Sequence record: PZ445443.1
DNA length: 64,000 nucleotides
Strand: one strand, 5' to 3'
From: a phage
Part shown: positions 1 through 64,000 of the stretch, one piece after another
How positions within the stretch are numbered: the stretch's first letter is position 1
Layout: each line of letters starts with the position of its first letter
Notes under the pieces: generated by a model
The model's input: the letters and a program-made list of their open reading frames with translations, nothing else
Told to the model about the DNA's origin: nothing
Databases searched by the model: none
Position numbers and translations under genes: made by a program

Positions 1-486
1 GGAAGATACCTTGACGAAGTTGGTAATCAACTTGGTATTCTTAGGAATGGACTTTCAGATGCTGATTTTCGTGCCACACTAATTATTCAGCAGGCCGCAG
101 CATCAAGGGGCGGGACTCGCGAAGATGTCATCTCCACCTTGCGACAATTGTTCGGAAGAGACAATTTCGATACGTGGAAAGGAGACAACTTCAGGTTTGA
201 CATAAATATTAGAAAAACTTGCTTTGACATATTGCAGTCTATCGATCAGATCTTAGATATGCTACCATTACCTTGTCATTTGCGTCTTACAGAATCGCAA
301 GGGCAAGCTTTTGGTTTTGAAGGGGACTCTACAGCTCTTGGCTTCGGATCAGTGTGGGAAGAAAGCCAATTCGGAGTTGGTGGGCTGGCTACTTTGCTAT
401 ATGTTCCTGACGTAAGACCTGATTGGGACACCACAACCATTTATTGTGAAAGTATTACAGTAAACGCAACTAGACAGGAGGGTTAA
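1..486 (+). CDS. virion structural protein, 5'-truncated at window edge (tail/baseplate module)
   Basis: Frame is open from nt 1 and continuous with ORF 139..486; stop TAA 484-486 overlaps next ATG (TAATG); sits in tail gene block. Confidence 0.45.
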   Translation, partial: GRYLDEVGNQLGILRNGLSDADFRATLIIQQAAASRGGTREDVISTLRQLFGRDNFDTWKGDNFRFDINIRKTCFDILQSIDQILDMLPLPCHLRLTESQGQAFGFEGDSTALGFGSVWEESQFGVGGLATLLYVPDVRPDWDTTTIYCESITVNATRQEG

Positions 487-2558
487 TGGCAACAGCTGTT
501 TTTAAACCTTACCGTGATTACTCTACAATGGCTGCACAGTTTCATTACCGAACAGTTCAGGATACTGCCGTTCCTGGTAGGGATTATAATCATGTTGAGG
601 GCGATGTAACTATCCCAGTTGGGGCAACCAGTATTGAGATCCCAGTGGAAATTGTTGACAAATTACCCAACAGGTTGCCAAGAAGCTTCTTTATGGAGTT
701 TTCATCAAAATCTCAAGGAGTGATGATTGGAACACAAAGGGCGAAATGTACAATAGTTTCAGATGAGAATCTTGACAGGATATCTTGGGATACTGTTGAG
801 GAGAGAATGTTTCACCCAAGATATTGGGTTACAACCACTCAGCAGACTGAAAGTACCTGTATTGTTGCAGATAACAACTGTTGTATTAACCGTTTAGTGT
901 CAAGAACATATGGAGGTATGGCTGGGTGCATTTGGGAAACAGTTGACAAGTATGACCATTTCGGTATTGGGTTTGATGATCACTATGAGATGAGAAACAC
1001 CAAGCTTTGGTTCAGAATGTCAATAACCAACGCCAGCAACTTCTCCACTCCTGAAAAGATGATTATGACTGTAGACCTTGTTGATGGCACAATCATCTAT
1101 GTTCCTTTAGCTCAATATGCTGTCAGCATCTCAGAGGATAAAAATGTTGCAGAAATTCATATTGATTTTGAGGACTGCGTCGGGATGGACCAGAACAACA
1201 ACATGATGGGTGTTGATCCTCGGCAGGTGAGAAGGATTTTAATACCACTTATGCCTAAAGACTGGGTAAGTAATAGCACAGATCCAAGAACGGAAAATGT
1301 AGAGTGTGAGTTGCGCCTAGATCTGCTTCAGCCAGACACAGGCTGGAAAATGATGCAACTTAATAATATCCAGGTGAGAGAGCACGACGTTGGGATCTGC
1401 ACCGCATATGACGATATGTGGAACGTGTCCCCTTTAAGGGTGTTGAACAATATCAAGCGTCTGGGCTATACCGGAACCATAAACCATTATGTTGGTATGA
1501 GTCATTATTATGACTACACATGGTCAGGAACCCAATGGTCTATAAACAGAACAGGAGCGCTAAACGCTGCAGCTTATAAATGGCATGATGATTTTATGTA
1601 CAATGCCAAACGACATAACTTCGACGTTATGCAATCTGTAAGTTTTGAGCTTTTCAGCGATGCCTGCCCGTTGGAATGGACCCAAAGAGACTGGAACGAT
1701 AACTACGCTAAAACAGGGTATACACCTTGTAGCTACCTCCTGTCTCCAACCATTGAAGAGGGTATGAATTTCCTTACTGCAGTATTTAAGAATTTTGCAT
1801 CAGCCGCTATGAGAAACAACCTGCCAGTGATTATGCAGGTTGGTGAACCGTGGTGGTGGTACAATACCGATACTCGTAGACCTTGTATTTATGATTACCC
1901 TACAAAACAGGCGTTTTATGATGAGACAGGCGAGTATGCATTAGATATTGGGACTATTGACGATCCTAAAACTGGCGGTGTTTACGACAAGTATGTAGCA
2001 TTTTGTCGTGGTAAGCTTGGCGCTCGTATTGCGGCTATTTCAAAGGCAATAAAAGCACACGCTGCATCAGCTCAGATGACAGCTTTGCTGTTTTTCCCAA
2101 CCATCATGGAAACCGAGCTTACGCAAAAGCTGAACCTTGCTGACCAATATAAAAAGGAAGCAGGTGCTCTTGATTTCTTCTGCACCGAGTGCTACGATTG
2201 GGTGATGCAGGGAGGTATTGAAAAGGCAAAAGAGTCTGTAAACATACCTATCGTTAAGTTAGGTTGGCAACCGTCTGAAATACAATACCTTGCAGGGTTC
2301 GTTCCTAGTAAAGAGCTTGCTCCGGTATATGGCTACGACCCAACCAGGAATTACCAAGAATTTTTATGGAGATGTATCTGCGGAAACATGGCAACCATAG
2401 AGTATAGATACCCTGAGGTAAAACAGTATGTGTGGGCATACCCGCAAGTAATGTCTGACAGCATCACTGTTACAGCCAGAGATTCTACCGTGCTTCATAT
2501 GGGGCAGGTTGCTCTGAAAGGGTATGTAGAAGATGTTGTCCCTCCAGACTTCTCATAA
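486..2558 (+). CDS. tail/baseplate-associated structural protein (690 aa), function unknown
   Basis: 690-aa ORF; AGGAGG at 474-479; translationally coupled to upstream ORF; immediately upstream of fibre genes. Confidence 0.5.
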   Translation: MATAVFKPYRDYSTMAAQFHYRTVQDTAVPGRDYNHVEGDVTIPVGATSIEIPVEIVDKLPNRLPRSFFMEFSSKSQGVMIGTQRAKCTIVSDENLDRISWDTVEERMFHPRYWVTTTQQTESTCIVADNNCCINRLVSRTYGGMAGCIWETVDKYDHFGIGFDDHYEMRNTKLWFRMSITNASNFSTPEKMIMTVDLVDGTIIYVPLAQYAVSISEDKNVAEIHIDFEDCVGMDQNNNMMGVDPRQVRRILIPLMPKDWVSNSTDPRTENVECELRLDLLQPDTGWKMMQLNNIQVREHDVGICTAYDDMWNVSPLRVLNNIKRLGYTGTINHYVGMSHYYDYTWSGTQWSINRTGALNAAAYKWHDDFMYNAKRHNFDVMQSVSFELFSDACPLEWTQRDWNDNYAKTGYTPCSYLLSPTIEEGMNFLTAVFKNFASAAMRNNLPVIMQVGEPWWWYNTDTRRPCIYDYPTKQAFYDETGEYALDIGTIDDPKTGGVYDKYVAFCRGKLGARIAAISKAIKAHAASAQMTALLFFPTIMETELTQKLNLADQYKKEAGALDFFCTECYDWVMQGGIEKAKESVNIPIVKLGWQPSEIQYLAGFVPSKELAPVYGYDPTRNYQEFLWRCICGNMATIEYRYPEVKQYVWAYPQVMSDSITVTARDSTVLHMGQVALKGYVEDVVPPDFS

Positions 2559-2570
2559 TCAGGAGATAAA

Positions 2571-3611
2571 ATGTCAAAACCTAGTTTTCCATTAGAGATT
2601 TGGGCAGAGGAGGATCAGGTTCTGCCTAACACCCACAGACAGAACAGGCTACGCCCGATTGATGATTTGTGGAGAAAAGGTTGGGATCTTGGTCAAAAGC
2701 CATCCTGTGAAGAACTTAACTATATTTTCAATATGCTCGGAACTTGGGCAAAATACATTGCTGACGAGCAGATCCCCGCTCAAGAAGGCCGTTATCTGGT
2801 ACGTGATAATAACTTGAGCGATCTTTTGAACATCCCTGTTGCCCGTAGAAACCTTGGGATTATCACTAAGGAAGAGGCAGACGCCAGGTATGTAAAAGTT
2901 ACAGGTGATACAATGACAGGCCCCTTGGGGTTGCAACGTATCAACTTTAAAGCTGCCGAGACAGATAAGGCTTGGATAGAGACAACTATTGGCCCAGATA
3001 AGACAACTCTCGACTTTGGGTTAAGTGATAATACCGGGTCGTTTGATGATGGTGGTACATCTACAGTAGATGCGTTTCGTTGGAGATTCCAGCCAACTCA
3101 GCCGGATATTAATCCAGAGTTCACTTTGATGTACCTTAACGCGATCACGGCTAATCGTGCGCTGTTGAAAGTGGTAGGCAATGTTGAAGTTGTCGATAAC
3201 ATGAGGTGCAATAACCTTACTATCAGCAATACAGCAACATTCACCAACTGTAATGTGGCTAGTCAGTTGACGGCTGGGTCAGTATATGTTAATGGTGGTG
3301 CAAGTTGTGACAGTATGGTTGTAAGAAGCCAGCACTGTGTTGTCGGTAACAGAAATGTGGTGCGCTCCGTGAATGGAGTGACGGCTAACGGTAACGGTGA
3401 TGTAACGATCACTATCCCGCAGACAGGTGTGCAAGACATCAGAATCGGTGCAAGACTTGTGGACGGCGTTTCTGAATCTCCAATCCGCAACGGCTACGTT
3501 GTCACAGGCTGGCATTTCGGTGACAAAAAAGAGATGCGTGGTTCAACCTACTGGGCAGGACCTTTACAAAAACTTGTAAATGGTCAATGGATCACTGTTA
3601 ATTATGCATAG
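2571..3611 (+). CDS. tail fibre protein, paralog 1
   Basis: 346 aa; RBS AGGAGA; N-terminal ~200 aa and C-terminal QKLVNGQWITVNYA shared with ORF 4626..5669; followed by Tfa-like gene. Confidence 0.7.
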   Translation: MSKPSFPLEIWAEEDQVLPNTHRQNRLRPIDDLWRKGWDLGQKPSCEELNYIFNMLGTWAKYIADEQIPAQEGRYLVRDNNLSDLLNIPVARRNLGIITKEEADARYVKVTGDTMTGPLGLQRINFKAAETDKAWIETTIGPDKTTLDFGLSDNTGSFDDGGTSTVDAFRWRFQPTQPDINPEFTLMYLNAITANRALLKVVGNVEVVDNMRCNNLTISNTATFTNCNVASQLTAGSVYVNGGASCDSMVVRSQHCVVGNRNVVRSVNGVTANGNGDVTITIPQTGVQDIRIGARLVDGVSESPIRNGYVVTGWHFGDKKEMRGSTYWAGPLQKLVNGQWITVNYA

Positions 3612-3625
3612 ATCGGAGGACTAGC

Positions 3626-4210
3626 ATGAAAATACTTCAAGAGTTTAAACTTTACCAACCGGGATCTGGCGAATACCACTCCAACAAGGAAACCAAGGAG
3701 CTGACCCCTCAAGAGGTCGAGGATTACACCGCATACACTGGGTATTTTTTACGTAATGATGATGGTGATTGGTATGTGCAGTCACGAACATTACGACAAG
3801 AAAATCCAGGGTGTATCTTCCTACTTGTTGACGAGAAGGGAATTCTTAAGACATCTACAGAAGAACCTGATGCCTTATGGCCTGCTCCAGGTCTTCGTGT
3901 GGTTATCGCCAAAAAAGAAGAGGTACCAGAAAACATTATGCTTCACCACGACGCTTTGCGTTTAGTTGGTGATGGATTTGTCACAGACAATGAATTCTTT
4001 GTTCAACAGGCAGAGGGTGTCATAGAGACAGAACTTGCTTGGGCTACTGCTAGAATTGGTGCCTATCAAGACATGATTGACCTTGAATATGATCTTACTG
4101 ATGACCAGAAACGTAACATCAGAGATTTGAAAATGTACAGGGTAAAACTTCTTGAAATAGATACATCTAAAGCCCCTGACATTTTCTTCCCGGAGCGACC
4201 TACCCTCTAA
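3626..4210 (+). CDS. tail fibre assembly chaperone (Tfa/gpG-like)
   Basis: 194 aa; C-terminal LKMYRVKLLEIDTSKAPDIFFPERP fits the conserved Tfa C-terminal signature (YRV-L--ID-S-AP-I-FP--P) as recalled; sits directly 3' of a fibre gene. Confidence 0.7.
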   Translation: MKILQEFKLYQPGSGEYHSNKETKELTPQEVEDYTAYTGYFLRNDDGDWYVQSRTLRQENPGCIFLLVDEKGILKTSTEEPDALWPAPGLRVVIAKKEEVPENIMLHHDALRLVGDGFVTDNEFFVQQAEGVIETELAWATARIGAYQDMIDLEYDLTDDQKRNIRDLKMYRVKLLEIDTSKAPDIFFPERPTL

Positions 4211-4221
4211 GAGGAGGTGTT

Positions 4222-4536
4222 GTGGAGTTGGATTTGGCGGCATTGTACGGTATCTGCATGGGTACCGTTGTCCCGATCTGTGTATGGGCTTTCAACCAGT
4301 GGCACACCAAATGGAAAGGCATTTCCAAGAGGTTGGATGAGCTGGAGAAAGACCTCATCTTAGTGAAAAACAGTATGGTTACAAAAGATAGACTTGATTC
4401 CGTTATCGAGACTCGGTTAAGCAAGCTAGAGGCCGATATTAACGACCTTAAGCAGGATGTCAGGACAGATGTCTCCGGCATCCGAGCTGATGTACAAAAG
4501 ATTTTGCACATGCTCGTAGAGCATAGTAAAAGGTAA
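4222..4536 (+). CDS. small membrane-anchored coiled-coil protein (GTG start)
   Basis: 104 aa; GAGGAGG 4 nt upstream of GTG; N-terminal hydrophobic helix then charged heptad-like region. Confidence 0.4.
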   Translation: MELDLAALYGICMGTVVPICVWAFNQWHTKWKGISKRLDELEKDLILVKNSMVTKDRLDSVIETRLSKLEADINDLKQDVRTDVSGIRADVQKILHMLVEHSKR

Positions 4537-4545
4537 ACAAAGGTC

Positions 4546-4579
4546 AGAACGGAAAGGACTCCGTTCTTGCATTTTGTTC
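4546..4579 (+). terminator. rho-independent terminator
   Basis: Stem AGAACGGA/TCCGTTCT with 6-nt loop followed by TGCATTTTGTTC. Confidence 0.6.
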
Positions 4580-4625
4580 TCTAAAGTGTTAAAATAGTCC
4601 TAAGGAATTTTCTCAGGAGAACGTG

Positions 4626-5669
4626 ATGACTAAACCAGTTATCCCTCTTGATATTTGGGCCAATCAGGATGTTGTGCTTGAAAATACGGGAGAGTTGAAT
4701 AAATCTCAACCAAAAAAAGAAGAGAGATTGAAAGGTTGGGATATGACACAAAGAATGGCATGTGAAGTTGTTAACTTTGAACTTCACATGCTTTCTGCGT
4801 GGTTGAAGCATTTAACAGAAGATGTTGTCCCAGGATGGGATAATAGATTCTTAAGGGTCACTAATAATCTAGCAGACGTTCCAGACAAAGCTGCTGCACG
4901 TCAAGTTCTCAATGTATACTCACCTGAAGAAATGGACGATCTATATGTTGACAAGTCTGGAGACATAATGACTCAGACTCAAACTTTAGGTCTTCAAAGA
5001 ATCGAGTTTGCATCTGCGTCAACAGACAGTGCGGCAATATATACCACCATAACTCCAGACAAGACGACGATGGATTTCTGGATTATGGACAACATCGGTG
5101 GTGCTGACGGCACAGACCTTGATGATCCTTCTCACCAAATAGATGGGTTCCGTTGGAGATTTCAACCTTCTGGTGGGCAGCCTGTGTTTTCAGCTATGAA
5201 GCTCAATGCTATAACTGCCAACCGTGCAAGACTGGCTATCCAAGGAAATCTTGAATGCAACGATGCAAAAAGTTCCTCTGCAAATGCCAATGCGGTCACG
5301 ATACCAAGAGCCACTGTTAATGGACAACAATCCTGCGGAAGCGCTCAAATAGGTGGAAGAGTTGATTGTAACGATGAAACCGTCAGGGGCCAATATGCAA
5401 CAGTTGGTGGAAGAAACGTGGTCCGCAGGGTAAATGGTAACGGCGCAGACAGTAGCGGTAACCTTACTATCCCTATGCCTAGCAGAGGGGTTGATGATGT
5501 AAGGATAGCAAACCGTTTTAAAACCACCTACAGAGAGTCAAGAGTCTACCCTGGACATGTGATGTGCTCTGGTAACTACGCTTATAAACACCCTTATCAA
5601 GGTGATTACTGGACAGGTGCTATCCAAAAACTTGTAAATGGTCAATGGATCACTATATCTTATGCTTAA
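4626..5669 (+). CDS. tail fibre protein, paralog 2
   Basis: 347 aa from ATG 4626 (GTG 4623 also in frame); RBS AGGAGAA; conserved N-terminal domain and C-terminal AIQKLVNGQWITISYA shared with paralog 1, central region divergent. Confidence 0.7.
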   Translation: MTKPVIPLDIWANQDVVLENTGELNKSQPKKEERLKGWDMTQRMACEVVNFELHMLSAWLKHLTEDVVPGWDNRFLRVTNNLADVPDKAAARQVLNVYSPEEMDDLYVDKSGDIMTQTQTLGLQRIEFASASTDSAAIYTTITPDKTTMDFWIMDNIGGADGTDLDDPSHQIDGFRWRFQPSGGQPVFSAMKLNAITANRARLAIQGNLECNDAKSSSANANAVTIPRATVNGQQSCGSAQIGGRVDCNDETVRGQYATVGGRNVVRRVNGNGADSSGNLTIPMPSRGVDDVRIANRFKTTYRESRVYPGHVMCSGNYAYKHPYQGDYWTGAIQKLVNGQWITISYA

Positions 5670-5680
5670 AAAGAGGGTAA

Positions 5681-5947
5681 ATGAAACTAACTCAGTTTTT
5701 ATGGGGACTGGTTGCGGCATCTGATGACCCTACGAAAGTGTCCCAATCTAAGCTATGGTCGAACATAGGCATGGCGGTGATGACTGGGGTGTTTATTCAT
5801 ATGGGGTATAATGATACGCTTCCTGAATGGTATGCGTGGATATACGCGCCTTCAGTAGCTTGCCCCCAGCTTATTAGCAAATTCATCTCGCTCCGGTGGG
5901 GTTGCCAGCACCCTGACCACGTTAAAAACGAAGAGCAAAAAGCTTAA
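5681..5947 (+). CDS. hypothetical protein (88 aa) downstream of fibre paralog 2
   Basis: ORF track; RBS AGAGGG; hydrophobic central segment; no Tfa signature. Confidence 0.45.
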   Translation: MKLTQFLWGLVAASDDPTKVSQSKLWSNIGMAVMTGVFIHMGYNDTLPEWYAWIYAPSVACPQLISKFISLRWGCQHPDHVKNEEQKA

Positions 5948-5956
5948 GGAGAAATC

Positions 5957-7702
5957 ATGGCGCAAGACATGACAAGCTTTGAGCAGGCGGTAGATCAAGT
6001 AATTGTTGATTCTGAACGTTTGCACCTGATTGTCAACGGTAACGCTGTGGATGAAGTTGTCGTAGAGGATGGGACCACCATCCCTACGGTACGAAAAGCC
6101 ATGCTTGACACCCTTTATTTTAAAACGCCACCGATCCCTTGGGCGTATGGTGCATCCACAACAGTTTTTAACCAGCTGTACGAGTTTAAAGGGGACACAG
6201 GCCCTCAGTGGTGGTACGCTCCCGCAGCATCAAAATCTAACCCGGTTAGAATGCCAGCAGATCCTTCACAATCTCCAAACTGGAGATTATATACCGATTC
6301 TGCAGTAATGGCAAAATACTACGCAAAACTTAACAGTCCGAGGTTCGAAGGTGACCCGCGAGTACCTACGCCTCCAATGGACGACAAATCCGAGTCTATA
6401 GCAAACACAGAGTTTGTTGTTGACTATGTGGATAGCATATTTGAAGCCATGGAGGGAATGAAAGTTACTGTAGGGTCTTTGGTGGTAAAAGGTCTTACAG
6501 AACTTGCTAACACTATAGTTGGTGGCACACTCACCTTACATGGGCCTGTTAATGGAGCAGATTCTACTGCACGCTTCAGGAACCTAATCCTCACGGCAAA
6601 TACTTCTACACTTACTTTTGCGTGGAGTGATCCTAAGCATGCAGACTGGAGAAGCACAGAGCTGCAACCTCATGAAGTGTCCACCCACAGGGTTATAGCT
6701 GACACTATAACTTCTGGGAAACCAGTGGCTAATAATAACGATGTGCATTTTGATGGTCTAGGTAATAACTTTTTTGACTACGTGTACATTCGTGGTAATG
6801 CCATGAAGGCAGCAACCGAACCGACATTGCAGGTAGATGGAACCACCAGGGTTAAGAACCTTGAGGTGACAGGCACTGTTACAGGGATAACCTACTCTGT
6901 CGATGGCACCATGATTTACCCTAGCTATATTGAAAGCACTGGGGACGCATTAATAAATGGTGATTTAGAAGTTGGCGGATCTGTAGTTATTCGAGGTACA
7001 GCCTCTATCCAAAACATAGCTCTGAATACCCTAAGAGTCAATGAGCGTGCAACTTTTGAGGGGGAAGGGCTTACAGCCAACAAAGGTGTAATTACCGAGC
7101 TGACAACCACTACTTTAACTGCAACAACTGCAAACTCTGAAAACTGCAACGTTACCAGAAACTTGCAGGTAAATGGAGATGTTAGTTTAAACGCAGCAGG
7201 GACGGGCACCACCTACCTTCACAACCTTGAAATATCCGGCACAGTGACTGGGTGGCTGCCAGACTTCTCTAATGTCAACTTTGTTTGTAATGGCATTAAC
7301 TCCAGTGGCAAGATAACCACCTCTCAAGAAATTGAGGCGGGTAAAACCATTACTGCCCCTACTTTCCACGCAGGAAAGGTAGATTTTGATTTAGAGGAGG
7401 TTGACGCGTCCAGTGGGACATGGACACCTAACGGGCAGGCCAGTATGTATGTTGTCCACGCGAAAGGGGATTTTACAATAGGACAATGGCCTGGTACATC
7501 AGCGGAAGATAAACCTTATCCATTCACTGCGGTTATCTATGTCATTCAGGATGCTGTAGGTCACAACGTGACTTTGCACGATAAGTATGCTATCCTGTCG
7601 GCAACGCCTGTTATTAATAACAAGGCTAATAGTGTTACCTTGCTGCAATTAACATATTGTGGTGTTGGTGATATCGTAGACGTAGTAATTGCACAACGTT
7701 AA
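5957..7702 (+). CDS. tail fibre / tailspike-like protein (581 aa)
   Basis: RBS AAGGAG; Thr/Gly/Asn/Val-rich beta-type repeats typical of fibre shafts; within fibre block. Confidence 0.6.
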   Translation: MAQDMTSFEQAVDQVIVDSERLHLIVNGNAVDEVVVEDGTTIPTVRKAMLDTLYFKTPPIPWAYGASTTVFNQLYEFKGDTGPQWWYAPAASKSNPVRMPADPSQSPNWRLYTDSAVMAKYYAKLNSPRFEGDPRVPTPPMDDKSESIANTEFVVDYVDSIFEAMEGMKVTVGSLVVKGLTELANTIVGGTLTLHGPVNGADSTARFRNLILTANTSTLTFAWSDPKHADWRSTELQPHEVSTHRVIADTITSGKPVANNNDVHFDGLGNNFFDYVYIRGNAMKAATEPTLQVDGTTRVKNLEVTGTVTGITYSVDGTMIYPSYIESTGDALINGDLEVGGSVVIRGTASIQNIALNTLRVNERATFEGEGLTANKGVITELTTTTLTATTANSENCNVTRNLQVNGDVSLNAAGTGTTYLHNLEISGTVTGWLPDFSNVNFVCNGINSSGKITTSQEIEAGKTITAPTFHAGKVDFDLEEVDASSGTWTPNGQASMYVVHAKGDFTIGQWPGTSAEDKPYPFTAVIYVIQDAVGHNVTLHDKYAILSATPVINNKANSVTLLQLTYCGVGDIVDVVIAQR

Positions 7703-7713
7703 TATATATCTAA

Positions 7714-7739
7714 CCGCTCCTGACGGGGCGGTTTTCTTA
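7714..7739 (+). terminator. rho-independent terminator
   Basis: Stem CCGCTCC/GGGGCGG (one GU pair), loop TGAC, then TTTTCTTAT. Confidence 0.5.
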
Positions 7740-7752
7740 TCTGGAGAACACA

Positions 7753-10700
7753 ATGCTTCCAATCCCTTTGCTAAAACTTGGTCGTCATTTCCTCGATAAG
7801 AGGGGTGGAATTAAGGAACTTGCTGTTCTGTCATACCCAATAGACAACAGTGATGGTACAAGCAACACAGTATCCTATGTAAATAGCTTAGCTATACTTT
7901 TTGATGATGGTCAGCTTAATATTACTGGCTATAATAGGTTCGGAGAGTGTCGGACTGGAGATCTTGATACAATAAACTATCCTAATGAGGCAGCTTGGAA
8001 CGTAGACCATGTTTGGAGAGCTGACCGTGCATTTGTAATCCGCACATTCGATAATAAATTTTTCTATATTGGTTGCACAGCTGGTCTTATCGGATCGGAG
8101 GCAGCAGGTGGAAACGATGTTTGTGTCAGAGAGTGGACACCTTTGCCGGAACAGATCGTAACAGGGTTGCATTTGGACACCCATCCTGAGAGACTTGTTG
8201 AAGTAATGGGTGGCGTAAACAATACCGTGTGGGTAATTGCTGCACCAGAGGCTGATGGTATGCTTCACCTGTACGGCTCTGGCAATAATACTTACGGCTC
8301 TCTTCATGTTGACAAAAGTCAACACGCTACTCCAGTTAAGATCGGTGAAACATCTGAAAGTCCAGAGACAGGTCCTTGGAAAAATCCAAGAATTAATTGT
8401 GAAGTTCATGACAACTCGGTTATTTTTGGTGGTCCTAACGGATTCTGGATTGCAGGTTACGACTTTCTGAGAAATAACAGTAGAAACGACCTTGTTTGGC
8501 CTCCTGTGCAGATTACTCGTAACGATTTGAGGGGCATTCCTGCAGATGAGGAGTGGAAAGGGTTTATGTGTGGTCCTAACGGGGCAGTAATTGCTACACA
8601 GAGGATGCATAGACCCGATGACCAGCAGCTTGTTAACGTATTTTATGGTCAAAACATTTGGGGAGATGATACATGGCGGGAACTGAATATCACCTACACC
8701 CATGAGGTAATGATGGCTCGTGGGTACGGCACAAGTGGCATTTTCTTCAATAATGGCACTAAGCAGTATCGTGGGTTCTCTCGCAACTTATGTAATGATA
8801 TTGGTGCACAATCTGCAAACAATAGTCCTAGGGCCGATTTTATCCACTATCAAGCTCTTGCTACAGCTAAATATGTTGAGCAACGCCTGCCAGTCAGCTG
8901 GACAGAGAGTGTTTATTTCCAAGGCATCCACAGAGAAGGTTTCTTAGGTACCTTTACTGTTGTTAATGGTAAACTTTGGTGGTCAGGTATCCCAAGGGGA
9001 AGTTTTACAGGATCTAATAACCTCTTTGGCGGCAGACTTAACAGCCAAGGGTTCACAGAGATTCCGGAGAATTGGTATAAAAATGTCCCGGTAGACAGTT
9101 GGGGTGTTGAGGATATTTTCGACGTTAACGGTGTTAGCAGCGTTAGCAATATTTACATTGGTGACACGGTCAAGATGAAATTGAAGCCTCAGCCAGAGGG
9201 GGCTACGTTCATTATTGACAAGATTGAACTGGTAAATGCTGCAGGCACGGTTGTTACAGATGCAAATTACCAATTCTCCACCAACTGGAACCACGGAGGG
9301 GCCAATGAAGTTGTTGTCACCCAGTATAACAGAAATGTTAACAGACGTGGCCTGTACTCTGTAAAAATAACCTATCATGACAAGCATGGCACAGGCAGAA
9401 CCCATACGACAAGGACTTTGAACTGGAACACCATAGTTCCTGCGTACCCGTCTGATGGTAAATGGCATACTGTCGGTAGAAACAAACAGTTCCATGTTAA
9501 TGATACTGTATACTTTGGGCTGAATGGGACCCAGCCTGCAGTAGAAGGGGATACATCGTATATGGTCAGACTCCACAGAATGGATGCTGGATCAGTCACT
9601 TATGATGTGACCCAAGAGATCTACGATCAAAGACGCGCCACGTATGACAATATTGTGAAAACACAAGCCTTGTGGGAGTTCAATCCTAATGGCAAGGGTG
9701 GTAAAATGTTGCAGGTTAATGAGCAGAACGGAACGTCGTTGACTGTTCACGAACACCCAGACCCTTGGCCTGATCCTGGAAAACCTCACCCAGGAGCTCG
9801 TACACTGAAAATTGTCAGCCATGATGCAGGGTATTTCGGAATACGCTGGGAAGCTACAGTAAGATATGTCGACGGGACAACAAACAACATAGGGATTACA
9901 CTTGGCGGCACTAGTGAAGATAACTCGCTGAAAATTGCCTACACGCCCAGAGGTATCTCTATTGATAATATGGATGTTGTTCGCAATGGTTACGGCGATG
10001 TGAATGTCAAAGTTACTCTTGGCGAACATCTTGGTGGGGAAAGGATCATCATGTATGCCTTTGATCATGATCCACGCACCAATGGAACTTATGCAAATCA
10101 GGCATGGAGTTACCTGATAAATGCACCTGAGCCGAATACTAAAGAGTTCTACTATGGTATGAAGCGAGATGTGTGCAAGAAAACAGGAACACATGACTGG
10201 ATTGCTATCTGCGTTAAAGATGAGCGCACAGCTTGGGATGAGCCTGTTAACAGATGGTTCATAGGTATTCCTACCAGAAGTGATAAGTATGTCGCAGAAT
10301 ATATTGTATGCATGGGCGGTACCAACCTAAACATGTGTTGGAACGAAGATGTAAACAAATACTCTGATTATGACTATATGAGGGATTACTCTTGTAATTT
10401 GTGGTTTAACCAAACTACAGGTTACCCTCCAAGACAGGCGAGAGTAAACCCTGCAATCTTCACAGACACGCAGGTTTTCTTGACAAAACAGGCCAACGAG
10501 GTCCAGACCTTCAAGAACAAATACGACCCTAATAAGTGGTTCTATAACTGCTATGGGGCATTTTTCTGGGGACCTGGAGAATTACCTGGTGGTGGCTCTT
10601 GTTTTGAGGCTGCAACTTACGCCAGTGACAGATTTATGGGCCAGGTCAAGAAATACAAGATAATTCCAGGGCCTGAAACTTTAGGCAACGCTGTCGACCC

Positions 10701-13209
10701 CTATATCATCATGAGTGATCTAAGATCGAACATGGATGGAACATCCATATCTATGCAAGTTCCGGTAACAAACGGATACAAGCGTGTTGTGATGATCATT
10801 AAGTGCGATCTGATAGGTAAGCAAGTTCTTGCAGAGAACGGAACTTCCACCCACCTATTTGAGACTGCTCTGCACTATCAGTTTGCTGATTCACCTTTTG
10901 CAGGGGATAAGAGAATATCTGACACAGACGCTGTGCGATGCAAGAAATTTATGCTAGGTGGTGGGTGGTGGTGGTATGAATTTGACTTAACAGACAAATT
11001 CACCGACACGTCTAAAGTAGTGACGGGGCTTCGTCTAGACCTTGGCGAAAACATGCACAAAAGTGTTTGTGATGGCACCTACGGTGACCCAACAATCTAC
11101 TTAAAGTATGTCTCTTTTGAGCACCCAGAGGATGTTGTTTATGGTCCAAAACTGAGACTGTTTGGCAATTGGATTGCTAAAGACAGGGTAGGTATGGGCA
11201 AGAAGGTAAGAGGCTTCTTAATGGATGCAGGTACAGAGGACATGCTAGTCAATGCAGTGTGGCCTGAATTACCTGGGACTCAGTGGAACAACTCAGCCAA
11301 ATCTATAAACTGGTTCAATATCCACAGGGCTATGTGGACAACCAACTGTTACCTGTGGAAAGAGCTGAATGACGGCGCTTTCGGGTTCACAGGCGGCAGA
11401 AGAATGGCAATCATTTGCTGGACAACGTTGCAAAGATGTTATGACCATGACTACGAGATTGGAGGTAGGGCATGGAAAAATATTAGGGATAGAATCATAA
11501 CCAACTTTGCAGATCCTAACGGTGGTGGAGCGTATGGCTTCGACTGCAGCAGGCTCATCCATTTGAACGGATCCTCTGCCTACAAGAAAGAAGGTTACTC
11601 TGGGTCTATGATAGAATGGGGCCTGGTGAAAGATGCTCGCGTGCTGATGGGTCAACAACTTGCTGCTGCAATAGGTCCTAATGCAGTGCAATCTGTTAAA
11701 CCTGCGTGGTTTGATATCCCATTGTGGTCATCCGGTACACCAGGAACTGCTGCAATCAACCCTACCACGGGGGATCTGGAAATCTCTTGGGAGGACTTGA
11801 AGCAGGTTGGAGGCTGGGATAAAACAGGGTATCAGGTCCAGTGGTGGAGGGCTGACGGATCTTTAGCCGCTGATGAGTTTGTTAAGGACAATTTCTACAC
11901 TATGTCCTCTGCAAAAGCACAGGAATTGTTCGGTCAGGCAACTCCGTCAACGATCACCATGTCTATGTGCTGTAAAGACAACAGGACTGGAGCTTTGGGG
12001 CCAAGGGTTGCTAAAGTTTTCTCAGGTATTAAATGGAATCTACCTGTCCAAAGTATTTCATGGAAGCAAATAGGTGATAACAAGCTGCTGGTTACCCCTG
12101 CCTGTCAGTTCAACGCAACTCTTAACGTTGATCCTGCTGTTGCGGCAAACTCAGCTAAAGCTTCTGACTTCTCTGTGTCTAACACTGCTATGGCAGATGT
12201 TAGGAAGATTGACACGCTGAACGCCAGAATTACCTGTAAAAACACTTATGGCACATTCCAAATCATCAACAACTTCACAGATGCTGATTCTAAGGTAGTG
12301 AGGACAGCAAGCCAGACTCTGAGTTTAGGAACTCTGGCCTATGCGGCCCTGATCACCGAGCAGTCGGCAACACTCCAAGGAGGTGGTGTAGGCAAGTCCA
12401 TTGCAACACCTGTGTGGAAGCCAAATGAGTGGGTTGTGTTTGATTTGACTGTGGACTTCTCCAGCGATAATAACTGGACATGGGTAAGGAATTGTTTGTC
12501 ACAATTGATGGGAGGTCCAAGCTCCGTTAGTGATAGTCACGACTCTACTGACCCGAGTGTGTTCCAGGTAGGTAAAACTCACCCAGAGACTGGAGAAACG
12601 TTGCCTGACAGGAAGTATGCGTTGGTTTGCATCTCTTACGGGAAGGCAGATGTCACCTTCTCAGGGACACACACTTATAACGGAACCTACAATTTCTCAA
12701 GGAAGTATAGTCTCAAAGCAGGGAACATTATAGACGAGGTTGGTGCACTGTATAATCCTGGCAACGGCATAGGGATTGTGGGTGGTCAACTGCAGATGCA
12801 GGAACCTTCTATTACCCCTTCCAACGTATCTGGGATTAGAAAGACTTGGGAAAGTAGCAATACCAACATTGCAACAGTGGATGCTACCACAGGACTGGTA
12901 ACATTTAAAGCTACTGGGAATGTCACCATAAAGTTTGTAGTTACAGATGATGCAGGCCGCAAAACGTCCTCAACATCATTCACTGTCAAACAGATGGCAC
13001 CTCAGTGGTTTATTTGGGAAGGAAATCCTCTTGACGGGGCCTACCCTAGACCTGCAGGAACGTCTAATATGAGGGTCTTTACCGGTCCGGTAATGAACAA
13101 TCCGACCACAACCACCAACCCTACATTTTTGGTGCTTACATACCTGAAATTATTGGCCTACCAAGGAACCAGATACAACTGCTTTTCGGAGCAGGTGTTG
13201 ATGGTCTAG
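7753..13209 (+). CDS. large tail fibre / host-specificity protein (1818 aa) with C-terminal Ig-like (Big_2-type) segment; 3' end probably frameshifted
   Basis: 1818-aa ORF; Big_2-like stretch TWESSNTNIATVDATTGLVTFKATGNVTIKFVVTDDAGRKTSS; a -1 frame continues to 13379. Confidence 0.65.
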   Translation: MLPIPLLKLGRHFLDKRGGIKELAVLSYPIDNSDGTSNTVSYVNSLAILFDDGQLNITGYNRFGECRTGDLDTINYPNEAAWNVDHVWRADRAFVIRTFDNKFFYIGCTAGLIGSEAAGGNDVCVREWTPLPEQIVTGLHLDTHPERLVEVMGGVNNTVWVIAAPEADGMLHLYGSGNNTYGSLHVDKSQHATPVKIGETSESPETGPWKNPRINCEVHDNSVIFGGPNGFWIAGYDFLRNNSRNDLVWPPVQITRNDLRGIPADEEWKGFMCGPNGAVIATQRMHRPDDQQLVNVFYGQNIWGDDTWRELNITYTHEVMMARGYGTSGIFFNNGTKQYRGFSRNLCNDIGAQSANNSPRADFIHYQALATAKYVEQRLPVSWTESVYFQGIHREGFLGTFTVVNGKLWWSGIPRGSFTGSNNLFGGRLNSQGFTEIPENWYKNVPVDSWGVEDIFDVNGVSSVSNIYIGDTVKMKLKPQPEGATFIIDKIELVNAAGTVVTDANYQFSTNWNHGGANEVVVTQYNRNVNRRGLYSVKITYHDKHGTGRTHTTRTLNWNTIVPAYPSDGKWHTVGRNKQFHVNDTVYFGLNGTQPAVEGDTSYMVRLHRMDAGSVTYDVTQEIYDQRRATYDNIVKTQALWEFNPNGKGGKMLQVNEQNGTSLTVHEHPDPWPDPGKPHPGARTLKIVSHDAGYFGIRWEATVRYVDGTTNNIGITLGGTSEDNSLKIAYTPRGISIDNMDVVRNGYGDVNVKVTLGEHLGGERIIMYAFDHDPRTNGTYANQAWSYLINAPEPNTKEFYYGMKRDVCKKTGTHDWIAICVKDERTAWDEPVNRWFIGIPTRSDKYVAEYIVCMGGTNLNMCWNEDVNKYSDYDYMRDYSCNLWFNQTTGYPPRQARVNPAIFTDTQVFLTKQANEVQTFKNKYDPNKWFYNCYGAFFWGPGELPGGGSCFEAATYASDRFMGQVKKYKIIPGPETLGNAVDPYIIMSDLRSNMDGTSISMQVPVTNGYKRVVMIIKCDLIGKQVLAENGTSTHLFETALHYQFADSPFAGDKRISDTDAVRCKKFMLGGGWWWYEFDLTDKFTDTSKVVTGLRLDLGENMHKSVCDGTYGDPTIYLKYVSFEHPEDVVYGPKLRLFGNWIAKDRVGMGKKVRGFLMDAGTEDMLVNAVWPELPGTQWNNSAKSINWFNIHRAMWTTNCYLWKELNDGAFGFTGGRRMAIICWTTLQRCYDHDYEIGGRAWKNIRDRIITNFADPNGGGAYGFDCSRLIHLNGSSAYKKEGYSGSMIEWGLVKDARVLMGQQLAAAIGPNAVQSVKPAWFDIPLWSSGTPGTAAINPTTGDLEISWEDLKQVGGWDKTGYQVQWWRADGSLAADEFVKDNFYTMSSAKAQELFGQATPSTITMSMCCKDNRTGALGPRVAKVFSGIKWNLPVQSISWKQIGDNKLLVTPACQFNATLNVDPAVAANSAKASDFSVSNTAMADVRKIDTLNARITCKNTYGTFQIINNFTDADSKVVRTASQTLSLGTLAYAALITEQSATLQGGGVGKSIATPVWKPNEWVVFDLTVDFSSDNNWTWVRNCLSQLMGGPSSVSDSHDSTDPSVFQVGKTHPETGETLPDRKYALVCISYGKADVTFSGTHTYNGTYNFSRKYSLKAGNIIDEVGALYNPGNGIGIVGGQLQMQEPSITPSNVSGIRKTWESSNTNIATVDATTGLVTFKATGNVTIKFVVTDDAGRKTSSTSFTVKQMAPQWFIWEGNPLDGAYPRPAGTSNMRVFTGPVMNNPTTTTNPTFLVLTYLKLLAYQGTRYNCFSEQVLMV

Positions 13210-13379
13210 CCACTTTTGGGTACAGTGACAACATTGATGCAGCCAGAAGCTCGGGTTGGATTGGATTTAAGTTTCAGTGGAACCCTGGTGGTAGAACATT
13301 AGGTCTTGCAAGCATAGGTGTTATGCTACCTGGTAACCAGCAATACCATCTCGAAGCTTATACAAACTTCCCTAGTTAA
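13068..13379 (+). other. start-less open frame (-1 relative to 7753..13209), likely the true C-terminus of the large fibre protein
   Basis: 103 sense codons with no ATG/GTG/TTG start; TAA at 13377-13379 lies just before terminator; joins the main frame with a one-base change in the T5 run 13126-13130. Confidence 0.4.
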
Positions 13380-13388
13380 CAGGAGGAA

Positions 13389-13425
13389 AATAAAAAGGGG
13401 CCAAACGGCCCCTTTCTTTTTATAA
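13389..13425. terminator. bidirectional rho-independent terminator between convergent transcription units
   Basis: AAAAAGGGGCCaaacGGCCCCTTTCTTTTT: GC stem flanked by A-tract and T-tract; separates + tail genes from - strand genes. Confidence 0.7.
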
Positions 13426-13626
13426 TTAGTAATATTCCCAACACGACCCATCTTCAGACGGCTGGACACGCTTACCTTCATGATCGACATAGGTGTAACC
13501 ACAGCCTTCACAGATAACAGGTGCCGCATAACCTTCCTTCCACTGCTTCTCCGTGATCAATCCTTTCAGATCTCCGCAGTCACGACCAAACAACTCTTCA
13601 GAACAGTCTTTACAAAAATCAGCCAT
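13426..13626 (-). CDS. small zinc-ribbon protein (CxxC...CxxC)
   Basis: 66 aa; CKDC and CEGC cysteine pairs. Confidence 0.5.
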   Translation of the reverse strand: MADFCKDCSEELFGRDCGDLKGLITEKQWKEGYAAPVICEGCGYTYVDHEGKRVQPSEDGSCWEYY

Positions 13627-13692
13627 CTCTATCAGTCTCCATATTTAACCAATCTATATTACATATTGCCGAAGAAACAGTATTTCATTTCA

Positions 13693-13911
13693 TCACAGAT
13701 CTCCAACAACTTCCCAAATACCCCAGTGAGCATCTATATCCTTGATAAAGTATCTTTCTCCACGGTTTGTCCACACACCTACCCCAACTTTACCATCTAT
13801 CCCATTGTATACATCTGCCTCATACTCTTTGCCCGGTGTAAAGTGTACACCCATCATAAGGGCTGTTATTCCGTTAGGATTTTTAAATTTAACAAATTTT
13901 ACTTTGCTCAT
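13693..13911 (-). CDS. hypothetical small protein (72 aa)
   Basis: ORF track; GKEY...IKD pattern resembles the small paralog family seen elsewhere in the window. Confidence 0.5.
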   Translation of the reverse strand: MSKVKFVKFKNPNGITALMMGVHFTPGKEYEADVYNGIDGKVGVGVWTNRGERYFIKDIDAHWGIWEVVGDL

Positions 13912-13912
13912 A

Positions 13913-14242
13913 TTACTTAATCCTTGCAGTTACAGTAGCGCTATACCCCATATAGTTATGAGACATAAAGAATGTAAGCCCTTTAAGTTCAGGATTCTTT
14001 CTAAGAAATCGTTTCAATTTTCGAATGCAATTAACACCATGATCATAGTTTGAGAAATTAAATTTAATACCCTGCTCCATCATAGTGCACACTTCTTCAT
14101 GGGTATGCCATTGTCTATCGTGGTCACAAAACCAGTAACCAATACCTTCTTTTTCTTGGATATGCAACCCCCAAAATACTTTATGCATTGGATATTTTGG
14201 TTTTCTACCATGATAATGTAGTTTAATATTCACATGTGCCAT
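13913..14242 (-). CDS. hypothetical protein (109 aa)
   Basis: ORF track; tightly packed with neighbouring - strand genes; TTGACA-N18-TATTCT promoter-like sequence upstream on - strand. Confidence 0.5.
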   Translation of the reverse strand: MAHVNIKLHYHGRKPKYPMHKVFWGLHIQEKEGIGYWFCDHDRQWHTHEEVCTMMEQGIKFNFSNYDHGVNCIRKLKRFLRKNPELKGLTFFMSHNYMGYSATVTARIK

Positions 14243-14411
14243 TTTTTGTTACTCCGTTCTGTATCTGTGATAATGAGAATAGCAAACTGGGGTGTGTGCT
14301 GTCAACAACATTTTTTAAGCGTTTTGGGGAAGTTTTTTGAAAGGTGGGTGTAATCACAAGAGAGGGTGGAGTTATTGAAGGCACAGGCCTCGTTTGAGGC
14401 CTTAAATTCTA

Positions 14412-14792
14412 TTATGACACTTTGACATAGCGCTCTGACAGGGCTGGAAAGCCAAAAGCAGTACCTATACTACCGTACGCTACCCACCATTGAAGTTCAT
14501 CGTGACACCATTTTCCGATCAGGAAGGTGCTGGGGTAGCGGGTCAGTATTTTGGCATAAGCTTTAGGGTCTGCATCTTCTGGGATAATGATACTTGGAAC
14601 ATCTTTGTTATGACCACAGCAGCAGTTTAGAGTTTTCAATCCTGCCGCCCATAGACTCATGATAGGCTTAACCATGCACTTATCAAGGCACACACGTTTT
14701 TTGCCGTCACGGAGCTTTTTAGGCACATCAACGATAACATTTTGATGCTTGGCACCTTTCACTTTCCAATTATAGGATTTACACTTGCACAT
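14412..14792 (-). CDS. hypothetical Cys-rich protein (126 aa)
   Basis: ORF track; CCCGHN cysteine cluster; no confident family assignment. Confidence 0.45.
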   Translation of the reverse strand: MCKCKSYNWKVKGAKHQNVIVDVPKKLRDGKKRVCLDKCMVKPIMSLWAAGLKTLNCCCGHNKDVPSIIIPEDADPKAYAKILTRYPSTFLIGKWCHDELQWWVAYGSIGTAFGFPALSERYVKVS

Positions 14793-14819
14793 TTAATCAG
14801 TCTCCATCTAGAAAGCAAT

Positions 14820-14993
14820 ACTTTACTTAAAATCTTTGTCACCTATTACGATTGCACGAATCCACTCATTGTGATGTTCAATGGCGGCAAGGCGTAACAT
14901 AATGCAGTGATTGTCATTACTAAACACGGTGCGGTAAGCTTTAGCAGCACCATGATATAACTTCCACATCAGGTAATGATATCTTCGCCTCAT
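14820..14993 (-). CDS. hypothetical small protein (57 aa, below ORF-track cutoff)
   Basis: ATG with GGAG 9 nt upstream; fills gap between flanking - strand genes. Confidence 0.3.
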
Positions 14994-14998
14994 GGCTC

Positions 14999-15469
14999 TT
15001 ACTCCGGTTCAGGATCTGGGTAATCTTCAATAATAAAAGGCCATCCGTTCCGCTTAGCCTCAGACTTATACTCGATCTCCTTCATTGCAAACTCTAACTG
15101 ATTTTTAGCCGGAATACATGCCGGAGAATCATCAATCCAAATATCTGGGTAGATATCAAACTGCGCCAGATAGGCTGCCTTCTGAACACCTCCAGTATAA
15201 AACACACCAACATCAAGCTCCTTGCGCCAATACTCAATGTCTACATTGTCTTGAGTAATGAATCGGAAAGTCACAAGGTAGACTGTCCACCCCTCCTTCT
15301 TCAGATCCCTGATCAGGCGGGAGAAGATGAAAGGGCTCGCATTAAATGTTCCATCAAAGTCAATGGCAATGATGTGTGTGCCGTGGCGTGTCTCATATGG
15401 ATTGCTTGTGGTAAGATTGCTGTAGTTAAAAGGGACCTCTTCCCCGCAGTAGCTGTAGTCCATATTCAC
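14999..15469 (-). CDS. HAD-superfamily phosphatase (nucleotidase-like)
   Basis: 156 aa; IAIDFDGT matches HAD motif I (DxDGT). Confidence 0.6.
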   Translation of the reverse strand: MNMDYSYCGEEVPFNYSNLTTSNPYETRHGTHIIAIDFDGTFNASPFIFSRLIRDLKKEGWTVYLVTFRFITQDNVDIEYWRKELDVGVFYTGGVQKAAYLAQFDIYPDIWIDDSPACIPAKNQLEFAMKEIEYKSEAKRNGWPFIIEDYPDPEPE

Positions 15470-15741
15470 ACCTTCTCGTTGATAAATTTACGGGCGGTTT
15501 GGTGAGTTGTTTCTGCTGTCTTCAGAATGATATTAATTTTATCGTCAAGATCATTCATCTCAGCAGTTAATTCAGGAATCTCTCCGGCATGCATGGTGAA
15601 ATCATACATAGACATGCCCAGAATCTCATTGATTCGGCGGTTGCATTCTGCAGCACGCTGGTTCATTTTCCAAGCCAACACCAGAGCCTCTTGCGTAGCC
15701 TCCAGTGCAAAGTCTAATACGTCAGCTTCTTCTTTCGTCAT
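15466..15741 (-). CDS. hypothetical protein (91 aa)
   Basis: ORF track; overlaps downstream gene start by 4 nt. Confidence 0.45.
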   Translation of the reverse strand: MTKEEADVLDFALEATQEALVLAWKMNQRAAECNRRINEILGMSMYDFTMHAGEIPELTAEMNDLDDKINIILKTAETTHQTARKFINEKV

Positions 15742-15796
15742 CTCAGTCTCTCTTGTTGTATTGTTAGTAGGTGCATGAACACCTTATATCTCACTT

Positions 15797-16363
15797 TTAT
15801 TCAAACTGCAATAGCAAGTCCACCACCGCGCTAGGTCTGTCAACAAATTCCCCAGGTCCACATGCCCACAGAGGGTATCCGTCCACATACCGCCAAATCC
15901 AACCTGCAGTGTGGAGTTCGAGCAGGGCAGTACCGTCCTTACTGTCAACCACTCTTTCCCACAGTGTTGGGCAGCGAAGCTTGAGAATCGGATCACCTCC
16001 CTTATACCCGTCCATGTAGATACCCATTGCAAAGTTCAGCATCATCTTTTTGTGCACTGATCTCTTACTGAGGGTGCTCATCACTTCCTCTTTGTGAATG
16101 TTTGTAAGCTTCTCTTTGGCTACCCACAGATCGTTGCAACCATTGTTCAGCAGATCTTCCAGACACTTGATCCGGAGGTCGTGAATGTCTTTGTCGTGTA
16201 CCGTTGGCACAGGGTCGTAGCGGTATAGCACTGTTGATACAAGGTTGCTCGGGTGTGGGTCTGACAGCAACCCATAACCCCAATACTCTTCTGTATCTGA
16301 AAGGACAAGACACCCAATGTCTCTGTCAAGCTTTCCTGTGTTGTAAGCCACATTGACCGCCAT
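15797..16363 (-). CDS. hypothetical protein (188 aa)
   Basis: ORF track; no recognisable motif. Confidence 0.5.
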   Translation of the reverse strand: MAVNVAYNTGKLDRDIGCLVLSDTEEYWGYGLLSDPHPSNLVSTVLYRYDPVPTVHDKDIHDLRIKCLEDLLNNGCNDLWVAKEKLTNIHKEEVMSTLSKRSVHKKMMLNFAMGIYMDGYKGGDPILKLRCPTLWERVVDSKDGTALLELHTAGWIWRYVDGYPLWACGPGEFVDRPSAVVDLLLQFE

Positions 16364-16365
16364 GA

Positions 16366-16611
16366 CTATAGCTCCACTAGCAAAGTGCTTTCAAAGTGCC
16401 GTTCATGCAGACCGTTGTAAGGGACCACTTCCACAACACCATCACGGACATACGGGGCCATCATAGTGGTATAATCTCCAAACGGGTTGGTATTGTCACT
16501 AACCACAACCACCTTCTGCCCTTCCTTGGCAGAGTGCCAAATAGATCTACACTTCATCAGGTGTTCGAGAGCTCCAGGTAAAATTTTGTTACGTTCTTTA
16601 CGGGTCTTCAT
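16366..16611 (-). CDS. hypothetical small protein (81 aa), possible member of tandem paralog array
   Basis: ORF track; GQKVVVV segment resembles G-x-VV motif of downstream paralogs. Confidence 0.45.
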   Translation of the reverse strand: MKTRKERNKILPGALEHLMKCRSIWHSAKEGQKVVVVSDNTNPFGDYTTMMAPYVRDGVVEVVPYNGLHERHFESTLLVEL

Positions 16612-17057
16612 AACAGATATAGCTCCTTATGAAAGTGGTCTTTTAATTTCTCACTGAGAAACTTCTTGATACCTTCCTCTAAAGTGTTTTCGATGTAGTC
16701 CAGCTTAACTGCTTCGATGGACATATCATAGATTGCCAGCTCTAAGCTGTCAAGTCCCATCATAGCATGAACCATAAGATTTTCATCTTCAGATACATTC
16801 AGGGGACTTCCTATAACATCTGGAGGCAGAATAGTTTCCCAATTATTCTGGGTGGTAGTTCTCCCGCCATCTACTTTACGGCGCAGTTCGAATGTGTTCT
16901 TAGTGTAGAACACTTCATAAGAAACGATACGACTGTCACTCTCATAATAAACGAAGTTCAGGTAGGAGCCTAGCCGCAGTCGGCAAACTTCCACCCCAAA
17001 CCATTGTTTCTTATAAGAATTCAGGCTAATGCTGTCGCATTCACGTTTGCTCAACAC
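16608..17057 (-). CDS. hypothetical protein (149 aa)
   Basis: ORF track; start overlaps upstream stop. Confidence 0.5.
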   Translation of the reverse strand: MLSKRECDSISLNSYKKQWFGVEVCRLRLGSYLNFVYYESDSRIVSYEVFYTKNTFELRRKVDGGRTTTQNNWETILPPDVIGSPLNVSEDENLMVHAMMGLDSLELAIYDMSIEAVKLDYIENTLEEGIKKFLSEKLKDHFHKELYLL

Positions 17058-17073
17058 GGCTATCTCCTTTTTG

Positions 17074-17307
17074 TTAATCTTCGTAAATCAGGATTTCTGC
17101 TTTAGGTTTTCGTGCTTTCAGGTCCAGCTCTATCCAGTGCACCATAGCTGTTTCAAGAAAAACAGCTTGGATGCATCCGTCCTCAGCGTGCCCCACCAAC
17201 ATAACGAGATCTTCACCTTCGTCATCTGCATCACGAACATAAAGAATCTCTCCAGATTCGAAGTCTTTCACAACCTGATTGCTAGATAATTTTCGAATTT
17301 TTGCCAT
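17074..17307 (-). CDS. small paralog family protein (77 aa)
   Basis: ORF track; same length class and hydrophobic/acidic pattern as the three 87-aa paralogs. Confidence 0.5.
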   Translation of the reverse strand: MAKIRKLSSNQVVKDFESGEILYVRDADDEGEDLVMLVGHAEDGCIQAVFLETAMVHWIELDLKARKPKAEILIYED

Positions 17308-17308
17308 A

Positions 17309-17572
17309 TCAGAAACCCTCTAAAAAGCTCTTGTAGAAAACAATCTCAGTATCCACACCAGTCACAATCTTGTCGTTCCTGATTTCATCGGTAAGATAGG
17401 TGTCAAAACGCAGAACCTGTGTGGTGTTGTCACACATCCACTCAGCTGTGACCATTGCGAAAATCTTAGCATCTTCATTATCTGGTGTGAATGTTACCAC
17501 CTCACCGCACTTAAACTTTTCGATAGGCTGAGTGTTAGCTTTCGGTTCTGCGATAGTGATTTTTGTGGTCAT
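17309..17572 (-). CDS. small paralog family protein (87 aa)
   Basis: ORF track; CGEVV motif shared with neighbour; ATGA start/stop overlap. Confidence 0.55.
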   Translation of the reverse strand: MTTKITIAEPKANTQPIEKFKCGEVVTFTPDNEDAKIFAMVTAEWMCDNTTQVLRFDTYLTDEIRNDKIVTGVDTEIVFYKSFLEGF

Positions 17573-17835
17573 TATTCTCCTCCTTCTTTTGAATAGCTTG
17601 TCTCTCCAAGGATGGTAATTTTGGTGTCAAGCTCTGTAACTTTCATGTTTGGCGGCAGATCGTACAACTCATTATTTTCTAAATCGAACCCCCACACACA
17701 ATGTTCTCCTGTTTTGACAATCATAACTATGTTTTGAATACCGTCTCCGTCGCAACTTACCACGGTCCCACACGGAAAACTGTCTGCACGCTTTTTGTTC
17801 TTCACCTTAGAATTGAATACAATGCTAGTAGCCAT
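17572..17835 (-). CDS. small paralog family protein (87 aa)
   Basis: ORF track; MAT...KK...CGTVV...VK...FDL...LP...V-E-D...ILGE aligns with neighbour. Confidence 0.55.
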   Translation of the reverse strand: MATSIVFNSKVKNKKRADSFPCGTVVSCDGDGIQNIVMIVKTGEHCVWGFDLENNELYDLPPNMKVTELDTKITILGETSYSKEGGE

Positions 17836-18098
17836 TATTGTTCCTCCACCATAACTTCGCCAAGAATTTCTATGCAGGCATCCATTTCTGTAACAACCAA
17901 ACTGTGAGGTAGTTCTACAAACACCTTTCTGAACAGGTCAAATACCCCAACATATATGTTTGCAGGATGTGATTTTACAACAAGTGCTGTATTCACATCC
18001 CCAAGTTCATCAACAAACATCACCACAGCGCCTGGAGCTACTGAGGACAGATACTTCTTAGTTTTACGGTTTGATGCAAATTTTAACTCTGTTGCCAT
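17835..18098 (-). CDS. small paralog family protein (87 aa)
   Basis: ORF track; MAT...KK...GAVV...VK...FDL...LP...V-E-D...ILGE aligns with neighbour. Confidence 0.55.
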   Translation of the reverse strand: MATELKFASNRKTKKYLSSVAPGAVVMFVDELGDVNTALVVKSHPANIYVGVFDLFRKVFVELPHSLVVTEMDACIEILGEVMVEEQ

Positions 18099-18113
18099 AA
18101 ATAACCTCCTCTC

Positions 18114-19574
18114 TTACTTAGCGTACTCGATTAATTCCACAGTTTTCCCAAAGCTCGGGATATAATTTTTATTATACCCTTCAGTGAGGACCCATAGAGT
18201 ATCGTACTTTTTCCACTTGTTGTCAACAGCCTTTTGTTCAAAGTTATGCTCAAAGTATAGGTCGGTCAGGACGATGACATCTTTTGCATTCGGTATGTTG
18301 GCATCCAGATACTCGAACACGCAAGCAGCTGTTGTGCCCCATGTTGAGTGGACCTCATAGTTGATCATCTCGTCTATGTTGCCGCGAGTGTATACTTTAA
18401 CCTCTCCAACCTCAGTTGACCAACAGAACATTGTAACCTTAAACTCTTTATACAGATTGCACAATCCGGTGATTTCATTGAACATTTTCTTTAAAGTTCT
18501 CTGAGAGATCGAGCCAGAAACGTCTAAAGCCACCACAATATCTATAGTGTTTTCCGGATTACGACCAGGAACAATAACGTGCTGGTTCTTGTTTATAGCC
18601 CCAACTTTTCGCATTGTGCTGGTCAAAGACCCAGATCGGCGACCAGGTTTTCTGTAGGTCAGTTCGGCCTTTCTTTTAGACAACATGCGTTGCTTAATGA
18701 TGTCTATATAGTTGATTACAGGCTTACCTCTGTTCTTGACAAACTCACGCACCGCCTCAGGGCAACGGCCTCCGGACGCTTGCATTGCTGCCTCCAGCAT
18801 ATCGCCAGAGTCCTGCATGGCCTGATCTTTATCAGATTGGCTGATTACAGGTTGTGGCTGATCATACCCCATAGCCTTTCCAAGATTATCACTGGTGCCA
18901 CCATTCCCACTCATGTGATCATCGGTTTGTCGCTTATCACCTTGAGAGTTCTCACCTTTACCGCTCTTACTTTTACCGTTATTCTGATCTCTTTGCTTAT
19001 CAAGAACTGCATAAACGTTCTCAGCAATCCATCCATGAAACTTCATGTCGCAGTAGCAGCTGGCTAAGAAGCCAAAAGGCTTACCTTTCACGAACGTAGT
19101 GCTTTTCCCCTTCGGGAAGAAAACACAAGGAGGTTTGCTAAAGTCAACCACAAGGCCTGTGTTGATAACGTGATCACAAGCAATATTGAACAGTTCCGGC
19201 TCAAAGCTTTTACCACGGACCAGGTGATCACAGATAATATGCCCCACCTCATGTGACAGAAGGAAGGCCACCTCTTTCACAGATTTTGGGGAATAGAAAA
19301 CTTCAGCCATCTCAAACTGCTCGTCAGTTAGAGAAGCCTTAAGAATAGCCTTGCGTTCATCAGCCAATCCCATAATGAACTCAGGACTGTAATAGATGCG
19401 TTTATGGTCGGTTGCCATGGTGGAGCACCATGTGTGGTTTTCTACGAACTGCAACCCTGACAGTAGTGTGCCATAAAACGGCAGCTTTTCAAGGAGATAC
19501 ATACGTGCAGCCTGCAACATTCTCAGGGCATCATCTTTCTGTGAGGTAATGATTTCTGAACTTCTGCTATCCAT
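18114..19574 (-). CDS. VWA-domain protein with N-terminal metallopeptidase-like domain (HExxH)
   Basis: HEVGHIICDH zinc-binding motif; VVALDVSGSI MIDAS-type motif; ATG at 19574 with GGAG 5 nt upstream (ORF track starts at TTG 19595). Confidence 0.7.
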   Translation of the reverse strand: MDSRSSEIITSQKDDALRMLQAARMYLLEKLPFYGTLLSGLQFVENHTWCSTMATDHKRIYYSPEFIMGLADERKAILKASLTDEQFEMAEVFYSPKSVKEVAFLLSHEVGHIICDHLVRGKSFEPELFNIACDHVINTGLVVDFSKPPCVFFPKGKSTTFVKGKPFGFLASCYCDMKFHGWIAENVYAVLDKQRDQNNGKSKSGKGENSQGDKRQTDDHMSGNGGTSDNLGKAMGYDQPQPVISQSDKDQAMQDSGDMLEAAMQASGGRCPEAVREFVKNRGKPVINYIDIIKQRMLSKRKAELTYRKPGRRSGSLTSTMRKVGAINKNQHVIVPGRNPENTIDIVVALDVSGSISQRTLKKMFNEITGLCNLYKEFKVTMFCWSTEVGEVKVYTRGNIDEMINYEVHSTWGTTAACVFEYLDANIPNAKDVIVLTDLYFEHNFEQKAVDNKWKKYDTLWVLTEGYNKNYIPSFGKTVELIEYAK

Positions 19575-19584
19575 TAAAACTCCA

Positions 19585-19605
19585 GAAGGGGCCAATGGCC
19601 CCTGT
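19585..19605 (-). terminator. intergenic GC hairpin (terminator/attenuator or processing site)
   Basis: AGGGGCCAaTGGCCCCT palindrome between two - strand genes. Confidence 0.35.
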
Positions 19606-19607
19606 CA

Positions 19608-20648
19608 TTATTTAACGTGTTTGAAAATACCTGCCAACTCGGTCATTGTCATGCGGGTGGTCTTCATAAGATCTGTCATAGCTTTCTCCATAATTGGAGA
19701 TACTACCATAAAGTTTCCTTTAGTGAAACCTTTATTCCAGTCGGTCACCAACAGTGGTTTAAGTCCAGCTCCGAGACGTTCACCAGTTAAAGCACAGCAT
19801 TTGCGAATATACGAACTCTTAAATTGGCTGAACGACAGATCAACTTTCATACCTGCATCGTAGAACGTTTGACAATAGAAAGTGTAAGCCTTAGCAATCT
19901 CAACATCATCAGGCAGTGCAGGAACCTCTTCTGCAATCCCCTCTTCGACCTCCTGAGGCTCTTTTTCCTCTTCAGAGTTCTGTTCTTCAACTTCTTCTGT
20001 CACAGTCTCGTTCACGATGTCTGAAATGTGTTTGTTGGCTGCACGATCAGCCATGAAATTTTTAAAGTCCTGCATTGGTGACATATCTTCTTCCTCTTCG
20101 TCAAATAGTGCTAGTTTATCTTCTTCTGTCCCGTATTGCAAGATGAAATCTTCAAAAGTATAATCACCTTTCAATTTCTCCATACGCTCTTCGCTCAGGT
20201 GGAGCATCATCTGCTGGACAATTTTTCGATCAGTTTTGTCTTTAATCAGGATTGCAGTCTTTTTATCTACCAGACAGTCTTTCAGAGCATTGCACCTCAA
20301 CCCTACCACACAACAATTGTCAATTGCGTAAGGGCCTTCATCATCTATACGCTCCAAAGATGGGTAGAAAGGATTCCCCAGCCCGTTTTCATCTGTGTGC
20401 ATGTCAAAAGGTATAAGGGTATAGTCGCATACTCCATCTCCTAAAAGTTTTTTACCAAATAGGAGGTATTCTTCCCATGACAGGTCGAACTCTATATCTC
20501 GTTTCCGTGCGTTATTCTGTTTGCGTCTATATTTTTTGAGCAAGCGCTCTAACTCTTCTGGTGTATAATATTTTTCAAGATTCATGAGTCGTCTCTCGTG
20601 CTCTGTAAGTGAAGAAATCGTATCAATTGTCTCAACAGATGTCAACAT
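19608..20648 (-). CDS. hypothetical protein with acidic central region (346 aa)
   Basis: ORF track; ATG at 20648 (track uses TTG 20651); Glu-rich low-complexity segment. Confidence 0.5.
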   Translation of the reverse strand: MLTSVETIDTISSLTEHERRLMNLEKYYTPEELERLLKKYRRKQNNARKRDIEFDLSWEEYLLFGKKLLGDGVCDYTLIPFDMHTDENGLGNPFYPSLERIDDEGPYAIDNCCVVGLRCNALKDCLVDKKTAILIKDKTDRKIVQQMMLHLSEERMEKLKGDYTFEDFILQYGTEEDKLALFDEEEEDMSPMQDFKNFMADRAANKHISDIVNETVTEEVEEQNSEEEKEPQEVEEGIAEEVPALPDDVEIAKAYTFYCQTFYDAGMKVDLSFSQFKSSYIRKCCALTGERLGAGLKPLLVTDWNKGFTKGNFMVVSPIMEKAMTDLMKTTRMTMTELAGIFKHVK

Positions 20649-20658
20649 CAAAAACGTG

Positions 20659-20687
20659 TTGACTTTACTCTAACTCTACAATATAGT
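20659..20687 (+). promoter_or_regulatory. sigma70-type promoter for the + strand replication module
   Basis: TTGACT (20659-20664), 17-nt spacer, TATAGT (20682-20687); in divergent intergenic region 41 nt before ATG 20728. Confidence 0.6.
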
Positions 20688-20727
20688 GCACCCATTCGAA
20701 AGAAAACTAACATAGGAGCACTTACTT

Positions 20728-21627
20728 ATGGCAAATCTTAACAGTTTTAGTACGCGGTGGAAACAGGACATAACAACCAATCTTTCAGCTGGGGACATCC
20801 TTTCTGCAATTTACGAGGCTTTAGATGATAAAGCTACTTCAAAAGCGGTTTGTACCAACCCGCTAATTCCTGTAGTGATGAAGGTTATTGAGCGTAGATT
20901 GGTATCTGGGTCTGATAAGTGGACATATTTAGATAATGAAGGACACACCTATTCCAATGGGTACGTCGATATAAAAGTAGAATACGCGGTATCATACCGC
21001 CGGAGCGGTTCTGTAACTTTCAACTTCTCTGGAGGTTTTCGATCTCTGGCTACCTCACCTTTTGTTTCCTCAGAGGAGAAGTATGAGCTGCCATTTCTTT
21101 GGATGATGGCTAACGCGACAGGAAAAACCCCCGTTAGCATCCGAGTAAAATACAACTACAACGGATCTAGTAAGATCTATGCCGAAAGTGTCTCAGCAAG
21201 TTTTTATTTTGTGATGGGGGATGGAATCCTCAAACATATAAAGATGTGCGATATGCATGATGTTATAAATGAAGTGACTGATAAGAATGTTCTAGTGAAA
21301 GACCTCAACAATTTTTATACACCCGGAGACTATTACGTCAGCCGTCCACTGTGCATCTTTAATGCCGCACACCCTCTAGGTGAGTATTTGATCGCCAATA
21401 GCGATATTGCCAATAACCGCTTCGAGGTAGCAAGAGTTCAGAATGAGGTATTGACATCTTGCAAGAGCGGTGATAAGTTTACCGAAGAAGAGATGGGTGT
21501 TTTAGAAATGATGGGATATAAGTGCAGCCTTTGGGTAGATGAGGTGTTTAATGATTGCATCTGTGGACAGGATATTTACCCATTAAAGAAGTATACTGAT
21601 ACAAGTTTAATTTATGCGAGGGTTTGA
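20728..21627 (+). CDS. hypothetical protein (299 aa)
   Basis: ORF track; AGGAG RBS. Confidence 0.55.
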   Translation: MANLNSFSTRWKQDITTNLSAGDILSAIYEALDDKATSKAVCTNPLIPVVMKVIERRLVSGSDKWTYLDNEGHTYSNGYVDIKVEYAVSYRRSGSVTFNFSGGFRSLATSPFVSSEEKYELPFLWMMANATGKTPVSIRVKYNYNGSSKIYAESVSASFYFVMGDGILKHIKMCDMHDVINEVTDKNVLVKDLNNFYTPGDYYVSRPLCIFNAAHPLGEYLIANSDIANNRFEVARVQNEVLTSCKSGDKFTEEEMGVLEMMGYKCSLWVDEVFNDCICGQDIYPLKKYTDTSLIYARV

Positions 21628-21923
21628 CTATGATGAAGGCATGTGGTAATGTATATTACGTCGGTGAACATGTTCAGGCAGACAGTGTGTGGAAATCTAT
21701 TAAGTCCACCACTGACGATGCCTTTCTGAGTGGACTATGTTTCCCCAATCCGGGAGACATCCTCCCTCATCCTGGAGATTTTGTTGTCAACAAGATGGAC
21801 GGTTATACCGTGTGCCTGATGGTTGAAAAAATCTTTTTAGACACTAGACACAATCACCGTCTTGTGTTAAAATTTCAAGAATGTAAAATGACAATTGCCA
21901 AAGGAGACCTTACCGATGTCTAA
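21624..21923 (+). CDS. hypothetical protein (99 aa)
   Basis: ORF track; ATGA overlap with upstream gene. Confidence 0.5.
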   Translation: MTMMKACGNVYYVGEHVQADSVWKSIKSTTDDAFLSGLCFPNPGDILPHPGDFVVNKMDGYTVCLMVEKIFLDTRHNHRLVLKFQECKMTIAKGDLTDV

Positions 21924-22272
21924 AGTTACTTATCGTGCAGCTATTTACTGCAATGAACACCCAATCAACAATGATGGTCACTGCCTTTTTAAAGAAAATC
22001 AGTTGGGATGTATTGTCCTCCCTGATGAAGGGAAAGGTTATCTGATTGCATTGACAGGGTTTGAACCTGAAGCTCTGGAAGCCAATCTGGACTACCTGGT
22101 AGAAGAGGGTGCTGCAGACCTGGTTGCCAATGGCTTCTCCATAAGCCTTGACGAAGTGGAGCGCTTCATGGGCAATTACCGTGTAGTGCGTGAGTTTACT
22201 ATCGAGGTGGAAACTCCAGAGTGGGGTAGCCATGAAACTAATGCCGAAGAAAAAGAAGAGGAGGTAGAATAA
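21916..22272 (+). CDS. hypothetical acidic protein (118 aa)
   Basis: ATG 21916 with AAGGAG 9 nt upstream; acidic C-terminus. Confidence 0.45.
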   Translation: MSKVTYRAAIYCNEHPINNDGHCLFKENQLGCIVLPDEGKGYLIALTGFEPEALEANLDYLVEEGAADLVANGFSISLDEVERFMGNYRVVREFTIEVETPEWGSHETNAEEKEEEVE

Positions 22273-22529
22273 TGAAAGTGCAGATCTTGACTAATGCCGA
22301 GAAGATGTTTATTGAAGATACACCTTTTGAAGCTGGTGAGCTCCAGTTCATTTATTTTGTTGACTTAGATAAGGTGTTCCCTGCACTGAATCTTGGTCTG
22401 GATGAAGTTCCTCATAAGGTTTTGTGCCAAGTTGTTCGTGCATTAGCGGCAGATGGGGAGTTCCACACCCTTGAAGATGTCCAGACCTACGGGTATCTTG
22501 AACTACAACGAGAAGAAGAGGTGGACTGA
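22272..22529 (+). CDS. hypothetical protein (85 aa)
   Basis: ORF track; TAATG coupling. Confidence 0.5.
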   Translation: MKVQILTNAEKMFIEDTPFEAGELQFIYFVDLDKVFPALNLGLDEVPHKVLCQVVRALAADGEFHTLEDVQTYGYLELQREEEVD

Positions 22530-22531
22530 TA

Positions 22532-22912
22532 ATGGCCCGGTGGAAGACAACAGTTGACCTTCATGATCAGTGGTTAGGACGCATCACTGAAGACGGGAAG
22601 CTAGTGGAGTGGGACAATAAGCATGTTAGCGAGTTGGCAAGTATTGTGGCTGGCAAGTTACGCTCCAAGTTCCCTGAACAACTGGATCCTGATAGTTCAA
22701 AGTTCGATCCTGAGTTGGAGGATGTTGTATACTACTTCGACACCGTTGATGACTACGACGCGTGGTTTGCAGCACGGGAGCTTTACCCACAAGGCTCTGC
22801 TATGCGTCAGATGGAAGAAGATTATCCTCCGTGTGAGCAATTCAATAGTGCAATGACTTGCCTCTATGATTGGGCAGATAAGAACCTTGTCTGGATTCGG
22901 ACTGCATTTTAG
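22532..22912 (+). CDS. hypothetical protein (126 aa)
   Basis: ORF track. Confidence 0.5.
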   Translation: MARWKTTVDLHDQWLGRITEDGKLVEWDNKHVSELASIVAGKLRSKFPEQLDPDSSKFDPELEDVVYYFDTVDDYDAWFAARELYPQGSAMRQMEEDYPPCEQFNSAMTCLYDWADKNLVWIRTAF

Positions 22913-22956
22913 TGGGCAGGAATGGCGGCAAGGATGCTGCTTAAGGAGTAGTAGAG

Positions 22957-23226
22957 ATGTTATACCAGCAATATGAACTTCGTGCAGAAAAAGAGTTAAA
23001 TTTTGACAAAGATATTCACAGATATTATTATGGGAAAGTTAGAGGGCAAGCAAGAAAGTGTACTCCAACACTCTTTTATGCCAGCAGACGACTAGCGCCA
23101 GAAGAGGCAACAGCAGAAAGGGTTGCGTACAACTGGAGAGTCACGTATGATATTGACAGATCCGATGTGATATCTGTTTTGGAAAACTTTGAAAACACTT
23201 ACACACAAGTAGAGGACTTTTACTAA
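22957..23226 (+). CDS. hypothetical protein (89 aa)
   Basis: ORF track; RBS AAGGAG. Confidence 0.5.
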   Translation: MLYQQYELRAEKELNFDKDIHRYYYGKVRGQARKCTPTLFYASRRLAPEEATAERVAYNWRVTYDIDRSDVISVLENFENTYTQVEDFY

Positions 23227-24410
23227 TGTCAAGAAACGTATTCGAAAGTGGTCAAATCACTGTCCGTGAGTTGCCAGCTATTATTCAGTTTGCCCAACGT
23301 CATAGCCGATCTGTCCTAATTTTGGGACCAATGGGTGTGGGTAAAAGCCAGGTGATGAAGCAGATCGCTGATAATATGTTCGGTGAGCGAGATGACAACC
23401 TTGTTGACGTGCGACTGTCAGATAAAGATCCTGCCGACTTATCTGGGCTACCTATCCCTGTAGAGGCGGATGGAACTACACGTACAGTGTTTGCAATTCC
23501 AGAATTTTGGCCTGCGGATCCTGACTGGAGCGGAATTATCTTTCTGGATGAGCTCACTCATGCAGATAACTACCTGCAAAAGGTTGCAATGCAAATTATG
23601 CTTGACCACAAGTGCGGTACCTATGCATTCCCTAAGGGTTCTGTTTTTGTGGCTGCTGGTAACCGTTCTACAGATGGTGCGGTTCTTTCGGCGCTCGAAG
23701 CCCCTCTGGCTAACCGTTTTATCATTGTAGAGGTTACAAGCAATGCAGAGGTGTTTATTGAGGACTACGCATTCCTTAATGGGGTGCACTCCTCTGTAAT
23801 TGGATATCTGAAAAGAGTTCCATCAGCTATCGATAATTATGAGGCCATGGCTGAGATTAATTGTCCATCTTTTGCCACACCGCGATCTTGGGTTGCTGCA
23901 TCTGATATCTTGCACGATTTTGACAGCGGTATTATTTCTGACGCTATGGCCCGTGTTCTTCTGCAAGGTGCTATTGGTCACACTGCAGCGGTAGAGATCT
24001 GGACATACCACACCAAGAAACGCAATTTACCTGAAATCGGTCGGATTATGGCAGGTGGTTGCAAAGAATACGTAGGTCCTAAGCAGCCAGACATTTTGTG
24101 GATTCTTGGATCTGAAGGTTGTATCGCTATTCGTAATATGATGGAAAATGCAAGTATCTCAGACGAAGATCTTGTCAGCTGCGTGGCAAACTTCCTCGAT
24201 TTCCTTTGGGAAAACTTCAAGGACGAGAACCGAGATTTTGTATTCTCAGTCTTTATGGCGATGATGAAACCTAATGCCTTAGGAAATGCCTTGCTTATCG
24301 GCAAAGGGCGTGACAAGATTGTTGCTCAGCTGATCAAAGCATACCCAAACCTGATGAAGATTGTAAAAGAGTTTGGTGAAGAGTTTAGCGCCATTTTGGC
24401 TAAAGCTTAA
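23226..24410 (+). CDS. AAA+ ATPase (MoxR/CobS-like)
   Basis: Walker A GPMGVGKS; Walker B-like IIFLDELTHAD; size and organisation typical of MoxR-type ATPases that pair with VWA proteins. Confidence 0.7.
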   Translation: MSRNVFESGQITVRELPAIIQFAQRHSRSVLILGPMGVGKSQVMKQIADNMFGERDDNLVDVRLSDKDPADLSGLPIPVEADGTTRTVFAIPEFWPADPDWSGIIFLDELTHADNYLQKVAMQIMLDHKCGTYAFPKGSVFVAAGNRSTDGAVLSALEAPLANRFIIVEVTSNAEVFIEDYAFLNGVHSSVIGYLKRVPSAIDNYEAMAEINCPSFATPRSWVAASDILHDFDSGIISDAMARVLLQGAIGHTAAVEIWTYHTKKRNLPEIGRIMAGGCKEYVGPKQPDILWILGSEGCIAIRNMMENASISDEDLVSCVANFLDFLWENFKDENRDFVFSVFMAMMKPNALGNALLIGKGRDKIVAQLIKAYPNLMKIVKEFGEEFSAILAKA

Positions 24411-24419
24411 GGGGGTTGT

Positions 24420-24800
24420 ATGGCTAAAGTAGGTAAGCGGGGAAACTACCTGGTGGTATTGACCGAGGAGCCGGAGAAGGAGTACGAATGCAGCTCCACT
24501 TGCGTGATCGATATCCGAGAAAAAGATGTAGATGAAATCTGGTTTAAAATATTGGACGCTTGCGACAGCAGTGATTATTTCTTCATCTATGTCAACGATA
24601 AGGCTGGGTTCTTCCATGACGACGGAGAGTTGCCGTATGAAATCTATGAACTTGTAGAGGCTTGCCATCGTGGAGATGCGGAGTTGTTTGGCTTACGGCT
24701 GAAAAGCGGTAAATTCTTCTATCAAGATGAGTGCATGAATCTTCATAACTTTGTAGAGGGAACTTGCAACGATGGAGAGATTTTGGCACACTACGATTAA
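24420..24800 (+). CDS. hypothetical protein (126 aa)
   Basis: ORF track; RBS AAGGGGG. Confidence 0.5.
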   Translation: MAKVGKRGNYLVVLTEEPEKEYECSSTCVIDIREKDVDEIWFKILDACDSSDYFFIYVNDKAGFFHDDGELPYEIYELVEACHRGDAELFGLRLKSGKFFYQDECMNLHNFVEGTCNDGEILAHYD

Positions 24801-24812
24801 TTTCTAAGACCT

Positions 24813-24841
24813 CCCCCGCTTCGGCGGGGATTTTCTATTTG
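24813..24841 (+). terminator. rho-independent terminator
   Basis: CCCCCGC-TTCG-GCGGGGG stem-loop followed by ATTTTCTATTT. Confidence 0.65.
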
Positions 24842-24849
24842 GAGTTATT

Positions 24850-25350
24850 GTGAAAATTAAGATCTTTGCTATTATTTTGAGCGCATTTTTATCGCTGCCT
24901 GTTGTTGCAGCACCAAAACAAAAAGTATACCATACTTGCAAGCCATCAGATACTAAGGAAAACATTCTAGCATGCAATATCTACAGGGAAGCTAGAGGGG
25001 ATGGCACGATGGGTATGCTGGCATCTGGGTTTGCCACCCTAAACAGGAAATCTCACCCCAAATACCCAGACACCATAAGAAAGATTGTCTACCAACCTAA
25101 CCAGTTTTCGTGGACAAACCACGGCAAAACTTTTAAGGTGACAGAAAAAGATTCATGGGATCACGCTAAAAGTCTTGCAAAGATGCTTCTAAAGGTCTAT
25201 AATAACAACCATGTTGCATACATGGCTATGGATATAACAGGTGGAGCAACACACTACCATACAACCAAAGTACGACCGAAATGGGCAAAAAAGATGCAGA
25301 GGACAGCTCAATTCGGGAGCCATATCTACTACAAGGAGCGCAATAAATGA
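24850..25350 (+). CDS. secreted cell-wall hydrolase, SleB/CwlJ-like (GTG start)
   Basis: N-terminal signal peptide MKIKIFAIILSAFLSLPVVAAP; NIYREARGDG...LNR...QPNQFSW matches SleB-type hydrolase pattern; GGAG 6 nt upstream of GTG. Confidence 0.65.
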   Translation: MKIKIFAIILSAFLSLPVVAAPKQKVYHTCKPSDTKENILACNIYREARGDGTMGMLASGFATLNRKSHPKYPDTIRKIVYQPNQFSWTNHGKTFKVTEKDSWDHAKSLAKMLLKVYNNNHVAYMAMDITGGATHYHTTKVRPKWAKKMQRTAQFGSHIYYKERNK

Positions 25351-27329
25351 TTGTAAACAGTAATGAAACTAAAGCAGTGCTAACCGGAAATATGGAGGTC
25401 ACCAGGGGCTCAATTTCTCTGAACAAAGAGACTTTTGGGCTAATCATTAAAGGGATTTACGAAGATAAGGTGCTGGCAAGCTGCCGTGAACCAATCTTCA
25501 ACGCTGTAGACTCCCATGTTGAGTCTGGACGGGGTGATGTACCGATCATCATTCACTCTCCTACAGACCTTGAACCATACTTCTTTGTGCAGGACGTTGG
25601 ATTGGGCATGTCAGAAGAGATGGTCCGCAACACGTTCATGAACCTTGGAGAGTCAACCAAGCGCAACAGTAACGCTCTGGTAGGTAATAAAGGTGTTGGT
25701 TCAAAGGCTCCGTTCAGCATGGTGGACACTTTCGATGTTATCAGTGTGCACAATGGTGTTGAAAGCACATATCTATTGTTCTTGGATCAGGGTATCCCAA
25801 ACGTTACCAAGATCCGCGAGCGGAAGACTGAAGAGCACAACGGGGTAAAAGTTCAGTTTCATGTTAAGAAAGAGCATGTCCTGAAATATCGCACTGCTAT
25901 TGCATCGTGCTTACGCTATGCGAAGTTTCCGTTCACCGTCACCGATCCCATGACCAGTAAGATGTTAGAAGGTGACAAGGTTGAGGCACAGTATCATTAC
26001 GAGAAGGATGGCTGGAAAATGACCATCCTGAAAGGTTATACCAGTTCTGATGAGAGCCGTGTTGTGATGGGTCACCAACCTTACCGCTCTAAGTTCCTGG
26101 AGACATTGACCGATTACCCTGCAATCTGCGTGGAAATTCCTATCGGGGATTGCAATATTAACCCTGGGCGTGAATGGACCATTGAGGGCCATGACGACGG
26201 TGGATTCCAGGATCGCCTGGAGGCCTTTGTTAAAGAAGGTATACGTCTTCGCGGGGCAGAAGTTGTTGCAGAACTGGAGACGGCAAAAACCTCAGCAGAA
26301 GCACGTGAAATGATGAAGAATAGTGGGGTGTTCGGACACATCTTCGGCAAAAACTTTATGTGGAACCGTTGGGAAGAAACAGGGCTTGGCGACTTAGGCG
26401 ATTGTGAAATTTTCGCTGGCGGCTTAAATAAAGGCCGCATAGGCTATGCTCGTTACGGAAAGTCGGAGTTCTTACGAGGTGTATACCTTGTATTTAACGA
26501 CGGAGACGGCAAATATAACCGAAATAAGTGTAACTACTTAAGCGAGATCACCGGACGCAACGTTTTCTATTGCCGTAACACGGATCTGGTGGAAGAGTTT
26601 AAAGAAGCGGCACACCACCCGTTCTTTGCAGATACGGTCAAATTGTTATCAGAGCTCCCTCGCCGACCTGCGAAGAAAGGTGAAACAAAAACTCATTACG
26701 AGCCAGGTTATTGGGTTAAAAAGCTTGAGAAGGATGGTTACTTCCGTCGTGAACGTATTACTAAGGCAGAGTTCAAGAAGATTAAGCACTGCATTCCTTA
26801 TGAGGGTGATATCCAACGTGGAAGTTGTTGGCTGGGACAGCTGAGTAACATCTACCAGCAAAATTATGACCGTGTGCGTGCGGCACTCCAGATTCCTGAA
26901 GGGGAAGACCTGTACCTGGTATCAGAATCCCGTCTGCTTTGGACTAATCCTGATTGCCAGTATGTTACAGAGAAAAATGTGGAACATTTGTTGAAAGAGG
27001 ACGCCTGGAAATTCTTACTGACTCGCGCAGCAAATGAAACTTCATATGACAGCCTGTATAGACAATTAGGGAAAATTATCCCCATGCAGGATTTTGGAAA
27101 TTATCGGCCACATTTCCACAAGTGGGAAGGTAACACCGCGTGGAAGCACAGTGAGCTAAATCATCGTGCCAAAATCTTAATCGCCAACCGGGTTAAGTGC
27201 GGGAAGGCCTATATTGCAAGATTGGAAAAGAAATATCCACTTTTGAAGCATGTGGGCTTGAAATATTGGGACACTCCTGCTATGATTGAATACCGTGAAC
27301 TGATCGATACAAAGAATAACATCAAATAA
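25347..27329 (+). CDS. rIIA: rIIA-like protein (GHKL-type ATPase fold)
   Basis: 660 aa; N-terminal NAVDSH...QDVGLGMS...GNKGVGSKAPF resembles T4 rIIA as recalled; adjacent to rIIB-like gene. Confidence 0.65.
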   Translation: MIVNSNETKAVLTGNMEVTRGSISLNKETFGLIIKGIYEDKVLASCREPIFNAVDSHVESGRGDVPIIIHSPTDLEPYFFVQDVGLGMSEEMVRNTFMNLGESTKRNSNALVGNKGVGSKAPFSMVDTFDVISVHNGVESTYLLFLDQGIPNVTKIRERKTEEHNGVKVQFHVKKEHVLKYRTAIASCLRYAKFPFTVTDPMTSKMLEGDKVEAQYHYEKDGWKMTILKGYTSSDESRVVMGHQPYRSKFLETLTDYPAICVEIPIGDCNINPGREWTIEGHDDGGFQDRLEAFVKEGIRLRGAEVVAELETAKTSAEAREMMKNSGVFGHIFGKNFMWNRWEETGLGDLGDCEIFAGGLNKGRIGYARYGKSEFLRGVYLVFNDGDGKYNRNKCNYLSEITGRNVFYCRNTDLVEEFKEAAHHPFFADTVKLLSELPRRPAKKGETKTHYEPGYWVKKLEKDGYFRRERITKAEFKKIKHCIPYEGDIQRGSCWLGQLSNIYQQNYDRVRAALQIPEGEDLYLVSESRLLWTNPDCQYVTEKNVEHLLKEDAWKFLLTRAANETSYDSLYRQLGKIIPMQDFGNYRPHFHKWEGNTAWKHSELNHRAKILIANRVKCGKAYIARLEKKYPLLKHVGLKYWDTPAMIEYRELIDTKNNIK

Positions 27330-27339
27330 GGAGACCAAG

Positions 27340-28545
27340 ATGATTTTCATCTACGAACATTTCAAAACTCGTAAAGAAGCACGTGACCGCCGTGCAGAAC
27401 TTGAGAAGAAGGGTTTCACATGTGCCATTGAGAAAGGCGACACAACCTGGACACTGGCAGTTGGTGCCCCAGAGTTGTTCGATCCTGACCGTGACAGCGT
27501 CTGCTACACCCGTGAGGATTTTGAAACCCGTGAAGAGGCCCGTTTATTTAGATATGGGCTGGAAGATAACGGTAAGTACGCCATGATCTTAGACTTAGGC
27601 GAAGGTTCCGTTAAACGTTGGGGCGTGGTATACCCACTGTGTGTTGTTCACGGTGTGGGGTTTACTGGGGTAGCAATCAAGTCAGAAGAACCTTTAGTAG
27701 AAGTCAAAGATCCGGTGCTGGAAGTGGTGAGCAGTGTGTCTCAGCAACAGACTCGAAGCATCGAGCCTTTGGTAGTTATTTGCGGGGAACTCCTCCAGAT
27801 CACCTGCAACGAAGGAATTTTTGAAATTCGCCGCAGCGAAAGTGAGGAAGTTTACCAGAAAGTCTTCGACCATATCTCTGTTCAGGAATATGATGAGGCA
27901 ATTGGTGAAATCCTTGTCTGGCTGGAACGCAAGAATGAGTTCACCACACTTGCAGACAACCTGATCATGAAAGATGGTAAGCTCTACTACTACGGTGTAG
28001 AGATGCGATCCACCATTGCAAAGAAAATTGAGAAAGATTATGCAGACGGAACGCTGGATGACCGCTATGTGAAATTCCTCGTTCGCCTGCTACGCAATCC
28101 TTCTGCAAAATCTGTAAACATGCTCTACGATTTTATGCAGGCCAATGATATTCAGATTGCAGAAGATGGTCGAATCATTTGCTACAAAGGGGTTCAGTTT
28201 AACGGCAGCAAGTGGGTGGATTGGCACAGTGGTAAAGTCCCACAATACCAAGGTGCTTTTGTATCCATGCCTCGTAACTTTGTAGAGGATGATCCTGAAG
28301 CTGCGTGCTCCTATGGCTTACACTGCGCCAGCAAAGAGTATGCAAAGAGCTACGGCACTGTAATGACTGTCATGGTTGACCCTGCAGATGTAGTTAGTGT
28401 GCCATATCAACACAATAGCGCTAAGTGCCGTGCATGCCGCTATGAGATTGTGGTAGCTCCGGAAGCACGCAAAGATGGAGACCCTATTGAATATGTAGTT
28501 GATCGTGACGGTAACACTATCGACATTCTTTACGAGGAGGCGTAA
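27340..28545 (+). CDS. rIIB: rIIB-like protein
   Basis: 401 aa; FLVRLLRNPSAKSVNMLYDFMQANDIQIAEDG and GLHCASKEYAKSYG...VDPADVVSVP...NSAKCRACRYEIV resemble conserved rIIB blocks as recalled; follows rIIA. Confidence 0.6.
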   Translation: MIFIYEHFKTRKEARDRRAELEKKGFTCAIEKGDTTWTLAVGAPELFDPDRDSVCYTREDFETREEARLFRYGLEDNGKYAMILDLGEGSVKRWGVVYPLCVVHGVGFTGVAIKSEEPLVEVKDPVLEVVSSVSQQQTRSIEPLVVICGELLQITCNEGIFEIRRSESEEVYQKVFDHISVQEYDEAIGEILVWLERKNEFTTLADNLIMKDGKLYYYGVEMRSTIAKKIEKDYADGTLDDRYVKFLVRLLRNPSAKSVNMLYDFMQANDIQIAEDGRIICYKGVQFNGSKWVDWHSGKVPQYQGAFVSMPRNFVEDDPEAACSYGLHCASKEYAKSYGTVMTVMVDPADVVSVPYQHNSAKCRACRYEIVVAPEARKDGDPIEYVVDRDGNTIDILYEEA

Positions 28546-29915
28546 TGGAAAAAGGGCAGTATGATGTAGGCACAGATGCTGCCCTCGTTGCAATCATGAG
28601 CGGTGAGAATGTCTTCGTTTCAGGACCTGCAGGTTGTGGGAAGACGTATCTCATCAACATGATCCAGTCAATGTATGGAGACTCTTGCATAACGGTTGCC
28701 CCGACAGGGGTAGCCGCTTTAAACGTTAATGGAGCAACAGCACACCGAACCTTCGATCTTGCAGCAGGTGTGAGCATGGAGTCAGACTGGACCGCAATAA
28801 GGGCAAAAACAGCAAAGCCTTTGAAAAGCAAGGCATTTACCATCCTAATTATCGATGAAATCTCTATGATCCGTGCTGATAAGTTTATAGAGATGGATAG
28901 GAAACTTCGCTTCCTTCGAAAAAATGACAAACCTTTCGGAGGCATACAGGTCATATTGTTTGGCGACTTTTACCAGGCACCTCCTGTTGTCTCTTCTATG
29001 GAGAAGGAAGCCTACTTCAACTTCTACCATACGGACCTGTGTTGCTATACCGAATCTTGGAAAGAGCTTGACCTCCACAACATAGCCCTAGTAGATCAGT
29101 TCCGACAGGAGTCTATTCGATTTGCCACAATGCTCAACTGTGTTCGTGAAGGTCGCCGCATAAAAGAGGTTGTAGCAGAACTTAATGCTCGCTGTTACAA
29201 AGGTGGTGTACCAACAGATGCTCTCACAATTTGCGCCACCAACAAACAAGCAGAGGAAGTGAACAGAAGGTTCTATGATGCCATCAACGCCCCAGAGAAG
29301 GTATACACTGGGGAAATGAAGGGTAAGTTTCCCTCCACCCTGCCAGTTGAGCAGGAGATGAAGTTGAAAATTGGCATGAAAGTTATGATAACCGCCAACG
29401 ATGTTGACCCGACGCACAAAGTACCTTATTATGTTAACGGAACACGTGCCACAATTGTTAAATTTAAGAACAAGGCGGTGGTGGTAGAGCTTGAAGATGG
29501 AACACAGGTTGACATAGAGCAGAGGTTGTGGGAGAATAACGAGTATAAGCCCTCTCAGAGATACAACATTGCAGAAAGGAAGATGGAGAAGTTTATAGAG
29601 AGGGTGGTGATTGGGTCATACAAGCAACTTCCTCTAAAATCTGGGTACGCCGTAACATCTCATAAAAGTCAAGGACTTACGCTAGATTGTTACAACCTAG
29701 ACCTTGGAAAGAACGGAGCTTTCTCTCCTGGGATGACGTATGTTGCTTTGAGTCGAGTTAAGACAATACAAGGAATAAACTTGTTGCGTCCACTAAGAGA
29801 AGTTGACATTATTGTTGACCCGCGAGTCGTAGAGTTTTACAATACAACATTCCCTGACTTAGACAAAATTGTCAGGAAAGATTTTGAAACCAGAGCTGAA
29901 GAGGGGGACGTATGA
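28545..29915 (+). CDS. Pif1/RecD-family DNA helicase
   Basis: Walker A GPAGCGKTY; IIDEISM; FGGIQVILFGDFYQAPPV matches the Pif1 signature. Confidence 0.75.
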   Translation: MEKGQYDVGTDAALVAIMSGENVFVSGPAGCGKTYLINMIQSMYGDSCITVAPTGVAALNVNGATAHRTFDLAAGVSMESDWTAIRAKTAKPLKSKAFTILIIDEISMIRADKFIEMDRKLRFLRKNDKPFGGIQVILFGDFYQAPPVVSSMEKEAYFNFYHTDLCCYTESWKELDLHNIALVDQFRQESIRFATMLNCVREGRRIKEVVAELNARCYKGGVPTDALTICATNKQAEEVNRRFYDAINAPEKVYTGEMKGKFPSTLPVEQEMKLKIGMKVMITANDVDPTHKVPYYVNGTRATIVKFKNKAVVVELEDGTQVDIEQRLWENNEYKPSQRYNIAERKMEKFIERVVIGSYKQLPLKSGYAVTSHKSQGLTLDCYNLDLGKNGAFSPGMTYVALSRVKTIQGINLLRPLREVDIIVDPRVVEFYNTTFPDLDKIVRKDFETRAEEGDV

Positions 29916-30253
29916 GTTTGTGGAGAAATATAGTTAACTACGTGTGTGGCAATCCAACTCCTGAAGAGAAGGATGTTGTGATTCACGATTTTACTAAAAG
30001 ATCTCGTGAAAAAGATCTACTGCTAACAAAGGTGACTGATAAAGATCCTGCAGTAGGGGACTGGGCAGGTTTTGCGTTCACATCGGACAAATACACCTTT
30101 AACAAAGGTGACTATCTTGTTGTGGATTTTAACGAGGACATCGAGGGTGCTGAACCTTACTATCAGACCCTTATTGTTGCAGGGTGTGTTGATCTCTCTG
30201 CAGGCATGCACAGTTTGATTCTTTTTGAGCTTGACTCTGAAGACCTTCAGTAG
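29912..30253 (+). CDS. hypothetical protein (113 aa)
   Basis: ORF track; ATGA coupling to helicase gene. Confidence 0.5.
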   Translation: MSLWRNIVNYVCGNPTPEEKDVVIHDFTKRSREKDLLLTKVTDKDPAVGDWAGFAFTSDKYTFNKGDYLVVDFNEDIEGAEPYYQTLIVAGCVDLSAGMHSLILFELDSEDLQ

Positions 30254-30270
30254 TAAGATGTGAGTCTAAA

Positions 30271-30288
30271 GGGGAGGCACTCCTCCCC
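30271..30288 (+). promoter_or_regulatory. intergenic GC stem-loop (no U-tract)
   Basis: GGGGAGG-cact-CCTCCCC between two + strand genes. Confidence 0.3.
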
Positions 30289-30315
30289 ACAAAAAACTAG
30301 GGAGAGCACCAAACG

Positions 30316-31641
30316 ATGAGCAAAACCAAATTAGAACTAACCTGGATAGGTAAAAACGAGCGCAAAAAGTTAGAGCCGCACATTTTGTTAGAAGATTCTA
30401 GCAAGTCTTACCACAGCCAGAAAGTGACCGAAAACGATATTTTTGATAATAAACTGATTTTTGGAGATAACTTATTAGCATTGAAGGCGCTAGAGCAAGA
30501 GTATGCAGGCAAAGTGAAGTGTGTTTACATAGACCCACCATTCAATACTGGAAGGGCTTTTGAGCACTACGATGATAGCCTAGAGCATTCCATTTGGCTG
30601 GGCTTAATGAGGGATAGGTTAGAAATAATTCGTAATCTTCTAAGTGATGATGGGGTAATATTCGTTCACTTAGATGATTGCGAAATGGCGTATTTAAAAG
30701 TTTTGATGGACGAGATTTTTGGTCGTGCAAATCAGTTAAATACCATATCGATGACCACAAATTCCCCTTCGGGATTTAAGGCAACAGGAGCCACAGTTTT
30801 CTCCACAGCAAACTTTTTGCTTGTATATGCAAAAGATCGCACCCAGAAACCGCTTAACAAAATCTATATACCTAAAGGGTATGATACAGGATATAACAAA
30901 TACCTATTAAACCCGGATGACCATTATAAAAATTGGACGTGGTGCGGTATTGCCGATGCGTTTGCAAAGGCCAATGGCTATAAAGATGCAAAAGAAGCCA
31001 AGAAAAAACTTCCTGACACATTCGATGATGAATTAGCACAATTCGCAATTGATAATGCAGAACGTGTATTTCAATCTGTTGCAATTGGTGGTGGTGCTAA
31101 AATAAAGAGAAAAGAAACTATCGAGAAGTCAAAGAAAGATAGGGATAAGGTCTATGTACATCCAAATGAGGATATTGAAGGATTTTATATCGCAAATGGT
31201 AGGCAAATGGTCTTTTACTCCAATAGGCTTTTGGAAATTGACGGGAAAATGCAACCTGCGGAACTAATAACTGATGTTTGGACAGACATTAGTTGGAATG
31301 GAATAGCAAATGAAGGCGGCGTTAGTTTCAAAAATGGGAAAAAACCAGAAGCGCTTTTGAAGCGGATTTTCGAAATGTGTACGCGAGAAGGTGATTTGGT
31401 ATTGGATTCATTTGGTGGTTCGGGAACTACTGCTGCTGTAGCTCACAAGATGAAAAGACGTTGGATCTCAATCGAGCTAGGTGATCATTGTCATACCCAT
31501 ATTATTCCGCGCTTGGAAAAAGTGATCGATGGTGAAGATCAAGGTGGTATTTCTGAGTCTGTAAACTGGCAAGGTGGTGGTGGTTTCCGTTATTACAAAC
31601 TTACCCCGACCTTAATTGCGAAAGATAAGTCTGATCAATAA
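30316..31641 (+). CDS. DNA methyltransferase (N6-adenine or N4-cytosine, beta-class)
   Basis: Motif IV VYIDPPFN precedes motif I LDSFGGSGTT. Confidence 0.8.
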   Translation: MSKTKLELTWIGKNERKKLEPHILLEDSSKSYHSQKVTENDIFDNKLIFGDNLLALKALEQEYAGKVKCVYIDPPFNTGRAFEHYDDSLEHSIWLGLMRDRLEIIRNLLSDDGVIFVHLDDCEMAYLKVLMDEIFGRANQLNTISMTTNSPSGFKATGATVFSTANFLLVYAKDRTQKPLNKIYIPKGYDTGYNKYLLNPDDHYKNWTWCGIADAFAKANGYKDAKEAKKKLPDTFDDELAQFAIDNAERVFQSVAIGGGAKIKRKETIEKSKKDRDKVYVHPNEDIEGFYIANGRQMVFYSNRLLEIDGKMQPAELITDVWTDISWNGIANEGGVSFKNGKKPEALLKRIFEMCTREGDLVLDSFGGSGTTAAVAHKMKRRWISIELGDHCHTHIIPRLEKVIDGEDQGGISESVNWQGGGGFRYYKLTPTLIAKDKSDQ

Positions 31642-31654
31642 AGAGTACAATCAA

Positions 31655-31960
31655 ATGATGAAACGTTATAAACCATACACTTTTGAAATCGATTTCGAAC
31701 TTGACGATATGTTCACTGTGGAAGCTCAGGCAGTTGTCCAGTTGCCAGACCCAGAGTGCCGTGATTCTGATGTTGACTATTATGGATTTAGACAGATCAC
31801 TGATGTGCATGTTTACCACAACGGCGAAGAGATTGACTTCCACCAACTGCCAAACGCTGTGCGCCACTCAATTTACAAACGTGCAGCCCGTGAACTAGAG
31901 TCCTATCTGGATGCAGCTACAACAGCGGCTGCATTTGCTGAAGAAGTAGGAGGTTTCTGA
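31655..31960 (+). CDS. hypothetical protein (101 aa)
   Basis: In-frame ATG downstream of methyltransferase stop; ORF-track start 31616 would overlap the methyltransferase gene. Confidence 0.4.
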   Translation: MMKRYKPYTFEIDFELDDMFTVEAQAVVQLPDPECRDSDVDYYGFRQITDVHVYHNGEEIDFHQLPNAVRHSIYKRAARELESYLDAATTAAAFAEEVGGF

Positions 31961-32355
31961 TGATTACAGGTGTGAAGGTTATCCAATACCACTTAACCAA
32001 ATTGGAAGATGCTGAAAAAGAGCTTGCAGAAGTTCTGAACAGCGGGTATACTTTTCTATCATGCGCCTGCTCAGACACCTACGTTGTGTGGACACTTATC
32101 CGGAAGGAAGATCCTGCAGGGATCTTGGTGCCAAATCCTAAGATTATTAGTGAGGTGGATGACTACTCTCAGGACGGCCTGCCAGAAGGTTGGGAAGTAT
32201 GGGAAGGTGGTGAAAACCCTGCACCAGGTAAGTGGGTAAAATACAAACTACGTAGCGGTGCACAGTACGCTGACTACTCTGATGACCTAGACTGGAGTCA
32301 TTCTTCACCAGGATCATCTGCAAGTTCATATGATATCGTAGCTTTTCAGGAATAA
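31960..32355 (+). CDS. hypothetical protein (131 aa)
   Basis: ORF track; TGATG coupling. Confidence 0.5.
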   Translation: MITGVKVIQYHLTKLEDAEKELAEVLNSGYTFLSCACSDTYVVWTLIRKEDPAGILVPNPKIISEVDDYSQDGLPEGWEVWEGGENPAPGKWVKYKLRSGAQYADYSDDLDWSHSSPGSSASSYDIVAFQE

Positions 32356-32367
32356 GGAGAAGAAGGT

Positions 32368-32850
32368 ATGTCAGATTTTATGTGGAAAGTAGGTTACGCA
32401 ACCCCTGAAATGTGTGAGGCTTGCTTTGTTAAAATAGGCCGCGAGGATATCGACAAAGTGATCCTTAAGTTTCGTGATGTGGCTGTGATCGGCAACCGAG
32501 TGCTTAAGCACTTAAAGAATCTGAAGCTCACCAAAAAGAAGTTCTTCGGACTTTTCGAAGAGAAGGTTGATGCTTGGACTCATTGCATTCAGGAAGCCAA
32601 ATCTCACTACAGTGCCATCGTTACTCCAGAACGGGTAGCAAAGATGGAAGGATTCATCAACAGCACAGAATTTGAGTGCCTAAAGGCTGCCCTTGATAGC
32701 TATCCAAAGTGCCTCAAACACCTTGACAAGTATGCAGAAAAGGATGGTGAAATGTATCTCACCCTGGACGCATATTATGAGATGCAAGAAATTTTAAATT
32801 TAGATTTGACATTGGTATCCACCGAGTATACAATAGGTATCCGGGTTTAA
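32368..32850 (+). CDS. hypothetical protein (160 aa)
   Basis: ORF track; RBS AAGGAG. Confidence 0.5.
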   Translation: MSDFMWKVGYATPEMCEACFVKIGREDIDKVILKFRDVAVIGNRVLKHLKNLKLTKKKFFGLFEEKVDAWTHCIQEAKSHYSAIVTPERVAKMEGFINSTEFECLKAALDSYPKCLKHLDKYAEKDGEMYLTLDAYYEMQEILNLDLTLVSTEYTIGIRV

Positions 32851-32856
32851 CACTAG

Positions 32857-32884
32857 GCCCTGCCCGAAAGGGTGGGGCTTTTTG
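32857..32884 (+). terminator. rho-independent terminator (copy 1 of a repeated hairpin)
   Basis: GCCCTGCCC-GAAA-GGGTGGGGC followed by TTTTT; same hairpin recurs at 43631. Confidence 0.65.
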
Positions 32885-32901
32885 CATTAGGAGACAGCAA
32901 A

Positions 32902-33666
32902 TTGAAATTTATCTACAAAGAACACTACCACAAAGGTGTTGTGTGGAGTCTATTTGACGGGTCTGGTGGTGCAGTCATTGACTGGGCAAAAGCTGGGTAC
33001 CTGTGCCTGTGCTTTAATGCAGAAGGTGCTGATCACGGCAGTTATGCAGAGGTTATAACCGATCATCCCAACATTCACTATGTGGATTATTGGATTGACC
33101 CATGGTTCCCTCAGGAAACTTTTTGCATGTACCCAGCTCCAGACTTTATTCTTGCATTTCCTCCGTGCACGCATTTAGCGGTATCAGGTGCTGCACATTT
33201 TAAGAAAAAGCTGGCTAAGGACCCCATGATCCAAATTAATGCTGTAAAGGATGCTCGGGTTGCGGAAGAGCTGGGAGAGATTTACGATTGCCCGTGGCAT
33301 GTAGAGAATCCTGTGGGTGTTATGTCCACACTGTGGCGTAAACCTGATTACCGTTTTCATCCTTCTGACTATGGTGGGTATTTACCGGAGGATGATGTAA
33401 ACCCTTGGTTTCCTGAATTTATAGCTCCACGTGATGCCTATCCAAAAATAACTTGCGGCTGGATAGGTAATGGATTTATAATCCCGCCCACAAAACCTGT
33501 CCCGCAAATAGTTGACGCGGTTAGCGGGTATTCCATGCAACACGCCAAGCTGGGTGGAAAGAGTGCAAGAACGAAGATGATTCGAAGCCTCACACCACGT
33601 GGCTGGGCAAAAGCCGTATTCCTGGCAAACGAGCCTGTAGTAAGGAGCAGAATTAATGGGAAGTAA
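32902..33666 (+). CDS. DNA (cytosine-5) methyltransferase-like protein, short form (TTG start)
   Basis: LFDGSGG (motif I-like), FPPCTHLAVSG (PC motif IV-like), HVENPVG (ENV motif VI-like); AGGAGA 7 nt before TTG 32902; track GTG 32872 lies inside terminator hairpin. Confidence 0.5.
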   Translation: MKFIYKEHYHKGVVWSLFDGSGGAVIDWAKAGYLCLCFNAEGADHGSYAEVITDHPNIHYVDYWIDPWFPQETFCMYPAPDFILAFPPCTHLAVSGAAHFKKKLAKDPMIQINAVKDARVAEELGEIYDCPWHVENPVGVMSTLWRKPDYRFHPSDYGGYLPEDDVNPWFPEFIAPRDAYPKITCGWIGNGFIIPPTKPVPQIVDAVSGYSMQHAKLGGKSARTKMIRSLTPRGWAKAVFLANEPVVRSRINGK

Positions 33667-35734
33667 ATTTATGGCATCTGCATACAACCGTTTCGGTGAG
33701 CCAAACCCGAAAGCAACTAAGTATAAAAGTGGGGGAAGTGTGAAACGAGACTATCGTGATGAAAAAGAAGTTGAAACTGTAGAGACTGTTTTAGAAAATA
33801 CTAAAATTGTCCCTGTCCCACAACAAAATATCGGTCTGATGGCTGCACAATATTTTGGTGTGCGATCAGCATTGTCACAAGAAGACGGTGTGACAGTCAC
33901 TGCAACATATTTCCCATATTACGACCGCTACGGAAATCTGTCCGGTTTCAAAAAGCGTGACTGGACGATTCCTAAAGAGCAAAGGGGCCATTTCTCAGTT
34001 GTTGGCATAGTAAAGGCTAACTCTCAGATGTTTGGGCAAAAGCTGTGTGCATCTTCCAACAACCGTAAGCAAATTAACGTTTGTGAGGGGGAAGGTGATG
34101 TTATTGCAGCATGGCAGGCTGCATATCAGATACAAGTAAAAGGGATTCTCACCAACGCTAAAGCCCCGGCAAAGGTGAAGCAGTGGGCTAAAGAGGTCCA
34201 GGACGGGATCGACGCAGTTATCAACGGTGGTGATCTGGCAGGAAAACCCTGCCTGCCTTTTGTTGGAATTAACTGTGGATGTGCAAACGCAGTAGATACT
34301 TTTGCAAACAATGAGAAGTTTATCCGTAGCTATGGAACAGTTGTGCTGGCAATGGATAACGATGCAGCTAACGAGGTAGAGAAGCAAAAACACGTCATTA
34401 AAGGTGTTGAGGCCACGCACAATATCGCAGCATTTTTGATGGCCGATAACGTTTACCACGTAGAATACCCTGGTGAAGTAAACGACCCTGACGGTGTAAA
34501 AGATATCCGAGACATGCTGAAGGCTAAAAAGCTGGAAGATATTGTCAACATGTTCCGGCACCCTGTTAAATATGTGCCTGATGCTGTGTCGGATTTAGAA
34601 GACTTCTCTATCGAGTCTTTGCGGAAAAAGACTTCCAACGGGGTAGATATCAGCGCAGAGTTCCCAAAACTGCAAAAAATGCTAAAAGGCTTGCACAAAG
34701 GGACACTCGTAATGCTTACAGGTCCGTCAGGTGGCGGTAAAACAACCGTAGCTAAAAAACTGGAACACTGTATTGCAAGATACCTAATGGACCCGACATG
34801 TCCGAAGGCCGATGACTACGAAGAGGATGATCGTCTATGCATGATCCATCTTGAGGAGGACCCAGAGGAAGCAATTAACTCCTTGTATGCAAACCAGTTA
34901 GGGTTTGATGTTAAAGAGTTTGTTGAAGATCCTAGCCAGTTTTTAACTGATCAAGAACACGCAGAGATTCACCAATCATGGGCAAAAGCTGGAAAAATCA
35001 AAGTGTTCAAACATTTCGGATCTATTCCGGTGGACGAGTTGATTACTAAGCTTAAGCAAATGGTTTGCCTGTACCATTGTCGTTATATTGTACTGGATCA
35101 CCTGTCCATGGTAATTTCAGGGCTTAATGTTAAGGATGAGCGAAAAGAACTGGACATGGCTATGACCCAACTGGCTGCGTTTTGTAAGCAGTTTAACGTG
35201 TTTATCTTGGTGATCGCTCACCTCAAACGTACAGAGATTGTGCCTCCTAAGGACAAGGATGGTAACCCGTTACCTTTCTGGTATCCTGTGCGAAAAGAGA
35301 ATTTGCGAGGATCGGCGGGGCTTGAACAGTTGAGTTGGGTAGTCATAGGTGTCGAGGCCGAAGAAATGGTGGATCGTTCTCGTGGACGTGTCCGTCTGGT
35401 AGGTCTTAAAAACCGTCCAGCAAAAGCTCTAGGTATTGCTGACACTTTGGTTATGGACCCGCACACAGGTAAGTTCCATGATGCCAGTAATTGGTACTGG
35501 GACAAAGAAATGCAAATGTTTACAGATGGAGAAGGTGGGGAGGTTGTTTGGAGACCTCAGGCTATGTTTGAGGATCAGGAGCATGCAGTTGTAGAAACAC
35601 CTATGGGCAAGGTTGTGGCTGATAAGGTTGTAACTCCTACTGTTAAGCCTGTTGACACGCAGGAAGAACTCCAGTACGATGATCCGTCCTCTGACCATGT
35701 TCCTGGTTTTGAGGATGATGAAACACCTTTTTAA
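33656..35734 (+). CDS. primase-helicase (Toprim primase fused to DnaB/gp4-like helicase)
   Basis: Toprim-like CEGEGD and AMDNDAAN; Walker A GPSGGGKTT; RBS AAGGAG. Confidence 0.8.
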   Translation: MGSKFMASAYNRFGEPNPKATKYKSGGSVKRDYRDEKEVETVETVLENTKIVPVPQQNIGLMAAQYFGVRSALSQEDGVTVTATYFPYYDRYGNLSGFKKRDWTIPKEQRGHFSVVGIVKANSQMFGQKLCASSNNRKQINVCEGEGDVIAAWQAAYQIQVKGILTNAKAPAKVKQWAKEVQDGIDAVINGGDLAGKPCLPFVGINCGCANAVDTFANNEKFIRSYGTVVLAMDNDAANEVEKQKHVIKGVEATHNIAAFLMADNVYHVEYPGEVNDPDGVKDIRDMLKAKKLEDIVNMFRHPVKYVPDAVSDLEDFSIESLRKKTSNGVDISAEFPKLQKMLKGLHKGTLVMLTGPSGGGKTTVAKKLEHCIARYLMDPTCPKADDYEEDDRLCMIHLEEDPEEAINSLYANQLGFDVKEFVEDPSQFLTDQEHAEIHQSWAKAGKIKVFKHFGSIPVDELITKLKQMVCLYHCRYIVLDHLSMVISGLNVKDERKELDMAMTQLAAFCKQFNVFILVIAHLKRTEIVPPKDKDGNPLPFWYPVRKENLRGSAGLEQLSWVVIGVEAEEMVDRSRGRVRLVGLKNRPAKALGIADTLVMDPHTGKFHDASNWYWDKEMQMFTDGEGGEVVWRPQAMFEDQEHAVVETPMGKVVADKVVTPTVKPVDTQEELQYDDPSSDHVPGFEDDETPF

Positions 35735-35792
35735 TGTTTAACAAAGAGTGGGAGGGGTAGTACAACCGCCTCCCCTTTAAGGAGAACTGTAT

Positions 35793-38570
35793 ATGAGCAT
35801 GTGGTCTTTCGATTTTGAGTCATCCGGTTTGCTGGAAGACCCAGATCTTTATTATCACTGCGGCCTGTTTAAAGAGCTGAATAAGAACCGTTTTATGCTG
35901 TTCCTTCCTCTAAATGACCGCACACACTACTCCGAGGAGGATATAGAGAAGGCTAAGAACTTTATTCTGGCAAAGAAAACTCTTTATAAAGATTTTGAAG
36001 TTCGCATAGCAGATTTTTCGGAGTTAGAAGGTTGGCTTACAGGCAATTCCGACTGGTCACCAACAGCTTTGAACTGCCATAACTGCTACAGTTATGACTT
36101 TATGCTGATGGAAAGATTATCCGGTATTCATTTTGATATGTTCCGTGATCCTAAATGCATGGGGACTATCAACGACCACCAGGTCAACCTGTTTGATACG
36201 TTGGCGATGAGCCGAATCTTATGGCCTGATCGCCCTTTACCAAAAGGTTGTCCGGACTCTGTATTCAACCCGGTTACTAAGAAAATGCAGCCTGTCGGTC
36301 CTCACGGCCTTATGGCATGGGGCTACGCCCTTGGTAACCAGAAAGTTCAAATTGATGACTGGCGCGATCTTCCGTTGTGGAAGTATGTGGATCGTGTATT
36401 CGAGGACGTTATCATCCAGGAGCTGCTCTGGAAAGAGCTGGTAGCGGAATCAAAAGGTGTATTCTACGGCAAATCTGACATGCAGAACTTTATGTACGAT
36501 CCTGCCAAAGAGAAGCCGAAAGGGTTCAAGAAGATCACCTGGAAGAACGCATTACGCCGAGGCATGCTGCAGCACTTCCTGATGGAGCTGCAGGCCCGTC
36601 AGGGTGTGTATTTTGACATAGATGGGGCTATTGCTTTACGTGACCGTTGCGATGCGTGGATGAAAGAAATCGCTGATCGTGTTGAACCGCAACTACCTTT
36701 AAAAGAGCTGTCAATGTCTCAGCGGCCCAAGTTCCCTGAAAAGCCGTTTAACCAAGATGGGACAATCTCCAATAATGGTTGGAAATGGTTAAAAGATAAG
36801 CTTGGCTATCCTGTAGATATGAGCGCTTTAGAGTTCAAAGCCCCGCCTAAGCGAGCATTTACCTCTACAGGAGATGTCAGTAAGATGGGGATAAAATGGT
36901 GTGAAGAGATGGGCTGCAAAGACCCCGATAAGATGGCTGATTTCTTGAGAGGCTATATTAAGGGCACCTCCACACCACAACCTTTACCTAAAGAGCTAAT
37001 GGATCAGGCAATAAGTGATCTACAGCAGAAGCGAATGCCGGACTGCAAGATACCTATGAAAATCAGCAACCAGGACGACATTAAGCGATACCTGATCAGT
37101 GCTGGTTGGCTTCCGACAATGTGGAGAACTAAGGATGTAACTAAAGACAGCAAGAAGAAAGCTCTACCTGATGCAGATGTTGATGCACGAGTATATGCAT
37201 ATATGGACGAGCTTTTAGAGTCAGAGTATTGTGACCTGATTATCAACTTCTGGAACAAAACTGATGCTAAGTTCCAGACAACCGTGCACAAGTTCCGAAG
37301 CTTTCCTAACTCCGAAAGGATTAAAAAGGAAGTATTCGGGAAAATACGTAGAAAAGCTAGGGCACTTATTACTTCTCCGCAACTGAAAGATACGTTTGGA
37401 CACCTATGCCCTAATCTTGAAAAATTGAACGGAGAGATGGCTAAAGATATCGTCTTGTGGTTATCATTGCGAAACCGCAGATCGGTACTTGATCCAATCA
37501 AGGAGGATAAGGTTGATACTGGTCTTCTTAATCACCCACGTTTGAAGATTGACCATAAGCTTCCTGCTAAAAGTTCTGGGTTAACAAACACTTCCCGACA
37601 GAAACACAGTATTTGTGCAAACATGCCTAAACCATCTCCTAAAGTGGTTATGGGTAAAGAGATGCGTAGTCTGTGGGGTGTTCCTCCAGGATACTTTGAG
37701 ATCGGTATTGACGGGTCCAACTTAGAGCAGCTTATCGGGGCTTGGGGTGCCTTTGAGTTCGACAACGGCCTGTATTACGATGTTGTAAGTAACGGGGACG
37801 CACACCAAAACAATGCTGAGGCATATACAAAAGTAGCAGGTAGAGAGGTGTCTCGTAACGACGGTAAACCTATCACGTATGGGGTTATGTATGGGGCACA
37901 AAAAGATAAAGTTGCAGATATGCTGGACATCTCTCCAGAGTTGGGACAAAGGGTAATCGATGCACTCTGGGATGCCAACCCTGGTCTTAAGGGGCGTAAA
38001 GAAGATCTGGAGAAATTCTGGGAAGCAACGGGTAAGAAGTTTATCTACTCTTTTGATGGTCATGCTATCTGGACCCGATCTAAACACTCTTTACTTAATG
38101 CATACCAACAAAATGGCGGCGCATCGTTGTGTGACTTAGTTGGGATACTCATGCACCATCAAATGGTGAAGCGTGGGTGGTACGATGAAGGTGTTCGTCG
38201 TATTATCTATTACCATGACGAATATCAGCTTCAAGTCCCTGACACACCGAAGTATAAGACTGTGTACACCTTCGACACAATCGAAGAACTGGAAGCATTT
38301 AAGGCAGAGCAGGAGGCCAAACTTCATGTGTTCGACGGTCATAAGTACAAAAAGGCACGCAAGGATGAGGACGGAAACGAAGTGGTTGACAGAGACGGAA
38401 ACACGGTGTACGATCCTATCCTGAACGATGACGGAAAGCTTGAACTTATCTGGAGCCCTGTGGGTGAAATGGTGGTGCATTGCTTCTGGCAAGCTTCTAA
38501 AATGATGGGCGTCCCGTTCCAGATCACAGGTGAATACCTGTGTGGTCGTAATTGGGGTGATTGTCACTAA
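35793..38570 (+). CDS. DNA polymerase, family A, with 3'-5' exonuclease domain
   Basis: 925 aa; Exo I-like FDFES; motif B-like KPITYGVMYG; motif C-like YHDEYQ; RBS AAGGAGA. Confidence 0.85.
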   Translation: MSMWSFDFESSGLLEDPDLYYHCGLFKELNKNRFMLFLPLNDRTHYSEEDIEKAKNFILAKKTLYKDFEVRIADFSELEGWLTGNSDWSPTALNCHNCYSYDFMLMERLSGIHFDMFRDPKCMGTINDHQVNLFDTLAMSRILWPDRPLPKGCPDSVFNPVTKKMQPVGPHGLMAWGYALGNQKVQIDDWRDLPLWKYVDRVFEDVIIQELLWKELVAESKGVFYGKSDMQNFMYDPAKEKPKGFKKITWKNALRRGMLQHFLMELQARQGVYFDIDGAIALRDRCDAWMKEIADRVEPQLPLKELSMSQRPKFPEKPFNQDGTISNNGWKWLKDKLGYPVDMSALEFKAPPKRAFTSTGDVSKMGIKWCEEMGCKDPDKMADFLRGYIKGTSTPQPLPKELMDQAISDLQQKRMPDCKIPMKISNQDDIKRYLISAGWLPTMWRTKDVTKDSKKKALPDADVDARVYAYMDELLESEYCDLIINFWNKTDAKFQTTVHKFRSFPNSERIKKEVFGKIRRKARALITSPQLKDTFGHLCPNLEKLNGEMAKDIVLWLSLRNRRSVLDPIKEDKVDTGLLNHPRLKIDHKLPAKSSGLTNTSRQKHSICANMPKPSPKVVMGKEMRSLWGVPPGYFEIGIDGSNLEQLIGAWGAFEFDNGLYYDVVSNGDAHQNNAEAYTKVAGREVSRNDGKPITYGVMYGAQKDKVADMLDISPELGQRVIDALWDANPGLKGRKEDLEKFWEATGKKFIYSFDGHAIWTRSKHSLLNAYQQNGGASLCDLVGILMHHQMVKRGWYDEGVRRIIYYHDEYQLQVPDTPKYKTVYTFDTIEELEAFKAEQEAKLHVFDGHKYKKARKDEDGNEVVDRDGNTVYDPILNDDGKLELIWSPVGEMVVHCFWQASKMMGVPFQITGEYLCGRNWGDCH

Positions 38571-38586
38571 TGTAAACTATCAACAC

Positions 38587-38904
38587 ATGGAAGTGTTGTT
38601 GAGCAAAGAGGAGACTTTTATGGTAGTAGAACCAACAAAAACATTTACATCCATGACTATCCCTGTTATTATGCAGGTGGAGTGTGTTCAGGTATCTCAA
38701 GTGTGGCCAGGCACTAAAATCCCAACAGGGCCTGATTTCTTTCAGGTTGGGAAAGTGTACAATGTCTGGAAGGCACCAGATTGTCACCCTTTCATTAAAG
38801 ATGACCGTGGAATGCTGTGGTATCTTGGAAATGATTTGACACTGCACCTTGGGAATGCTATTATTGCAGTATTCAGACTTAACAAGAAGGAGACTGATCA
38901 ATGA
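38587..38904 (+). CDS. small paralog family protein (105 aa)
   Basis: FFQVGKVYNV...IKDDRGMLWYL aligns with the two downstream paralogs; start uncertain (GTG 38530 also possible). Confidence 0.45.
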   Translation: MEVLLSKEETFMVVEPTKTFTSMTIPVIMQVECVQVSQVWPGTKIPTGPDFFQVGKVYNVWKAPDCHPFIKDDRGMLWYLGNDLTLHLGNAIIAVFRLNKKETDQ

Positions 38905-39128
38905 CGACTTTGGTTAAAGCTACCTTTGTAGAAGAAAAGATGACAGACCTGTCATTCTTTAAAGAAGGAAAGACCTACGAGGTTTATTACGATAAAGCTC
39001 GTGCAAACAAGATGATTAAAGACGAGGAAGGGATTGCCTGGTTTATCTCCCATCTGGCAAACGGTGAGTATCATATCTACGGAACCACCCTGCTTGCCAA
39101 GTTTGTAGCTGTTGAAGAGGACCTATGA
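38901..39128 (+). CDS. small paralog family protein (75 aa)
   Basis: FFKEGKTYEV...IKDEEGIAWFI; RBS AAGGAG; ATGA coupling. Confidence 0.55.
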   Translation: MTTLVKATFVEEKMTDLSFFKEGKTYEVYYDKARANKMIKDEEGIAWFISHLANGEYHIYGTTLLAKFVAVEEDL

Positions 39129-39319
39129 AAGTAAAGTATCTGGCTGAGGGCATGAGTAGGTATTTCACCCTTGGTGAAGAATATTGGCCCTTTACAAGCA
39201 ACGGCGATGTCTACGTGAAAGATAATTTCGGCACGCCGTGGTTTCTGCACTCTAATGGGCTGGGATACTCCATTTACTGCGGTGCAGTGAACAACACAAC
39301 TCTTGCAGAGTTCGTTTAG
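39125..39319 (+). CDS. small paralog family protein (64 aa)
   Basis: YFTLGEEYWPF...VKDNFGTPWFL; ATGA coupling. Confidence 0.55.
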   Translation: MKVKYLAEGMSRYFTLGEEYWPFTSNGDVYVKDNFGTPWFLHSNGLGYSIYCGAVNNTTLAEFV

Positions 39320-39329
39320 AGGAGGTAGG

Positions 39330-39701
39330 ATGTTAGTAAAAGGTACCCACACAGTCAAACAACGTATTGAAGTTGAGATTGATGATTGTGAGCTGAAGCA
39401 TATTTTACGGTCATGCTCCAACGTTTTGCTCCTTAGTATTCTTCAGGAGCGAGCGGAGAACGAGTTCTTAAATGCATTGGCAGGCCGTCCCGGTGACTTC
39501 TGTGTGCGTAAGCGTGGTGACAACAAGTCATGGTTGTGGGAAATCGATGCCGACTGGGATTACCACAAAAATGAGGGTATAGATGAGCCTATTCGTGAAC
39601 TGACTGACAAAGAGATTCAGATGTACAATGAAGTTTGTCATTGGGCAACACGCCAACAAATTTACCTAGACCCTGTGTGGCTGATTGAAAATAGCCATTG
39701 A
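39330..39701 (+). CDS. hypothetical protein (123 aa)
   Basis: ATG 39330 with GAGGAGG upstream. Confidence 0.5.
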   Translation: MLVKGTHTVKQRIEVEIDDCELKHILRSCSNVLLLSILQERAENEFLNALAGRPGDFCVRKRGDNKSWLWEIDADWDYHKNEGIDEPIRELTDKEIQMYNEVCHWATRQQIYLDPVWLIENSH

Positions 39702-39777
39702 CAAGAAGTAAGATTAGATATAAGATGCTTCGCACAAACAGAGTGTTGATTTTTAAATAACTAAGGAGACTGCTAAG

Positions 39778-40032
39778 ATGAAAATTACTTTGAAGTCAGA
39801 ATGCGTTGCAAATGACCGAGCTTTTAAAGATTGCACAGTCGGTGCAATTTATGAAGCAGAGTTTTGTGAGAACCCTCTGGTAAAAGCCCTCCTGGAAGAA
39901 GGGGCCCCTTTATCACAAGAAGAGATCGATGAGCTGGAAAACTCAGCACAGTGCCTTACCTTTAAAGATGATGAAGGAGACTCTGTATGGTGCACTGTTA
40001 ATGAAGTAGTTTTTGTAAAACCTGAACATTAA
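39778..40032 (+). CDS. small paralog family protein (84 aa)
   Basis: FKDCTVGAIYEAE...FKDDEGDSVWCTV; RBS AAGGAGA. Confidence 0.55.
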   Translation: MKITLKSECVANDRAFKDCTVGAIYEAEFCENPLVKALLEEGAPLSQEEIDELENSAQCLTFKDDEGDSVWCTVNEVVFVKPEH

Positions 40033-40035
40033 TAC

Positions 40036-40064
40036 TTGACAACAGTGATGGGGCCTAATATAAT
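40036..40064 (+). promoter_or_regulatory. sigma70-type promoter with -10 flanked by GGGCC/GGCCC inverted repeat
   Basis: TTGACA (40036-40041), 17-nt spacer, TATAAT (40059-40064); inverted repeat GGGCC...GGCCC brackets the -10. Confidence 0.5.
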
Positions 40065-40095
40065 GGCCCTATCAAAACGAAAGGGGACCACAGCA

Positions 40096-40356
40096 ATGAC
40101 CAAACAATACCAACGAATTAAAGCCAAGGTTAAGCCAGACTATCTGGAGAAAGACTTTGCTTTTCGGGACTGCACAGCCGACAAAGTTTACACAGGGGCT
40201 GTCCTGTTGAACGATAAACTTGAAGTAGATGTGCTGGGTAAAGAGGCCGTTATCGAGGATGACAACGGTGACTGTGTTTTCTGCACCACACGGGAGCTAG
40301 AAGTCTTAGAATACTTCGGTGAAATCTTCAACTCTTTAGACGACGAGGAAGCGTGA
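40096..40356 (+). CDS. small paralog family protein (86 aa)
   Basis: FRDCTADKVYTGA...EDDNGDCVFCTT parallels ORF 39778..40032; ATG 40096 downstream of promoter (track start 40036 lies in promoter). Confidence 0.5.
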   Translation: MTKQYQRIKAKVKPDYLEKDFAFRDCTADKVYTGAVLLNDKLEVDVLGKEAVIEDDNGDCVFCTTRELEVLEYFGEIFNSLDDEEA

Positions 40357-40745
40357 TGAAAAATATTTGGGATATTGATATCTTTGAAGCCTCTAAGCTT
40401 GACGGTGCTGATGGAGTTATTATGGTGTCTGATGGCAAGGCAACACTAACTTCCGGAGATATCATCTATGCCTTGGACGAGCTGGCGCTTCTGAAATCTA
40501 CCGGTAACACTTTAGAGGAGCGTCTTCAAGGCTTCGCCTTCAAAGAAGGCACAAATACAGCCATGATGTGCACCACACGGACAGTTCAGGTGGGTAACGG
40601 TGTCTATATGATCATTGCTGTGTGTCCTAAATTCAGCAACGTCAACAAAGATGATGCTGACGCTGTCAACGATGTGGTTGTTCTCTTCGTGGGTGACGCT
40701 ATGGCAGACCTGATGAATGCAGGAGAAGCGGCAAATGAAGACTGA
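40353..40745 (+). CDS. hypothetical protein (130 aa)
   Basis: ORF track; ATGA coupling. Confidence 0.5.
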   Translation: MMKNIWDIDIFEASKLDGADGVIMVSDGKATLTSGDIIYALDELALLKSTGNTLEERLQGFAFKEGTNTAMMCTTRTVQVGNGVYMIIAVCPKFSNVNKDDADAVNDVVVLFVGDAMADLMNAGEAANED

Positions 40746-41037
40746 AAACATTACCCCAGCAGGGTTCTTAAAAGTATACCGTGAACTGCTATATACTACA
40801 GAGGACAGTGTTCTAGAGTATCCAGAATATCTTTTGCTGTATAAGTATCTACAGGAAGCTGGTGAAAATCTGCCAGTTAGTGCAGAAGGCGGTCCGAACT
40901 GGGTATACAGCGCATGGAGAAAGGTTGACATTCTCCCAGATCCAGGTAAAGATATGGTAGTTTGGCAGCTTATCAACAACATCGGGATTCCAATCTTTGA
41001 TGAAGCTGTTAAAATCTATTTTGAACTTGACGATTAA
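40735..41037 (+). CDS. hypothetical protein (100 aa)
   Basis: ATG 40735 with AGGAGAA upstream, overlapping upstream stop. Confidence 0.45.
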   Translation: MKTENITPAGFLKVYRELLYTTEDSVLEYPEYLLLYKYLQEAGENLPVSAEGGPNWVYSAWRKVDILPDPGKDMVVWQLINNIGIPIFDEAVKIYFELDD

Positions 41038-41054
41038 TATCAGGAGACCTTAAG

Positions 41055-41300
41055 ATGACTGAAGTAGTTGCTCGCGCAGGACAGAAAGTACGTTGTGTTG
41101 AAGTAGGTTTTGGTGGCAAAGGGTGTCAAAACTTGACTCAAGGTAAGGAATACGCTGTTATTTCTGGTGGTGGCGACGAAAGTATTGTGTTCGAGGGCCA
41201 CATCCTGGATGCTGAAAACTTTGAAATCTTTGACGACGATGGGGATCCAATCACCTGCCTGCTGGACGGGAATTGGGGAACTTTCGAAGTGATTGGCTAA
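41055..41300 (+). CDS. small paralog family protein (81 aa)
   Basis: GKEYAV...FDDDGDPITCLL; RBS AGGAGA. Confidence 0.55.
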   Translation: MTEVVARAGQKVRCVEVGFGGKGCQNLTQGKEYAVISGGGDESIVFEGHILDAENFEIFDDDGDPITCLLDGNWGTFEVIG

Positions 41301-41383
41301 CAAATACCTATTGTAATTTGCAGAAGGGGATGCTAAAATAGTGTCTCCTTCTATGTTGTTCAAATAAAATCGGAGATTCCATA

Positions 41384-41749
41384 ATGGAACAAATGAACGA
41401 TCAAGCGTCGGTTGCGATGAACGAGCAAGAACAACCTCAAGAATTTTTCTTAGGGTTAAGTAAAGATCAAGTGTCTCTTCTACTAGTGCTTTCTTCTTTC
41501 ATGGGAAGACTTCAGGAGCTCACACAACAACCAGAGGCTGAACAATTATTTCAAGCTCTGCGTGAAGAAGAAAAATATCGTCGTTTGGACTATGCCTTAG
41601 GTTGGGTAGCTCAACAACGAGATATGCTGATGGCCCTCTCTGGGACCACAAGTTTTGCAATGGGGCTGTTGGCTCAAGTTCAGGACAAATTAATTCAAGC
41701 AGGGTTTGCACACACGGCAAACACTAACGAAGAACAAGGAGACAAATAA
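41384..41749 (+). CDS. hypothetical protein (121 aa)
   Basis: ORF track; RBS GGAGA. Confidence 0.5.
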   Translation: MEQMNDQASVAMNEQEQPQEFFLGLSKDQVSLLLVLSSFMGRLQELTQQPEAEQLFQALREEEKYRRLDYALGWVAQQRDMLMALSGTTSFAMGLLAQVQDKLIQAGFAHTANTNEEQGDK

Positions 41750-43020
41750 TGAGCGTTATTCAACAATTCGCTAACCCGATGAATCCGCGTGAAACTGTTT
41801 TACTGGCTCACGGCATGATTAAACGTGTCAGCATCAAGCCTATCAAAGGTGCTGATCCTACAACAGGTATTAAAACCACTGTGTGGCAAGGTAAGAAAAT
41901 TGAATCCAGCCACACCATCTCTTTACTGATTTCTGAACTGGATTCCTCTGATAACCTGCTTCAAGGTGGTGAAGAAGTCTGGATCAGTATGGGTGATAAA
42001 CTGCTTAAACCGGGTCATCAAGACTCTGTCTCTGTTAAAATTGATGACAAGTGGGAAACCGTAACACCGGGATGGATCGTAAATATCCCTTTGAAGGCAA
42101 ACGAGCATAACGGTAAGACCTATTACAAAGGCTCACTGGCTAAGATGGTCAAGCTGGGTGCAGGAGAGGCTCCAGCAGCGACTCAGCAGCAAAAACAGCA
42201 ACAAGGTGCACAATCACAAGGCCAGAAGCAGAAACCTCAGCAGAATGCCAATCAGGACGTTTTACGCATCTATGGTGATGTGACTCAGATTGTTGGCAAC
42301 GTGGTTACTGTTAATGACCACAAGATTGGCGAAGGTGCTATGGTTGTCACTGATGAGCAGCTTAAAGACCTGGTGGTAGGTGGTCGTGTTGCAGCCATTG
42401 TTGACAAAGACACCGGAAACATTATCAGTGGTTTCAAAGCCTATCCACCTAAGGCAGAGAACGGCACCCAAGGCTCTGGTGGCAAGCGTAAATCCTCTTA
42501 CGACCCTATTGGTGTGGAGACGGGACATAGCATCAATGCGTTGCAAATCATCCTAGATCGCGGGTTTAAGGTGGACGACCCACTAAGCGTGGCTAAAACA
42601 CTGCACGTAGTCACCATTGAGCTTAAGAAAGAGTATGCTCAAGCCACCAACCGAACTGAAGATGAAGTAGGTGCCAGTGTCGGTAATGCGGTGTTGAACG
42701 CTTGTCGCCGTATTGACAAGAAAACGAAAGTTGATGATTTTGCAGCGGCAATTACTGCAGAAGCAAAAGATGTCTTGACTAATCTGGCTGAGCCGTTGTA
42801 CGATTGGATCAAGAACGGTGCTGGGTCCACTGACCATCAAGAACCTCAAGCTGCCAAACAGGAAGCTGCTTCACAGCAAAATACTGTAGACGCTCCTCCT
42901 GTAAATGACGAGGAAGATGACCCGATGGGTCAGAATCCGGCGCAGTATGACTTCTGTGATGACATACCTTTCGCTCCGGTAGGTTTGCAATATGGCAAAA
43001 GTAGAATCCACGCATTGTAA
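41749..43020 (+). CDS. putative ssDNA-binding/replication protein with SSB-like acidic DDIPF motif near C-terminus
   Basis: 423 aa; Gln-rich linker; ...DFCDDIPF resembles the E. coli SSB C-terminal tip but is followed by 15 more residues; in replication module. Confidence 0.4.
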
Positions 43021-43615
43021 GAGGTGCATCAAGTGCGGAGAGGTGAAAGACCTCTCCGAGTTCTACAAACACCAAAAGATGTCTGACGGTCATCTTAATA
43101 AGTGCAAAGAGTGTTGCAAGAAGGCCAGTAGGGAGGCTGACCAATTTTCCTACGACTCTTCAGAAAAAGGTGTAATACGCGTGCTGTACAAGGCTCAAAA
43201 GTGCAACAGCAAGCAAAGAGGTCACCCGCCTCCGACTTACACCAAAAAAGAGTTTAAGGAGTGGCTATACCTAAACGGTTACAAAGAGTTGTATGATCAA
43301 TGGGTAGCCAGCGGATACGACAAAAGGAAAAAGCCTTCTTGTGACAGGATAGATGATTTCAAAGGGTACTCTTTTGATAATATCCGTTTAACGACTTGGG
43401 GAGAAAATAAAGACAAGCAGACAGAGGATATTCTGTTGCATAGAAGCACCAGCGGTAGACGGTGTAAAAATGTAAGGAGGCTGGACATGAATGGCAACGT
43501 TCTTAAAGAATGGGTGTCCCACAACTCTTGTAGAAGAGAAACCGGAATATGTGTTGATTACTACATTCATGAAAAAATTCCAGCCCCAGATGGATACCTC
43601 TATGAATACTTTTAG
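42992..43615 (+). CDS. HNH-like (homing-type) endonuclease
   Basis: N-terminal Cys/His cluster CKRCIKCGE...KH...[10 protein letters not shown]; basic C-terminal region; overlaps 3' end of upstream gene. Confidence 0.45.
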
Positions 43616-43630
43616 CACCTAACTAACATA

Positions 43631-43659
43631 GCCCTGCCCGAAAGGGTGGGGCATTTTTG
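43631..43659 (+). terminator. rho-independent terminator (copy 2 of repeated hairpin)
   Basis: GCCCTGCCC-GAAA-GGGTGGGGC then ATTTTTGT; matches hairpin at 32857. Confidence 0.65.
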
Positions 43660-43677
43660 TATAAGGAGATCTGAAAA

Positions 43678-44094
43678 ATGACATTAGAAGATATCATTGT
43701 TAAGCCTGAGAACTATGACCAATACAACCTGTCAACTCAATCTGTAGACCTTGGATGCGCCACGGTCAGTGCGTGGCTGGTTAACGGAAAAGAGCTGGAT
43801 AAATGCTTAGAAGCTCACATGTCTATTAACAAGTTTCTGGATGAAAATACTCACTGGCTTGATGGTGCAGGCGTATATGCTTCATGGTTGGAGAGTATGG
43901 GATTCGACTACCAATCTGAAGAGGGGTGGTGGAGCTATTTAGCTATCTGTCCAGAGACGCTACAATGCTTCATGAAATATTCTGAAGATTTGGAGTACCG
44001 GGCGGTGGTTGATAGTGCTATTGCCCGTTATAGCCGTAAACCTTTTTCCCACGACATTAAAACTGTGGAAGAATTTGTTGAAGTTTTCTGTTGA
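43678..44094 (+). CDS. hypothetical protein (138 aa)
   Basis: ORF track; RBS AAGGAGA. Confidence 0.5.
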   Translation: MTLEDIIVKPENYDQYNLSTQSVDLGCATVSAWLVNGKELDKCLEAHMSINKFLDENTHWLDGAGVYASWLESMGFDYQSEEGWWSYLAICPETLQCFMKYSEDLEYRAVVDSAIARYSRKPFSHDIKTVEEFVEVFC

Positions 44095-44190
44095 CATAGA
44101 TTGAAAGGTGTGCAATTATAACTTCATAGAACGGGAGGACGTGATGAACGAAGAAAACTGGGATGTATAACTAACAGGAGGCCACTGCCC

Positions 44191-44388
44191 ATGATTTATC
44201 GAATCCGTGTAAGAGAAGATGCACCAGGCTGTTACTTTGACTGGCGTGGGTGGTGGTTTCTCCACCCAATGGATGGACTCACAGATAGAATGCTGGATGC
44301 TGCCCTTTACACAGATACCGACATAGAATATAATCTCTATCTGAAGGACGGTATAGATAACGGCCTGTTTGAAGCAATTCCTGCGTAA
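44191..44388 (+). CDS. hypothetical protein (65 aa)
   Basis: ORF track; RBS AGGAGG. Confidence 0.45.
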   Translation: MIYRIRVREDAPGCYFDWRGWWFLHPMDGLTDRMLDAALYTDTDIEYNLYLKDGIDNGLFEAIPA

Positions 44389-44456
44389 GAGACTGTGATA
44401 GCTATGTTTTATGATCTTCCTGTAGCGCCACCACCTGTTGAACCCGGAGAACTAAG

Positions 44457-44882
44457 ATGATCTATGAAATGCCAAAACTGATTCGTGACGATGCCCAAAA
44501 CGCTCACACCATTATTATGGGCAAACGCATGGATATTATTTGTCATAAAGATTTCTGGGAAGGAAGTTACTTCACAGAGTATTTTGGTAAACTGGACAAT
44601 GGTCTGCTGATCCAGTTCTACACCGATGCGGAAAACAACATTACCTGGGAGTTCGAAACTGAAGATGTCCATAAACTTTTCACCTTCCTCGGTATTAAGG
44701 TTAAGGCCAAGTTTGAAGAAGGTGAGTGCGACGATTGTGGATTTTATGAGGTAACAGATTTCTACCTTCCTAGCGGTAAGAACCTTTACTATGAAAGCCA
44801 CTTCGGTAACTCCAATATGCCACAGTGCTGGACTGAGTTTTTTGAAATTGCGGAAGAGGAGCTGGCTTACCGTGATTATTGA
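44457..44882 (+). CDS. hypothetical protein (141 aa)
   Basis: ORF track; RBS GGAGAA. Confidence 0.5.
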   Translation: MIYEMPKLIRDDAQNAHTIIMGKRMDIICHKDFWEGSYFTEYFGKLDNGLLIQFYTDAENNITWEFETEDVHKLFTFLGIKVKAKFEEGECDDCGFYEVTDFYLPSGKNLYYESHFGNSNMPQCWTEFFEIAEEELAYRDY

Positions 44883-45330
44883 TACTGTGGAGGGAGATTT
44901 AATCTCCCTTTTTAAGATCGGTGCTGGTCACCTGATCCACGGTTGTAACTGCTTCCACACAATGGGCAAGGGTATAGCAAAACAGATTGCCCGTGAGTTT
45001 CCTCAAGCACTGTCAGCCGACAAAGAGACTAGATACGGTTGCCTAAGTAAACTGGGTGCGTTCTCCCGATGGGAGCACTTATCTCCGATAGGTATTGTCT
45101 ACGGAATCAATCTATATACCCAGTTCTACCCAGGACCTAATGCTGAGTATTTCTCAATCCTGAAAGGCTTTGAGCTAGTCAATGAAGTATTCAGCGGATC
45201 GACTTTACCATTCTACATCCCTAAGATCGGGTGCGGCATAGGCGGTTTGAAGTGGGAACACGTAGAGGACGTTATCAACCTTGCCACTTTCGACATAGAT
45301 ATTGTCGTGGTGGAGTACAAAAAGTGTTGA
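44872..45330 (+). CDS. macro-domain protein (ADP-ribose binding/processing)
   Basis: HGCNCFHTMGKGIA and IPKIGCGIGGL resemble macro-domain glycine-rich motifs; GTG 44872 with GAGGAG upstream (track start 44791 overlaps upstream gene). Confidence 0.55.
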   Translation: MIIDTVEGDLISLFKIGAGHLIHGCNCFHTMGKGIAKQIAREFPQALSADKETRYGCLSKLGAFSRWEHLSPIGIVYGINLYTQFYPGPNAEYFSILKGFELVNEVFSGSTLPFYIPKIGCGIGGLKWEHVEDVINLATFDIDIVVVEYKKC

Positions 45331-45384
45331 CGACCATCTTCTGAGGTGATATAGTTTCCACGACAACTAAGAGAGGAGAGCACT

Positions 45385-45555
45385 GTGGAGACTAAAATCT
45401 TAATTCTTGCTGTGGTAGATACAACCGAAGGAGCTATATTCGAATCTGCAGGAGGGTATTTCTACCTACCATACGGAAAAAGAACTTCCGAGCCAAGTAA
45501 AGATTCAATCCTCAAAGTGTTCCCGTGTGCTTTCTGGCTGGAGATTTTGGTATAA
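45385..45555 (+). CDS. hypothetical small protein (56 aa, below ORF-track cutoff)
   Basis: GTG with strong AGAGAGGAGAG upstream; fills a 250-nt gap. Confidence 0.3.
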   Translation: METKILILAVVDTTEGAIFESAGGYFYLPYGKRTSEPSKDSILKVFPCAFWLEILV

Positions 45556-45581
45556 GATTGCAGAGGATTTGGGAGAGAATT

Positions 45582-45776
45582 ATGAGAAACAAGAAAGAAC
45601 TTTACTCTGGTGAGTGGATCAACGATCAACAGGTGGGAGAGGTAACCTGCTTCCGATGTTTTACCAGGTACAATCTTAAAACTGCACCAAAAAGTGTTCC
45701 AAAGACTGACGGTTACTACATAAAAGAACCTCATTGCCCAAAATGTAAATGCCGATTGTACTGGAGCAATCTGTAA
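45582..45776 (+). CDS. small zinc-ribbon protein (64 aa)
   Basis: CFRC...CPKCKC cysteine pairs; ATG 45582 with GGGAGAG upstream. Confidence 0.45.
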   Translation: MRNKKELYSGEWINDQQVGEVTCFRCFTRYNLKTAPKSVPKTDGYYIKEPHCPKCKCRLYWSNL

Positions 45777-45780
45777 GAGG

Positions 45781-45808
45781 TTGACATCTGAAAACTGCAG
45801 TGTATAAT
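45781..45808 (+). promoter_or_regulatory. sigma70-type promoter
   Basis: TTGACA (45781-45786), 16-nt spacer, TATAAT (45803-45808). Confidence 0.6.
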
Positions 45809-45839
45809 ATACGCATAAACTAACAGAGGGCGATGTATT

Positions 45840-46031
45840 ATGGTAATTTTTAACCGGGATGGTATCATAGTTAGACAGCACCCGTTCCTTGAATACTATC
45901 AAATTGAGCAATGGTGCTACGGGGATTGCAGTCACTCCTATGGGCAAAGTTGGGGATATCGTACAGTTTTTGAATCCACAGACCTTGACAAAGTAAAACA
46001 GAAAGTTTTAGAACTTCTTAACAACAAGTGA
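45840..46031 (+). CDS. hypothetical protein (63 aa)
   Basis: ORF track; 30 nt downstream of promoter. Confidence 0.5.
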   Translation: MVIFNRDGIIVRQHPFLEYYQIEQWCYGDCSHSYGQSWGYRTVFESTDLDKVKQKVLELLNNK

Positions 46032-46041
46032 GTATCGTGCC

Positions 46042-46374
46042 ATGGTAACATTGGAAAGACGTAAAGCTATTGCCGCCACACTGGCAGACATCTTTTGGGA
46101 TTGTAATTTAAAATCTACCCGAAATTGTGGTGCATCTGTAGATGTATTATTCCCACGGCCTACTATTGTTGCAATGGGCAACCTGCTCGATGTGGTATAT
46201 GGAGCATGGGACAAGGAAGGTGGATTCTATATCTGGCAACCTGACTACGGGACTTGGAAAGAGGTTAGTGGTTCTTCGGACTTCACTCCTGCAGTGGCTA
46301 AAATGGATGGCTGGAAAATCTATGTCGGTAACGACATGGAACTGAAAGGCGAAATTGTTTACTGGTTACCTTAA
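46042..46374 (+). CDS. hypothetical protein (110 aa)
   Basis: ORF track. Confidence 0.5.
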   Translation: MVTLERRKAIAATLADIFWDCNLKSTRNCGASVDVLFPRPTIVAMGNLLDVVYGAWDKEGGFYIWQPDYGTWKEVSGSSDFTPAVAKMDGWKIYVGNDMELKGEIVYWLP

Positions 46375-46395
46375 GAAAGTCCAGGAGATAAAGTT

Positions 46396-46641
46396 ATGAA
46401 CAAAGGGTGGACATTTGTAGACGGCGTTAAAAACATGCCTCTAGGAAAGTATATTGTAGCCATGGCAGATGAGAATGGCAAGGTGGATTTCGGAGTTTGC
46501 GAGGTTGTTCTTGCAGGATCTGGTGACTATGCTCACAAAACTGGGATAATTAACGGTCATTTCTACTTTGATTACAACCCTGTTGTGGCGTATATGGCTA
46601 TGCCAGAGTTAGAGCTCCCAAAGGAGGGTGCAGATGTTTAA
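46396..46641 (+). CDS. hypothetical small protein (81 aa)
   Basis: ORF track; RBS AGGAGA. Confidence 0.5.
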   Translation: MNKGWTFVDGVKNMPLGKYIVAMADENGKVDFGVCEVVLAGSGDYAHKTGIINGHFYFDYNPVVAYMAMPELELPKEGADV

Positions 46642-46831
46642 GCTTAAATCTGCATGGAACATCGCTGTAGGGGACGAGATCCGCATCCCAGGTGGAAAGA
46701 CCATTATGAAGATATCACGTATCGAGTATGAAGGTGATCGTGTATTTCATATCTTTGCAGAAGATGGTCGAGAAATTTATATACAGGCAGGCTCTCACAT
46801 CTATATCCGTAAGAAAGGGGACGACAAATGA
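46634..46831 (+). CDS. hypothetical small protein (65 aa)
   Basis: ATG 46634 with AAGGAGGG 5 nt upstream. Confidence 0.5.
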   Translation: MFKLKSAWNIAVGDEIRIPGGKTIMKISRIEYEGDRVFHIFAEDGREIYIQAGSHIYIRKKGDDK

Positions 46832-47160
46832 CAGAGATCATCGTTTCAACTGCAGGGTATGTATTCCTGACAATCATTGCGCTGGCTATTCTGGTGGCGG
46901 TGTATGGATTTGTTATCCTGCCTATTCTTGAGACATTTAGTTTGTGTCGGTGTTGGAGAAAAGCTTACGGACCACAACCGTGGAAAGACTGGTTCCATTT
47001 GGTGCGTATAGCGTTCTCTTATGCCTATGACCACTCCAGCAGTGCATGCGTAACCGGGTACCATGCCTACAACTGGAACTGGGAAGGTGTGGGAAGGTGG
47101 ACTGTTACAAAAACTATACCCTTGCGTTTATATAAAGGAAAGAACAAACTGGGCACCTGA
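46828..47160 (+). CDS. predicted membrane protein (110 aa)
   Basis: ORF track; hydrophobic segment VFLTIIALAILVAVYGFVILPIL; ATGA coupling. Confidence 0.5.
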   Translation: MTEIIVSTAGYVFLTIIALAILVAVYGFVILPILETFSLCRCWRKAYGPQPWKDWFHLVRIAFSYAYDHSSSACVTGYHAYNWNWEGVGRWTVTKTIPLRLYKGKNKLGT

Positions 47161-47164
47161 TATT

Positions 47165-47700
47165 TTTAAATTGCCAAGTTGCCAGAAATCAGGAGAATTT
47201 CTAAAATGGATTTTCTCCTGATATTTTGAACACATAGATATTTTAAAATTCTTAGAAAATCAGAAAATGGATCGAAAACTAAAATGGATTTTTTCAACAC
47301 AGGCGCGGAAAATTGTGCCAATCTATCTAGCCGTTTGCACCATATTCGAGATCACCGTTCCAGATTTCCTACACATACACACCTCTCCACCATACCTTTC
47401 TCCACTCACTCTTAGTGATTTATGACGGAAAACCCATCACTATCTTGAAGTTGCGGTGCAGTTTTCCAAGTACTCGATCTGTTTTTCGTTTCAAAGATTG
47501 AATTTTCTGAAAATTTTTCTCGATAAATTTCTCAGTACTCGATCTGTTTTTCGTTTTCTGAATCGGATTTTCTGGAAATCGTTCCGGCTCTCGACCTGAA
47601 ATTTTTGGGGACGAAATCGATTTTTCGTTTTCAGAAATGGATTTTTAAAATTTCTATATAGGAATATTTTAGTGGATACTATTTTATAGGAAATTGTTAC
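47165..47700. repeat. AT-rich non-coding region with inverted and direct repeats (origin-like)
   Basis: Inverted repeat TCAGGAGAA/TTCTCCTGA (47189-47221); 23-bp direct repeat AGTACTCGATCTGTTTTTCGTTT at 47469 and 47534; recurring AAAATGGAT and TTTCGTTTTC motifs; no ORF. Confidence 0.45.
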
Positions 47701-47759
47701 GGAGGGTAATTAGCGTGCTAATTAAATTTATTAAATGTGAGGAGTTCTCATTTAGAATT

Positions 47760-48110
47760 TTGAATGATAATCATTCTCGTTTGCAGAATAACGGGCAGGC
47801 CCGGTGATTGTCTCCCGGCCCCTGTTGCCCCGGCTTGTTATTATAGTATCACACAGGACAAAGAAAGCAAGGATTTTTTGCATAAATTTTTAAATGATAA
47901 TGATAACCGTTCTCATTTTATGCAGCGCCCATCCCCGGTGGTTGTCTCCCCCGTCACCGGTGCCTGCCGTCCTTTCGATAGGTATATTGTGCTACCTGGC
48001 GGGGCCGCTGTCAACACCTTTCAAAAAAAAAATTATAACCAGGTGCGCCCACTGCCAGTACCTGGCGGGGCCAACCTGGCAGGTCCGCGCTATAAAGTGA
48101 ACAGATGAAG
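47760..48110. repeat. two related GC-rich structured elements in an AT-rich intergenic region
   Basis: Both units share AATGATAAT...TTCTC-TTT-GCAG...CCGGTG-TTGTCTCCC; further TGGCGGGGCC repeats at ~47998 and ~48062; track ORF 47764..48108 is Pro/Gly-rich and coincides with the repeats. Confidence 0.35.
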
Positions 48111-48302
48111 AAGAGGTACATAAATGAAAGGTAATATGATCCCCTGGAAAATGTAGCTATTAATGACGCTGAGGCTATCGCCCTGGTTGAAAAGGCTATG
48201 GCGGGAGCGTTGGAACATAAAGAAGAGTACGAAAAAATGATGGTTAACCTGGCAGGGGCGGCGGCTGGAGAATTCTGCCCAAAAAATAATTTTAACTAAT
48301 GG

Positions 48303-48331
48303 TTGACAGCTCGGACAGTTCTTGTTATTCT
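48303..48331 (+). promoter_or_regulatory. sigma70-like promoter (weak -10)
   Basis: TTGACA (48303-48308), 17-nt spacer, TATTCT. Confidence 0.35.
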
Positions 48332-48383
48332 TATCCTCGCAAGGTGAACAACACCACACTAATTAACAGAGAGGATAAAAATC

Positions 48384-48581
48384 ATGAACGCCTACGGAAT
48401 CAAAGTACGTCGCAGCACTCGCCAGGTGGTCACCGATCAAATGGTTTGCCGGGTGGATGTAACCATCAACAACGGGCAAGGCCTTTATAAATTTCGTCGC
48501 GGTCATAGCTATACCCTGCAACAGCTTAACCGTTGCTCCCTGACAAAAGGTCAGATCAACCACTGGTTTAATAAAAAATAA
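48384..48581 (+). CDS. early small protein (65 aa)
   Basis: ORF track; RBS GAGGA. Confidence 0.5.
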   Translation: MNAYGIKVRRSTRQVVTDQMVCRVDVTINNGQGLYKFRRGHSYTLQQLNRCSLTKGQINHWFNKK

Positions 48582-48584
48582 ATA

Positions 48585-48613
48585 TTGACATGTGGTCTGA
48601 CACAAAATATACT
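48585..48613 (+). promoter_or_regulatory. sigma70-type promoter
   Basis: TTGACA (48585-48590), 17-nt spacer, TATACT (48608-48613). Confidence 0.6.
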
Positions 48614-48645
48614 GAAATCACAAAAGACACTAAGAGGATAAAATC

Positions 48646-49044
48646 ATGAAAACCACAACCTTTAATTTTGATAATGCCGACTTCTCTTTTTCTGATGTTA
48701 AAAGCTGCCGCCGTGATCGCGGATTCTACAAGGCCTATAATCTGGTGGGCCTGGACGATGACAATAATTTGCACGAAGTAGCTGAGATCCGGTATTATGC
48801 CGCCGCCAGCGGTAACACTCATTACTGTGTATTTTGGATTCACGACAACAAGAACAATAAGTACGGTTATACTGGCGGCAAGGCGAGCGGTCACGGTTAT
48901 GATAAAGCCAACGCTGCACTTGAAAGCGCATTAAGTGCCATGGGAATCACTGCCGACGGCTGGATCTATGAAGAAGAGTTTTTGGCGGCACTTGCTAACC
49001 ACTTGGGCTATAAAAAGCACATTGTAACATGCGCCCACGAATAA
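48646..49044 (+). CDS. early protein (132 aa)
   Basis: ORF track; RBS AAGAGGA. Confidence 0.55.
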   Translation: MKTTTFNFDNADFSFSDVKSCRRDRGFYKAYNLVGLDDDNNLHEVAEIRYYAAASGNTHYCVFWIHDNKNNKYGYTGGKASGHGYDKANAALESALSAMGITADGWIYEEEFLAALANHLGYKKHIVTCAHE

Positions 49045-49058
49045 AAAAAAAAAAATTA

Positions 49059-49086
49059 TTGACACGCTGCAAAATTCAAGTAAACT
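49059..49086 (+). promoter_or_regulatory. sigma70-type promoter
   Basis: TTGACA (49059-49064), 16-nt spacer, TAAACT (49081-49086); preceded by A-tract. Confidence 0.55.
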
Positions 49087-49096
49087 AGGCACAAAA

Positions 49097-49114
49097 GGCG
49101 GGAAACATCCCGCC
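49097..49114 (+). promoter_or_regulatory. conserved 5' leader hairpin (GGCGGG-loop-CCCGCC)
   Basis: GGCGGGaaacatCCCGCC ~11 nt after the -10 and before the SD; related copies at 49770, 51619, 55721. Confidence 0.45.
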
Positions 49115-49131
49115 AACACAGAGGAAAAGCT

Positions 49132-49527
49132 ATGAATAAGAACGTACGCCGCATCATGAACGAACTGGCAAACGATGAAAAAATTATTGACATGCATTTG
49201 GTCAACATTTGCCGCCGTTGTGTAACATATAACAACCGCGCCGCAAAAGCGCGTGAGATGAACGCAAAAGGCACCTTAAAGCCCTTTCAGGTGGTTGTAA
49301 AATCTATAACTAATGCAGCAGGCCAGGCGCATGATCACAACAACGAGAGCACTAATATTGATCCGTCTTACGTAATGAAACGGATCCGGACTTGCAAGAA
49401 TAAAGAGCAGGTGTATAACGTCATAGATTGGCTTGATTCCATGGGCGACGTGGTTTATAATAGGTTTTCTGCAGCTATCGAGATCCAGCTTGACAGGTTG
49501 GACGGGAAAGTACTAAAAACTTATTAA
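49132..49527 (+). CDS. early protein (131 aa)
   Basis: ORF track; RBS AGAGGAAAAG. Confidence 0.55.
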   Translation: MNKNVRRIMNELANDEKIIDMHLVNICRRCVTYNNRAAKAREMNAKGTLKPFQVVVKSITNAAGQAHDHNNESTNIDPSYVMKRIRTCKNKEQVYNVIDWLDSMGDVVYNRFSAAIEIQLDRLDGKVLKTY

Positions 49528-49530
49528 GCT

Positions 49531-49575
49531 TATTTTTAGATGGCCTTGACTCCAGGGCCATCAATAAAGTAAACT
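49531..49575 (+). promoter_or_regulatory. repeated 45-bp hairpin/promoter element, copy 1
   Basis: TATTTTTAGATGGCCTTGACTCCAGGGCCATCAATAAAGTAAACT; inverted repeat GATGGCC/GGCCATC encloses TTGACT; TAAACT 18 nt downstream as candidate -10. Confidence 0.5.
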
Positions 49576-49608
49576 AACCACAGTTAAGCGGAAAAGGGGG
49601 GCTTGAAG

Positions 49609-49728
49609 ATGAGTACTACACGCCAACACACAAAGGTAACTATTATCGTTTGCATCATTGGTTACATCCTGGCGCAAATGTTGATGGGTAGCGCCAATGA
49701 TTTCGCAAAATTTTTCTTAAACTTTTAA
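49609..49728 (+). CDS. small hydrophobic protein (39 aa, below ORF-track cutoff)
   Basis: ATG 49609 with AAAAGGGGGG upstream; MSTTRQHTKVTIIVCIIGYILAQMLMGSANDFAKFFLNF; downstream of element copy 1. Confidence 0.4.
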   Translation: MSTTRQHTKVTIIVCIIGYILAQMLMGSANDFAKFFLNF

Positions 49729-49756
49729 TTGACAAGCTAACTTAAATCAGTATAAT
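49729..49756 (+). promoter_or_regulatory. sigma70 consensus promoter
   Basis: TTGACA (49729-49734), 16-nt spacer, TATAAT (49751-49756). Confidence 0.65.
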
Positions 49757-49809
49757 ACTAAGCACATAAACGGGAAAACTTCCCAGAACACACAAAAGGA
49801 GAAAACATT

Positions 49810-50160
49810 ATGAATACTTCCATCACTATGACCACCGAAGAAAAAGCCCTGCAGATCGCCGCTCTGAAAAAACAGATTGCAGAACTGGAAGACAAGATCG
49901 ACAATTTTGAAATCGACGAAGACAAATACGATGATAAATATGATGAATGGTTGGACGAGATCCACGGCGAAATTATGATCGGTTGTATCTCTTTCCTCCC
50001 TTCACGTATCCTTAGGGAGCTGGATCCTATCGCTTACCGTTGCGGCTTTAGCGATTATATTGATAGCCTAGATATTGAAGATGACGAAGAATACCAGGAA
50101 TTGCAGACAGAGCTTGAAGAAGCAAAAGAAGAGCTTGCAGAACTGGAAGAAAACGAGTAA
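49810..50160 (+). CDS. early acidic coiled-coil protein (116 aa)
   Basis: ORF track; RBS AAAGGAGAA; Glu/Asp-rich heptad-like sequence. Confidence 0.55.
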   Translation: MNTSITMTTEEKALQIAALKKQIAELEDKIDNFEIDEDKYDDKYDEWLDEIHGEIMIGCISFLPSRILRELDPIAYRCGFSDYIDSLDIEDDEEYQELQTELEEAKEELAELEENE

Positions 50161-50163
50161 ATT

Positions 50164-50208
50164 TATTTTTAGATGGCCTTGACTCCAGGGCCATCAATAA
50201 AGTAAACT
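50164..50208 (+). promoter_or_regulatory. repeated 45-bp hairpin/promoter element, copy 2
   Basis: Near-identical to copy 1; TTGACT 50179-50184, TAAACT 50203-50208; starts right after upstream stop codon. Confidence 0.5.
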
Positions 50209-50249
50209 TTACACTGTTAACACTGAACTAATACAGAGGAGTTAAAACC

Positions 50250-50495
50250 ATGGCAGCACTAATCACCAAATATTATGCCCCTACCAACACCAAAAGCGCC
50301 CGTATCATGGTAAAAGGCTTCGGACGTAAAAAGGTTTACACCTGGGATTATTCCCTAGACATGGAAGACAACTACACCAACGCAATGACCGATTTTATTA
50401 ATGAACTAAATAAGCAGATCTTGACAAGTTATAAAGTGACAGATATTGCTTATATAGGTGAAGGCGGGATCTGTTTTGTGGGCATTGTGAAATAG
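50250..50495 (+). CDS. early small protein (81 aa)
   Basis: ORF track; RBS AGAGGAG. Confidence 0.55.
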   Translation: MAALITKYYAPTNTKSARIMVKGFGRKKVYTWDYSLDMEDNYTNAMTDFINELNKQILTSYKVTDIAYIGEGGICFVGIVK

Positions 50496-50496
50496 T

Positions 50497-50540
50497 TATT
50501 TTTTCGGTGGTCCTGGCTGCAGGGCCATCTATAAAGATAA
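50497..50540 (+). promoter_or_regulatory. degenerate copy of the hairpin/promoter element
   Basis: TTTTCGGTGGTCCTGGCTGCAGGGCCATCTATAAAG: keeps the GGGCCATC arm and A/T-rich 3' part but lacks TTGACT. Confidence 0.3.
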
Positions 50541-50569
50541 TTTATTAACACCATGAAAGGAGAAAGTAC

Positions 50570-50923
50570 ATGATCAGCGGGGCTAGTTTTATTATTGGCG
50601 CTATTGCTACGGCTTTAATTGTAAACAAGATCCAGGATAAAAAGGAAAGAGGAAGTACCGCCCTTGCAGAATATCCATTTTGGACATTTAACGATAACGA
50701 AGATTATATTATAAAGTATAAAAATAAAGAGGGTGACCAAGTAACACCGCGACCGATCCCAGCTTACAAGATGCAGGAAACACTATACCGCCTGGAGGCG
50801 GGGGGCGCAAAAATTGTAGACTTTTGGGGATACGACCACACAGATCAGGAAGTTATAAAGCGCCGTATCCGGGCTATTCAGGCCAATATTGAAGTTAGCA
50901 AGGGGGGAATATATGAAAATTAA
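50570..50923 (+). CDS. early membrane-anchored protein (117 aa)
   Basis: ORF track; RBS AAAGGAGAAAG; N-terminal hydrophobic helix ISGASFIIGAIATALIV. Confidence 0.5.
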   Translation: MISGASFIIGAIATALIVNKIQDKKERGSTALAEYPFWTFNDNEDYIIKYKNKEGDQVTPRPIPAYKMQETLYRLEAGGAKIVDFWGYDHTDQEVIKRRIRAIQANIEVSKGGIYEN

Positions 50924-51110
50924 TTTCGAGAAAATTGTAAAGCGCCCTCATGATTCCGAAGAGCTGCCAGAACGCCGCCAGCGTAACAATAAACTGAATA
51001 AGCCAAAAAGGTTTGGGAAGATCTGGCGTAATCATTATGATCGTAAATTGCCCGGCCTACTTTTGGAGCGTGAACGACAGGCAGAACGATACCGCCATAA
51101 AGACAAATAA
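50913..51110 (+). CDS. early basic small protein (65 aa)
   Basis: ATG 50913 with AAGGGGGG upstream; Arg/Lys-rich. Confidence 0.45.
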   Translation: MKINFEKIVKRPHDSEELPERRQRNNKLNKPKRFGKIWRNHYDRKLPGLLLERERQAERYRHKDK

Positions 51111-51116
51111 CAACCA

Positions 51117-51146
51117 ACGCCCAGCCATTGTGCGGGGCTTTTTATT
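51117..51146 (+). terminator. putative terminator (short stem + T-tract)
   Basis: GCCC...GGGC short stem followed by TTTTTATTTC. Confidence 0.35.
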
Positions 51147-51268
51147 TCTATCCTACGAATAGCGCCCCTGGTTGGCCCTGTAAGCGCCAAAAAGGCCCCC
51201 ACCTATGCAATCGCCCCCTTTAACCTGAAAACATCGCCCAGGGCCGTTTCATGGCGTTAAAAATATCA

Positions 51269-51296
51269 TTGACATCGTCAACAGGTTAGCTATACT
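51269..51296 (+). promoter_or_regulatory. sigma70-type promoter
   Basis: TTGACA (51269-51274), 16-nt spacer, TATACT (51291-51296). Confidence 0.6.
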
Positions 51297-51328
51297 AACC
51301 ACATCAAAGAGAGAAAGGAGTAAACGCC

Positions 51329-51601
51329 ATGCGTAAATTAAAAAATTTTGATAAAGTTGATGTTATCCTGAATAATTTTTACTACTGCAACAACAAGGCT
51401 ATTTGGTGGCGTGATAGTTCCACCGATAAAGTCAGGGCGCGCTTTCTTCAGGGGCACTGGCAAGGCCGCCCGGTGATTAAAATCATGGGGCAATTGGTAG
51501 CGTTTAAAAATTGCCGCCGTGTTGATGACGTTGAGGAGATTTTAAACATTTTGCGCCACAATAATTTAAAAAAAATAGTGTTGACAAGTAAGCCTCAATA
51601 A
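51329..51601 (+). CDS. early protein (90 aa)
   Basis: ORF track; RBS AAAGGAG. Confidence 0.5.
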   Translation: MRKLKNFDKVDVILNNFYYCNNKAIWWRDSSTDKVRARFLQGHWQGRPVIKIMGQLVAFKNCRRVDDVEEILNILRHNNLKKIVLTSKPQ

Positions 51602-51609
51602 GTATACTT
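51581..51609 (+). promoter_or_regulatory. sigma70-type promoter (overlaps 3' end of upstream gene)
   Basis: TTGACA (51581-51586), 17-nt spacer, TATACT (51604-51609); followed by leader hairpin GGCGGGaaaactTCCCGCC (51619-51637). Confidence 0.6.
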
Positions 51610-51665
51610 AAACACACAGGCGGGAAAACTTCCCGCCACTAACAAAGAAAATAGGAGAAAATATC

Positions 51666-52289
51666 ATGACCACCGTTAACATTACCGCAGGTTACAATTT
51701 ATCTTTCGACGTGCTGACCGACGAACAAAAAGAAAAAGCCGTTGAAATGGTCCGCGAAAGAGAAGAACACAGCGGGGATAACTTTTTTGCAGAAAGTGTA
51801 ATTGAATACTATAAAGAATATGTTTTTCCAGAGTATGGCCTTGAAGATACCGAAGTACATTGGTCAGGCTTTTGGTGCCAGGGTGACGGCGCGTCAATCA
51901 GTGCTGAAAACGTGGATTTAGAAAAATTTTTGCGTAAAGTAAAGGCCCTGACCAAGTTCCGATCAATTCGTCACTTGTTCGGCACAATGCACGATGGCGA
52001 GTTATCAGCCAGTGTTGAACGCGACAAGTACAGCCATTACAGCCATGAAAACACTGTAAGCGGGTACATTGATACCACTTGGCTAGATCTGACCGCCAAA
52101 CAAGAAAACAAAGTTGAAGAGCTGGAAGAGCTGATCACCGAGACGGTACGGGAGCTATCCCGCAAGGTTTACGTAGACCTGGAGGAGGCCTATCTTGAAC
52201 AGTTTACTACCGAAAACCTGATCGGCCTTATTGAAGCCAATGATTGGCGGTTTGATGTGGATGAATATGGGGAGATGAGTTTTTCATAA
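51666..52289 (+). CDS. early protein (207 aa)
   Basis: ORF track; RBS AGGAGAA. Confidence 0.55.
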   Translation: MTTVNITAGYNLSFDVLTDEQKEKAVEMVREREEHSGDNFFAESVIEYYKEYVFPEYGLEDTEVHWSGFWCQGDGASISAENVDLEKFLRKVKALTKFRSIRHLFGTMHDGELSASVERDKYSHYSHENTVSGYIDTTWLDLTAKQENKVEELEELITETVRELSRKVYVDLEEAYLEQFTTENLIGLIEANDWRFDVDEYGEMSFS

Positions 52290-52297
52290 ATAAAGTG

Positions 52298-52325
52298 TTG
52301 CAATAATCTAAAAACCTGCTATATT
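52298..52325 (+). promoter_or_regulatory. sigma70-like promoter
   Basis: TTGCAA (52298-52303), 16-nt spacer, TATATT (52320-52325). Confidence 0.45.
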
Positions 52326-52378
52326 AAAACTCAAGGGGCGAGATGACTTGCCCCACACAAAACAAAGAGGATAACATC

Positions 52379-52759
52379 ATGAAAAACACCACCAAGGCCA
52401 TTGACACCGTTATGTTTAACCTGGTTACATTCCGTGAAGATATGAAAGATCTTCCACGTGAAACAGTGTGCGACCATATCGAAAACTATCGCAAACTTAT
52501 TAAAGAATTGCCATTGAAACGAGATCAGTACGCGGCTAACGCCATGCTTAACGCCATGATCAAAAAGATGATTCAGTGTGATTTAACTCTGGCCTATGAT
52601 TATGCAGGTGGTCGTTTTGCAGTATACAATCAGCCCGTGCCTGGTATGAGCACCACCGAAGAATTGCACGCGCTCAATCTAAAACAAGATGTGTGGGATA
52701 GTATGCCCCGCGTGGTGGTATGGGTAGAAAGCGGAAAGATTTACGGCGATAATTTTTAA
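52379..52759 (+). CDS. early protein (126 aa)
   Basis: ATG 52379 with AAGAGGA upstream (track start 52343 lacks RBS). Confidence 0.5.
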   Translation: MKNTTKAIDTVMFNLVTFREDMKDLPRETVCDHIENYRKLIKELPLKRDQYAANAMLNAMIKKMIQCDLTLAYDYAGGRFAVYNQPVPGMSTTEELHALNLKQDVWDSMPRVVVWVESGKIYGDNF

Positions 52760-52770
52760 TCAGGTAACAG

Positions 52771-52798
52771 GCGGCGGCATATTTGCCGCCTTATTGTT
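52771..52798 (+). terminator. rho-independent terminator
   Basis: GGCGGC-atattt-GCCGCC followed by TTATTGTT. Confidence 0.55.
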
Positions 52799-52826
52799 AA
52801 TCAGAACTGTAAAAGAGGTACATAGA

Positions 52827-53198
52827 ATGGAATTTATCATTTTGGCTATATTAGTTGCCTTGTTTAACGCCTGGATCGCTGGCAAGATGGGTAGATCCGC
52901 CTTTTTATGGTTTATTATATCTATCTTCCTGGGAGTGGTTGCAACTATTGTATTGGTTATCCTTGCAATTGTTGACAAGGGGAATAATAGAAAGGGTAAA
53001 GTATTTTCAGACCTGTACGACGCTCAAACGTTTGTCAACGCCTATTATAGTGATCTTCCAGTCTCCCTACGTTGCAGCCTTGCACAACAGGTTTTCGATG
53101 AAGCTAAAACCAGAGATCACGCCCATGAGATTTGTTTAACTGAGGCGGATCGCCTATTTGAGAGGAATAGAAAATATGTGGACCAGCCGTTTAAATAA
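52827..53198 (+). CDS. early membrane protein (123 aa, two predicted TM helices)
   Basis: ATG 52827 with AAGAGG upstream; MEFIILAILVALFNAWIAG...FLWFIISIFLGVVATIVLVILAIV. Confidence 0.5.
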   Translation: MEFIILAILVALFNAWIAGKMGRSAFLWFIISIFLGVVATIVLVILAIVDKGNNRKGKVFSDLYDAQTFVNAYYSDLPVSLRCSLAQQVFDEAKTRDHAHEICLTEADRLFERNRKYVDQPFK

Positions 53199-53397
53199 TG
53201 CCACGTTAATTAACCCCTTTAGTGAAGATTTGAAGCCAGCCGCCTGGCGTGATGGATTCAATAACGAAAGCTTTATTTTCAGGCCTGATCTTAAGGAATT
53301 TTATAACAATGGATCGAACAACGACAGAGATAATTTTTCTTGTAATGTGCGTGGTGATAATACTCCTGGGGGCCATTGCAAACCACGTCACTGCTAA
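53176..53397 (+). CDS. hypothetical small protein (73 aa); frame choice uncertain
   Basis: ATG 53176 with GAGAGGAA upstream; competes with overlapping ORF 53249..53434 in another frame. Confidence 0.3.
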   Translation: MWTSRLNNATLINPFSEDLKPAAWRDGFNNESFIFRPDLKEFYNNGSNNDRDNFSCNVRGDNTPGGHCKPRHC

Positions 53398-53417
53398 CAG
53401 GAGGGAAGGGGGAGACG

Positions 53418-53537
53418 ATGACACCCAAGGATAAGCCCCGCACCGATAAGGCGCGCCGTGTTATGGTATGGCTTGAGATCATCGCCCTTGAAATATTGTT
53501 AGGCGTAGGGATGTATTTTATCGCTGTAAGTAACTGA
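53418..53537 (+). CDS. small hydrophobic protein (39 aa, below ORF-track cutoff)
   Basis: ATG 53418 with GGAGGGAAGGGGGAG upstream; MTPKDKPRTDKARRVMVWLEIIALEILLGVGMYFIAVSN; followed by terminator. Confidence 0.4.
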   Translation: MTPKDKPRTDKARRVMVWLEIIALEILLGVGMYFIAVSN

Positions 53538-53541
53538 TAAC

Positions 53542-53581
53542 GGCCCCCGATCCCTGGGGGCCTAACTTTTTAATTTTTTTT
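53542..53581 (+). terminator. rho-independent terminator
   Basis: GGCCCCC-gatccct-GGGGGCC followed by TAACTTTTTAATTTTTTTT. Confidence 0.6.
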
Positions 53582-53679
53582 CTCCCTGGGTGTTGCAATC
53601 CGATCCAGAATATGGATAATAACAATCAACGGGGAGACACTCCCCACCGCACAGACAAAGTTCCAAAAGGAGAAACAAA

Positions 53680-53880
53680 ATGAGCAATAATATCCGCGTT
53701 ATTAACTTCAAAAAAGAAGAAAAAATTGCTGTACTGGTTGATGGTCAAGAAATCTTCAAGGGCGATTATGAAGATCATCAAACGGCGATTAGTATCACTC
53801 GCGTGATTGGTTACCATAATTTCTACCCCCAAGGCGCTGAGGCAGCAGTTAAACGAATCAAAGAGATTGTAGGCCTGTAA
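53680..53880 (+). CDS. early small protein (66 aa)
   Basis: ORF track; RBS AAAAGGAGAAA. Confidence 0.55.
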   Translation: MSNNIRVINFKKEEKIAVLVDGQEIFKGDYEDHQTAISITRVIGYHNFYPQGAEAAVKRIKEIVGL

Positions 53881-53884
53881 AATT

Positions 53885-53929
53885 TATTTTTAGATGGCCT
53901 TGACTCCAGGGCCATCAATAAAGTAAATT
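53885..53929 (+). promoter_or_regulatory. repeated 45-bp hairpin/promoter element, copy 3
   Basis: TATTTTTAGATGGCCTTGACTCCAGGGCCATCAATAAAGTAAATT; TTGACT 53900-53905, TAAATT 53924-53929; starts right after upstream stop. Confidence 0.5.
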
Positions 53930-53964
53930 TAAACCCTGTTAAAATACCACGCAGTTAACAAGGA

Positions 53965-54273
53965 GTGATAGACATGTTTATCCAGGCTAATAATCTTTAT
54001 TTCTTTGATGGTCAGATCGTAGATGGTGTGGAAGTGGAGATCACCGGGTGCCCTGGCGGTCAGGCTATGACTTTCCGGAATAATGCCTTTGATGATTCTC
54101 ATATCGTTATGAAAATGGAAGTTACGAAGCTGGACGACAAGAAAGCACTCATTGACTATTCTGTGAAAGATCATCCAGACTACCACATGATCTATGGTGA
54201 TTTGTGCATTGTTGACCGTGACAAGGTAGGCGGCATTGTGATCGCTATTGTGAACGATGTTTTCTCAAACTAA
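53965..54273 (+). CDS. early protein (102 aa)
   Basis: ORF track; RBS AAGGAG. Confidence 0.55.
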   Translation: MIDMFIQANNLYFFDGQIVDGVEVEITGCPGGQAMTFRNNAFDDSHIVMKMEVTKLDDKKALIDYSVKDHPDYHMIYGDLCIVDRDKVGGIVIAIVNDVFSN

Positions 54274-54290
54274 TTTCAGCAGGTGATTTT

Positions 54291-54641
54291 ATGAAAGTCA
54301 AACTATATTACCTTAATGAGCTTAACCCCCTTGCCCAGGTCCGCGCCCTGGCTAATACCTTGATTTGTGAGAAATCTGTATATTGTGTTGAGCTTAACGC
54401 CATGCGTGAACGTCTCAAAGGTGGTTACTTTGACATCCATGCTGCAATCAACGGCCTGAATATGGAATTTATACGCCTACGTAACAGCCGCCGGAATCTG
54501 GCAAGAATGGAACAAGATCCGGCCCACCTTCGTAAACTGGTTATTGAAAATCATCTGATGTTCAATGCCGAGGGTGATTATTACCATTTTAACCGCAAAC
54601 GTTGGTACCGTGGCGGCAATACAGACAAGGATGCAAAATAA
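54291..54641 (+). CDS. early protein (116 aa)
   Basis: ORF track; weak RBS. Confidence 0.5.
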   Translation: MKVKLYYLNELNPLAQVRALANTLICEKSVYCVELNAMRERLKGGYFDIHAAINGLNMEFIRLRNSRRNLARMEQDPAHLRKLVIENHLMFNAEGDYYHFNRKRWYRGGNTDKDAK

Positions 54642-54677
54642 GGCCCCTAGCAGGGCCTGCAGCGATATAATCACATA

Positions 54678-54711
54678 AAGGCCATGCAACCGCATGGCCT
54701 TTATTATTTTG
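54678..54711 (+). terminator. rho-independent terminator
   Basis: GGCCATGC-aacc-GCATGGCC followed by TTTATTATTTT; a second hairpin AGGCCC...GGGCCT lies just upstream. Confidence 0.6.
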
Positions 54712-54758
54712 GCGTTACAACGGCATACGGAGCGCTTAAAAATTTTTTAAATAAGTAC

Positions 54759-54787
54759 TTGCATCATGTCCGACAATATGGATAATA
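54759..54787 (+). promoter_or_regulatory. sigma70-like promoter
   Basis: TTGCAT, 17-nt spacer, ATAATA. Confidence 0.4.
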
Positions 54788-54845
54788 AGAGTTGTCGAAG
54801 GGGCTATGCCTCCAATCATTAACCGGATAGATAGGAGTTAAAATC

Positions 54846-55130
54846 ATGGCTATTGTTACCGCTGGTGATGTAGTAGAAATGGAAGCAAAATACTTAAAAA
54901 CTGGTATGCATATCCTACGCAACGATCTTGAACTGGTCCTGACAATGGTTGACTATAACCCAGGGCAAGATTATCCAAGTGTTGACTACTTTTTTGAGTA
55001 TGTCGATGAAGAGCTAAAAGAGGATGAGGCCTACTGCGGAGAATTCTGCAACTACTTTTGCCCTGACGAGGTTGTAAAAGTTATCTACCAACCTGGCGTA
55101 CCTTTCCCGCTACACGCTATCAATAAATAA
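54846..55130 (+). CDS. early protein (94 aa)
   Basis: ORF track; RBS TAGGAG. Confidence 0.55.
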   Translation: MAIVTAGDVVEMEAKYLKTGMHILRNDLELVLTMVDYNPGQDYPSVDYFFEYVDEELKEDEAYCGEFCNYFCPDEVVKVIYQPGVPFPLHAINK

Positions 55131-55185
55131 ACCTGGCGGGGCCGAAAAGGCCCCCAATTATGAAAATAAAGAGAGGCAAATCATC

Positions 55186-55419
55186 ATGATGGAACAAATT
55201 AAACGCGCCGAGGCTATTAATGGCAACGTGATCTATTTTGTCAGCAAAAACGAAAAAGGCGTACCCTATGCGGCGGTAATAGTACAGCCTGACGGCGATT
55301 ATTGGTGCACTGTGTACGGCGCTTATTCTTTTGGGCGTCCAGTGCATGATAAAATTTTGAAAGTAGCGAACCCTACCGGGAAAAATATCACAGCAGAAAA
55401 ATTTTTTGAAAATAGTTGA
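55186..55419 (+). CDS. early small protein (77 aa)
   Basis: ORF track; RBS AGAGAGG. Confidence 0.5.
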   Translation: MMEQIKRAEAINGNVIYFVSKNEKGVPYAAVIVQPDGDYWCTVYGAYSFGRPVHDKILKVANPTGKNITAEKFFENS

Positions 55420-55443
55420 CACGACCATATAAGACTGTAGTAT
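55416..55443 (+). promoter_or_regulatory. sigma70-like promoter
   Basis: TTGACA (55416-55421), 16-nt spacer, TAGTAT. Confidence 0.5.
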
Positions 55444-55496
55444 ATAAATCAAAGGGGGGCAACAAGCCCCACCAACCACAAAGAGGATAAAAAATC

Positions 55497-55676
55497 ATGG
55501 CTATTATTGCAAAGACTGAGATCGTAGGCTTAGATTCTATTCTTCTCGCATATGAGGAAGCTATAGAAATGTATGTGGTTTCCTATGGTGAATATATCCG
55601 TGAATATAAATCTATTGATCTAGCTTTTGAATGTTATATTCGCCAGGTCAATAAAGCATATGATGATTATCGTTAA
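55497..55676 (+). CDS. early small protein (59 aa, below ORF-track cutoff)
   Basis: ATG 55497 with AAGAGGA upstream; promoter and GC hairpin in leader. Confidence 0.45.
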   Translation: MAIIAKTEIVGLDSILLAYEEAIEMYVVSYGEYIREYKSIDLAFECYIRQVNKAYDDYR

Positions 55677-55682
55677 AATAGT

Positions 55683-55710
55683 TTGACAACAGTCAACAAT
55701 CTGGTAAAGT
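55683..55710 (+). promoter_or_regulatory. sigma70-like promoter
   Basis: TTGACA (55683-55688), 16-nt spacer, TAAAGT; followed by leader hairpin GCGGGAatactTCCCGC (55721-55740). Confidence 0.45.
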
Positions 55711-55758
55711 GTACTACATAGCGCGGGAATACTTCCCGCCATTAATGAGGATAATTTA

Positions 55759-55896
55759 ATGAAAACTTTCAACGCAACAGTCTCGACAATTGGTTATATT
55801 ATTACAGTACAAGCCGTGGATCTGGTAGCAGCAGCAAACAAGATTAAAAAGATGATTCCGCCAGGCAGTGAATTTTCCGTTTGGAAAGTAAAATAA
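55759..55896 (+). CDS. early small protein (45 aa, below ORF-track cutoff)
   Basis: ATG 55759 with GAGGA upstream; MKTFNATVSTIGYIITVQAVDLVAAANKIKKMIPPGSEFSVWKVK. Confidence 0.4.
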   Translation: MKTFNATVSTIGYIITVQAVDLVAAANKIKKMIPPGSEFSVWKVK

Positions 55897-55899
55897 ATC

Positions 55900-55927
55900 T
55901 TGACAATAGTTTATTACTTGATAGACT
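55900..55927 (+). promoter_or_regulatory. sigma70-like promoter
   Basis: TTGACA (55900-55905), 16-nt spacer, TAGACT. Confidence 0.5.
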
Positions 55928-56094
55928 GTATTTCGTAGGGCGGGGCAATAAGGCAACGCCCATTAATGATGGTAGAATCATGTTAGATAAAATTTTCACG
56001 GTTGTAGTAGTTGGCCTGGCATTATAGGTTGGAGTGGTTGCAACTATGGCTAACATGATCCTATCTTCCCATGGTATCGGTTAAGGTGAATCAA

Positions 56095-56310
56095 ATGATC
56101 ACGAATAAGACAGGTAAAACGGAATTCTTGCGCGGCTTGCAGATCGGCAAGCCAGAGATCTGGTATTGCACTAAAACACCACGTGACGAAATGAAAGACT
56201 TCACCGCCACGCTGCAACGGGTAAAGATATCCATCACGCAGAAAAAGGCCTTGATAGTGGTGGAAGGTGAGATCCCTCAAACCGTTGTTATAGTTGAGCG
56301 TACAGCATAG
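56095..56310 (+). CDS. early small protein (71 aa)
   Basis: ATG 56095 with AAGGTG upstream (track start 56071 lacks RBS). Confidence 0.45.
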   Translation: MITNKTGKTEFLRGLQIGKPEIWYCTKTPRDEMKDFTATLQRVKISITQKKALIVVEGEIPQTVVIVERTA

Positions 56311-56401
56311 TTTAATTTATAGCGATACCTGAAAATTAACCAATAAATCATAAACAGGCGGTTACCGCCGCCTTAAACGTAGCAGAAAGAGGCTAGACAC
56401 A

Positions 56402-56686
56402 ATGAAAAAGATGATCGCAGTAGTTGCCCTGGTTGTTGGACTTAATGCACCTGTAATGGCTAAAGAGCTGGCAAAAGAGGTTAATCTAACGGATATCCAT
56501 GCCGTCAATCAAATCGGGGTTACTTATCGCTTATGCCTTGCCGCTAAAACTTTTAATGACGGTACAACAGAGTACTACGGATTCGAAGGTATCCGGTGCG
56601 GTGAGCTTGCTCGCGACCTTAAGGAAGATCCAGACCTGGAAGATCTGCCCATCACCGTAAACGGTAAAGCTTACGTAAACCGTTAA
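56402..56686 (+). CDS. early secreted/periplasmic protein (94 aa) with cleavable signal peptide
   Basis: MKKMIAVVALVVGLNAPVMA-KE signal peptide without lipobox Cys; RBS AAGAGG. Confidence 0.6.
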   Translation: MKKMIAVVALVVGLNAPVMAKELAKEVNLTDIHAVNQIGVTYRLCLAAKTFNDGTTEYYGFEGIRCGELARDLKEDPDLEDLPITVNGKAYVNR

Positions 56687-56688
56687 CC

Positions 56689-56823
56689 ATGAGAAAGATA
56701 ATCATCACCTTGGGGATTGTGGCGGGATCGCTGGCGCTCTTTCCCCTTATGGTTAGGTATGTGCTGATCAGTATTGTCCTGGTAGTCAGTGATCTATTGG
56801 AAACGGTTGGCACCTTGTTTTAA
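56689..56823 (+). CDS. small hydrophobic protein (44 aa, below ORF-track cutoff)
   Basis: ATG 56689 2 nt after upstream stop (coupling); MRKIIITLGIVAGSLALFPLMVRYVLISIVLVVSDLLETVGTLF. Confidence 0.35.
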   Translation: MRKIIITLGIVAGSLALFPLMVRYVLISIVLVVSDLLETVGTLF

Positions 56824-56835
56824 AGAGCGGTAAAA

Positions 56836-57027
56836 ATGAATATCGAACAAGTTAGAAAAGTATTAGCGGTACTGCGTTATCATAATCATAGAAAGGTCAT
56901 AGACGATCCTGATTATGTTGATTCAAGCCTGGAAGGGGATACACTACAAGCTATAAGTAACATGCAAGAATTGCTAAAGCGCATGACAGAGAAAAACCGA
57001 CCGGACTACATAGGCGAAAAAATATAA
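56836..57027 (+). CDS. early small protein (63 aa)
   Basis: ORF track. Confidence 0.5.
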   Translation: MNIEQVRKVLAVLRYHNHRKVIDDPDYVDSSLEGDTLQAISNMQELLKRMTEKNRPDYIGEKI

Positions 57028-57043
57028 TATTTATAAACTACAA

Positions 57044-57080
57044 AACAGGGCTTGCAATGGTCCTGTTTTTTGTTATACTT
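57044..57080 (+). terminator. putative terminator
   Basis: ACAGG...CCTGT stem followed by TTTTTTGTT. Confidence 0.45.
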
Positions 57081-57155
57081 GTTTCACGGCAGGCACCTGG
57101 CGACGGGTGGAGACAATCACCGGGCCTGCCTGTCATATAAGAACTATAAAAACCG

Positions 57156-57184
57156 TTGACATCTGCCATGGGGTGGGGTAACAT
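57156..57184 (+). promoter_or_regulatory. sigma70-like promoter
   Basis: TTGACA (57156-57161), 17-nt spacer, TAACAT. Confidence 0.5.
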
Positions 57185-57238
57185 TTATCTTGAAGGGGCA
57201 AAAGTGCCCACACAACAACCAGGAGAGAGGAAAACACT

Positions 57239-57511
57239 ATGTCAAGCTGGATTAATCAAGAAGTCGAATCACGTTTTAATGCTATTTGGGATCTCATCGA
57301 AAAAGAGGACGGAACATCAAGCCCCTACCTCAACAATTTGGAATTCCATTTTGTGGAAGCGATGAACGCAGAACATGATCACGAAGGTGGCGCGGATGAG
57401 TTCGCTAAAGGTTATGGCTTTAACAATGCCAACGAAATGATCGAGGCGGTAGTACTCCAGGCTGAGGAAGATTATCAATTAAAAACGCTTGAATTCTGCC
57501 GCCATAAGTAA
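57239..57511 (+). CDS. early protein (90 aa)
   Basis: ORF track; RBS GGAGAGAGG. Confidence 0.55.
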   Translation: MSSWINQEVESRFNAIWDLIEKEDGTSSPYLNNLEFHFVEAMNAEHDHEGGADEFAKGYGFNNANEMIEAVVLQAEEDYQLKTLEFCRHK

Positions 57512-57571
57512 TAAGATAATGACACGGGCCAAAAGGCCCACTAATCAGAACCGCACAAAGAGGTAAACATC

Positions 57572-57835
57572 ATGAAACGTCTTGACCAGCTCAAACTAGT
57601 TCAATATATGGCTTATCGTGTTCTTGAAGTCCAGAAAGGTAGCAAAAAAGAGGTTTGCGAGAAAGCTTATAAGATCTTTACCCGCAAAAAAGATGACTGG
57701 ATGCTACGCCAGACCAAAAAAGCCGATATACTGGGGTACCTGGAAGAAGAGATCCGCCTTGAAGAACAAGAAGAGATCCGCCGTAGTGAGGCAGATTATC
57801 AGGCAGCTTGGGAAAACTGGATGAGCAACAAATAA
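57572..57835 (+). CDS. early basic protein (87 aa)
   Basis: ORF track; RBS AAGAGG. Confidence 0.5.
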   Translation: MKRLDQLKLVQYMAYRVLEVQKGSKKEVCEKAYKIFTRKKDDWMLRQTKKADILGYLEEEIRLEEQEEIRRSEADYQAAWENWMSNK

Positions 57836-57902
57836 TACAACAAGTTACATGGTCAGGGGGGCAATAAAGCCCCTTGATCGCATGAAAATTATGCTATCTC
57901 TG

Positions 57903-57931
57903 GTTGACAGGGATCGGCAGTTTTGCTATAT
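57903..57931 (+). promoter_or_regulatory. sigma70-type promoter
   Basis: TTGACA (57903-57908), 17-nt spacer, TATATT (57926-57931). Confidence 0.55.
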
Positions 57932-57981
57932 TCTTTTTTAAAGGGAAGTTGTAAGAAAATTAACTAAGAGGTAAAAACACC

Positions 57982-58401
57982 ATGAATATTAAATCTGATA
58001 ATCCGGCATATAGCTTTGATAACGCTTTTTGTCACGGTCCGGCGGCGAAAGGTTTTGAAATTGATGGTAAACTAGTTATTGTCAATGTTGACGGGGAAGA
58101 GGTTGCAGTGTATCCGGTGGCAGACGTTAAAAGCCGTTTACAATGCCGCATCGATGTTACCGCATATCAGCTTGATCCGGTCCGCGTAGTCTCCCTGGTC
58201 CTGGAGGAAGAAATCAAAGCAATGCACCACAGCAATAAGTTTATCGGTGACGCGCAAGATAATATGAAGGTATGCCGCTATAAAGTTAATGAAGTGCTTA
58301 AAGAATATGGATTTAAGGATCTGATGATCAAACGTGATGAAAAATTTCGTTATCGTAACGACCTGGCAAATCGAATCTATGAAATATACGAATCATTATA
58401 A
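57982..58401 (+). CDS. early protein (139 aa)
   Basis: ORF track; RBS AAGAGG. Confidence 0.55.
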   Translation: MNIKSDNPAYSFDNAFCHGPAAKGFEIDGKLVIVNVDGEEVAVYPVADVKSRLQCRIDVTAYQLDPVRVVSLVLEEEIKAMHHSNKFIGDAQDNMKVCRYKVNEVLKEYGFKDLMIKRDEKFRYRNDLANRIYEIYESL

Positions 58402-58420
58402 TTTTTTAACTGAATTATCA

Positions 58421-58445
58421 AGGGGCTTAGGCCCCTTTCTTTTTG
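58421..58445 (+). terminator. rho-independent terminator closing the early cluster
   Basis: AGGGGC-ttag-GCCCCT followed by TTCTTTTT. Confidence 0.65.
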
Positions 58446-59039
58446 TCTGCTCTTCCCCTACCATAAACGGCCATACATGGCAAGTGGAATAATTGACGAG
58501 CCATCAATCCCACACACTGTACAAATATACATGTAAAATAACTATTGCATAACTTTTCATTGTGTGGTAGCAGGGCCATTTTTACACGTTTTTCCTTCCA
58601 AAATTGCACGTAATGCAGCATTTGCACAAAATTTAACCTGATGCATATCTTCAATAGCTTGTCAACAACTAAAAATCTTTATAAGTCATACACTTACATA
58701 ACTACAAAAGCGTTTTCTACGTGAAAAATCGAGTATAACTATAGCCGCCAGACCTCAGAATTTACGTACGCTCGACATTCTATAGCCTGCTAAGCATTTA
58801 TTCCAACCATAGAATAACGGAATAGTCAATACCTGCATAAAATAATTATTCGTGTAAACTGCATAACATAAATCGGCCCAGGTGTCAACATTTTTCGTAA
58901 ACAGTCCGAAATTATCACTATGAGTTATCATAAACAGGGAAATCTTTAGTCGTCTAATGTTTACTGTACATTACTATACTGACTGGAATCATTAGATGAC
59001 TAAGAGAAAGATAAGAAATAATTAACAATACAATTATTT

Positions 59040-59345
59040 TATCTGTAACAATAAGGCAACTATGCAAACGAATGGCATGGCGCGACGGAGTCGCGACATA
59101 ATATAAAAGCAGTAACCATCACCCCCGTGATAGTTTGTCTGCAAACTATTAATCAGATCATAGTTGCCTTGTATTTAGTTAATCATGACATAACAAGCAA
59201 GGCAACTATAGATCTGCTAATAGTTGCCCTGCTTTTATATTATGTCATAGAAACACCCGAAGGGGTGACCAAAGGTCACCTGGCATGGCCAGTGAAAGAT
59301 TATTAACTTGCTAATAGTTATCATGCAAACGAATGGCATGGCTGA
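59040..59345. repeat. palindrome-rich segment bounded by a 20-bp direct repeat
   Basis: ATGCAAACGAATGGCATGGC at 59062-59081 and 59323-59342; palindromes CGCGACggaGTCGCG, GATAGTTTGtctgCAAACTATT, GGCAACTAT...ATAGTTGCC, GGTGACCaaaGGTCACC; long-range inverted repeat GACATAATATAAAAGCAG / CTGCTTTTATATTATGTC. Confidence 0.45.
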
Positions 59346-59350
59346 TTATC

Positions 59351-59490
59351 GGTGTGTAAACAGTCAATCATGTAAATGGTTAGCATGTGAACAATCAGGA
59401 ATGTAAACAATCCAGTGTGTAAACTAATAGGTGTGTAAAAGTGTCATGTTGTGTCAGTTAGGTCACATTATGTCATATTGTGTCAGACAA
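59351..59490. repeat. iteron-like array of TGTAAAC / TGTCA(G/T) short repeats
   Basis: GTGTGTAAACAG, CATGTAAATGG, CATGTGAACAA, AATGTAAACAA, GTGTGTAAACTA, GTGTGTAAAAG at ~16-bp spacing, then TGTCAT/TGTCAG repeats. Confidence 0.45.
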
Positions 59491-60012
59491 GTTTTTCTCC
59501 TCTTTGTCAAGTGCTGCATGAAAAATTTACAATCTGGTATGGTAGCATTTTTGCGGCCCTGTTTACATTCAGGGGTGTATGTATAATCCTTGTTGTGTGG
59601 GCGTTTAGACGTCTGGACGGTCAGAAGTCTGCAGGTTAATATCTAATCTATTGGCTGCTAACTATATCCCACACAAATAGTAAGAAATATGATTGTTATA
59701 TGCGTAAACTGTAACTCATGTTATCAATCCCTGTATGTATCGCCAGTGGTGCGCATAATGGGTATTATGTTAAATTGCCCGTAATGATAAAGGTTCTCAC
59801 AATGATAGGTATTCTCATTCACCCCCACAAAATAGATTGCAAATGTTGTGCCACTGTGTGAACGGCCTAGCCTATTAATTTGCCTCACTGCCTCGATATT
59901 TGAGAATTGTTATAAGAATGAGAAGTATTCCCATTTCGTCCGCCTGGCAGCACTCCTGTAGGTCAGGTCAAAATCGTGGTAGAACTGGACCTGTTCAGAT
60001 ATTTCTGGCTGA

Positions 60013-61202
60013 CTCTTCAGGTCTGTGTGGGAAAAGCCAACCTCTCCGGCGGGGCAGGGGATAGGTCAATTAAAAAATTTACGTGGTGTATGAAGCGCTC
60101 TTCAGGTAAGGCAGGTATTATGGGATGAAACCCTCTTCAGGCAATGATATTTGTGGGTGTGATATTTGCTGGAAAGCCAGATATGACGGGACTCCCGGCG
60201 GGGCAGGGGTGGTACAGACAGGGAAAATATGAAGGATGTGGTTGGGTAGATTGATCAGACAGGTAGAGTATGGAATATGTTACAAGTATGTTAAATATGG
60301 AGGTTGAATATCTGTAGGATTTGTGTGTAAAATCAAAGACTTAAGTGGTGTTGTGGTATTTTCTATAAATAATTCAAGTTTAATAGGTGATATTTGTCTC
60401 TATCCGCTTTGTGTGGTAAACAGATTCAGATGAGATTGGTTTACAAGTGTATACATAATATACAAATTAAAGATACAAGAAACCCCCCTCCCCCTTCGGC
60501 TACCATTCACCTTTTCCTCTGACTGGTACTTAAACACTTATTCAGACTCTTCAGGTTATCACCTATATATCATATGGCAGTGACTGGTGTCCTCCGGCCC
60601 CTCTTTCGTCACCCGTCCGCTTCGCCATGCTAATGCCATAGCCAATGGTTCGGTTGTTCACCCTGTTCACTCAGGTGTATCTCCATACCCCTTCAAACCG
60701 AAGAGAACAGAAAACCCGAATTACTCGGTAAAAGAAAAGAGAAGAACTTAATTTTATCAGGATAGGCAAGAATGTCAAGGCATGACTGCTCACTAAACAA
60801 GCAAACAGTCATGTGTGGGAGGTAAGTGATTGTGGTGGTAGGAAATTTAGTTGAAAGATGTGTTATAGGTGCTTCCAGCACTTTAGCCGGGCAGCTAATT
60901 GTGTGTCAGTCCAGCGGTTCATCCTCTACTTCACTGAAATCAATGTTCATGGTCTCCTCCCAACCATCGATCTCAGCACAAGAGTGGAGTTCTTTAGGGT
61001 TTACTCCCAAAGCCTCAGCAACAGAGTCTATATTTAACACCTCTGGCAGGTATGATTCATCAAATTCAAGGTAAATCAGGCCACGAGTGTTGTCAGCCCC
61101 ACCAAATATTTCTATCTTCATGAAATCTCCTCTGGAAATGAGAGTGTGAACAGGGTTTTATGCGTTCCAATACGCTGGAATTATACACGTTTGCCTCTTC
61201 AG
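60013..61202. repeat. dispersed CTCTTCAGG 9-mers (5 copies) and two copies of CTC(C)CGGCGGGGCAGGGG
   Basis: CTCTTCAGG at 60013, 60098, 60133, 60547, 61194; CCGGCGGGGCAGGGG at 60046-60060 and 60195-60209. Confidence 0.4.
60906..61121 (-). CDS. hypothetical acidic small protein (71 aa)
   Basis: ORF track; ATG 61121 with GAGGAG 6 nt upstream. Confidence 0.5.
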   Translation of the reverse strand: MKIEIFGGADNTRGLIYLEFDESYLPEVLNIDSVAEALGVNPKELHSCAEIDGWEETMNIDFSEVEDEPLD

Positions 61203-61242
61203 GCCATGCTTTAGCATGAGGAACCTGTGTGGGCTCGGTGCT

Positions 61243-61656
61243 TCATAGTCTACCACCTCTGAACTCTTCGTGCTCAGGCATAATAGAGAACCAGATATCT
61301 ACGATGTCTCCCCACGTTAGGTCATCAGCCTCAGGATCTACCTGGAGCGAAGATGGAGAATCTTCAGAATCGAAGTTTTCCTCTTTCACTGGCTCAGCCA
61401 AGGGACATATAGCCACTCCTTTGGATGTCTCTTCAGATGCATGTGTGTTTATCATGTTCCACCCGTGAGTATTCCGGCAACAGCCACTATGGACGTAATG
61501 ATCATCAGAATCACCACCAAAACCTCTGACAATGTTTTCATTGTGTATCCCATATTCTCCAAACGATGTGTGGATACTATCACTGGAGCGACAATGTGTC
61601 AACAGAAACGCCGCGAGGGTTTGGTTAAAATCCGAGCGTATGGTGATTTGGGTCAA
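61243..61656 (-). CDS. hypothetical protein (137 aa); start uncertain
   Basis: ORF track; TTG start without clear RBS; competing + strand ORFs are Ser-rich and less plausible. Confidence 0.35.
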   Translation of the reverse strand: MTQITIRSDFNQTLAAFLLTHCRSSDSIHTSFGEYGIHNENIVRGFGGDSDDHYVHSGCCRNTHGWNMINTHASEETSKGVAICPLAEPVKEENFDSEDSPSSLQVDPEADDLTWGDIVDIWFSIMPEHEEFRGGRL

Positions 61657-61759
61657 AACGGACGTGCGTTCTCGCTACGCTCGAAATATAGAGTTGTTTG
61701 CAGGAAGCTCTTAAACGCTCTGTAATGAGATTAACTACCCAAGGTATGCAATCGTGCAC

Positions 61760-61790
61760 CAGATAAAGAAAAGGACGCCACAGAGCGTCC
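61760..61790 (-). terminator. rho-independent terminator (- strand)
   Basis: GGACGC-cacaga-GCGTCC with T-rich run on - strand. Confidence 0.5.
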
Positions 61791-61815
61791 TAGGTGTCTT
61801 AAATTTGATATTTTG

Positions 61816-62115
61816 CTATACCCACGAGGGCTTATCAAGATTGGAGTAGCTGAAAGGTGTCAAAAGGTGACTGTCAAAATCTCTCAAACTATCCAAATCT
61901 TTTTCCTCGTCCTGACACCATCTGTGCCTACATTTATTGTTGTAGTGCATGGAATGCATAGCGTTCTGCAACTTAACAGGCACAAGTGATTCAGGAGTAG
62001 ATAGTATTGTAGGGTATGCCAGAACCACCTCAAACAGTGGAAACACATCGAAACTAAAGTCTACCTCTGCAGAGGTTGATGGCATATAGGAGTATTTAGC
62101 CGCCTTTGTAGACAT
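61816..62115 (-). CDS. hypothetical protein (99 aa)
   Basis: ATG 62115 with GAGGTGG upstream (track start GTG 62127). Confidence 0.45.
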   Translation of the reverse strand: MSTKAAKYSYMPSTSAEVDFSFDVFPLFEVVLAYPTILSTPESLVPVKLQNAMHSMHYNNKCRHRWCQDEEKDLDSLRDFDSHLLTPFSYSNLDKPSWV

Positions 62116-62123
62116 AATCCACC

Positions 62124-62450
62124 TCACACAGGTTTGATAATACCTTCACCGAATAACTCTTCATATCTAATCTTATCCGGATCCCACTCCTGGATAATTT
62201 CGAAGACAATATCCAACCCAGGAATAATCACTTCTCCAGTGTCAAGTTTGGCAAGAACAAAACCAGAAGGCTGAATGGTTTCCCAGTTGCGACGATTGGA
62301 ATAGAAGACCTCGAAAATATCACCGACCTTGATCTGTTGATCAAGATGTTCAAGATTCTCTTTCATATAGACGCAGCGGATTTTTCGTGCAGGCCATAGA
62401 CCACCTGCATCACGTTCATTTAGCTCTTTCACAGTGATTGGCATTCTCAT
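62124..62450 (-). CDS. hypothetical protein (108 aa)
   Basis: ATG 62450; track start 62501 would put a perfect GC hairpin in codons 2-8. Confidence 0.45.
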   Translation of the reverse strand: MRMPITVKELNERDAGGLWPARKIRCVYMKENLEHLDQQIKVGDIFEVFYSNRRNWETIQPSGFVLAKLDTGEVIIPGLDIVFEIIQEWDPDKIRYEELFGEGIIKPV

Positions 62451-62475
62451 AGCTGGTTCCTTTTGCAAATAGTGA

Positions 62476-62500
62476 AAGAGGGGCCGTAGCCCCTCTGCCA
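62476..62500 (-). terminator. GC hairpin, putative terminator/attenuator (- strand)
   Basis: AGAGGGGC-cgta-GCCCCTCT just downstream of - strand gene 62503..62808. Confidence 0.4.
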
Positions 62501-62502
62501 TA

Positions 62503-62808
62503 TTATTCTACAGAGCGTTTGAACAGAATGTCTGCCTCAGACATGTGCTCAACCTCTTCTTCAATCTTAGCGCGACGTTTTTCAGCTTCGTAGCGGATAT
62601 CAAACTCTGTAGCCACCAAAGATTTGATGAATTTAGGAGAATACAGATGATCCTGCTTCTCAACAAGAATGATATCCTTGATGGCATCTTTCAAATCTTT
62701 AATCTGAAGCTGGAGTTCCACCAGTTCTTCAATTGTTTTGCGAAGGCGATCACGTTCTGCAGTGTCAGAAGGAAGAGAGGTGAACAGTTCAACTTTAGAT
62801 TTAGCCAT
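62503..62808 (-). CDS. hypothetical coiled-coil protein (101 aa)
   Basis: ORF track; ATG 62808 with AAGGAG upstream; charged heptad-like sequence. Confidence 0.55.
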   Translation of the reverse strand: MAKSKVELFTSLPSDTAERDRLRKTIEELVELQLQIKDLKDAIKDIILVEKQDHLYSPKFIKSLVATEFDIRYEAEKRRAKIEEEVEHMSEADILFKRSVE

Positions 62809-62836
62809 AGTAAGAGTCTCCTTATGTTGTTTTAAA

Positions 62837-63088
62837 TTAACGTTCTACAAAAATACCGTTCAGTTCAATAACCAGGAATTTCTGGTCTTCACTATCGTCT
62901 CGTGCCAACACCTCACAGACGTATCGGTCATCCCCATCATCATCGCAGTCAAATACAAGACTGAGGACTTTATCATGATAAACCTTCGCCACTATCGCCT
63001 CGTAAGTATTGCCGATTGTGAATCCAAGATAATCTCCAATGCATTTGACAACAACATGATCGCCAGCATTCAAGTCAATCTTCGTCAT
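62837..63088 (-). CDS. small paralog family protein (83 aa)
   Basis: ATG 63088 with AAGGGG upstream; GNTYEAIV...FDCDDDGDDRYVCEV matches the G-x-x-Y ... DDDGD ... C pattern of the + strand paralogs. Confidence 0.5.
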   Translation of the reverse strand: MTKIDLNAGDHVVVKCIGDYLGFTIGNTYEAIVAKVYHDKVLSLVFDCDDDGDDRYVCEVLARDDSEDQKFLVIELNGIFVER

Positions 63089-63243
63089 TACTGCGCCCCT
63101 TGGGTAATAATACTGTATGTAAAACTTTAACCAGAGATGTGAATAACGCCCCAAAACACACCGATAGCGCTAAAACAGACAAGGCCATCATTAAAGCTTC
63201 AGTAAAATCAGTCACCCCTCACCTCTTGTTAGTCACTATACTG

Positions 63244-63507
63244 TCATTTATCCTTGCCGTCAAGAACTTTTTTAAATCTTTCAGGGATATCGCCTGTTCT
63301 TAGATAGCTCATGACCTCACAAGGTTCCCACTTAAATTTCTTACAAAGCAGGGCGGCTGAGATTGTTTCATTGCGAAAAGAAAGGATATTAATATCCCAT
63401 TCTGAGAACCCCAACTTCCGAAGGGTAGCTACAGAAATCCTCACCGCAACCCAGCAGCAAAAACATGCAACAAACGCCACTGCTATAACCCACATCAGGA
63501 TGTTCAT
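63244..63507 (-). CDS. small membrane protein (87 aa)
   Basis: ATG 63507 with GAGGTG upstream; N-terminal hydrophobic helix WVIAVAFVACFCCWVAV. Confidence 0.5.
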   Translation of the reverse strand: MNILMWVIAVAFVACFCCWVAVRISVATLRKLGFSEWDINILSFRNETISAALLCKKFKWEPCEVMSYLRTGDIPERFKKVLDGKDK

Positions 63508-63596
63508 ACAAGCACCTCACTGAAATACAAGACACAGTGTTAAGGTTACTGACCAGCAAATAATTAACAGTGCCGTTGCAACCTTGGCAAGATTTA

Positions 63597-63884
63597 TCAT
63601 AGTGCCTCTAAGATTTCATATCCTTCGGGTCGGAATACAAGCCACTCCGTGGCTCCGTTTGGTCGATACGCTTTATACAGAACAACCTGATCTCGGCACA
63701 TGCACATAGCTACATAGTTTTCATCCACACCTGCAGCCTGCATTGCAGCTTCTTCTCCGGCAACTGCTTTGCTTACAACCTCCTTGGTAGGCAGGTGTGC
63801 GATCAGCTCGTCACCATCATTAATTCCAAAATGACTGAGTTCTCCATTGGTATCTTTAATCTTAATCTTAACCAGATCTTTCAT
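63597..63884 (-). CDS. hypothetical protein (95 aa)
   Basis: ATG 63884 with GGAGGA upstream. Confidence 0.5.
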   Translation of the reverse strand: MKDLVKIKIKDTNGELSHFGINDGDELIAHLPTKEVVSKAVAGEEAAMQAAGVDENYVAMCMCRDQVVLYKAYRPNGATEWLVFRPEGYEILEAL

Positions 63885-64000
63885 TAGTCTTCCTCCAGGT
63901 TCAAAGGCCCTAAGATTTCATATGCCAGATTAGAAGTTACCAGAGGGTCTTCTGCATCTTTAGTATTGTACCACCCGTGAATAACCAGAGTCCCACTTTG
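63884..64000 (-). CDS. hypothetical protein, 5'-truncated at window edge; C-terminus resembles ORF 63597..63884
   Basis: Open - strand frame ending TAA at 63884-63886 (TAATG overlap with next gene); C-terminal ...LAYEILGPL parallels ...EGYEILEAL. Confidence 0.4.
   Translation of the reverse strand, partial: QSGTLVIHGWYNTKDAEDPLVTSNLAYEILGPLNLEED

What the first reader, a model, noticed from the sequence alone, without database searches (positions are those of the whole stretch)
24850..25350. Signal-peptide SleB-like cell-wall hydrolase inside the replication module
A SleB/CwlJ-type hydrolase motif with a cleavable N-terminal signal peptide sits between an unknown ORF and rIIA, far from any holin/spanin-like cassette in this window. 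A Sec-exported peptidoglycan hydrolase may act as a holin-independent endolysin or a periplasmic remodelling enzyme.
Basis: partly seen in the sequence, partly recalled or inferred. Interest (0 to 1): 0.45.

Follow-up and report, generated by a model that had tools for sequence, protein, structure and literature searches.

The report
Secreted SleB-like phage wall hydrolase
This gene of an rV5-like E. coli phage encodes a small cell-wall-cutting enzyme carrying an export signal; it is already annotated and described in relatives, and transposon data from a sister phage show it is dispensable while the ordinary endolysin is essential, so it is an accessory enzyme and not a new route to lysis.

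Summary
Window 24850-25350 (+) is a 166-aa ORF (GTG start, GGAG Shine-Dalgarno) with a classical Sec signal peptide (MKIKIFAIILSAFLSLPVVA|AP) and a Hydrolase_2/SleB-type catalytic domain with the catalytic Glu (E47). It lies between an unknown ORF and rIIA, whose ATG overlaps its stop codon (ATGA).

The window is Escherichia phage RudolfGeigy (Bas52, Vequintavirus). The gene is bas52_0065, 'putative cell wall hydrolase', the ortholog of rV5 gene 2 (annotated 2013). The signal peptide, the conservation across Vequintavirinae and toxicity in E. coli were reported for the CB7 homolog in 2020. A signal-peptide Hydrolase_2 enzyme of Aeromonas phage ASG01 lyses E. coli without a holin.

The 'holin-independent endolysin' reading does not hold as the phage's lysis route. 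The genome also encodes a cytoplasmic lambda-R-type endolysin and spanins. In a transposon library of phage Bas54, whose ortholog is 165/166 identical, that endolysin and the spanins take no insertions, while the SleB-like gene is non-essential (32 of 36 TA sites hit).

Best reading: a low-expressed, exported, accessory peptidoglycan hydrolase. My minor additions are a conserved terminator hairpin just upstream, frequent non-ATG starts, and conserved linkage to rIIA-rIIB-helicase.

Verdict: already known, low interest.

The parts
24814..24839 (+). Intrinsic-terminator-like hairpin (CCCCGC-TTCG-GCGGGG) followed by ATTTTCTATT. It ends about 10 nt before the Shine-Dalgarno sequence of the hydrolase gene.
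   Evidence: Terminator scan and RNA fold. A GC hairpin plus U-tract occupies the same position, with different stem sequences, in six other lineages: L014, L017, KpS8, Hena1, CR9 and PAK_P4.
24841..24844 (+). Shine-Dalgarno GGAG, 5 nt before the GTG start
   Evidence: Sequence read directly
24850..25350 (+). CDS of the exported SleB-like (Hydrolase_2) peptidoglycan hydrolase, 166 aa, GTG start, TGA stop. It is bas52_0065 and the ortholog of rV5 gene 2 and bas54_0065.
24850..24909 (+). Signal peptide, residues 1-20 (MKIKIFAIILSAFLSLPVVA), with predicted SPase I cleavage after A20
   Evidence: Rule-based n/h/c analysis and low pLDDT with no secondary structure. Orthologs have different sequences with the same n-h-c layout and an AXA-type site.
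24910..25347 (+). Mature periplasmic enzyme, residues 21-166 (SleB-type catalytic domain)
   Evidence: Pfam match to residues 51-161, SleB alignment over residues 38-160, fold match
24988..24990 (+). Codon of E47, the predicted catalytic glutamate (YREARGD motif)
   Evidence: Aligned with the Glu of SleB YGESRGE. Invariant in 12 diverse homologs.
24937..24975 (+). Span from the codon of C30 (24937-24939) to the codon of C42 (24973-24975). This Cys pair is conserved in the Vequintavirinae/Stephanstirmvirinae clade and is a candidate periplasmic disulfide.
   Evidence: Alignments. The T5-like/ASG01 clade has a different pair, at E-8 and E+30. Proximity of C30 and C42 in the model was not measured.
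25175..25203 (+). Sigma-70-like promoter match (TTGCAA-17-TATAAT) inside the hydrolase gene, 144 nt upstream of rIIA. It may be an independent rIIA promoter.
   Evidence: Consensus scan only; no functional evidence
25347..25350 (+). ATGA overlap: the rIIA start codon overlaps the hydrolase stop codon, an arrangement typical of translational coupling
   Evidence: Sequence
25347..28545 (+). rIIA (25347-27329) and rIIB (27340-28545), the conserved downstream partners; the helicase follows at 28545
   Evidence: PHROG 612 and 609. The same order, hydrolase-(small ORF)-rIIA-rIIB-helicase, is found in KpS8 and Hena1.

Best explanation
The gene encodes a small single-domain peptidoglycan hydrolase of the Hydrolase_2 (SleB catalytic domain) family.

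Inferred mechanism:
- It is made as a pre-protein, exported by the Sec pathway, and cut by signal peptidase I after Ala20.
- It then acts as a soluble periplasmic enzyme on the glycan strands of the host sacculus, using Glu47. By analogy with SleB it is probably a lytic transglycosylase.

Role in the phage: it is an accessory enzyme, not the lysis effector. Vequintaviruses lyse with a cytoplasmic lambda-R-type endolysin plus spanins, which are essential. This gene is dispensable for plaque formation on E. coli K-12.

Inferred expression: the gene sits in the rightward early/DNA-metabolism arm. It follows a terminator hairpin directly, has no promoter of its own, starts with GTG, and overlaps rIIA by ATGA. 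I infer low-level expression by read-through together with rIIA/rIIB. That level would be low enough not to lyse the cell prematurely, yet enough to nick or loosen the wall. The likely benefit is faster or more complete lysis, or a gain under conditions or on hosts not covered by laboratory plating.

Shown: the domain, the fold, the conserved Glu, the signal-peptide features, the gene order, and non-essentiality of a 99%-identical ortholog.

Inferred: export and cleavage, the bond cleaved, expression level and timing, and the biological benefit.
For: Identity and fold. E47, R49, N65, R66, W145, H158 and Y161 are invariant among 12 diverse homologs.

Signal peptide:
- One search gives the rule-based features.
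- Orthologs in Mydovirus, Certrevirus, Henunavirus, Justusliebigvirus, Phapecoctavirus and Tequintavirus have leaders of unrelated sequence with the same n-h-c layout and an AXA-type site.
- A leader is also present in an 81%-identical and an 83%-identical metagenomic ortholog.
- Almost all of the best 150 of 11,334 cluster representatives start with a hydrophobic leader.
- Clade-specific Cys pairs fit an oxidising compartment (PMC10975977).

Accessory role:
- bas54_0065 is non-essential, while the endolysin bas54_0202 and the spanins take no insertions. The orthologs are 165/166 identical.
- The canonical endolysin is lambda-R-like. Its rV5-like ortholog LysECP26 has been purified and is active (PMC9728275).

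Muralytic potential of exported Hydrolase_2 enzymes:
- ASG01 Cwh lyses E. coli without a holin, and point mutants lose activity.
- CB7_83 is toxic in E. coli.

Expression architecture:
- Terminator hairpin.
- Non-ATG start in 6 of 10 lineages, against 13 of 115 genes in this phage.
- ATGA overlap.
- No T4-like late motif or sigma-70 match between the hairpin and the start.
Against: - No signal-peptide predictor such as SignalP was available. Cleavage and export are inferred from rules and conservation.
[quoted passage not shown] In that record the gene is annotated only as hypothetical, and it is unclear whether it was examined.
- SleB itself needs muramic-delta-lactam, which E. coli lacks, so the substrate and the bond cleaved are unknown for the phage enzymes.
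- Strict conservation in all 115 Vequintavirus records shows selection for a function that laboratory essentiality data do not reveal.
- No transcript data exist for this phage. A terminator upstream could mean a unit boundary with an unrecognised promoter rather than attenuation.
- Insertion mutants of bas54_0065 are relatively abundant: mean 916 reads against about 150-420 for neighbours. This could mean a small cost of the gene in the laboratory, or only insertion bias.
Confidence: 0.75

Rival explanations
1. It is the phage's holin-independent, Sec-exported endolysin. It reaches the wall on its own and is what lyses the cell.
For: - A signal peptide plus a muralytic domain.
- The ASG01 Cwh homolog lyses E. 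coli when expressed alone.
- CB7_83 is toxic.
- Hydrolase_2 is annotated as the endolysin in Pakpunavirus, Mendera and Aeromonas phages.
- The annotated 'putative holin' of Bas54 is non-essential.
Against: - In Bas54 the lambda-R-type endolysin and both spanins tolerate no insertions even though the SleB-like gene is intact.
- The SleB-like gene itself is non-essential.
- The gene sits behind a terminator, has a GTG start, and lies in the early arm.
Confidence: 0.04
2. The N-terminus is not cleaved. It acts as a signal-anchor-release (SAR) or permanent membrane anchor, so the enzyme is held inactive at the inner membrane until the membrane is depolarised at lysis.
For: - Many Gram-negative phage lysins with predicted signal peptides are SAR lysins (PMC8223927).
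- The PAK_P4 and Aeromonas 2L372X homologs have uncharged or acidic hydrophobic N-termini without a basic n-region, which look like anchors.
- Tethering would explain why early expression is tolerated.
Against: - The h-region is strongly hydrophobic and has no Gly, whereas SAR domains are rich in Gly, Ala and Ser.
- It is only 12 residues up to a helix-breaking Pro.
- It is followed by a textbook V-V-A|A site.
- The same AXA-type site is kept in orthologs whose leader sequence has otherwise diverged.
Confidence: 0.1
3. It is an early envelope-modifying factor working with rIIA/rIIB. By trimming or altering peptidoglycan it may exclude superinfecting phages, counter an envelope-linked host defence, or adapt the phage to particular hosts or growth states. 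It would be conditionally, not generally, required.
For: - Linkage hydrolase-(small membrane ORF)-rIIA-rIIB-helicase is conserved in three genera, and the gene overlaps rIIA by ATGA here.
- The gene is universally retained in 115 Vequintavirus records although dispensable in the laboratory.
- The neighbouring MoxR ATPase is an anti-defence gene in Bas54.
- Phi92-like homologs have their own sigma-70-type promoter.
Against: - It was not conditionally essential in the clinical-isolate comparison held in the supplement (log2FC -0.88, adjusted p = 1).
- The gene has no rII neighbour in Certrevirus, phi92-like or T5-like phages.
- There is no direct evidence for any exclusion or anti-defence phenotype.
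Confidence: 0.12
4. It is a catalytically dead peptidoglycan-binding protein or a virion-associated lysin, not a free periplasmic enzyme.
For: Other wall-hydrolase-like genes of this phage lie in the tail module (bas52_0022 and bas52_0029). No enzymatic assay exists for this protein.
Against: - The catalytic Glu and the surrounding motif are invariant.
- A Sec signal peptide is incompatible with assembly into cytoplasmic virions.
- The gene lies far from the structural module.
- Homologs are lytic or toxic when expressed.
Confidence: 0.02

Closest known systems
rV5 gene 2 product and Bas54 bas54_0065 (Vequintavirus 'cell wall hydrolase')
   Same: Orthologs. They have 166 aa, carry PF07486, and lie immediately upstream of and overlapping rIIA. 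bas54_0065 is 165/166 identical.
   Different: Nothing of substance; there is one conservative F13L change in the leader. This is the same gene in sister phages.
CB7_83 of Pectobacterium phage CB7, and CR3_087 and CR9 gp095 (Certrevirus SleB-like protein)
   Same: The same subfamily-wide gene (CR9 is 51% identical), with a signal peptide, reported toxic in E. coli, and located upstream of the helicase.
   Different: Certreviruses lack rIIA/rIIB. Their hydrolase gene is instead overlapped by a small membrane-protein ORF proposed to be a class II holin. No such ORF exists in this window.
Cwh of Aeromonas phage ASG01 (Hydrolase_2 with a 23-aa signal peptide)
   Same: A single Hydrolase_2 domain behind a Sec-type signal peptide. 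Expression alone lyses E. coli, and mutating the conserved Glu or Cys reduces activity.
   Different: There it is presented as the phage's only lysin. Its Cys pair (C34/C72, that is E-8/E+30) is the T5-like pattern, not the C30/C42 pattern seen here.
SleB catalytic domain of Bacillus cereus / B. anthracis (PDB 4F55, 4FET)
   Same: The same fold and the same catalytic Glu motif. SleB is a lytic transglycosylase.
   Different: - About 21-24% identity.
- No N-terminal peptidoglycan-binding domain.
- TIGR02869 score of 48 bits against a cut-off of 236.5.
- SleB needs muramic-delta-lactam of the spore cortex and the partner YpeB; neither applies to E. coli.
T5-like 'cell wall hydrolase SleB' (AKFV33 ORF81; IrisVonRoten bas32_0074)
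   Same: A second, signal-peptide-bearing Hydrolase_2 gene in the early region of a virulent coliphage that has a separate holin-endolysin pair. It is 40% identical over residues 34-162.
   Different: Shorter (149 aa), a different Cys pair, an ATG start, and no rII neighbours.
Secretory (signal-peptide) endolysins such as Lys44 of Oenococcus phage fOg44
   Same: A concept in which a phage muralytic enzyme is exported by Sec independently of a holin (cited in PMC10975977; otherwise my own knowledge).
   Different: Those are the phages' sole endolysins in Gram-positive hosts. Here a canonical cytoplasmic endolysin does the essential job.

Membership tests
Pfam Hydrolase_2 (PF07486) cell wall hydrolases | Profile score above the curated gathering threshold | tested here: met
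   70.4 bits against a cut-off of 27, E 2.1e-19, covering profile positions 2-100 of 100
Pfam Hydrolase_2 (PF07486) cell wall hydrolases | SleB-type catalytic-domain fold | tested here: met
   AF2 model with pLDDT 88.5. The only significant PDB matches are 4F55 and 4FET, prob 1.00, target TM-score 0.73-0.78.
Pfam Hydrolase_2 (PF07486) cell wall hydrolases | Catalytic glutamate in the Y-x-E-[AS]-R-G motif | tested here: met
   E47 in YREARGD aligns with the Glu of SleB YGESRGE and is invariant in 12 homologs
Pfam Hydrolase_2 (PF07486) cell wall hydrolases | Peptidoglycan-degrading activity | not testable with these tools
   Only indirect evidence: a homolog lyses E. coli and a homolog is toxic
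Spore cortex-lytic enzyme SleB proper (NCBIfam TIGR02869 equivalog) | Full-length match above the equivalog cut-off | tested here: not met
   48.3 bits against a cut-off of 236.5. Only profile positions 83-201, the catalytic half, match.
Spore cortex-lytic enzyme SleB proper (NCBIfam TIGR02869 equivalog) | N-terminal peptidoglycan-binding domain | tested here: not met
   No second Pfam domain. Residues 21-37 are a short linker.
Spore cortex-lytic enzyme SleB proper (NCBIfam TIGR02869 equivalog) | Specificity for muramic-delta-lactam and dependence on YpeB | not testable with these tools
   The host is E. coli, which makes no cortex peptidoglycan. This rests on established knowledge.
Sec signal-peptide (secretory) phage endolysins | N-terminal n-h-c signal peptide with an SPase I site | tested here: met
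   Rule-based analysis: K2/K4, a 12-residue h-core, P17, and VVA|A. The layout is conserved across diverged orthologs. No dedicated predictor was available.
Sec signal-peptide (secretory) phage endolysins | Export and cleavage demonstrated | not testable with these tools
   Needs PhoA fusions, fractionation or N-terminal sequencing
Sec signal-peptide (secretory) phage endolysins | It is the enzyme that the phage needs for host lysis | tested here: not met
   Published transposon data for the 165/166-identical ortholog show it is non-essential, while the lambda-R-type endolysin takes no insertions
SAR (signal-anchor-release) endolysins | Weakly hydrophobic, Gly/Ala/Ser-rich N-terminal transmembrane domain without a cleavage site | tested here: not met
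   No Gly in residues 1-22, a Kyte-Doolittle mean of 2.61, and a well-formed AXA-type site
SAR (signal-anchor-release) endolysins | Release from the membrane on depolarisation, usually with a pinholin partner | not testable with these tools
   No adjacent small membrane ORF in this window. Such ORFs follow the gene in KpS8, Hena1 and CR9.

The most novel reading that the evidence does not exclude
The exported SleB-like enzyme may not be a spare lysin. It could be one component of a conserved early 'envelope module' with rIIA/rIIB, and in sister genera with a small membrane protein. In that reading its expression is deliberately throttled by a terminator and a weak start codon, and it is translationally tied to rIIA. 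It would remodel peptidoglycan early in infection, for example to exclude superinfecting phages, to counter an envelope-linked defence, or to prime the sacculus. The 'membrane integrity protector' role of rII would then be functionally connected to a phage-made periplasmic hydrolase.
Probability: 0.1. Interest if true: 0.5.

Novelty: already known. Interest (0 to 1): 0.15.

Why it matters
As it stands this matters little. The gene is annotated in the source record and its signal peptide is published for relatives. A genome-wide transposon screen of a sister phage already shows it is dispensable, whereas the conventional endolysin is essential.

The residual question is of modest interest to phage-lysis specialists. 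Several large virulent coliphage groups (rV5-like, phi92-like, T5-like) strictly keep a second, Sec-exported muralytic enzyme in their early regions, and it is not known why. It is also not known how its expression is kept below the lytic threshold. The enzyme class may have some value as a self-exporting lysin for engineered autolysis.

Tried and rejected
- **Main endolysin:** rejected on the Bas54 transposon data and the presence of a lambda-R-type endolysin.
- **Lipoprotein:** rejected; there is no lipobox, and C30 is preceded by Y-H-T.
- **SAR domain:** judged unlikely from composition and the cleavage site.
- **Conserved holin-like neighbour:**
  - The annotated downstream ORFs in CR9, ECGD1, the T5-like phage, PAK_P4 and Aeromonas 2L372X are not membrane proteins.
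  - Small membrane ORFs do follow the gene in KpS8, Hena1 and CR9, but not in this window.
- **Co-inheritance of the upstream ORF (rV5 gp3, said in 2013 to resemble T5.083) with the hydrolase in T5-like phages:** no match within 4 kb of the T5-like gene, and no non-Vequintavirus hit at E <= 1e-5.
- **The 111-aa 'truncated' relative P0003 as evidence of gene decay:** rejected. The gene caller missed the GTG start and the full leader is intact.
- **Known RNA families around the gene:** none; the only hit was a chance snoRNA match at E 0.36.
- **Compositional sign of recent transfer:** GC is 41-43% against 44-48% nearby, which is not striking.
- **Word-indexed protein search:** it returned only 10 relatives. 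The exhaustive search gave 11,334.
- **Distance between C30 and C42 in the model:** could not be measured because no coordinates are returned.
- **A second transposon preprint:** it had nothing on this phage group.

Full report
**What the window is.** Window 23000-28600 is 100% identical to Escherichia phage RudolfGeigy (Bas52, MZ501102.1; Vequintavirus, the rV5-like phages). Record coordinates equal window coordinates plus 33954. The flagged ORF is the annotated CDS bas52_0065, 'putative cell wall hydrolase'.

- The ORF at 24850-25350 (+) has 166 codons. It starts with GTG, 5 nt after a GGAG Shine-Dalgarno sequence.
- It matches Pfam Hydrolase_2 (PF07486) at E 2.1e-19, 70 bits against a threshold of 27, and PHROG 938 'endolysin'.
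- It aligns with the crystallised SleB catalytic domains 4F55 and 4FET. Its YREARGD motif lies on SleB's YGESRGE, which places the catalytic Glu at E47.
- An AlphaFold2 model (mean pLDDT 88.5; residues 1-20 low-confidence and unstructured) finds only the SleB catalytic domains as significant PDB neighbours (prob 1.00, target TM-score 0.73-0.78).
- E47 is invariant in a 12-sequence alignment spanning seven phage lineages.

**The signal peptide.**
- The N-terminus MKIKIFAIILSAFLSLPVVA|APKQK has two lysines and a 12-residue strongly hydrophobic core.
- It has Pro at -4 and Val-Val-Ala at -3 to -1. There is no Gly and no lipobox.
- Orthologs in KpS8, CR9, Hena1, ECGD1, vB_EcoM_01 and T5-like phages have leaders of unrelated sequence. 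All keep the same layout and an AXA-type site.
- So do 81%- and 83%-identical metagenomic orthologs.
- Nearly all of the best 150 of 11,334 family representatives begin with a hydrophobic leader.
- I had no dedicated predictor, so export and cleavage remain inferences. They are strong ones.

**Not SleB itself.** The protein scores 48 bits against the SleB equivalog model, whose cut-off is 236.5. It matches only the catalytic half and lacks SleB's peptidoglycan-binding domain. It works like the SleB catalytic domain. It is a member of the Hydrolase_2 family, but it is not a SleB ortholog.

**Surroundings.**
- Upstream lie a MoxR-type ATPase (23226-24410) and an unknown ORF (24420-24800).
- Downstream, rIIA starts on the hydrolase's stop codon (ATGA at 25347-25350). 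rIIB, a RecD-like helicase, primase and DNA polymerase follow.
- 'Inside the replication module' is therefore roughly right. More exactly, the gene heads the rIIA-rIIB-helicase block of the rightward early arm.
- Elsewhere the genome has a complete conventional lysis set. Its endolysin is 162 aa, has no hydrophobic N-terminus, and matches lambda lysozyme 1AM7 at E 2.9e-49.
- The set also includes an i-/o-spanin pair and an annotated two-TMD 'putative holin' at window 52534-52905.

**What is already published.**
- rV5 gene 2 was annotated as a 166-aa Hydrolase_2 cell wall hydrolase next to rIIA in 2013.
- The CB7 paper states that SleB-like homologs occur in all Vequintavirinae genera, carry a signal peptide and are toxic when expressed in E. 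coli. It adds that CR3_087 was implicated in lysis.
- The BME3 paper says that these phages, like PVP-SE1, encode two endolysins, one being a SleB homolog in the regulatory/replication module.
- T5-like phages are likewise known to carry a SleB-type gene in the early region, far from their holin and endolysin.
- A Hydrolase_2 protein with a 23-aa signal peptide from Aeromonas phage ASG01 lyses E. coli on its own. It loses activity on mutation of conserved residues.
- Hydrolase_2 is listed among the dominant catalytic domains of Gram-negative phage lysins.

**The decisive functional evidence.** The HIDEN-SEQ preprint mapped transposon insertions across Bas54, which is phage MaxBurger (locus tags confirmed). 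Its hydrolase is 165/166 identical to the window's.
- bas54_0065 is classed non-essential, with 32 of 36 TA sites hit and a mean of 916 reads.
- rIIA and rIIB are non-essential.
- The lambda-R-type endolysin bas54_0202 has 0 reads at 24 sites and is essential.
- Both spanins have 0 reads and are essential.
- The gene was also not conditionally required in the clinical-isolate comparison held in the supplement (log2FC -0.88, adjusted p = 1).
- The rV5-like endolysin itself has been purified and shown to be active (LysECP26).
- So the exported enzyme cannot replace the ordinary endolysin and is not needed for plaque formation. It is an accessory.

**What I can add.**
- A GC-rich hairpin with a U-tract ends about 10 nt before the gene's Shine-Dalgarno sequence. 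It occurs in RudolfGeigy, two diverged metagenomic Vequintavirus-like contigs, KpS8, Hena1, CR9 and even Pakpunavirus PAK_P4.
- The stems differ: CCCCGC/GCGGGG, CCCCCT/AGGGGG, CCCCC/GGGGG, GCCCC/GGGGC, AGCCCCT/AGGGGCT, GGCTCAG/CTGGGCC and AGCCCGCC/GGCGGGCT. This pattern speaks for a conserved structure.
- No sigma-70-like site lies between the hairpin and the start.
- The start codon is GTG or TTG in 6 of 10 lineages examined, against 13 of 115 genes in this phage. The lineages are not all independent and annotated starts can be wrong, so this is only suggestive.
- The order hydrolase-(small membrane ORF)-rIIA-rIIB-helicase is kept in Mydovirus and Henunavirus. Certrevirus, which lacks rII, keeps hydrolase-(overlapping membrane ORF)-helicase.
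- Phi92-like homologs have their own sigma-70-type promoter.
- Together these features suggest early or middle, deliberately weak expression. That is plausible for an enzyme that kills when over-expressed. It is inference; no transcript data were available.

**Verdict.** The sequence observation is confirmed, and the domain and export assignments are sound. The proposed role as a holin-independent endolysin is not supported for this phage group. The thing is already known.

**Open question.** It remains unclear what selective benefit keeps this dispensable exported hydrolase in every one of 115 Vequintavirus records and in phi92-like and T5-like phages.

Noticed in passing
window 57852-60383: A gene-free gap of about 2.5 kb between the two oppositely transcribed arms. 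Its core is AT-rich (GC 34-39% at 58300-59600). It carries iteron-like ATAGTTGCC(C/T)TG copies in direct and inverted orientation (59046-59330) and a perfect 18-nt inverted repeat (59095-59112 / 59229-59246). No tRNA was found. The HIDEN-SEQ preprint reports that the equivalent Bas54 gap tolerates no transposon insertions. It is probably a replication origin or another essential cis element.
   Followed up: partly
window 52534-52905: The annotated two-TMD 'putative holin' (bas52_0114) has an ortholog in Bas54 that is non-essential (mean 430 insertion reads), while the endolysin and spanins are essential. The real holin of Vequintaviruses therefore seems still unidentified.
   Followed up: partly
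window 23226-24410: The MoxR-type AAA ATPase two genes upstream is the ortholog of bas54_0063. HIDEN-SEQ found bas54_0063 to be required specifically against a predicted defence system (DS-28) of a clinical E. coli strain. The helicase after rIIB was also depleted there.
   Followed up: no
L004 4536-4691 (KpS8); L005 4450-4713 (CR9); L011 5511-5744 (Hena1 gp155): Small hydrophobic ORFs follow the hydrolase gene directly in sister genera. They are unannotated in KpS8 and CR9; in CR9 the ORF overlaps the hydrolase stop by ATGA. The CB7 paper proposed the equivalent ORF as a class II holin and listed CR9 as an exception, but an ORF is present there.
   Followed up: partly
L014 2770-3336 (metagenomic contig): Gene callers that miss the GTG start truncate the hydrolase to 111 aa. 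That removes the signal peptide and the catalytic Glu (protein P0003, also present in an NCBI record). The full ORF is intact.
   Followed up: yes
whole window (one search hit list): Sixteen GenBank records named 'Campylobacter phage' (MG0656xx, host C. jejuni, unannotated) are about 98% identical to this E. coli Vequintavirus. They look mislabelled or derived from contaminating coliphage.
   Followed up: no
bas54_0065 in supplement 9 of 10.1101/2025.11.20.689424 (ortholog of window 24850-25350): Insertion mutants of the hydrolase are unusually abundant in the reference library: mean 916 reads against roughly 150-420 for its neighbours. This could reflect a slight cost of the gene in laboratory culture, or merely insertion or amplification bias.
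   Followed up: no
window 25175-25203: A good sigma-70 consensus match (TTGCAA-17-TATAAT) lies inside the hydrolase gene, 144 nt upstream of rIIA. It could give rIIA/rIIB transcription independent of the hydrolase.
   Followed up: no

What the first reader, a model, noticed from the sequence alone, without database searches (positions are those of the whole stretch)
30316..33666. Two DNA-methyltransferase-type genes flanking three unknown ORFs
A beta-class DPPF methyltransferase (30316-31641) is clear. A ~255-aa protein (32902-33666, TTG start) has C5-methyltransferase-like motifs I (FDGSGG), IV (PPC) and VI (ENP) but is too short for a typical target-recognition domain. It may be a minimal C5 methyltransferase or a pyrimidine-modifying enzyme of that fold, pointing to genome-wide DNA modification as anti-restriction.
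Basis: partly seen in the sequence, partly recalled or inferred. Interest (0 to 1): 0.5.

Follow-up and report, generated by a model that had tools for sequence, protein, structure and literature searches.

The report
Two annotated phage DNA methyltransferase genes
This stretch of an rV5-like E. coli phage carries two orphan DNA methyltransferase genes, one for adenine and one compact cytosine-C5 type; both are already annotated in public records, and they mark specific short sites rather than shielding the whole genome from restriction.

Summary
The window comes from a Vequintavirus, 99.6% identical to phages JeffSchatz and nomine. Gene 30316-31641 encodes a clear beta-class N6-adenine methyltransferase resembling type III Mod subunits (PF01555, 145 bits). 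Gene 32902-33666 (TTG start) encodes a 254-aa protein with the C5-cytosine methyltransferase fold. Its closest solved structures are the DNMT3A/B catalytic domains. The catalytic Cys89 (PPC) and Glu135 (ENP) are near-invariant across about 2000 family clusters, and dN/dS is about 0.04.

Nothing here is new. The identical protein is deposited as "Dcm-like C5 cytosine methyltransferase", and the family is PHROG 757, common in T1-like, lambdoid, RB49-like and rV5-like phages.

The two genes do not form a unit. The adenine methyltransferase is an accessory cassette, precisely absent from some sister phages.

The anti-restriction reading is only partly supported. Published nanopore data for a 98%-identical relative (Bas51) show complete m6A at GATC, made by a third methyltransferase outside this window. 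They also show complete m6A at GTAC, whose enzyme is unassigned. Vequintaviruses are nonetheless experimentally "exceptionally susceptible" to restriction systems. Whether the short enzyme makes 5mC, and at which site, has not been tested.

The parts
30316..31641 (+). Orphan beta-class N6-adenine DNA methyltransferase gene (441 aa), type III Mod-like; an accessory cassette within Vequintavirus
   Evidence: PF01555 at E=3.4e-42. PHROG 67 at E=2e-63. PDB sequence hits to H. pylori Mod 6k0w (1.3e-28) and EcoP15I Mod 4zcf (2.4e-24). Annotated 'putative N6 adenine methyltransferase' in JeffSchatz. Precisely absent in phiWec189 and 241Ecol014PP. dN/dS 0.08 against Bas51.
30532..30543 (+). Motif IV DPPF (aa 73-76) of the N6 methyltransferase
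   Evidence: Read from the translation.
31411..31425 (+). Motif I FGGSG (aa 366-370), the SAM-binding loop; it lies C-terminal to motif IV, which is the beta-class order
   Evidence: Aligned to the SAM-binding loop of Mod, CcrM, M.MboIIA and M.PvuII.
31658..31960 (+). ORF of 100 aa, acidic (20 D/E against 9 K/R), function unknown, restricted to Vequintavirus
   Evidence: PHROG 4240 at E=6e-32, with weak hits to two small PHROGs labelled DNA methyltransferase (8e-5 and 8e-3). Only 2 clusters among 5.8 billion proteins. Composition.
31960..32355 (+). ORF of 131 aa, function unknown
   Evidence: PHROG 11995 at E=8e-89, unknown function. No Pfam or NCBIfam match.
32368..32850 (+). ORF of 160 aa, function unknown
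   Evidence: PHROG 12900 at E=1e-112, unknown function. No Pfam or NCBIfam match.
32806..32834 (+). Sigma-70-like promoter match (TTGACA-17-TACAAT, 11 of 12) inside the end of the 160-aa ORF
   Evidence: Consensus scan only; function not shown.
32855..32880 (+). Terminator-like hairpin (11 pairs, 7 G-C) followed by a T run, between the 160-aa ORF and the C5 methyltransferase gene
   Evidence: sequence.
32889..32894 (+). Shine-Dalgarno AGGAGA, 7 nt upstream of the TTG start
   Evidence: Sequence read.
32902..33666 (+). Compact C5-cytosine-methyltransferase-fold gene (254 aa, TTG start); its 3' end overlaps the primase/helicase start (33656) by 11 nt
32953..32970 (+). Motif I-like FDGSGG (aa 18-23)
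   Evidence: hhalign places it on the FAGLGG motif of M.HhaI.
33157..33171 (+). Motif IV FPPCT, with the putative catalytic Cys89
   Evidence: Cys in 97 of 102 family representatives. Invariant in A1 and A2. Aligned to the PC motif of M.HhaI.
33304..33312 (+). Motif VI ENP, with Glu135
   Evidence: E in 101, N in 93 and P in 100 of 102 representatives. Aligned to the ENV motif of M.HhaI.
33583..33603 (+). RSLTPRG, resembling motif IX, at the start of the C-terminal helix
   Evidence: R228 in 95, P232 in 92 and G234 in 93 of 102 representatives. The correspondence to motif IX as opposed to motif X is not resolved.

Best explanation
The region is part of the DNA-replication module of an rV5-like (Vequintavirus) coliphage. 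The gene order is Dda/PIF1-like helicase, small ORF, N6 methyltransferase, three small ORFs, C5 methyltransferase, primase/helicase, DNA polymerase. It holds two independent orphan DNA methyltransferase genes.

(1) The 441-aa protein is a beta-class N6-adenine methyltransferase related to type III Mod subunits, with no Res partner. It is an accessory gene cassette that some sister phages lack.

(2) The 254-aa protein belongs to a large phage family of compact (about 210-260 aa) C5-cytosine-methyltransferase-fold enzymes, PHROG 757.
- It keeps the SAM loop, the PC cysteine nucleophile, the ENV-type glutamate and an RSxTPRG element at the C-terminus.
- Its target-recognition region is cut down to about 30 variable residues.
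- This makes it architecturally most like the DNMT3A/B catalytic domain.

Inferred mechanism:
- Both enzymes are made together with the replisome; the C5 gene overlaps the primase/helicase start.
- Both methylate newly replicated phage DNA at short specific motifs, using SAM.
- That would protect only against restriction enzymes with matching sites.
- For the C5 enzyme the chemistry would be the standard one: Cys89 attacks C6 of a flipped-out cytosine, Glu135 protonates N3, and the methyl group goes to C5.

Shown: sequence and fold membership, conservation of the catalytic residues, purifying selection, and adenine methylation of a near-identical phage genome at GATC and GTAC.

Inferred: that these two particular proteins are active, and what their target sites are.
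For: Identity of the phage: 99.6% over 4 kb to JeffSchatz and nomine; same gene order and annotation.

N6 methyltransferase:
- PF01555 at 145 bits.
- Mod-like PDB hits.
- DPPF followed by FGGSG.
- dN/dS 0.08.

C5 enzyme:
- PHROG 757 at E=4e-87.
- 13 of 21 homologues hit PF00145, and three of them exceed the gathering score.
- C89, E135 and P137 are conserved in at least 95% of 102 representatives below 50% identity.
- About 2000 clusters at 50% identity.
- dN/dS 0.04-0.05.

Orphan phage contexts: lambdoid nin region next to Dam, NinG and RusA; a T1-like phage; TLS 'dcm'; Krischvirus.

Methylated virion DNA in Bas51: 1405 of 1406 GATC adenines and 509 of 516 GTAC adenines (PMC12548924; my site counts).
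Against: - No 5mC measurement exists for any Vequintavirus. The Bas51 study called only 6mA.
- The window protein itself gives no Pfam or NCBIfam hit, and profile comparison with M.HhaI is weak (E=0.05-0.15).
- Motif II carries Asn39 where 91 of 102 relatives have Asp.
- The R-x-R of motif VIII and the GN of motif X cannot be located with confidence.
- For the N6 enzyme, the only methyltransferase assigned experimentally in Bas51 is a different one (177 aa; D69, D79 and T83 match it and not the 441-aa protein). Its activity and site therefore remain unassigned.
- Vequintavirinae are highly sensitive to the restriction systems tested, so any protective role is narrow.
Confidence: 0.7

Rival explanations
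1. The short protein is an active C5-pyrimidine transferase, but it transfers something other than a methyl group. One possibility is carboxymethyl from Cx-SAM, as CmoX does. E. coli makes Cx-SAM itself through CmoA, so the phage would not need its own synthase.
For: - The cofactor-contacting motifs are atypical: Asn39 in motif II and no clear GN in motif X.
- That E. coli produces Cx-SAM is established knowledge.
Against: - The CmoX signatures reported in PMC12783734 are an SPPC motif and an Arg replacing M.HhaI Asn304. Here the motif is FPPC, with F in 92 of 102 representatives.
- If G234 corresponds to the motif X glycine, the next residue is Phe or Trp, not Arg or Lys.
- No CmoA or amide ligase is annotated in the Bas51 genome.
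- Canonical methyltransferases score similarly in the fold search.
Confidence: 0.05
2. The short protein is a catalytically inactive methyltransferase-like protein, in the manner of DNMT3L. It would act as a DNA-binding or regulatory subunit in the replication module.
For: - It has no Pfam hit of its own.
- The acidic motif II residue is replaced by Asn.
- Motifs VIII and X are not recognisable.
- No 5mC has been reported for these phages.
Against: - The catalytic Cys and Glu and the ENP motif are invariant or nearly so across the family. That is not expected for a non-catalytic scaffold.
- Purifying selection is strong (dN/dS 0.04), although this alone would also fit a structural role.
Confidence: 0.1
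3. The short protein methylates RNA, for example tRNA in the manner of Dnmt2, or single-stranded replication intermediates, rather than duplex phage DNA at a defined motif.
For: - Vequintaviruses encode six tRNAs.
- The gene is coupled to the primase/helicase gene.
- The region around the TRD position is unusually conserved across the family.
Against: - DNA methyltransferases (DNMT3, CmoX, M.HhaI) score higher than Dnmt2.
- The family is common in T1-like and lambdoid phages.
- Dnmt2 keeps all ten motifs and a full-size TRD, which this protein does not.
Confidence: 0.05
4. The two methyltransferases and the three ORFs between them form one co-inherited anti-restriction or DNA-modification cassette.
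For: - The genes are adjacent and on the same strand.
- The 100-aa ORF has weak hits to two small PHROGs labelled DNA methyltransferase.
Against: - phiWec189 and 241Ecol014PP keep the helicase, the three ORFs and the C5 gene but lack exactly the N6 gene.
- The N6 gene is found in 87 records, against about 116 for the C5 gene.
- A terminator-like hairpin separates the three ORFs from the C5 gene.
- The three ORFs have no enzymatic signature.
- Elsewhere the C5 family occurs without these neighbours.
Confidence: 0.05

Closest known systems
Phage 'Dcm-like' short C5 cytosine methyltransferases (PHROG 757; e.g. QXV80973.1 of JeffSchatz, 'dcm' of phage TLS, homologues in T1-like, lambdoid and Krischvirus phages)
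   Same: It is a member. The identical sequence is already deposited under this name. It gives a full-length PHROG match at E=4e-87. Size (210-260 aa) and conserved residues are the same.
   Different: Nothing distinguishes it from the family. No experimental demonstration of activity or specificity for the family turned up in the papers I searched.
DNMT3A/DNMT3B catalytic domain (eukaryotic de novo CpG methyltransferases)
   Different: Only 13-15% identity. DNMT3 works as a DNMT3L-assisted tetramer with chromatin-reading domains. DNMT3 also has an acidic motif II residue and recognisable motifs VIII and X. No oligomer information is available here.
Canonical bacterial type II C5 methyltransferases (M.HhaI, M.HaeIII; Pfam PF00145)
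   Different: About 75 residues shorter. The 80-100-residue TRD is absent. Motif II has Asn rather than Glu. There is no clear QxRxR or GN motif. The protein scores below the Pfam threshold. It has no restriction-enzyme partner.
Type III restriction-modification Mod subunits (EcoP15I Mod, H. pylori Mod) - for the 441-aa protein
   Same: Beta-class motif order, a conserved N-terminal region and the DPPY/F block, with E=1e-28 to 2e-24 against solved Mod structures.
   Different: About 180-200 residues shorter. No Res subunit is adjacent. It is an orphan, phage-borne accessory gene. Its target site is unknown.
CmoX, the phage DNA cytosine C5-carboxymethyltransferase (PDB 8yf3; PMC12783734)
   Different: This protein lacks the SPPC motif and the Arg that binds the carboxyl group. 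No CmoA or ligase gene is nearby.

Membership tests
C5 cytosine DNA methyltransferase (PF00145 superfamily) | Rossmann-like C5-methyltransferase catalytic fold | tested here: met
C5 cytosine DNA methyltransferase (PF00145 superfamily) | Motif IV Pro-Cys with the catalytic cysteine | tested here: met
   FPPCT at aa 86-90. Cys89 is invariant in A1 and A2 and present in 97 of 102 representatives. It aligns to the PC motif of M.HhaI.
C5 cytosine DNA methyltransferase (PF00145 superfamily) | Motif VI Glu-Asn-Val (the glutamate that protonates N3) | tested here: met
   ENP at aa 135-137. E is present in 101 of 102 representatives. It aligns to the ENV motif of M.HhaI.
C5 cytosine DNA methyltransferase (PF00145 superfamily) | Motif I FxGxG SAM loop | tested here: met
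   FDGSGG at aa 18-23, aligned to motif I of M.HaeIII and DNMT3B. In the wider family the first Gly is not conserved; Tyr is the commonest residue there.
C5 cytosine DNA methyltransferase (PF00145 superfamily) | Motif II acidic residue at the end of strand 2 (binds the SAM ribose) | tested here: not met
   Asn39 is invariant in the 21-sequence clade, whereas 91 of 102 wider-family members have Asp. Asn could still form the hydrogen bonds, so this does not prove loss of SAM binding.
C5 cytosine DNA methyltransferase (PF00145 superfamily) | Motif VIII QxRxR | tested here: inconclusive
   hhalign places EYGGYLP on the DYGIPQ of M.HhaI, but no R-x-R follows. The candidates are R177, K182 and T184 (54%, 95% and 95% conserved).
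C5 cytosine DNA methyltransferase (PF00145 superfamily) | Motifs IX and X (RxLTxRE...GFP, and GN(A/S)V) at the C-terminus | tested here: inconclusive
   A single conserved RSxTPRGFAxAV element followed by Asn243 (68 of 102) lies in one C-terminal helix. Whether it stands for motif IX, motif X or a fusion of both could not be resolved.
C5 cytosine DNA methyltransferase (PF00145 superfamily) | Variable target-recognition domain of about 80-100 residues between motifs VIII and IX | tested here: not met
   Only about 30 variable, lower-confidence residues (about 196-225) separate the conserved core from the RSxTPRG element. The whole protein is 254 aa, against 327 for M.HhaI.
C5 cytosine DNA methyltransferase (PF00145 superfamily) | Pfam PF00145 gathering score | tested here: not met
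   The window protein gives no PF00145 hit at E<=1. Homologues at 55-56% identity do pass: 24.7-28.5 bits against a cut-off of 22, covering motifs I-IV only.
C5 cytosine DNA methyltransferase (PF00145 superfamily) | Produces 5-methylcytosine in DNA | not testable with these tools
   No 5mC data for any Vequintavirus turned up. The Bas51 nanopore study called 6mA only.
PHROG 757 (phage short 'DNA methyltransferase') | Full-length profile match | tested here: met
   E=4.3e-87, residues 10-261 of the 264-aa form on profile positions 3-226 of 247.
Beta-class N6/N4 DNA methyltransferase (PF01555), type III Mod-like | PF01555 gathering score | tested here: met
   145.3 bits against 26.7, covering residues 67-393.
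Beta-class N6/N4 DNA methyltransferase (PF01555), type III Mod-like | Motif IV (D/S)PP(Y/F) lying N-terminal to motif I FxGxG, with Asp indicating an adenine-N6 target | tested here: met
   DPPF at aa 73-76 and FGGSG at aa 366-370. That Asp rather than Ser at this position indicates N6-adenine rests on general knowledge of these families.
Beta-class N6/N4 DNA methyltransferase (PF01555), type III Mod-like | Partner Res subunit (a complete type III system) | tested here: not met
   The neighbours are a PIF1/Dda-like SF1 helicase and small ORFs, with no Res-type helicase-nuclease. The protein is an orphan.
Beta-class N6/N4 DNA methyltransferase (PF01555), type III Mod-like | Demonstrated m6A activity and target site | tested here: inconclusive
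   Bas51 DNA carries m6A at GTAC and at about 350 'other' sites that do not depend on the 177-aa GATC enzyme. Whether the 441-aa or the 272-aa methyltransferase is responsible has not been assigned.
CmoX-type C5-carboxymethyltransferase | SPPC motif, an Arg replacing the motif X Asn, and an associated CmoA | tested here: not met
   The motif is FPPC, with F in 92 of 102 representatives. No Arg or Lys follows G234. No CmoA is annotated in Bas51. The criteria come from PMC12783734.

The most novel reading that the evidence does not exclude
PHROG 757 may be more than a trimmed Dcm. It could be a distinct, minimal, DNMT3-like branch of C5 transferases with:
- a non-canonical cofactor pocket (Asn or Asp in motif II, no GN motif X);
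- no R-x-R;
- a region at the TRD position that is conserved across the family instead of variable.

That could mean a single shared, very short or structure-dependent target, such as replication-fork or single-stranded DNA, across T1-like, lambdoid, RB49-like and rV5-like phages. It could also mean use of a host-supplied SAM analogue. My evidence does not exclude this, because no activity, specificity or cofactor has been measured for any member.
Probability: 0.12. Interest if true: 0.55.

Novelty: already known. Interest (0 to 1): 0.2.

Why it matters
As it stands this is ordinary. Both genes are already annotated in dozens of Vequintavirus records, and the short family is a catalogued phage group.

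The residual value is practical. A very common family of about 230-aa C5-methyltransferase-fold proteins in enterobacterial phages, about 2000 clusters at 50% identity, still has no measured activity or target site. The target of the Mod-like adenine enzyme is also unassigned, even though a nanopore data set for a 98%-identical phage already exists. Assigning these sites would explain part of the unexplained m6A pattern in Bas51. It would also show which restriction enzymes, or type IV systems that cut methylated DNA, these therapeutically used phages evade or provoke.

Tried and rejected
- **Pfam and NCBIfam on the short protein.** No hit. The classification therefore rests on PHROGs, homologues and fold.
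- **Sequence search of the PDB.** Using the single protein and two family profiles gave only marginal hits to DNMT3B, M.HaeIII and DNMT2 (E=0.4-1).
- **hhalign of the family profile against M.HhaI and an M.HhaI-family profile.**
  - Motifs I, IV and VI line up, but the scores are weak (E=0.05-0.15), and global mode gave nonsense.
  - Motifs VIII, IX and X could not be mapped, because model coordinates and structural alignments are not returned by the tools.
- **Linking the Bas51 retron-trigger methyltransferase to the 441-aa gene.** I expected this to work, but it did not. The mutated residues D69, D79 and T83 fit the 177-aa NPPY enzyme bas51_0176, which lies outside this window.
- **Guessing the C5 target from oligonucleotide statistics.** CCWGG is mildly depleted (O/E 0.69), and many GC-rich 6-mer palindromes are absent. 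This is generic site avoidance and does not identify a target.
- **Homologue search for the 100-aa ORF.** It found only Vequintavirus copies, so no alignment deep enough for structure prediction could be built.
- **One literature search returned only irrelevant RNA-m5C papers.** Searches for 5mC data on Vequintavirus or BASEL phages found none.
- **The cassette idea** (two methyltransferases plus three ORFs as one unit) was rejected by the gene-content comparison.

Full report
**What the window is**

A 4-kb query around the finding is 99.6% identical to Escherichia phages JeffSchatz (BASEL Bas55) and nomine, and 90-99% identical to more than 100 other Vequintavirus (rV5-like) records. The gene order is rIIA, rIIB, Dda/PIF1-like helicase, a 113-aa ORF, the N6 methyltransferase, three small ORFs, the short C5 methyltransferase, primase/helicase and DNA polymerase. 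It matches the annotated JeffSchatz record. There the two genes are already named 'putative N6 adenine methyltransferase' and 'Dcm-like C5 cytosine methyltransferase'. The exact 254-aa protein is deposited under that name for several phages.

**Checking the observation**

- ORF 30316-31641 (441 aa) has DPPF at aa 73-76 and FGGSG at aa 366-370. This is the beta-class order, with motif IV before motif I.
- It matches PF01555 at 145 bits and the solved type III Mod subunits of H. pylori and EcoP15I at E=1e-28 and 2e-24.
- ORF 32902-33666 has FDGSGG, FPPCT and ENP.
- The TTG start is right. An AGGAGA Shine-Dalgarno sequence lies 7 nt upstream, and the alternative GTG at 32872 sits inside a strong terminator-like hairpin at 32855-32880.

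**What the short protein is**

By itself it gives no Pfam or NCBIfam hit. It does match PHROG 757 'DNA methyltransferase' over its full length at E=4e-87.

- More than 3500 homologues were found. A profile search found about 2000 clusters at 50% identity, nearly all 210-260 aa long.
- Thirteen of 21 close homologues hit PF00145 weakly. Three exceed the gathering score, but only over motifs I-IV.
- An AlphaFold model built on 21 homologues is confident (pLDDT 86, pTM 0.87).
- The top 47 Foldseek hits in the PDB are C5 methyltransferases: 46 DNMT3A/B entries and the prophage methyltransferase 3g7u (best E=2.5e-6, probability 1.00). In the viral structure library the best matches are phage 'DNA-cytosine methylases'.

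The fold assignment is therefore solid. The nearest architectural relative is the compact DNMT3 catalytic domain, which also has only a small recognition loop.

**Motif-by-motif test**

I aligned 102 representatives that are below 50% identical to one another.

- The near-invariant positions are L17, G32, F86, P87, C89 (97 of 102), G96, K103, A114, E135 (101), N136, P137 (100), P154, D178, Y180, K182, T184, W187, P195, R228, P232 and G234.
- Profile comparison with M.HhaI is statistically weak (E=0.05-0.15). It still lines up motif I, PC with PC, ENP with ENV, and EYGGYLP with the DYGIPQ at the start of motif VIII.
- Departures from the canonical family:
  - Motif II is Asn39 in this clade, whereas it is Asp in 91 of 102 relatives.
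  - No R-x-R follows the motif VIII start.
  - The C-terminus has a single RSxTPRGFAxAV helix and not separate motifs IX and X.
  - Only about 30 variable, lower-confidence residues (about 196-225) occupy the place of the 80-100-residue TRD.
- I could not resolve motifs VIII to X further, because the tools return neither model coordinates nor structural alignments.
- The gene is under strong purifying selection: dN/dS is 0.04-0.05 against two Vequintavirus species that are 93% identical at the nucleotide level.

This favours an active enzyme. An inactive DNMT3L-like scaffold would not be expected to keep the Cys and Glu.

**Context of the family**

Homologues sit as orphans in several settings. 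One is a lambdoid prophage nin region, next to Dam, NinG, RusA and the antiterminator. Another is a T1-like phage. They also occur in phage TLS (annotated 'dcm') and in Krischvirus and Salmonella phages. No restriction-enzyme partner is seen. Two published descriptions of related Vequintavirinae phages had already called their cytosine methylase by HHpred, without experiments.

**The N6 gene is an accessory cassette**

- The C5 gene is found at 90% identity or more in about 116 phage records. The N6 gene is found in only 87.
- phiWec189 and 241Ecol014PP keep the helicase, the 113-aa ORF, all three small ORFs and the C5 gene, but lack exactly the methyltransferase gene.
- The alignment shows a clean indel of about 1.34 kb. 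Both versions share the upstream hairpin and ribosome-binding region, and the same GATGA sequence is present at both edges of the insert.
- A terminator-like hairpin also separates the three ORFs from the C5 gene.

The layout 'two methyltransferases flanking three ORFs' is therefore a matter of adjacency and not a functional unit.

The three ORFs have no informative matches. The 100-aa one is acidic and confined to Vequintavirus.

**Experimental evidence from the literature**

A 2025 PLoS Biology paper (PMC12548924) sequenced native DNA of Bas51 (WalterGehring). Its orthologue of the 441-aa protein differs from the window's at 6 residues.

| Sample | GATC m6A | GTAC m6A | Other m6A |
|---|---|---|---|
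| Wild type | 1405 | 509 | 576 |
| T83P methyltransferase mutant | 35 | 511 | 349 |

I counted 703 GATC and 258 GTAC sites in that genome, which gives 1406 and 516 adenines. Both motifs are therefore essentially fully methylated.

The mutated residues D69, D79 and T83 do not fit the 441-aa protein, which has C69, G79 and E83. They fit the 177-aa NPPY methyltransferase bas51_0176 exactly, and that gene lies outside this window. Bas51 in fact carries four methyltransferase-type genes.

GTAC and the 'other' sites must therefore come from the 441-aa Mod-like enzyme, the 272-aa GNPPF enzyme, or both. My guess is that the palindromic, two-strand GTAC mark fits the small type II-like enzyme better, and that an asymmetric motif hidden among the roughly 350 'other' sites would fit the Mod-like one. 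This is inference only. The study did not call 5mC.

**Anti-restriction interpretation**

The BASEL study found Vequintavirinae 'exceptionally susceptible' to restriction-modification systems and seemingly lacking effective protection. That rules out a broad, genome-wide protective modification. Strong restriction by EcoRI and EcoRV in that study also argues against wholesale base replacement.

Site-specific methylation would protect only against enzymes with matching sites, and none of those was in the tested panel.

The genome also shows classical site avoidance. Nine GC-rich 6-bp palindromes are absent from the window, against 38 occurrences expected in total. The same pattern holds genome-wide in Bas51.

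**Verdict**

- Both genes belong to known kinds and are already annotated as such in public records.
- I put about 0.7 on the combined statement that these are two independent, active, site-specific orphan DNA methyltransferases. The probability is higher for the N6 enzyme and lower for the C5 enzyme.
- What remains open is the activity, cofactor and target of the very common short C5 family, and the site of the Mod-like enzyme. Both could be settled quickly with existing material.

Noticed in passing
window 32806-32880: A near-consensus sigma-70-like promoter (TTGACA-17-TACAAT, 11 of 12) is followed about 20 nt later by a strong terminator-like hairpin with a T run, just upstream of the C5 methyltransferase ribosome-binding site. 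Promoter followed by terminator is an unusual order. It could be a 5' stabilising stem or an attenuator.
   Followed up: partly
window, whole 64 kb (also L007-L009, the Bas51 genome): Nine GC-rich 6-bp palindromes are completely absent from the window, against about 38 occurrences expected in total: CCCGGG, CCGCGG, CGATCG, CGCGCG, CGGCCG, CTCGAG, GCCGGC, GCTAGC and GGCGCC. Bas51 shows the same pattern genome-wide. GTAC (O/E 0.59) and CCWGG (0.69) are depleted. This is classical restriction-site avoidance.
   Followed up: partly
L009:8091-8624 (-) and L009:24069-24887 (-), Bas51 genome, outside the window: Vequintaviruses carry two further small N6 methyltransferase genes. One is 177 aa with NPPY; its residues D69, D79 and T83 identify it as the published GATC methyltransferase and retron trigger. 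The other is 272 aa with GNPPF. The retron paper does not say which of the three 'N6 adenine methyltransferase' genes it means; the residue numbering settles it.
   Followed up: yes
window 30253-30316 and 31641-31658; L014:3155-3300; L015:3158-3303: The N6 methyltransferase gene is a clean presence/absence cassette of about 1.34 kb. Both forms share the upstream hairpin and ribosome-binding site, and a GATGA sequence lies at both edges of the insert. This suggests gain or loss by recombination at a short homology.
   Followed up: partly
public records matching window 30000-34000: Sixteen or seventeen GenBank records named 'Campylobacter phage' (MG0656xx, host C. jejuni, unannotated) are about 97% identical to this E. 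coli rV5-like sequence. They are probably mislabelled or are contaminating coliphages.
   Followed up: no
window 31960-32100 and 27340-27640: The first 45 or so residues of the 131-aa ORF resemble a small module repeated at the N-terminus of the rIIB-like protein (blastp 31% over 39 aa; Pfam SPOR at E=0.0014 on the rIIB N-terminus). They also resemble the N-terminal parts of PHROGs labelled DNA ligase. This may be a shuffled small binding domain.
   Followed up: partly
BFVD hits A0A6J5SE15 (1397 aa) and A0A6J5NPY6 (1126 aa): The short C5 methyltransferase domain also occurs fused inside very large proteins of uncultured phages, one of them annotated with a helicase/UvrB N-terminal domain.
   Followed up: no
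window 35793-38570, compared with L008:19933-24283: The DNA polymerase gene is a single uninterrupted ORF (925 aa) in the window. In Bas51 it is annotated as joined from two pieces with a homing endonuclease inside, and another endonuclease gene lies just upstream. Intron and homing-endonuclease content varies between close relatives.
   Followed up: no

What the first reader, a model, noticed from the sequence alone, without database searches (positions are those of the whole stretch)
38587..41300. Dispersed family of small beta-rich proteins with a G-x-x-Y ... (D/E)D-x-G ... W/C signature
ORFs 38587-38904, 38901-39128 and 39125-39319 share (F/Y)F-x-x-G-x-x-Y ... (I/V)KD-x-x-G-x-x-W(F/Y)L. 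ORFs 39778-40032, 40096-40356 and 41055-41300 share F(K/R)DCT...Y ... (K/E)DD-x-GD-x-(V/I)-x-C. Similar segments occur in 13693-13911 and 62837-63088 (FDCDDDGDDRYVCEV). The family thus has at least eight members on both strands, with an internal promoter (40036-40064) splitting the main cluster.
Basis: seen in the sequence. Interest (0 to 1): 0.55.

Follow-up and report, generated by a model that had tools for sequence, protein, structure and literature searches.

The report
Small beta-barrel phage protein family
An rV5-like E. coli phage carries at least eight genes for tiny SH3-like beta-barrel proteins, and three tandem copies are predicted to share the rare fold of Gp54 of phage Bas11, the only such protein with a known activity (it trips the bacterial CapRel immune sensor); their own function is unknown.

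Summary
The window is a Vequintavirus (rV5-like) genome segment, and the main cluster lies just downstream of the DNA polymerase gene.

**Sequence relationships**
- A1, A2 and A3 are true tandem paralogs, and so are B1 and B2.
- B3, C1 and C2 are separate sequence families. They join the others only at superfamily level.
- A profile built without a given group ranks that group first among 449 window ORFs (B1/B2 rank only 3-4). Each member beats all but 0-29 of 2000 of its own shuffles.

**Predicted folds**
- B3 (pLDDT 96) is an ordinary five-stranded SH3/KOW-like barrel.
- The two folds are related but not identical.

**Other points**
- No Pfam or NCBIfam model covers any of the eight.
- The promoter at 40036-40064 is a perfect sigma-70 consensus and is conserved in relatives.
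- The most likely role is as early, mostly acidic, host-protein-binding accessory factors. This is inferred, not shown.

Verdict: new members of a known kind, of moderate interest.

The parts
38620..38904 (+). A1: 94-aa A-type (Gp54-fold) paralog with an N-terminal extension of about 40 residues.
   Evidence: phmmer to A2 gives E 8e-5. It aligns with A2 and A3 through the invariant residues F, Y, D, G, W, A and F. It is phrog_12922. AGGAG lies 7 nt upstream of ATG 38620.
38901..39128 (+). A2: 75-aa A-type paralog. Its start overlaps the A1 stop (ATGA).
39125..39319 (+). A3: 64-aa A-type paralog. Its start overlaps the A2 stop.
   Evidence: phmmer to A2 gives E 0.018-0.026, reciprocal best. It ranks first for a profile built without any A sequence (E 0.0018, 0 of 2000 shuffles reach its score).
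39778..40032 (+). B1: 84-aa acidic protein, paralog of B2, with a helical-looking insertion of about 25 residues between strand 2 and the DDEGD hairpin.
   Evidence: phmmer to B2 gives E 2e-5. hhalign B1-B2 96%. It is phrog_12544. pI 4.2. Not modelled.
40096..40356 (+). B2: 86-aa acidic protein, paralog of B1, and the first gene after the consensus promoter.
   Evidence: phmmer to B1 gives E 5e-6. The B1/B2 profile against the extended B3 profile gives 22-66% in hhalign. The alternative ATG at 40063 overlaps the -10 box, so 40096 with its AAAGGGG ribosome-binding site is the likely start.
41055..41300 (+). B3: 81-aa acidic five-stranded SH3/KOW-like barrel. It belongs to a wider family (phrog_4927) also found in Drexlerviridae.
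13693..13911 (-). C1: 72-aa member on the minus strand, closest to the B3 family.
   Evidence: hhalign to the extended B3 profile 66-83%. It ranks first for a profile built without it (E 1.7e-4, 0 of 2000 shuffles). It is phrog_30425 and weakly hits phrog_10169, as B3 does.
62837..63088 (-). C2: 83-aa acidic member on the minus strand (FDCDDDGDDRYVCEV).
   Evidence: Homolog bas11_0061 in phage Bas11: hmmsearch 1.2e-5, hhalign 94%. hhalign to bas09_0074 40-57%. It ranks first for a profile built without it (E 0.0026). Without the Bas sequences, 29 of 2000 shuffles reach its score.
40036..40064 (+). Consensus sigma-70 promoter, TTGACA-N17-TATAAT, between B1 and B2.
   Evidence: 12/12 match and the only perfect one in the window. 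Nine sites with at most 1 mismatch against 0.58 expected. An exact copy is present in Murica, L007 and isim. Activity not tested.
39698..39726 (+). Promoter-like site (TTGACA-N17-TAAGAT, 10/12) in the 76-nt gap upstream of B1.
   Evidence: Consensus match only.
38836..38864 (+). Promoter-like site (TTGACA-N17-TATTAT with TG, 11/12) inside the 3' end of A1, upstream of A2.
   Evidence: Consensus match only.
41322..41352 (+). Intrinsic-terminator-like hairpin directly after B3. It would close the transcription unit B2 - 40356-40745 - 40735-41037 - B3.
   Evidence: 14-pair stem. The homologous site is annotated as a terminator in phage Murica.

Best explanation
The eight ORFs encode stand-alone small beta-barrel proteins of the SH3-like class. 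They form five sequence families that are probably very distant relatives.

They share one architecture. Strand 1 is followed by a short helix in a long loop. Strand 2 opens with h-x-x-G-K-x-Y-x-V. A later hairpin has an acidic D-(D/E)-x-G turn, and the chain ends in a final h-x-(F/W)-E-V strand.

The tandem trio A1-A3 arose by local duplication. So did a fourth copy elsewhere in the genome, between the nrdD and nrdG genes. These carry one extra strand and so have the six-stranded fold of Gp54 of phage Bas11.

Inferred, not shown:
- The genes are transcribed early by host RNA polymerase from sigma-70 promoters.
- The proteins, mostly very acidic, act as dispensable binders of host or defence proteins (host takeover or counter-defence). 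By analogy with Gp54, they are also potential triggers of bacterial immune sensors.
- Duplication and fast divergence reflect that arms race.
For: **Shown**
- Paralogy within A and within B1/B2.
- Superfamily-level signal by leave-one-group-out ranking and shuffles.
- Bridging sequences in Drexlerviridae. bas09_0074 is hit by the A profile at 7e-5, by C2 at 0.007 and by the B3+C1 profile at 0.003. bas11_0041 (DUF7244, SH3 clan) is hit by A at 6.6e-4.
- Confident models for A2 and B3.
- A Gp54-family profile picks A2 as its best hit among 449 ORFs and aligns FKKG with FFKEG and GLTW with GIAW.
- B3 matches SH3/KOW barrels.
- BFVD holds dozens of 60-80 aa uncharacterised phage proteins with the A2 fold (TM 0.7-0.8). 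One is isim_172, which the A profile also finds by sequence at E 1e-5.
- There is a perfect, conserved sigma-70 promoter and a terminator.
- pI is 4.1-4.3 for B1, B2, B3 and C2.
- A2 is 81-96% identical between genomes whose polymerase is 99-100% identical.

**From the literature (PMC11578894)**
- Gp54 is a non-essential 66-aa protein of unknown function.
- It binds and activates CapRelSJ46 by partly unfolding its barrel.
- The authors suggest it may inhibit another defence system.
Against: - No functional datum exists for any of the eight proteins.
- The native role of Gp54 is itself unknown, so the functional analogy is thin.
- Links between families are weak. hhalign is only 10-12% for A against B3, and below 1% for the single Gp54 sequence against every family (a 7-sequence Gp54 profile reaches about 5% against A). 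B1/B2 rank only 3-4 (E 0.2-0.3) when left out.
- SH3-like barrels are so common that a shared fold does not prove common descent.
- Only two of the eight were modelled.
- None reaches the Pfam threshold for Gp54 (PF25180) or DUF7244 (PF23896).
- Of the eight Gp54 residues named as contacting CapRel, only three appear identical in A2 in a hand alignment anchored on the motifs. Substitutions at just two positions (A7, I25) distinguish the inactive Bas10 homologue (PMC11578894).
- Early timing rests on promoter consensus alone.
Confidence: 0.55

Rival explanations
1. There is no single family. Several unrelated small beta-barrel families look alike because any SH3-like barrel needs a glycine-rich turn before strand 2 and a tight D-x-G hairpin turn. 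On this view the motif is convergent.
For: - B3, C1 and C2 have no significant pairwise hit to any other member.
- Each family sits in its own PHROG.
- hhalign for A against B3 is 10-12%, and for Gp54 against the B or C families below 3%.
- A2 and B3 differ in strand number, and B3 does not retrieve 9AXB.
Against: - Left-out groups rank first among 449 ORFs and beat 98.5-100% of their own shuffles.
- The four best non-self hits of the B3 profile are all candidates.
- Intermediate sequences such as bas09_0074 are hit by the A, C2 and B3+C1 profiles.
- None of the other roughly 440 ORFs reaches E below 0.1 against these profiles.
Confidence: 0.25
2. They are nucleic-acid-binding accessory factors of the replication and transcription machinery (KOW/Tudor/Sm-like barrels). 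This would fit their position next to the DNA polymerase, and the position of one homolog next to polynucleotide kinase.
For: - The cluster abuts the DNA polymerase gene.
- bas09_0072 abuts the polynucleotide kinase gene.
- A fourth A-type copy lies between the nrdD and nrdG genes.
Against: - Net charge is -10 to -12 over 81-86 residues for B1, B2, B3 and C2, and pI is 5.0 for A2 and A3. This is unfavourable for binding nucleic acid.
- No KOW or other nucleic-acid-binding Pfam match at E up to 1.
- The cluster is absent downstream of the polymerase gene in other Vequintavirinae genera, so it is not a core replication component.
Confidence: 0.1
3. They are minor virion components or lysis-module helpers. 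The A-type copy in phage isim is annotated 'putative minor capsid protein'. DUF7244 has been proposed as a cell-wall-binding SH3 partner of the endolysin.
For: - The isim_172 annotation.
- bas09_0074 weakly hits phrog_14592, 'virion structural protein'.
- The hypothesis of PMC13164509 for DUF7244.
Against: - The window genes lie in replication and early-type small-ORF regions, not in the structural or lysis modules.
- The genes have sigma-70 consensus promoters.
- The annotations are inherited labels without data.
Confidence: 0.05

Closest known systems
Gp54 of Escherichia phage Bas11 (PDB 9AXB; Pfam PF25180 'Phage antiviral trigger protein Gp54'; Zhang et al., Nature 2024, PMC11578894)
   Same: - Both are six-stranded barrels of about 65-75 aa with a long loop between strands 1 and 2.
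- They share F-x-x-G before strand 2, G-x-x-W in the hairpin and L-x-N after it.
- Both are small phage accessory proteins of unknown native function that lie among small ORFs.
   Different: - Identity is 14%.
- No A protein reaches PF25180.
- The Gp54 sequence family is confined to siphophages of about 50 kb (215 records), whereas these genes are in a 137-kb myophage and occur in 3-4 copies.
- Most CapRel-contact residues are not conserved, so triggering of CapRelSJ46 is not expected.
- Only the A type has this fold; B3 does not.
DUF7244 (PF23896, SH3 clan): stand-alone SH3 protein of the Drexlerviridae lysis region (PMC13164509)
   Same: - It is a stand-alone SH3-like barrel of about 56 aa in coliphages.
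- bas11_0041, a member, is hit by the A profile at E 6.6e-4 and by the extended B3 profile at 43% in hhalign.
- It shows the same MKVKCV ... Y-E-A ... I-K-D-E-S-G pattern.
   Different: - The best Pfam score of any window protein is 14.5 bits (B3) against a cut-off of 27.
- DUF7244 is single-copy and always next to the holin/endolysin genes. The window genes lie next to replication genes and are multi-copy.
Classical SH3 / KOW small beta-barrels (for example NusG KOW 1M1G, the PhnA-like C-domain 2AKK, the Hpy99I N-domain 3FC3)
   Different: - There is no sequence match to the SH3, KOW or PhnA Pfam models.
- B3 is a stand-alone, highly acidic protein.
- Peptide- or RNA-binding residues were not examined.

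Membership tests
Gp54 family (Pfam PF25180) | Sequence match to the PF25180 model above its gathering score (27 bits) | tested here: not met
   No hit at E up to 1 for any of the eight. Gp54 itself scores 116 bits. A home-made Gp54-family profile gives A2 E 0.027 as its top hit among 449 ORFs. That is suggestive only.
Gp54 family (Pfam PF25180) | Six-stranded small beta-barrel with a prominent loop between strands 1 and 2 (PMC11578894) | tested here: met
   [not shown]
Gp54 family (Pfam PF25180) | Binds and activates CapRelSJ46 through G24, I25, S39, L41, W43, Q47, N50 and W53 | not testable with these tools
   In a hand alignment anchored on the FxxG and GxxW motifs that Biopython aligned, only G24, W43 and N50 appear identical in A2. 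The paper reports that substitutions at just two positions (A7, I25) separate the inactive Bas10 homologue from Gp54 of Bas11.
SH3 clan / DUF7244 (PF23896) | Sequence match above the gathering score (27 bits) | tested here: not met
   B3 scores 14.5 bits (E 0.038). The others have no hit.
SH3 clan / DUF7244 (PF23896) | Five-stranded SH3-like barrel | tested here: met
   [not shown]
SH3 clan / DUF7244 (PF23896) | Position immediately upstream of the holin/endolysin genes (PMC13164509) | tested here: not met
   The cluster lies between the DNA polymerase gene and a 423-aa gene that a related record labels a putative single-stranded DNA-binding protein. In isim, lysin and spanin genes are annotated in a different part of the genome.
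   Similarity is clear within A and within B1/B2. Between groups there is only profile-level support: rank 1 when left out (3-4 for B1/B2), empirical p 0-0.015 against shuffles, and hhalign 10-83%.
KOW domain (NusG/Spt5) | Match to the KOW motif or Pfam model | tested here: not met
   [not shown]

The most novel reading that the evidence does not exclude
Gp54 of Bas11, DUF7244 and these five Vequintavirus families may all belong to one large, fast-evolving and so far unrecognised superfamily of stand-alone small beta-barrel accessory proteins of coliphages. Such proteins would be present in several copies per genome: at least nine in rV5-like phages, and at least six in Bas09 and Bas11 taken together. 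On this reading the barrels are metastable binding modules. Phages would diversify them against host defence proteins, and bacterial sensors such as CapRel would have learned to detect them. The rV5 cluster would then be a ready-made panel of candidate counter-defence factors or immune triggers.
Probability: 0.25. Interest if true: 0.7.

Novelty: new member of a known kind. Interest (0 to 1): 0.5.

Why it matters
The authors who solved Gp54 of Bas11 described its barrel topology as very rare in nature (PMC11578894). Its only known property is that it triggers the CapRelSJ46 immune sensor; its native role is unknown.

This analysis shows that the same fold is predicted for a tandem trio in an unrelated, well-studied group of E. 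coli myophages. That group includes rV5 and the BASEL phage Bas52 (RudolfGeigy). Dozens of unannotated T1-like phage proteins are predicted to share the fold as well.

Two consequences follow:
- The fold now has a wider set of relatives from which its function can be worked out.
- It supplies concrete genes to delete or express in screens for counter-defence activity or for immune triggering.

It also shows that a large part of the hypothetical small-ORF content of these phages falls into one structural class.

Tried and rejected
- **Curated families.** Pfam and NCBIfam scans of all eight found nothing above threshold. PHROGs gives only families of unknown function.
- **Word-indexed search of 5.8 billion proteins.** It returned only Vequintavirus orthologs for B3, for the A trio and for B1/B2/C1/C2. 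It gave no distant relatives.
- **IMG/VR scan with B1.** Two loci, both near-identical phages.
- **Synteny in other Vequintavirinae genera.** GAP31, Mydo, SSBI34 and W70 have no recognisable homologs downstream of the polymerase gene. The cluster is therefore genus-specific by sequence.
- **PDB sequence searches.** Searches with B3 and with the A profile gave only chance-level hits. Only the fold comparison found Gp54.
- **bas09_0072 as Gp54.** I guessed that this weak tblastn hit of B3 in phage PaulSarasin might be Gp54. It is not: that phage is Bas09, and the protein is a B3 homolog next to polynucleotide kinase.
- **Single-sequence Gp54 against each family.** hhalign gave below 1%. A 7-sequence Gp54 profile raised this only to P 0.008 against the A family.
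- **Extra members in the window.** 46628-46831, 17074-17307 and 3626-4210 appear repeatedly near the top of the lists but never below E 0.1. They are not counted.
- **Conserved Cys pair.** I dropped the idea of a metal or disulfide site.
Full report
**Context.** The 2.9-kb region is 98-99% identical to more than 100 Vequintavirus (rV5-like) E. coli myophages, for example naam, Murica and RudolfGeigy/Bas52. It lies directly downstream of the 925-aa family-A DNA polymerase gene (35793-38570).

I use these names:
- A1 = 38620-38904. Orthologs, the PHROG model and an AGGAG site favour 38620.
- A2 = 38901-39128.
- A3 = 39125-39319.
- B1 = 39778-40032.
- B2 = 40096-40356.
- B3 = 41055-41300.
- C1 = 13693-13911 (minus strand).
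- C2 = 62837-63088 (minus strand).

**Is the similarity more than chance?** I ran phmmer with each protein against all 449 window ORFs of at least 40 aa.
- A1-A2 gave E 8e-5 and 4.5e-4.
- A2-A3 gave E 0.018-0.026, and each was the other's best hit.
- B1-B2 gave E 5e-6 and 2e-5.
- B3, C1 and C2 had no significant partner. B3 and C1 were reciprocal best hits, but only at E 0.3-0.5.

With orthologs added, the A alignment has invariant F20, Y26, D41, G44, W47, A66 and F68. Tandem paralogy within A and within B1/B2 is therefore established.

**Superfamily-level tests.** The full HMMER scan of 1.84 billion representatives found 19 hits at E up to 1e-3. Three were Vequintavirus B3 forms, five were large multi-stretch proteins, and eleven were small proteins of 69-102 aa. 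B3 also has a clear homolog in the Drexlerviridae phage PaulSarasin/Bas09: bas09_0072, at 6e-8, lying next to polynucleotide kinase.

A profile of this extended B3 family was searched against the 449 window ORFs. Its four best non-self hits were A3 (0.0075), B2 (0.02), C1 (0.027) and B1 (0.057).

I then built profiles that left out one group at a time:

| Group left out | Rank of its members among the non-included ORFs | E-value |
|---|---|---|
| A | A3 rank 1, A2 rank 2, A1 rank 4 | 0.0018, 0.0066, 0.37 |
| B3 | rank 1 | 0.0024 |
| C1 | rank 1 | 1.7e-4 |
| C2 | rank 1 | 0.0026 |
| B1/B2 | ranks 3 and 4 | 0.2, 0.3 |

Against 2000 shuffles of each left-out protein, the real score was reached 0-29 times. 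This held with or without the Bas sequences in the profile.

hhalign probabilities:
- B3 family to C1: 66-83%.
- B3 family to B1/B2: 22-66%.
- B3 family to C2: 25-29%.
- C2 to bas11_0061: 94%.
- C2 to bas09_0074: 40-57%.
- A to bas09_0074: 26-41%.
- A to the B3 family: 10-12%.

Small proteins of Bas09 and Bas11 act as bridges. bas09_0074 is hit by the A profile (7e-5), by C2 (0.007) and by the B3+C1 profile (0.003). bas11_0041 is hit by the A profile at 6.6e-4.

No other window ORF reaches E below 0.1.

**Structures.** A2 was modelled with a 28-sequence alignment of the three A families. The model has pLDDT 91.1 and pTM 0.79. It is all-beta, with strands at 2-10, 25-31, 36-40, 46-48, 51-53, 56-60 and 64-70 and a short helix at 12-16.

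The two folds are therefore related, since both are SH3-like small barrels. They are not identical, because the A type has an extra strand. The authors of the Gp54 structure likewise describe it as resembling a five-stranded SH3 domain, in which a 3-10 helix takes the place of Gp54's additional strand (PMC11578894).

- h-x-x-G-K-x-Y-x-V follows the short helix and opens strand 2.
- (I/V)-x-D-(D/E)-x-G-x-x-h is a beta-hairpin with an acidic turn.

**Link to Gp54.** The Gp54 sequence was read from the Bas11 genome (MZ501085.1) at locus L009, positions 39780-39980 on the minus strand. It shares with the A proteins F21-x-x-G24 (A2 F20, G23) and G40-x-x-W43 (A2 G44, W47). With A2 it also shares L48-x-N50 (A2 L52, N54).

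I built a profile from seven Gp54 homologs. Its best hit among the 449 window ORFs was A2 (E 0.027). Its best hit among the 946 ORFs of phage isim was the A2 ortholog (E 0.052). hhalign aligned 41 columns through both motifs, with P 0.008. This is weak on its own, but it points to the same protein that the structure comparison singled out independently.

The Gp54 sequence family itself occurs only in siphophages of about 50 kb (215 records). Foldseek of the A2 model against BFVD found dozens of 60-80 aa uncharacterised proteins with TM 0.7-0.8. They come from Drexlerviridae, Klebsiella siphophages, Cronobacter phage CR9, phAPEC8 and others, often with several hits per phage.

One of these is isim_172, a 78-aa protein of a Vequintavirus. 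It lies between the nrdD and nrdG genes, outside this window. The A profile also detects it by sequence at E 1e-5. The genome therefore holds at least nine members, four of them A-type.

**What is known about relatives.** Three points come from PMC11578894.
- Gp54 of Bas11 is a non-essential 66-aa protein of unknown function.
- It binds the pseudo-zinc-finger domain of CapRelSJ46 and activates it, and its barrel partly unfolds in doing so.
- The authors suggest it may normally inhibit another defence system.

Pfam now has PF25180 for Gp54, and PF23896 (DUF7244, SH3 clan) for a stand-alone SH3 protein next to the Drexlerviridae lysis genes (PMC13164509). None of the eight window proteins reaches either threshold, or any NCBIfam model. 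I found no paper that describes this Vequintavirus family.

**Expression signals.** TTGACA-N17-TATAAT at 40036-40064 is the only perfect sigma-70 consensus in the 64 kb. Nine sites with at most 1 mismatch occur, against 0.58 expected. The exact site is kept in Murica, L007 and isim.

The alternative B2 start at 40063 overlaps the -10 box, so ATG 40096 is the likely start. Weaker sites lie at 39698 (10/12, upstream of B1) and at 38836 (11/12 with TG, upstream of A2). A 14-pair terminator-like hairpin at 41322-41352 follows B3, and its homolog is annotated as a terminator in Murica.

A1, A2 and A3 overlap by ATGA stop-start junctions, which suggests translational coupling. The interspersed ORFs 39330-39701, 40356-40745 and 40735-41037 are not members.

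**Mechanism.** The following is shown:
- The architecture of the proteins.
- The duplications.
- Acidity: pI is 4.1-4.3 for B1, B2, B3 and C2, 5.0 for A2 and A3, and 6.7 for A1 and C1.
- Faster divergence than the neighbouring polymerase: A2 is 81-96% identical between genomes whose polymerase is 99-100% identical.
- Absence of the cluster from other Vequintavirinae genera.

The following is inferred. The proteins are early, dispensable binders of host or defence proteins, and by analogy with Gp54 they are possible immune triggers.

Their acidity and the lack of any nucleic-acid-binding signature argue against a KOW-type role. Their genomic position argues against a lysis or virion role. Convergence of unrelated barrels remains the main rival explanation.

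**Verdict.** The interpretation as a single family is only partly supported. The informative new point is the Gp54-type fold of the A trio. These are new members of a known structural kind, with no function yet assigned, and the interest is moderate.

Noticed in passing
window 17309-18098 (- strand); possibly also 17074-17307: There is a second, separate tandem paralog set: three adjacent 87-aa ORFs at 17309-17572, 17572-17835 and 17835-18098. phmmer gives 1e-8 between the last two and 0.12-0.14 to the first. Two of the three isim orthologs carry the same VOG label.
   Followed up: partly
window 40356-40745 (+) and protein P0081: The non-member ORF after B2 shares the strings FAF(K/R)..(C)T and CTTR..V with B2. 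A database protein (P0081, 131 aa) is the B2 N-terminus joined to this ORF's C-terminus exactly at CTTR, which suggests recombination between the two genes.
   Followed up: no
window 13693-13911 (-): C1 occurs in two allelic forms only about 50% identical among otherwise near-identical Vequintavirus genomes. A 125-aa extended variant (P0080) also exists.
   Followed up: no
L012 21873-22109 (phage isim, MN850597.1 121873-122109), outside the window: A fourth A-type paralog (isim_172, 78 aa) lies between the anaerobic ribonucleotide reductase genes. It is labelled 'putative minor capsid protein'. Both Foldseek with the A2 model and the A sequence profile (E 1e-5) find it.
   Followed up: partly
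L008 and L009 (phages Bas09 PaulSarasin and Bas11 JohannLBurckhardt): These T1-like phages carry several small proteins with the same G-K-x-Y ... D-(D/E)-x-G-D pattern. They are bas09_0072, bas09_0074, bas11_0041 (DUF7244), the C-terminus of bas11_0048, bas11_0061, bas11_0071 and the N-terminus of bas11_0079. The multi-copy habit is therefore not confined to Vequintavirus.
   Followed up: partly
window 38500-41400 versus GenBank MG0656xx records: Sixteen records named 'Campylobacter phage' are about 98% identical to this E. coli phage region. The host label looks doubtful.
   Followed up: no
window 35793-38570 (+): The DNA polymerase gene is intact here (925 aa). In APECc02, FV3 and isim the homologous gene is interrupted by an HNH homing endonuclease gene.
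   Followed up: no
proteins P0093, P0094, P0096, P0100, P0101: The B3 profile also matched large proteins of 442-2115 aa, with 3-8 repeated stretches each. These may be repeats of the same hairpin or low-complexity matches.
   Followed up: no
L012 7530-7865 (isim_151, 110 aa, 'putative exodeoxyribonuclease'): The C2 family profile hits this protein at E 0.001 among 946 isim ORFs. It may be another SH3-like relative outside the window.
   Followed up: no
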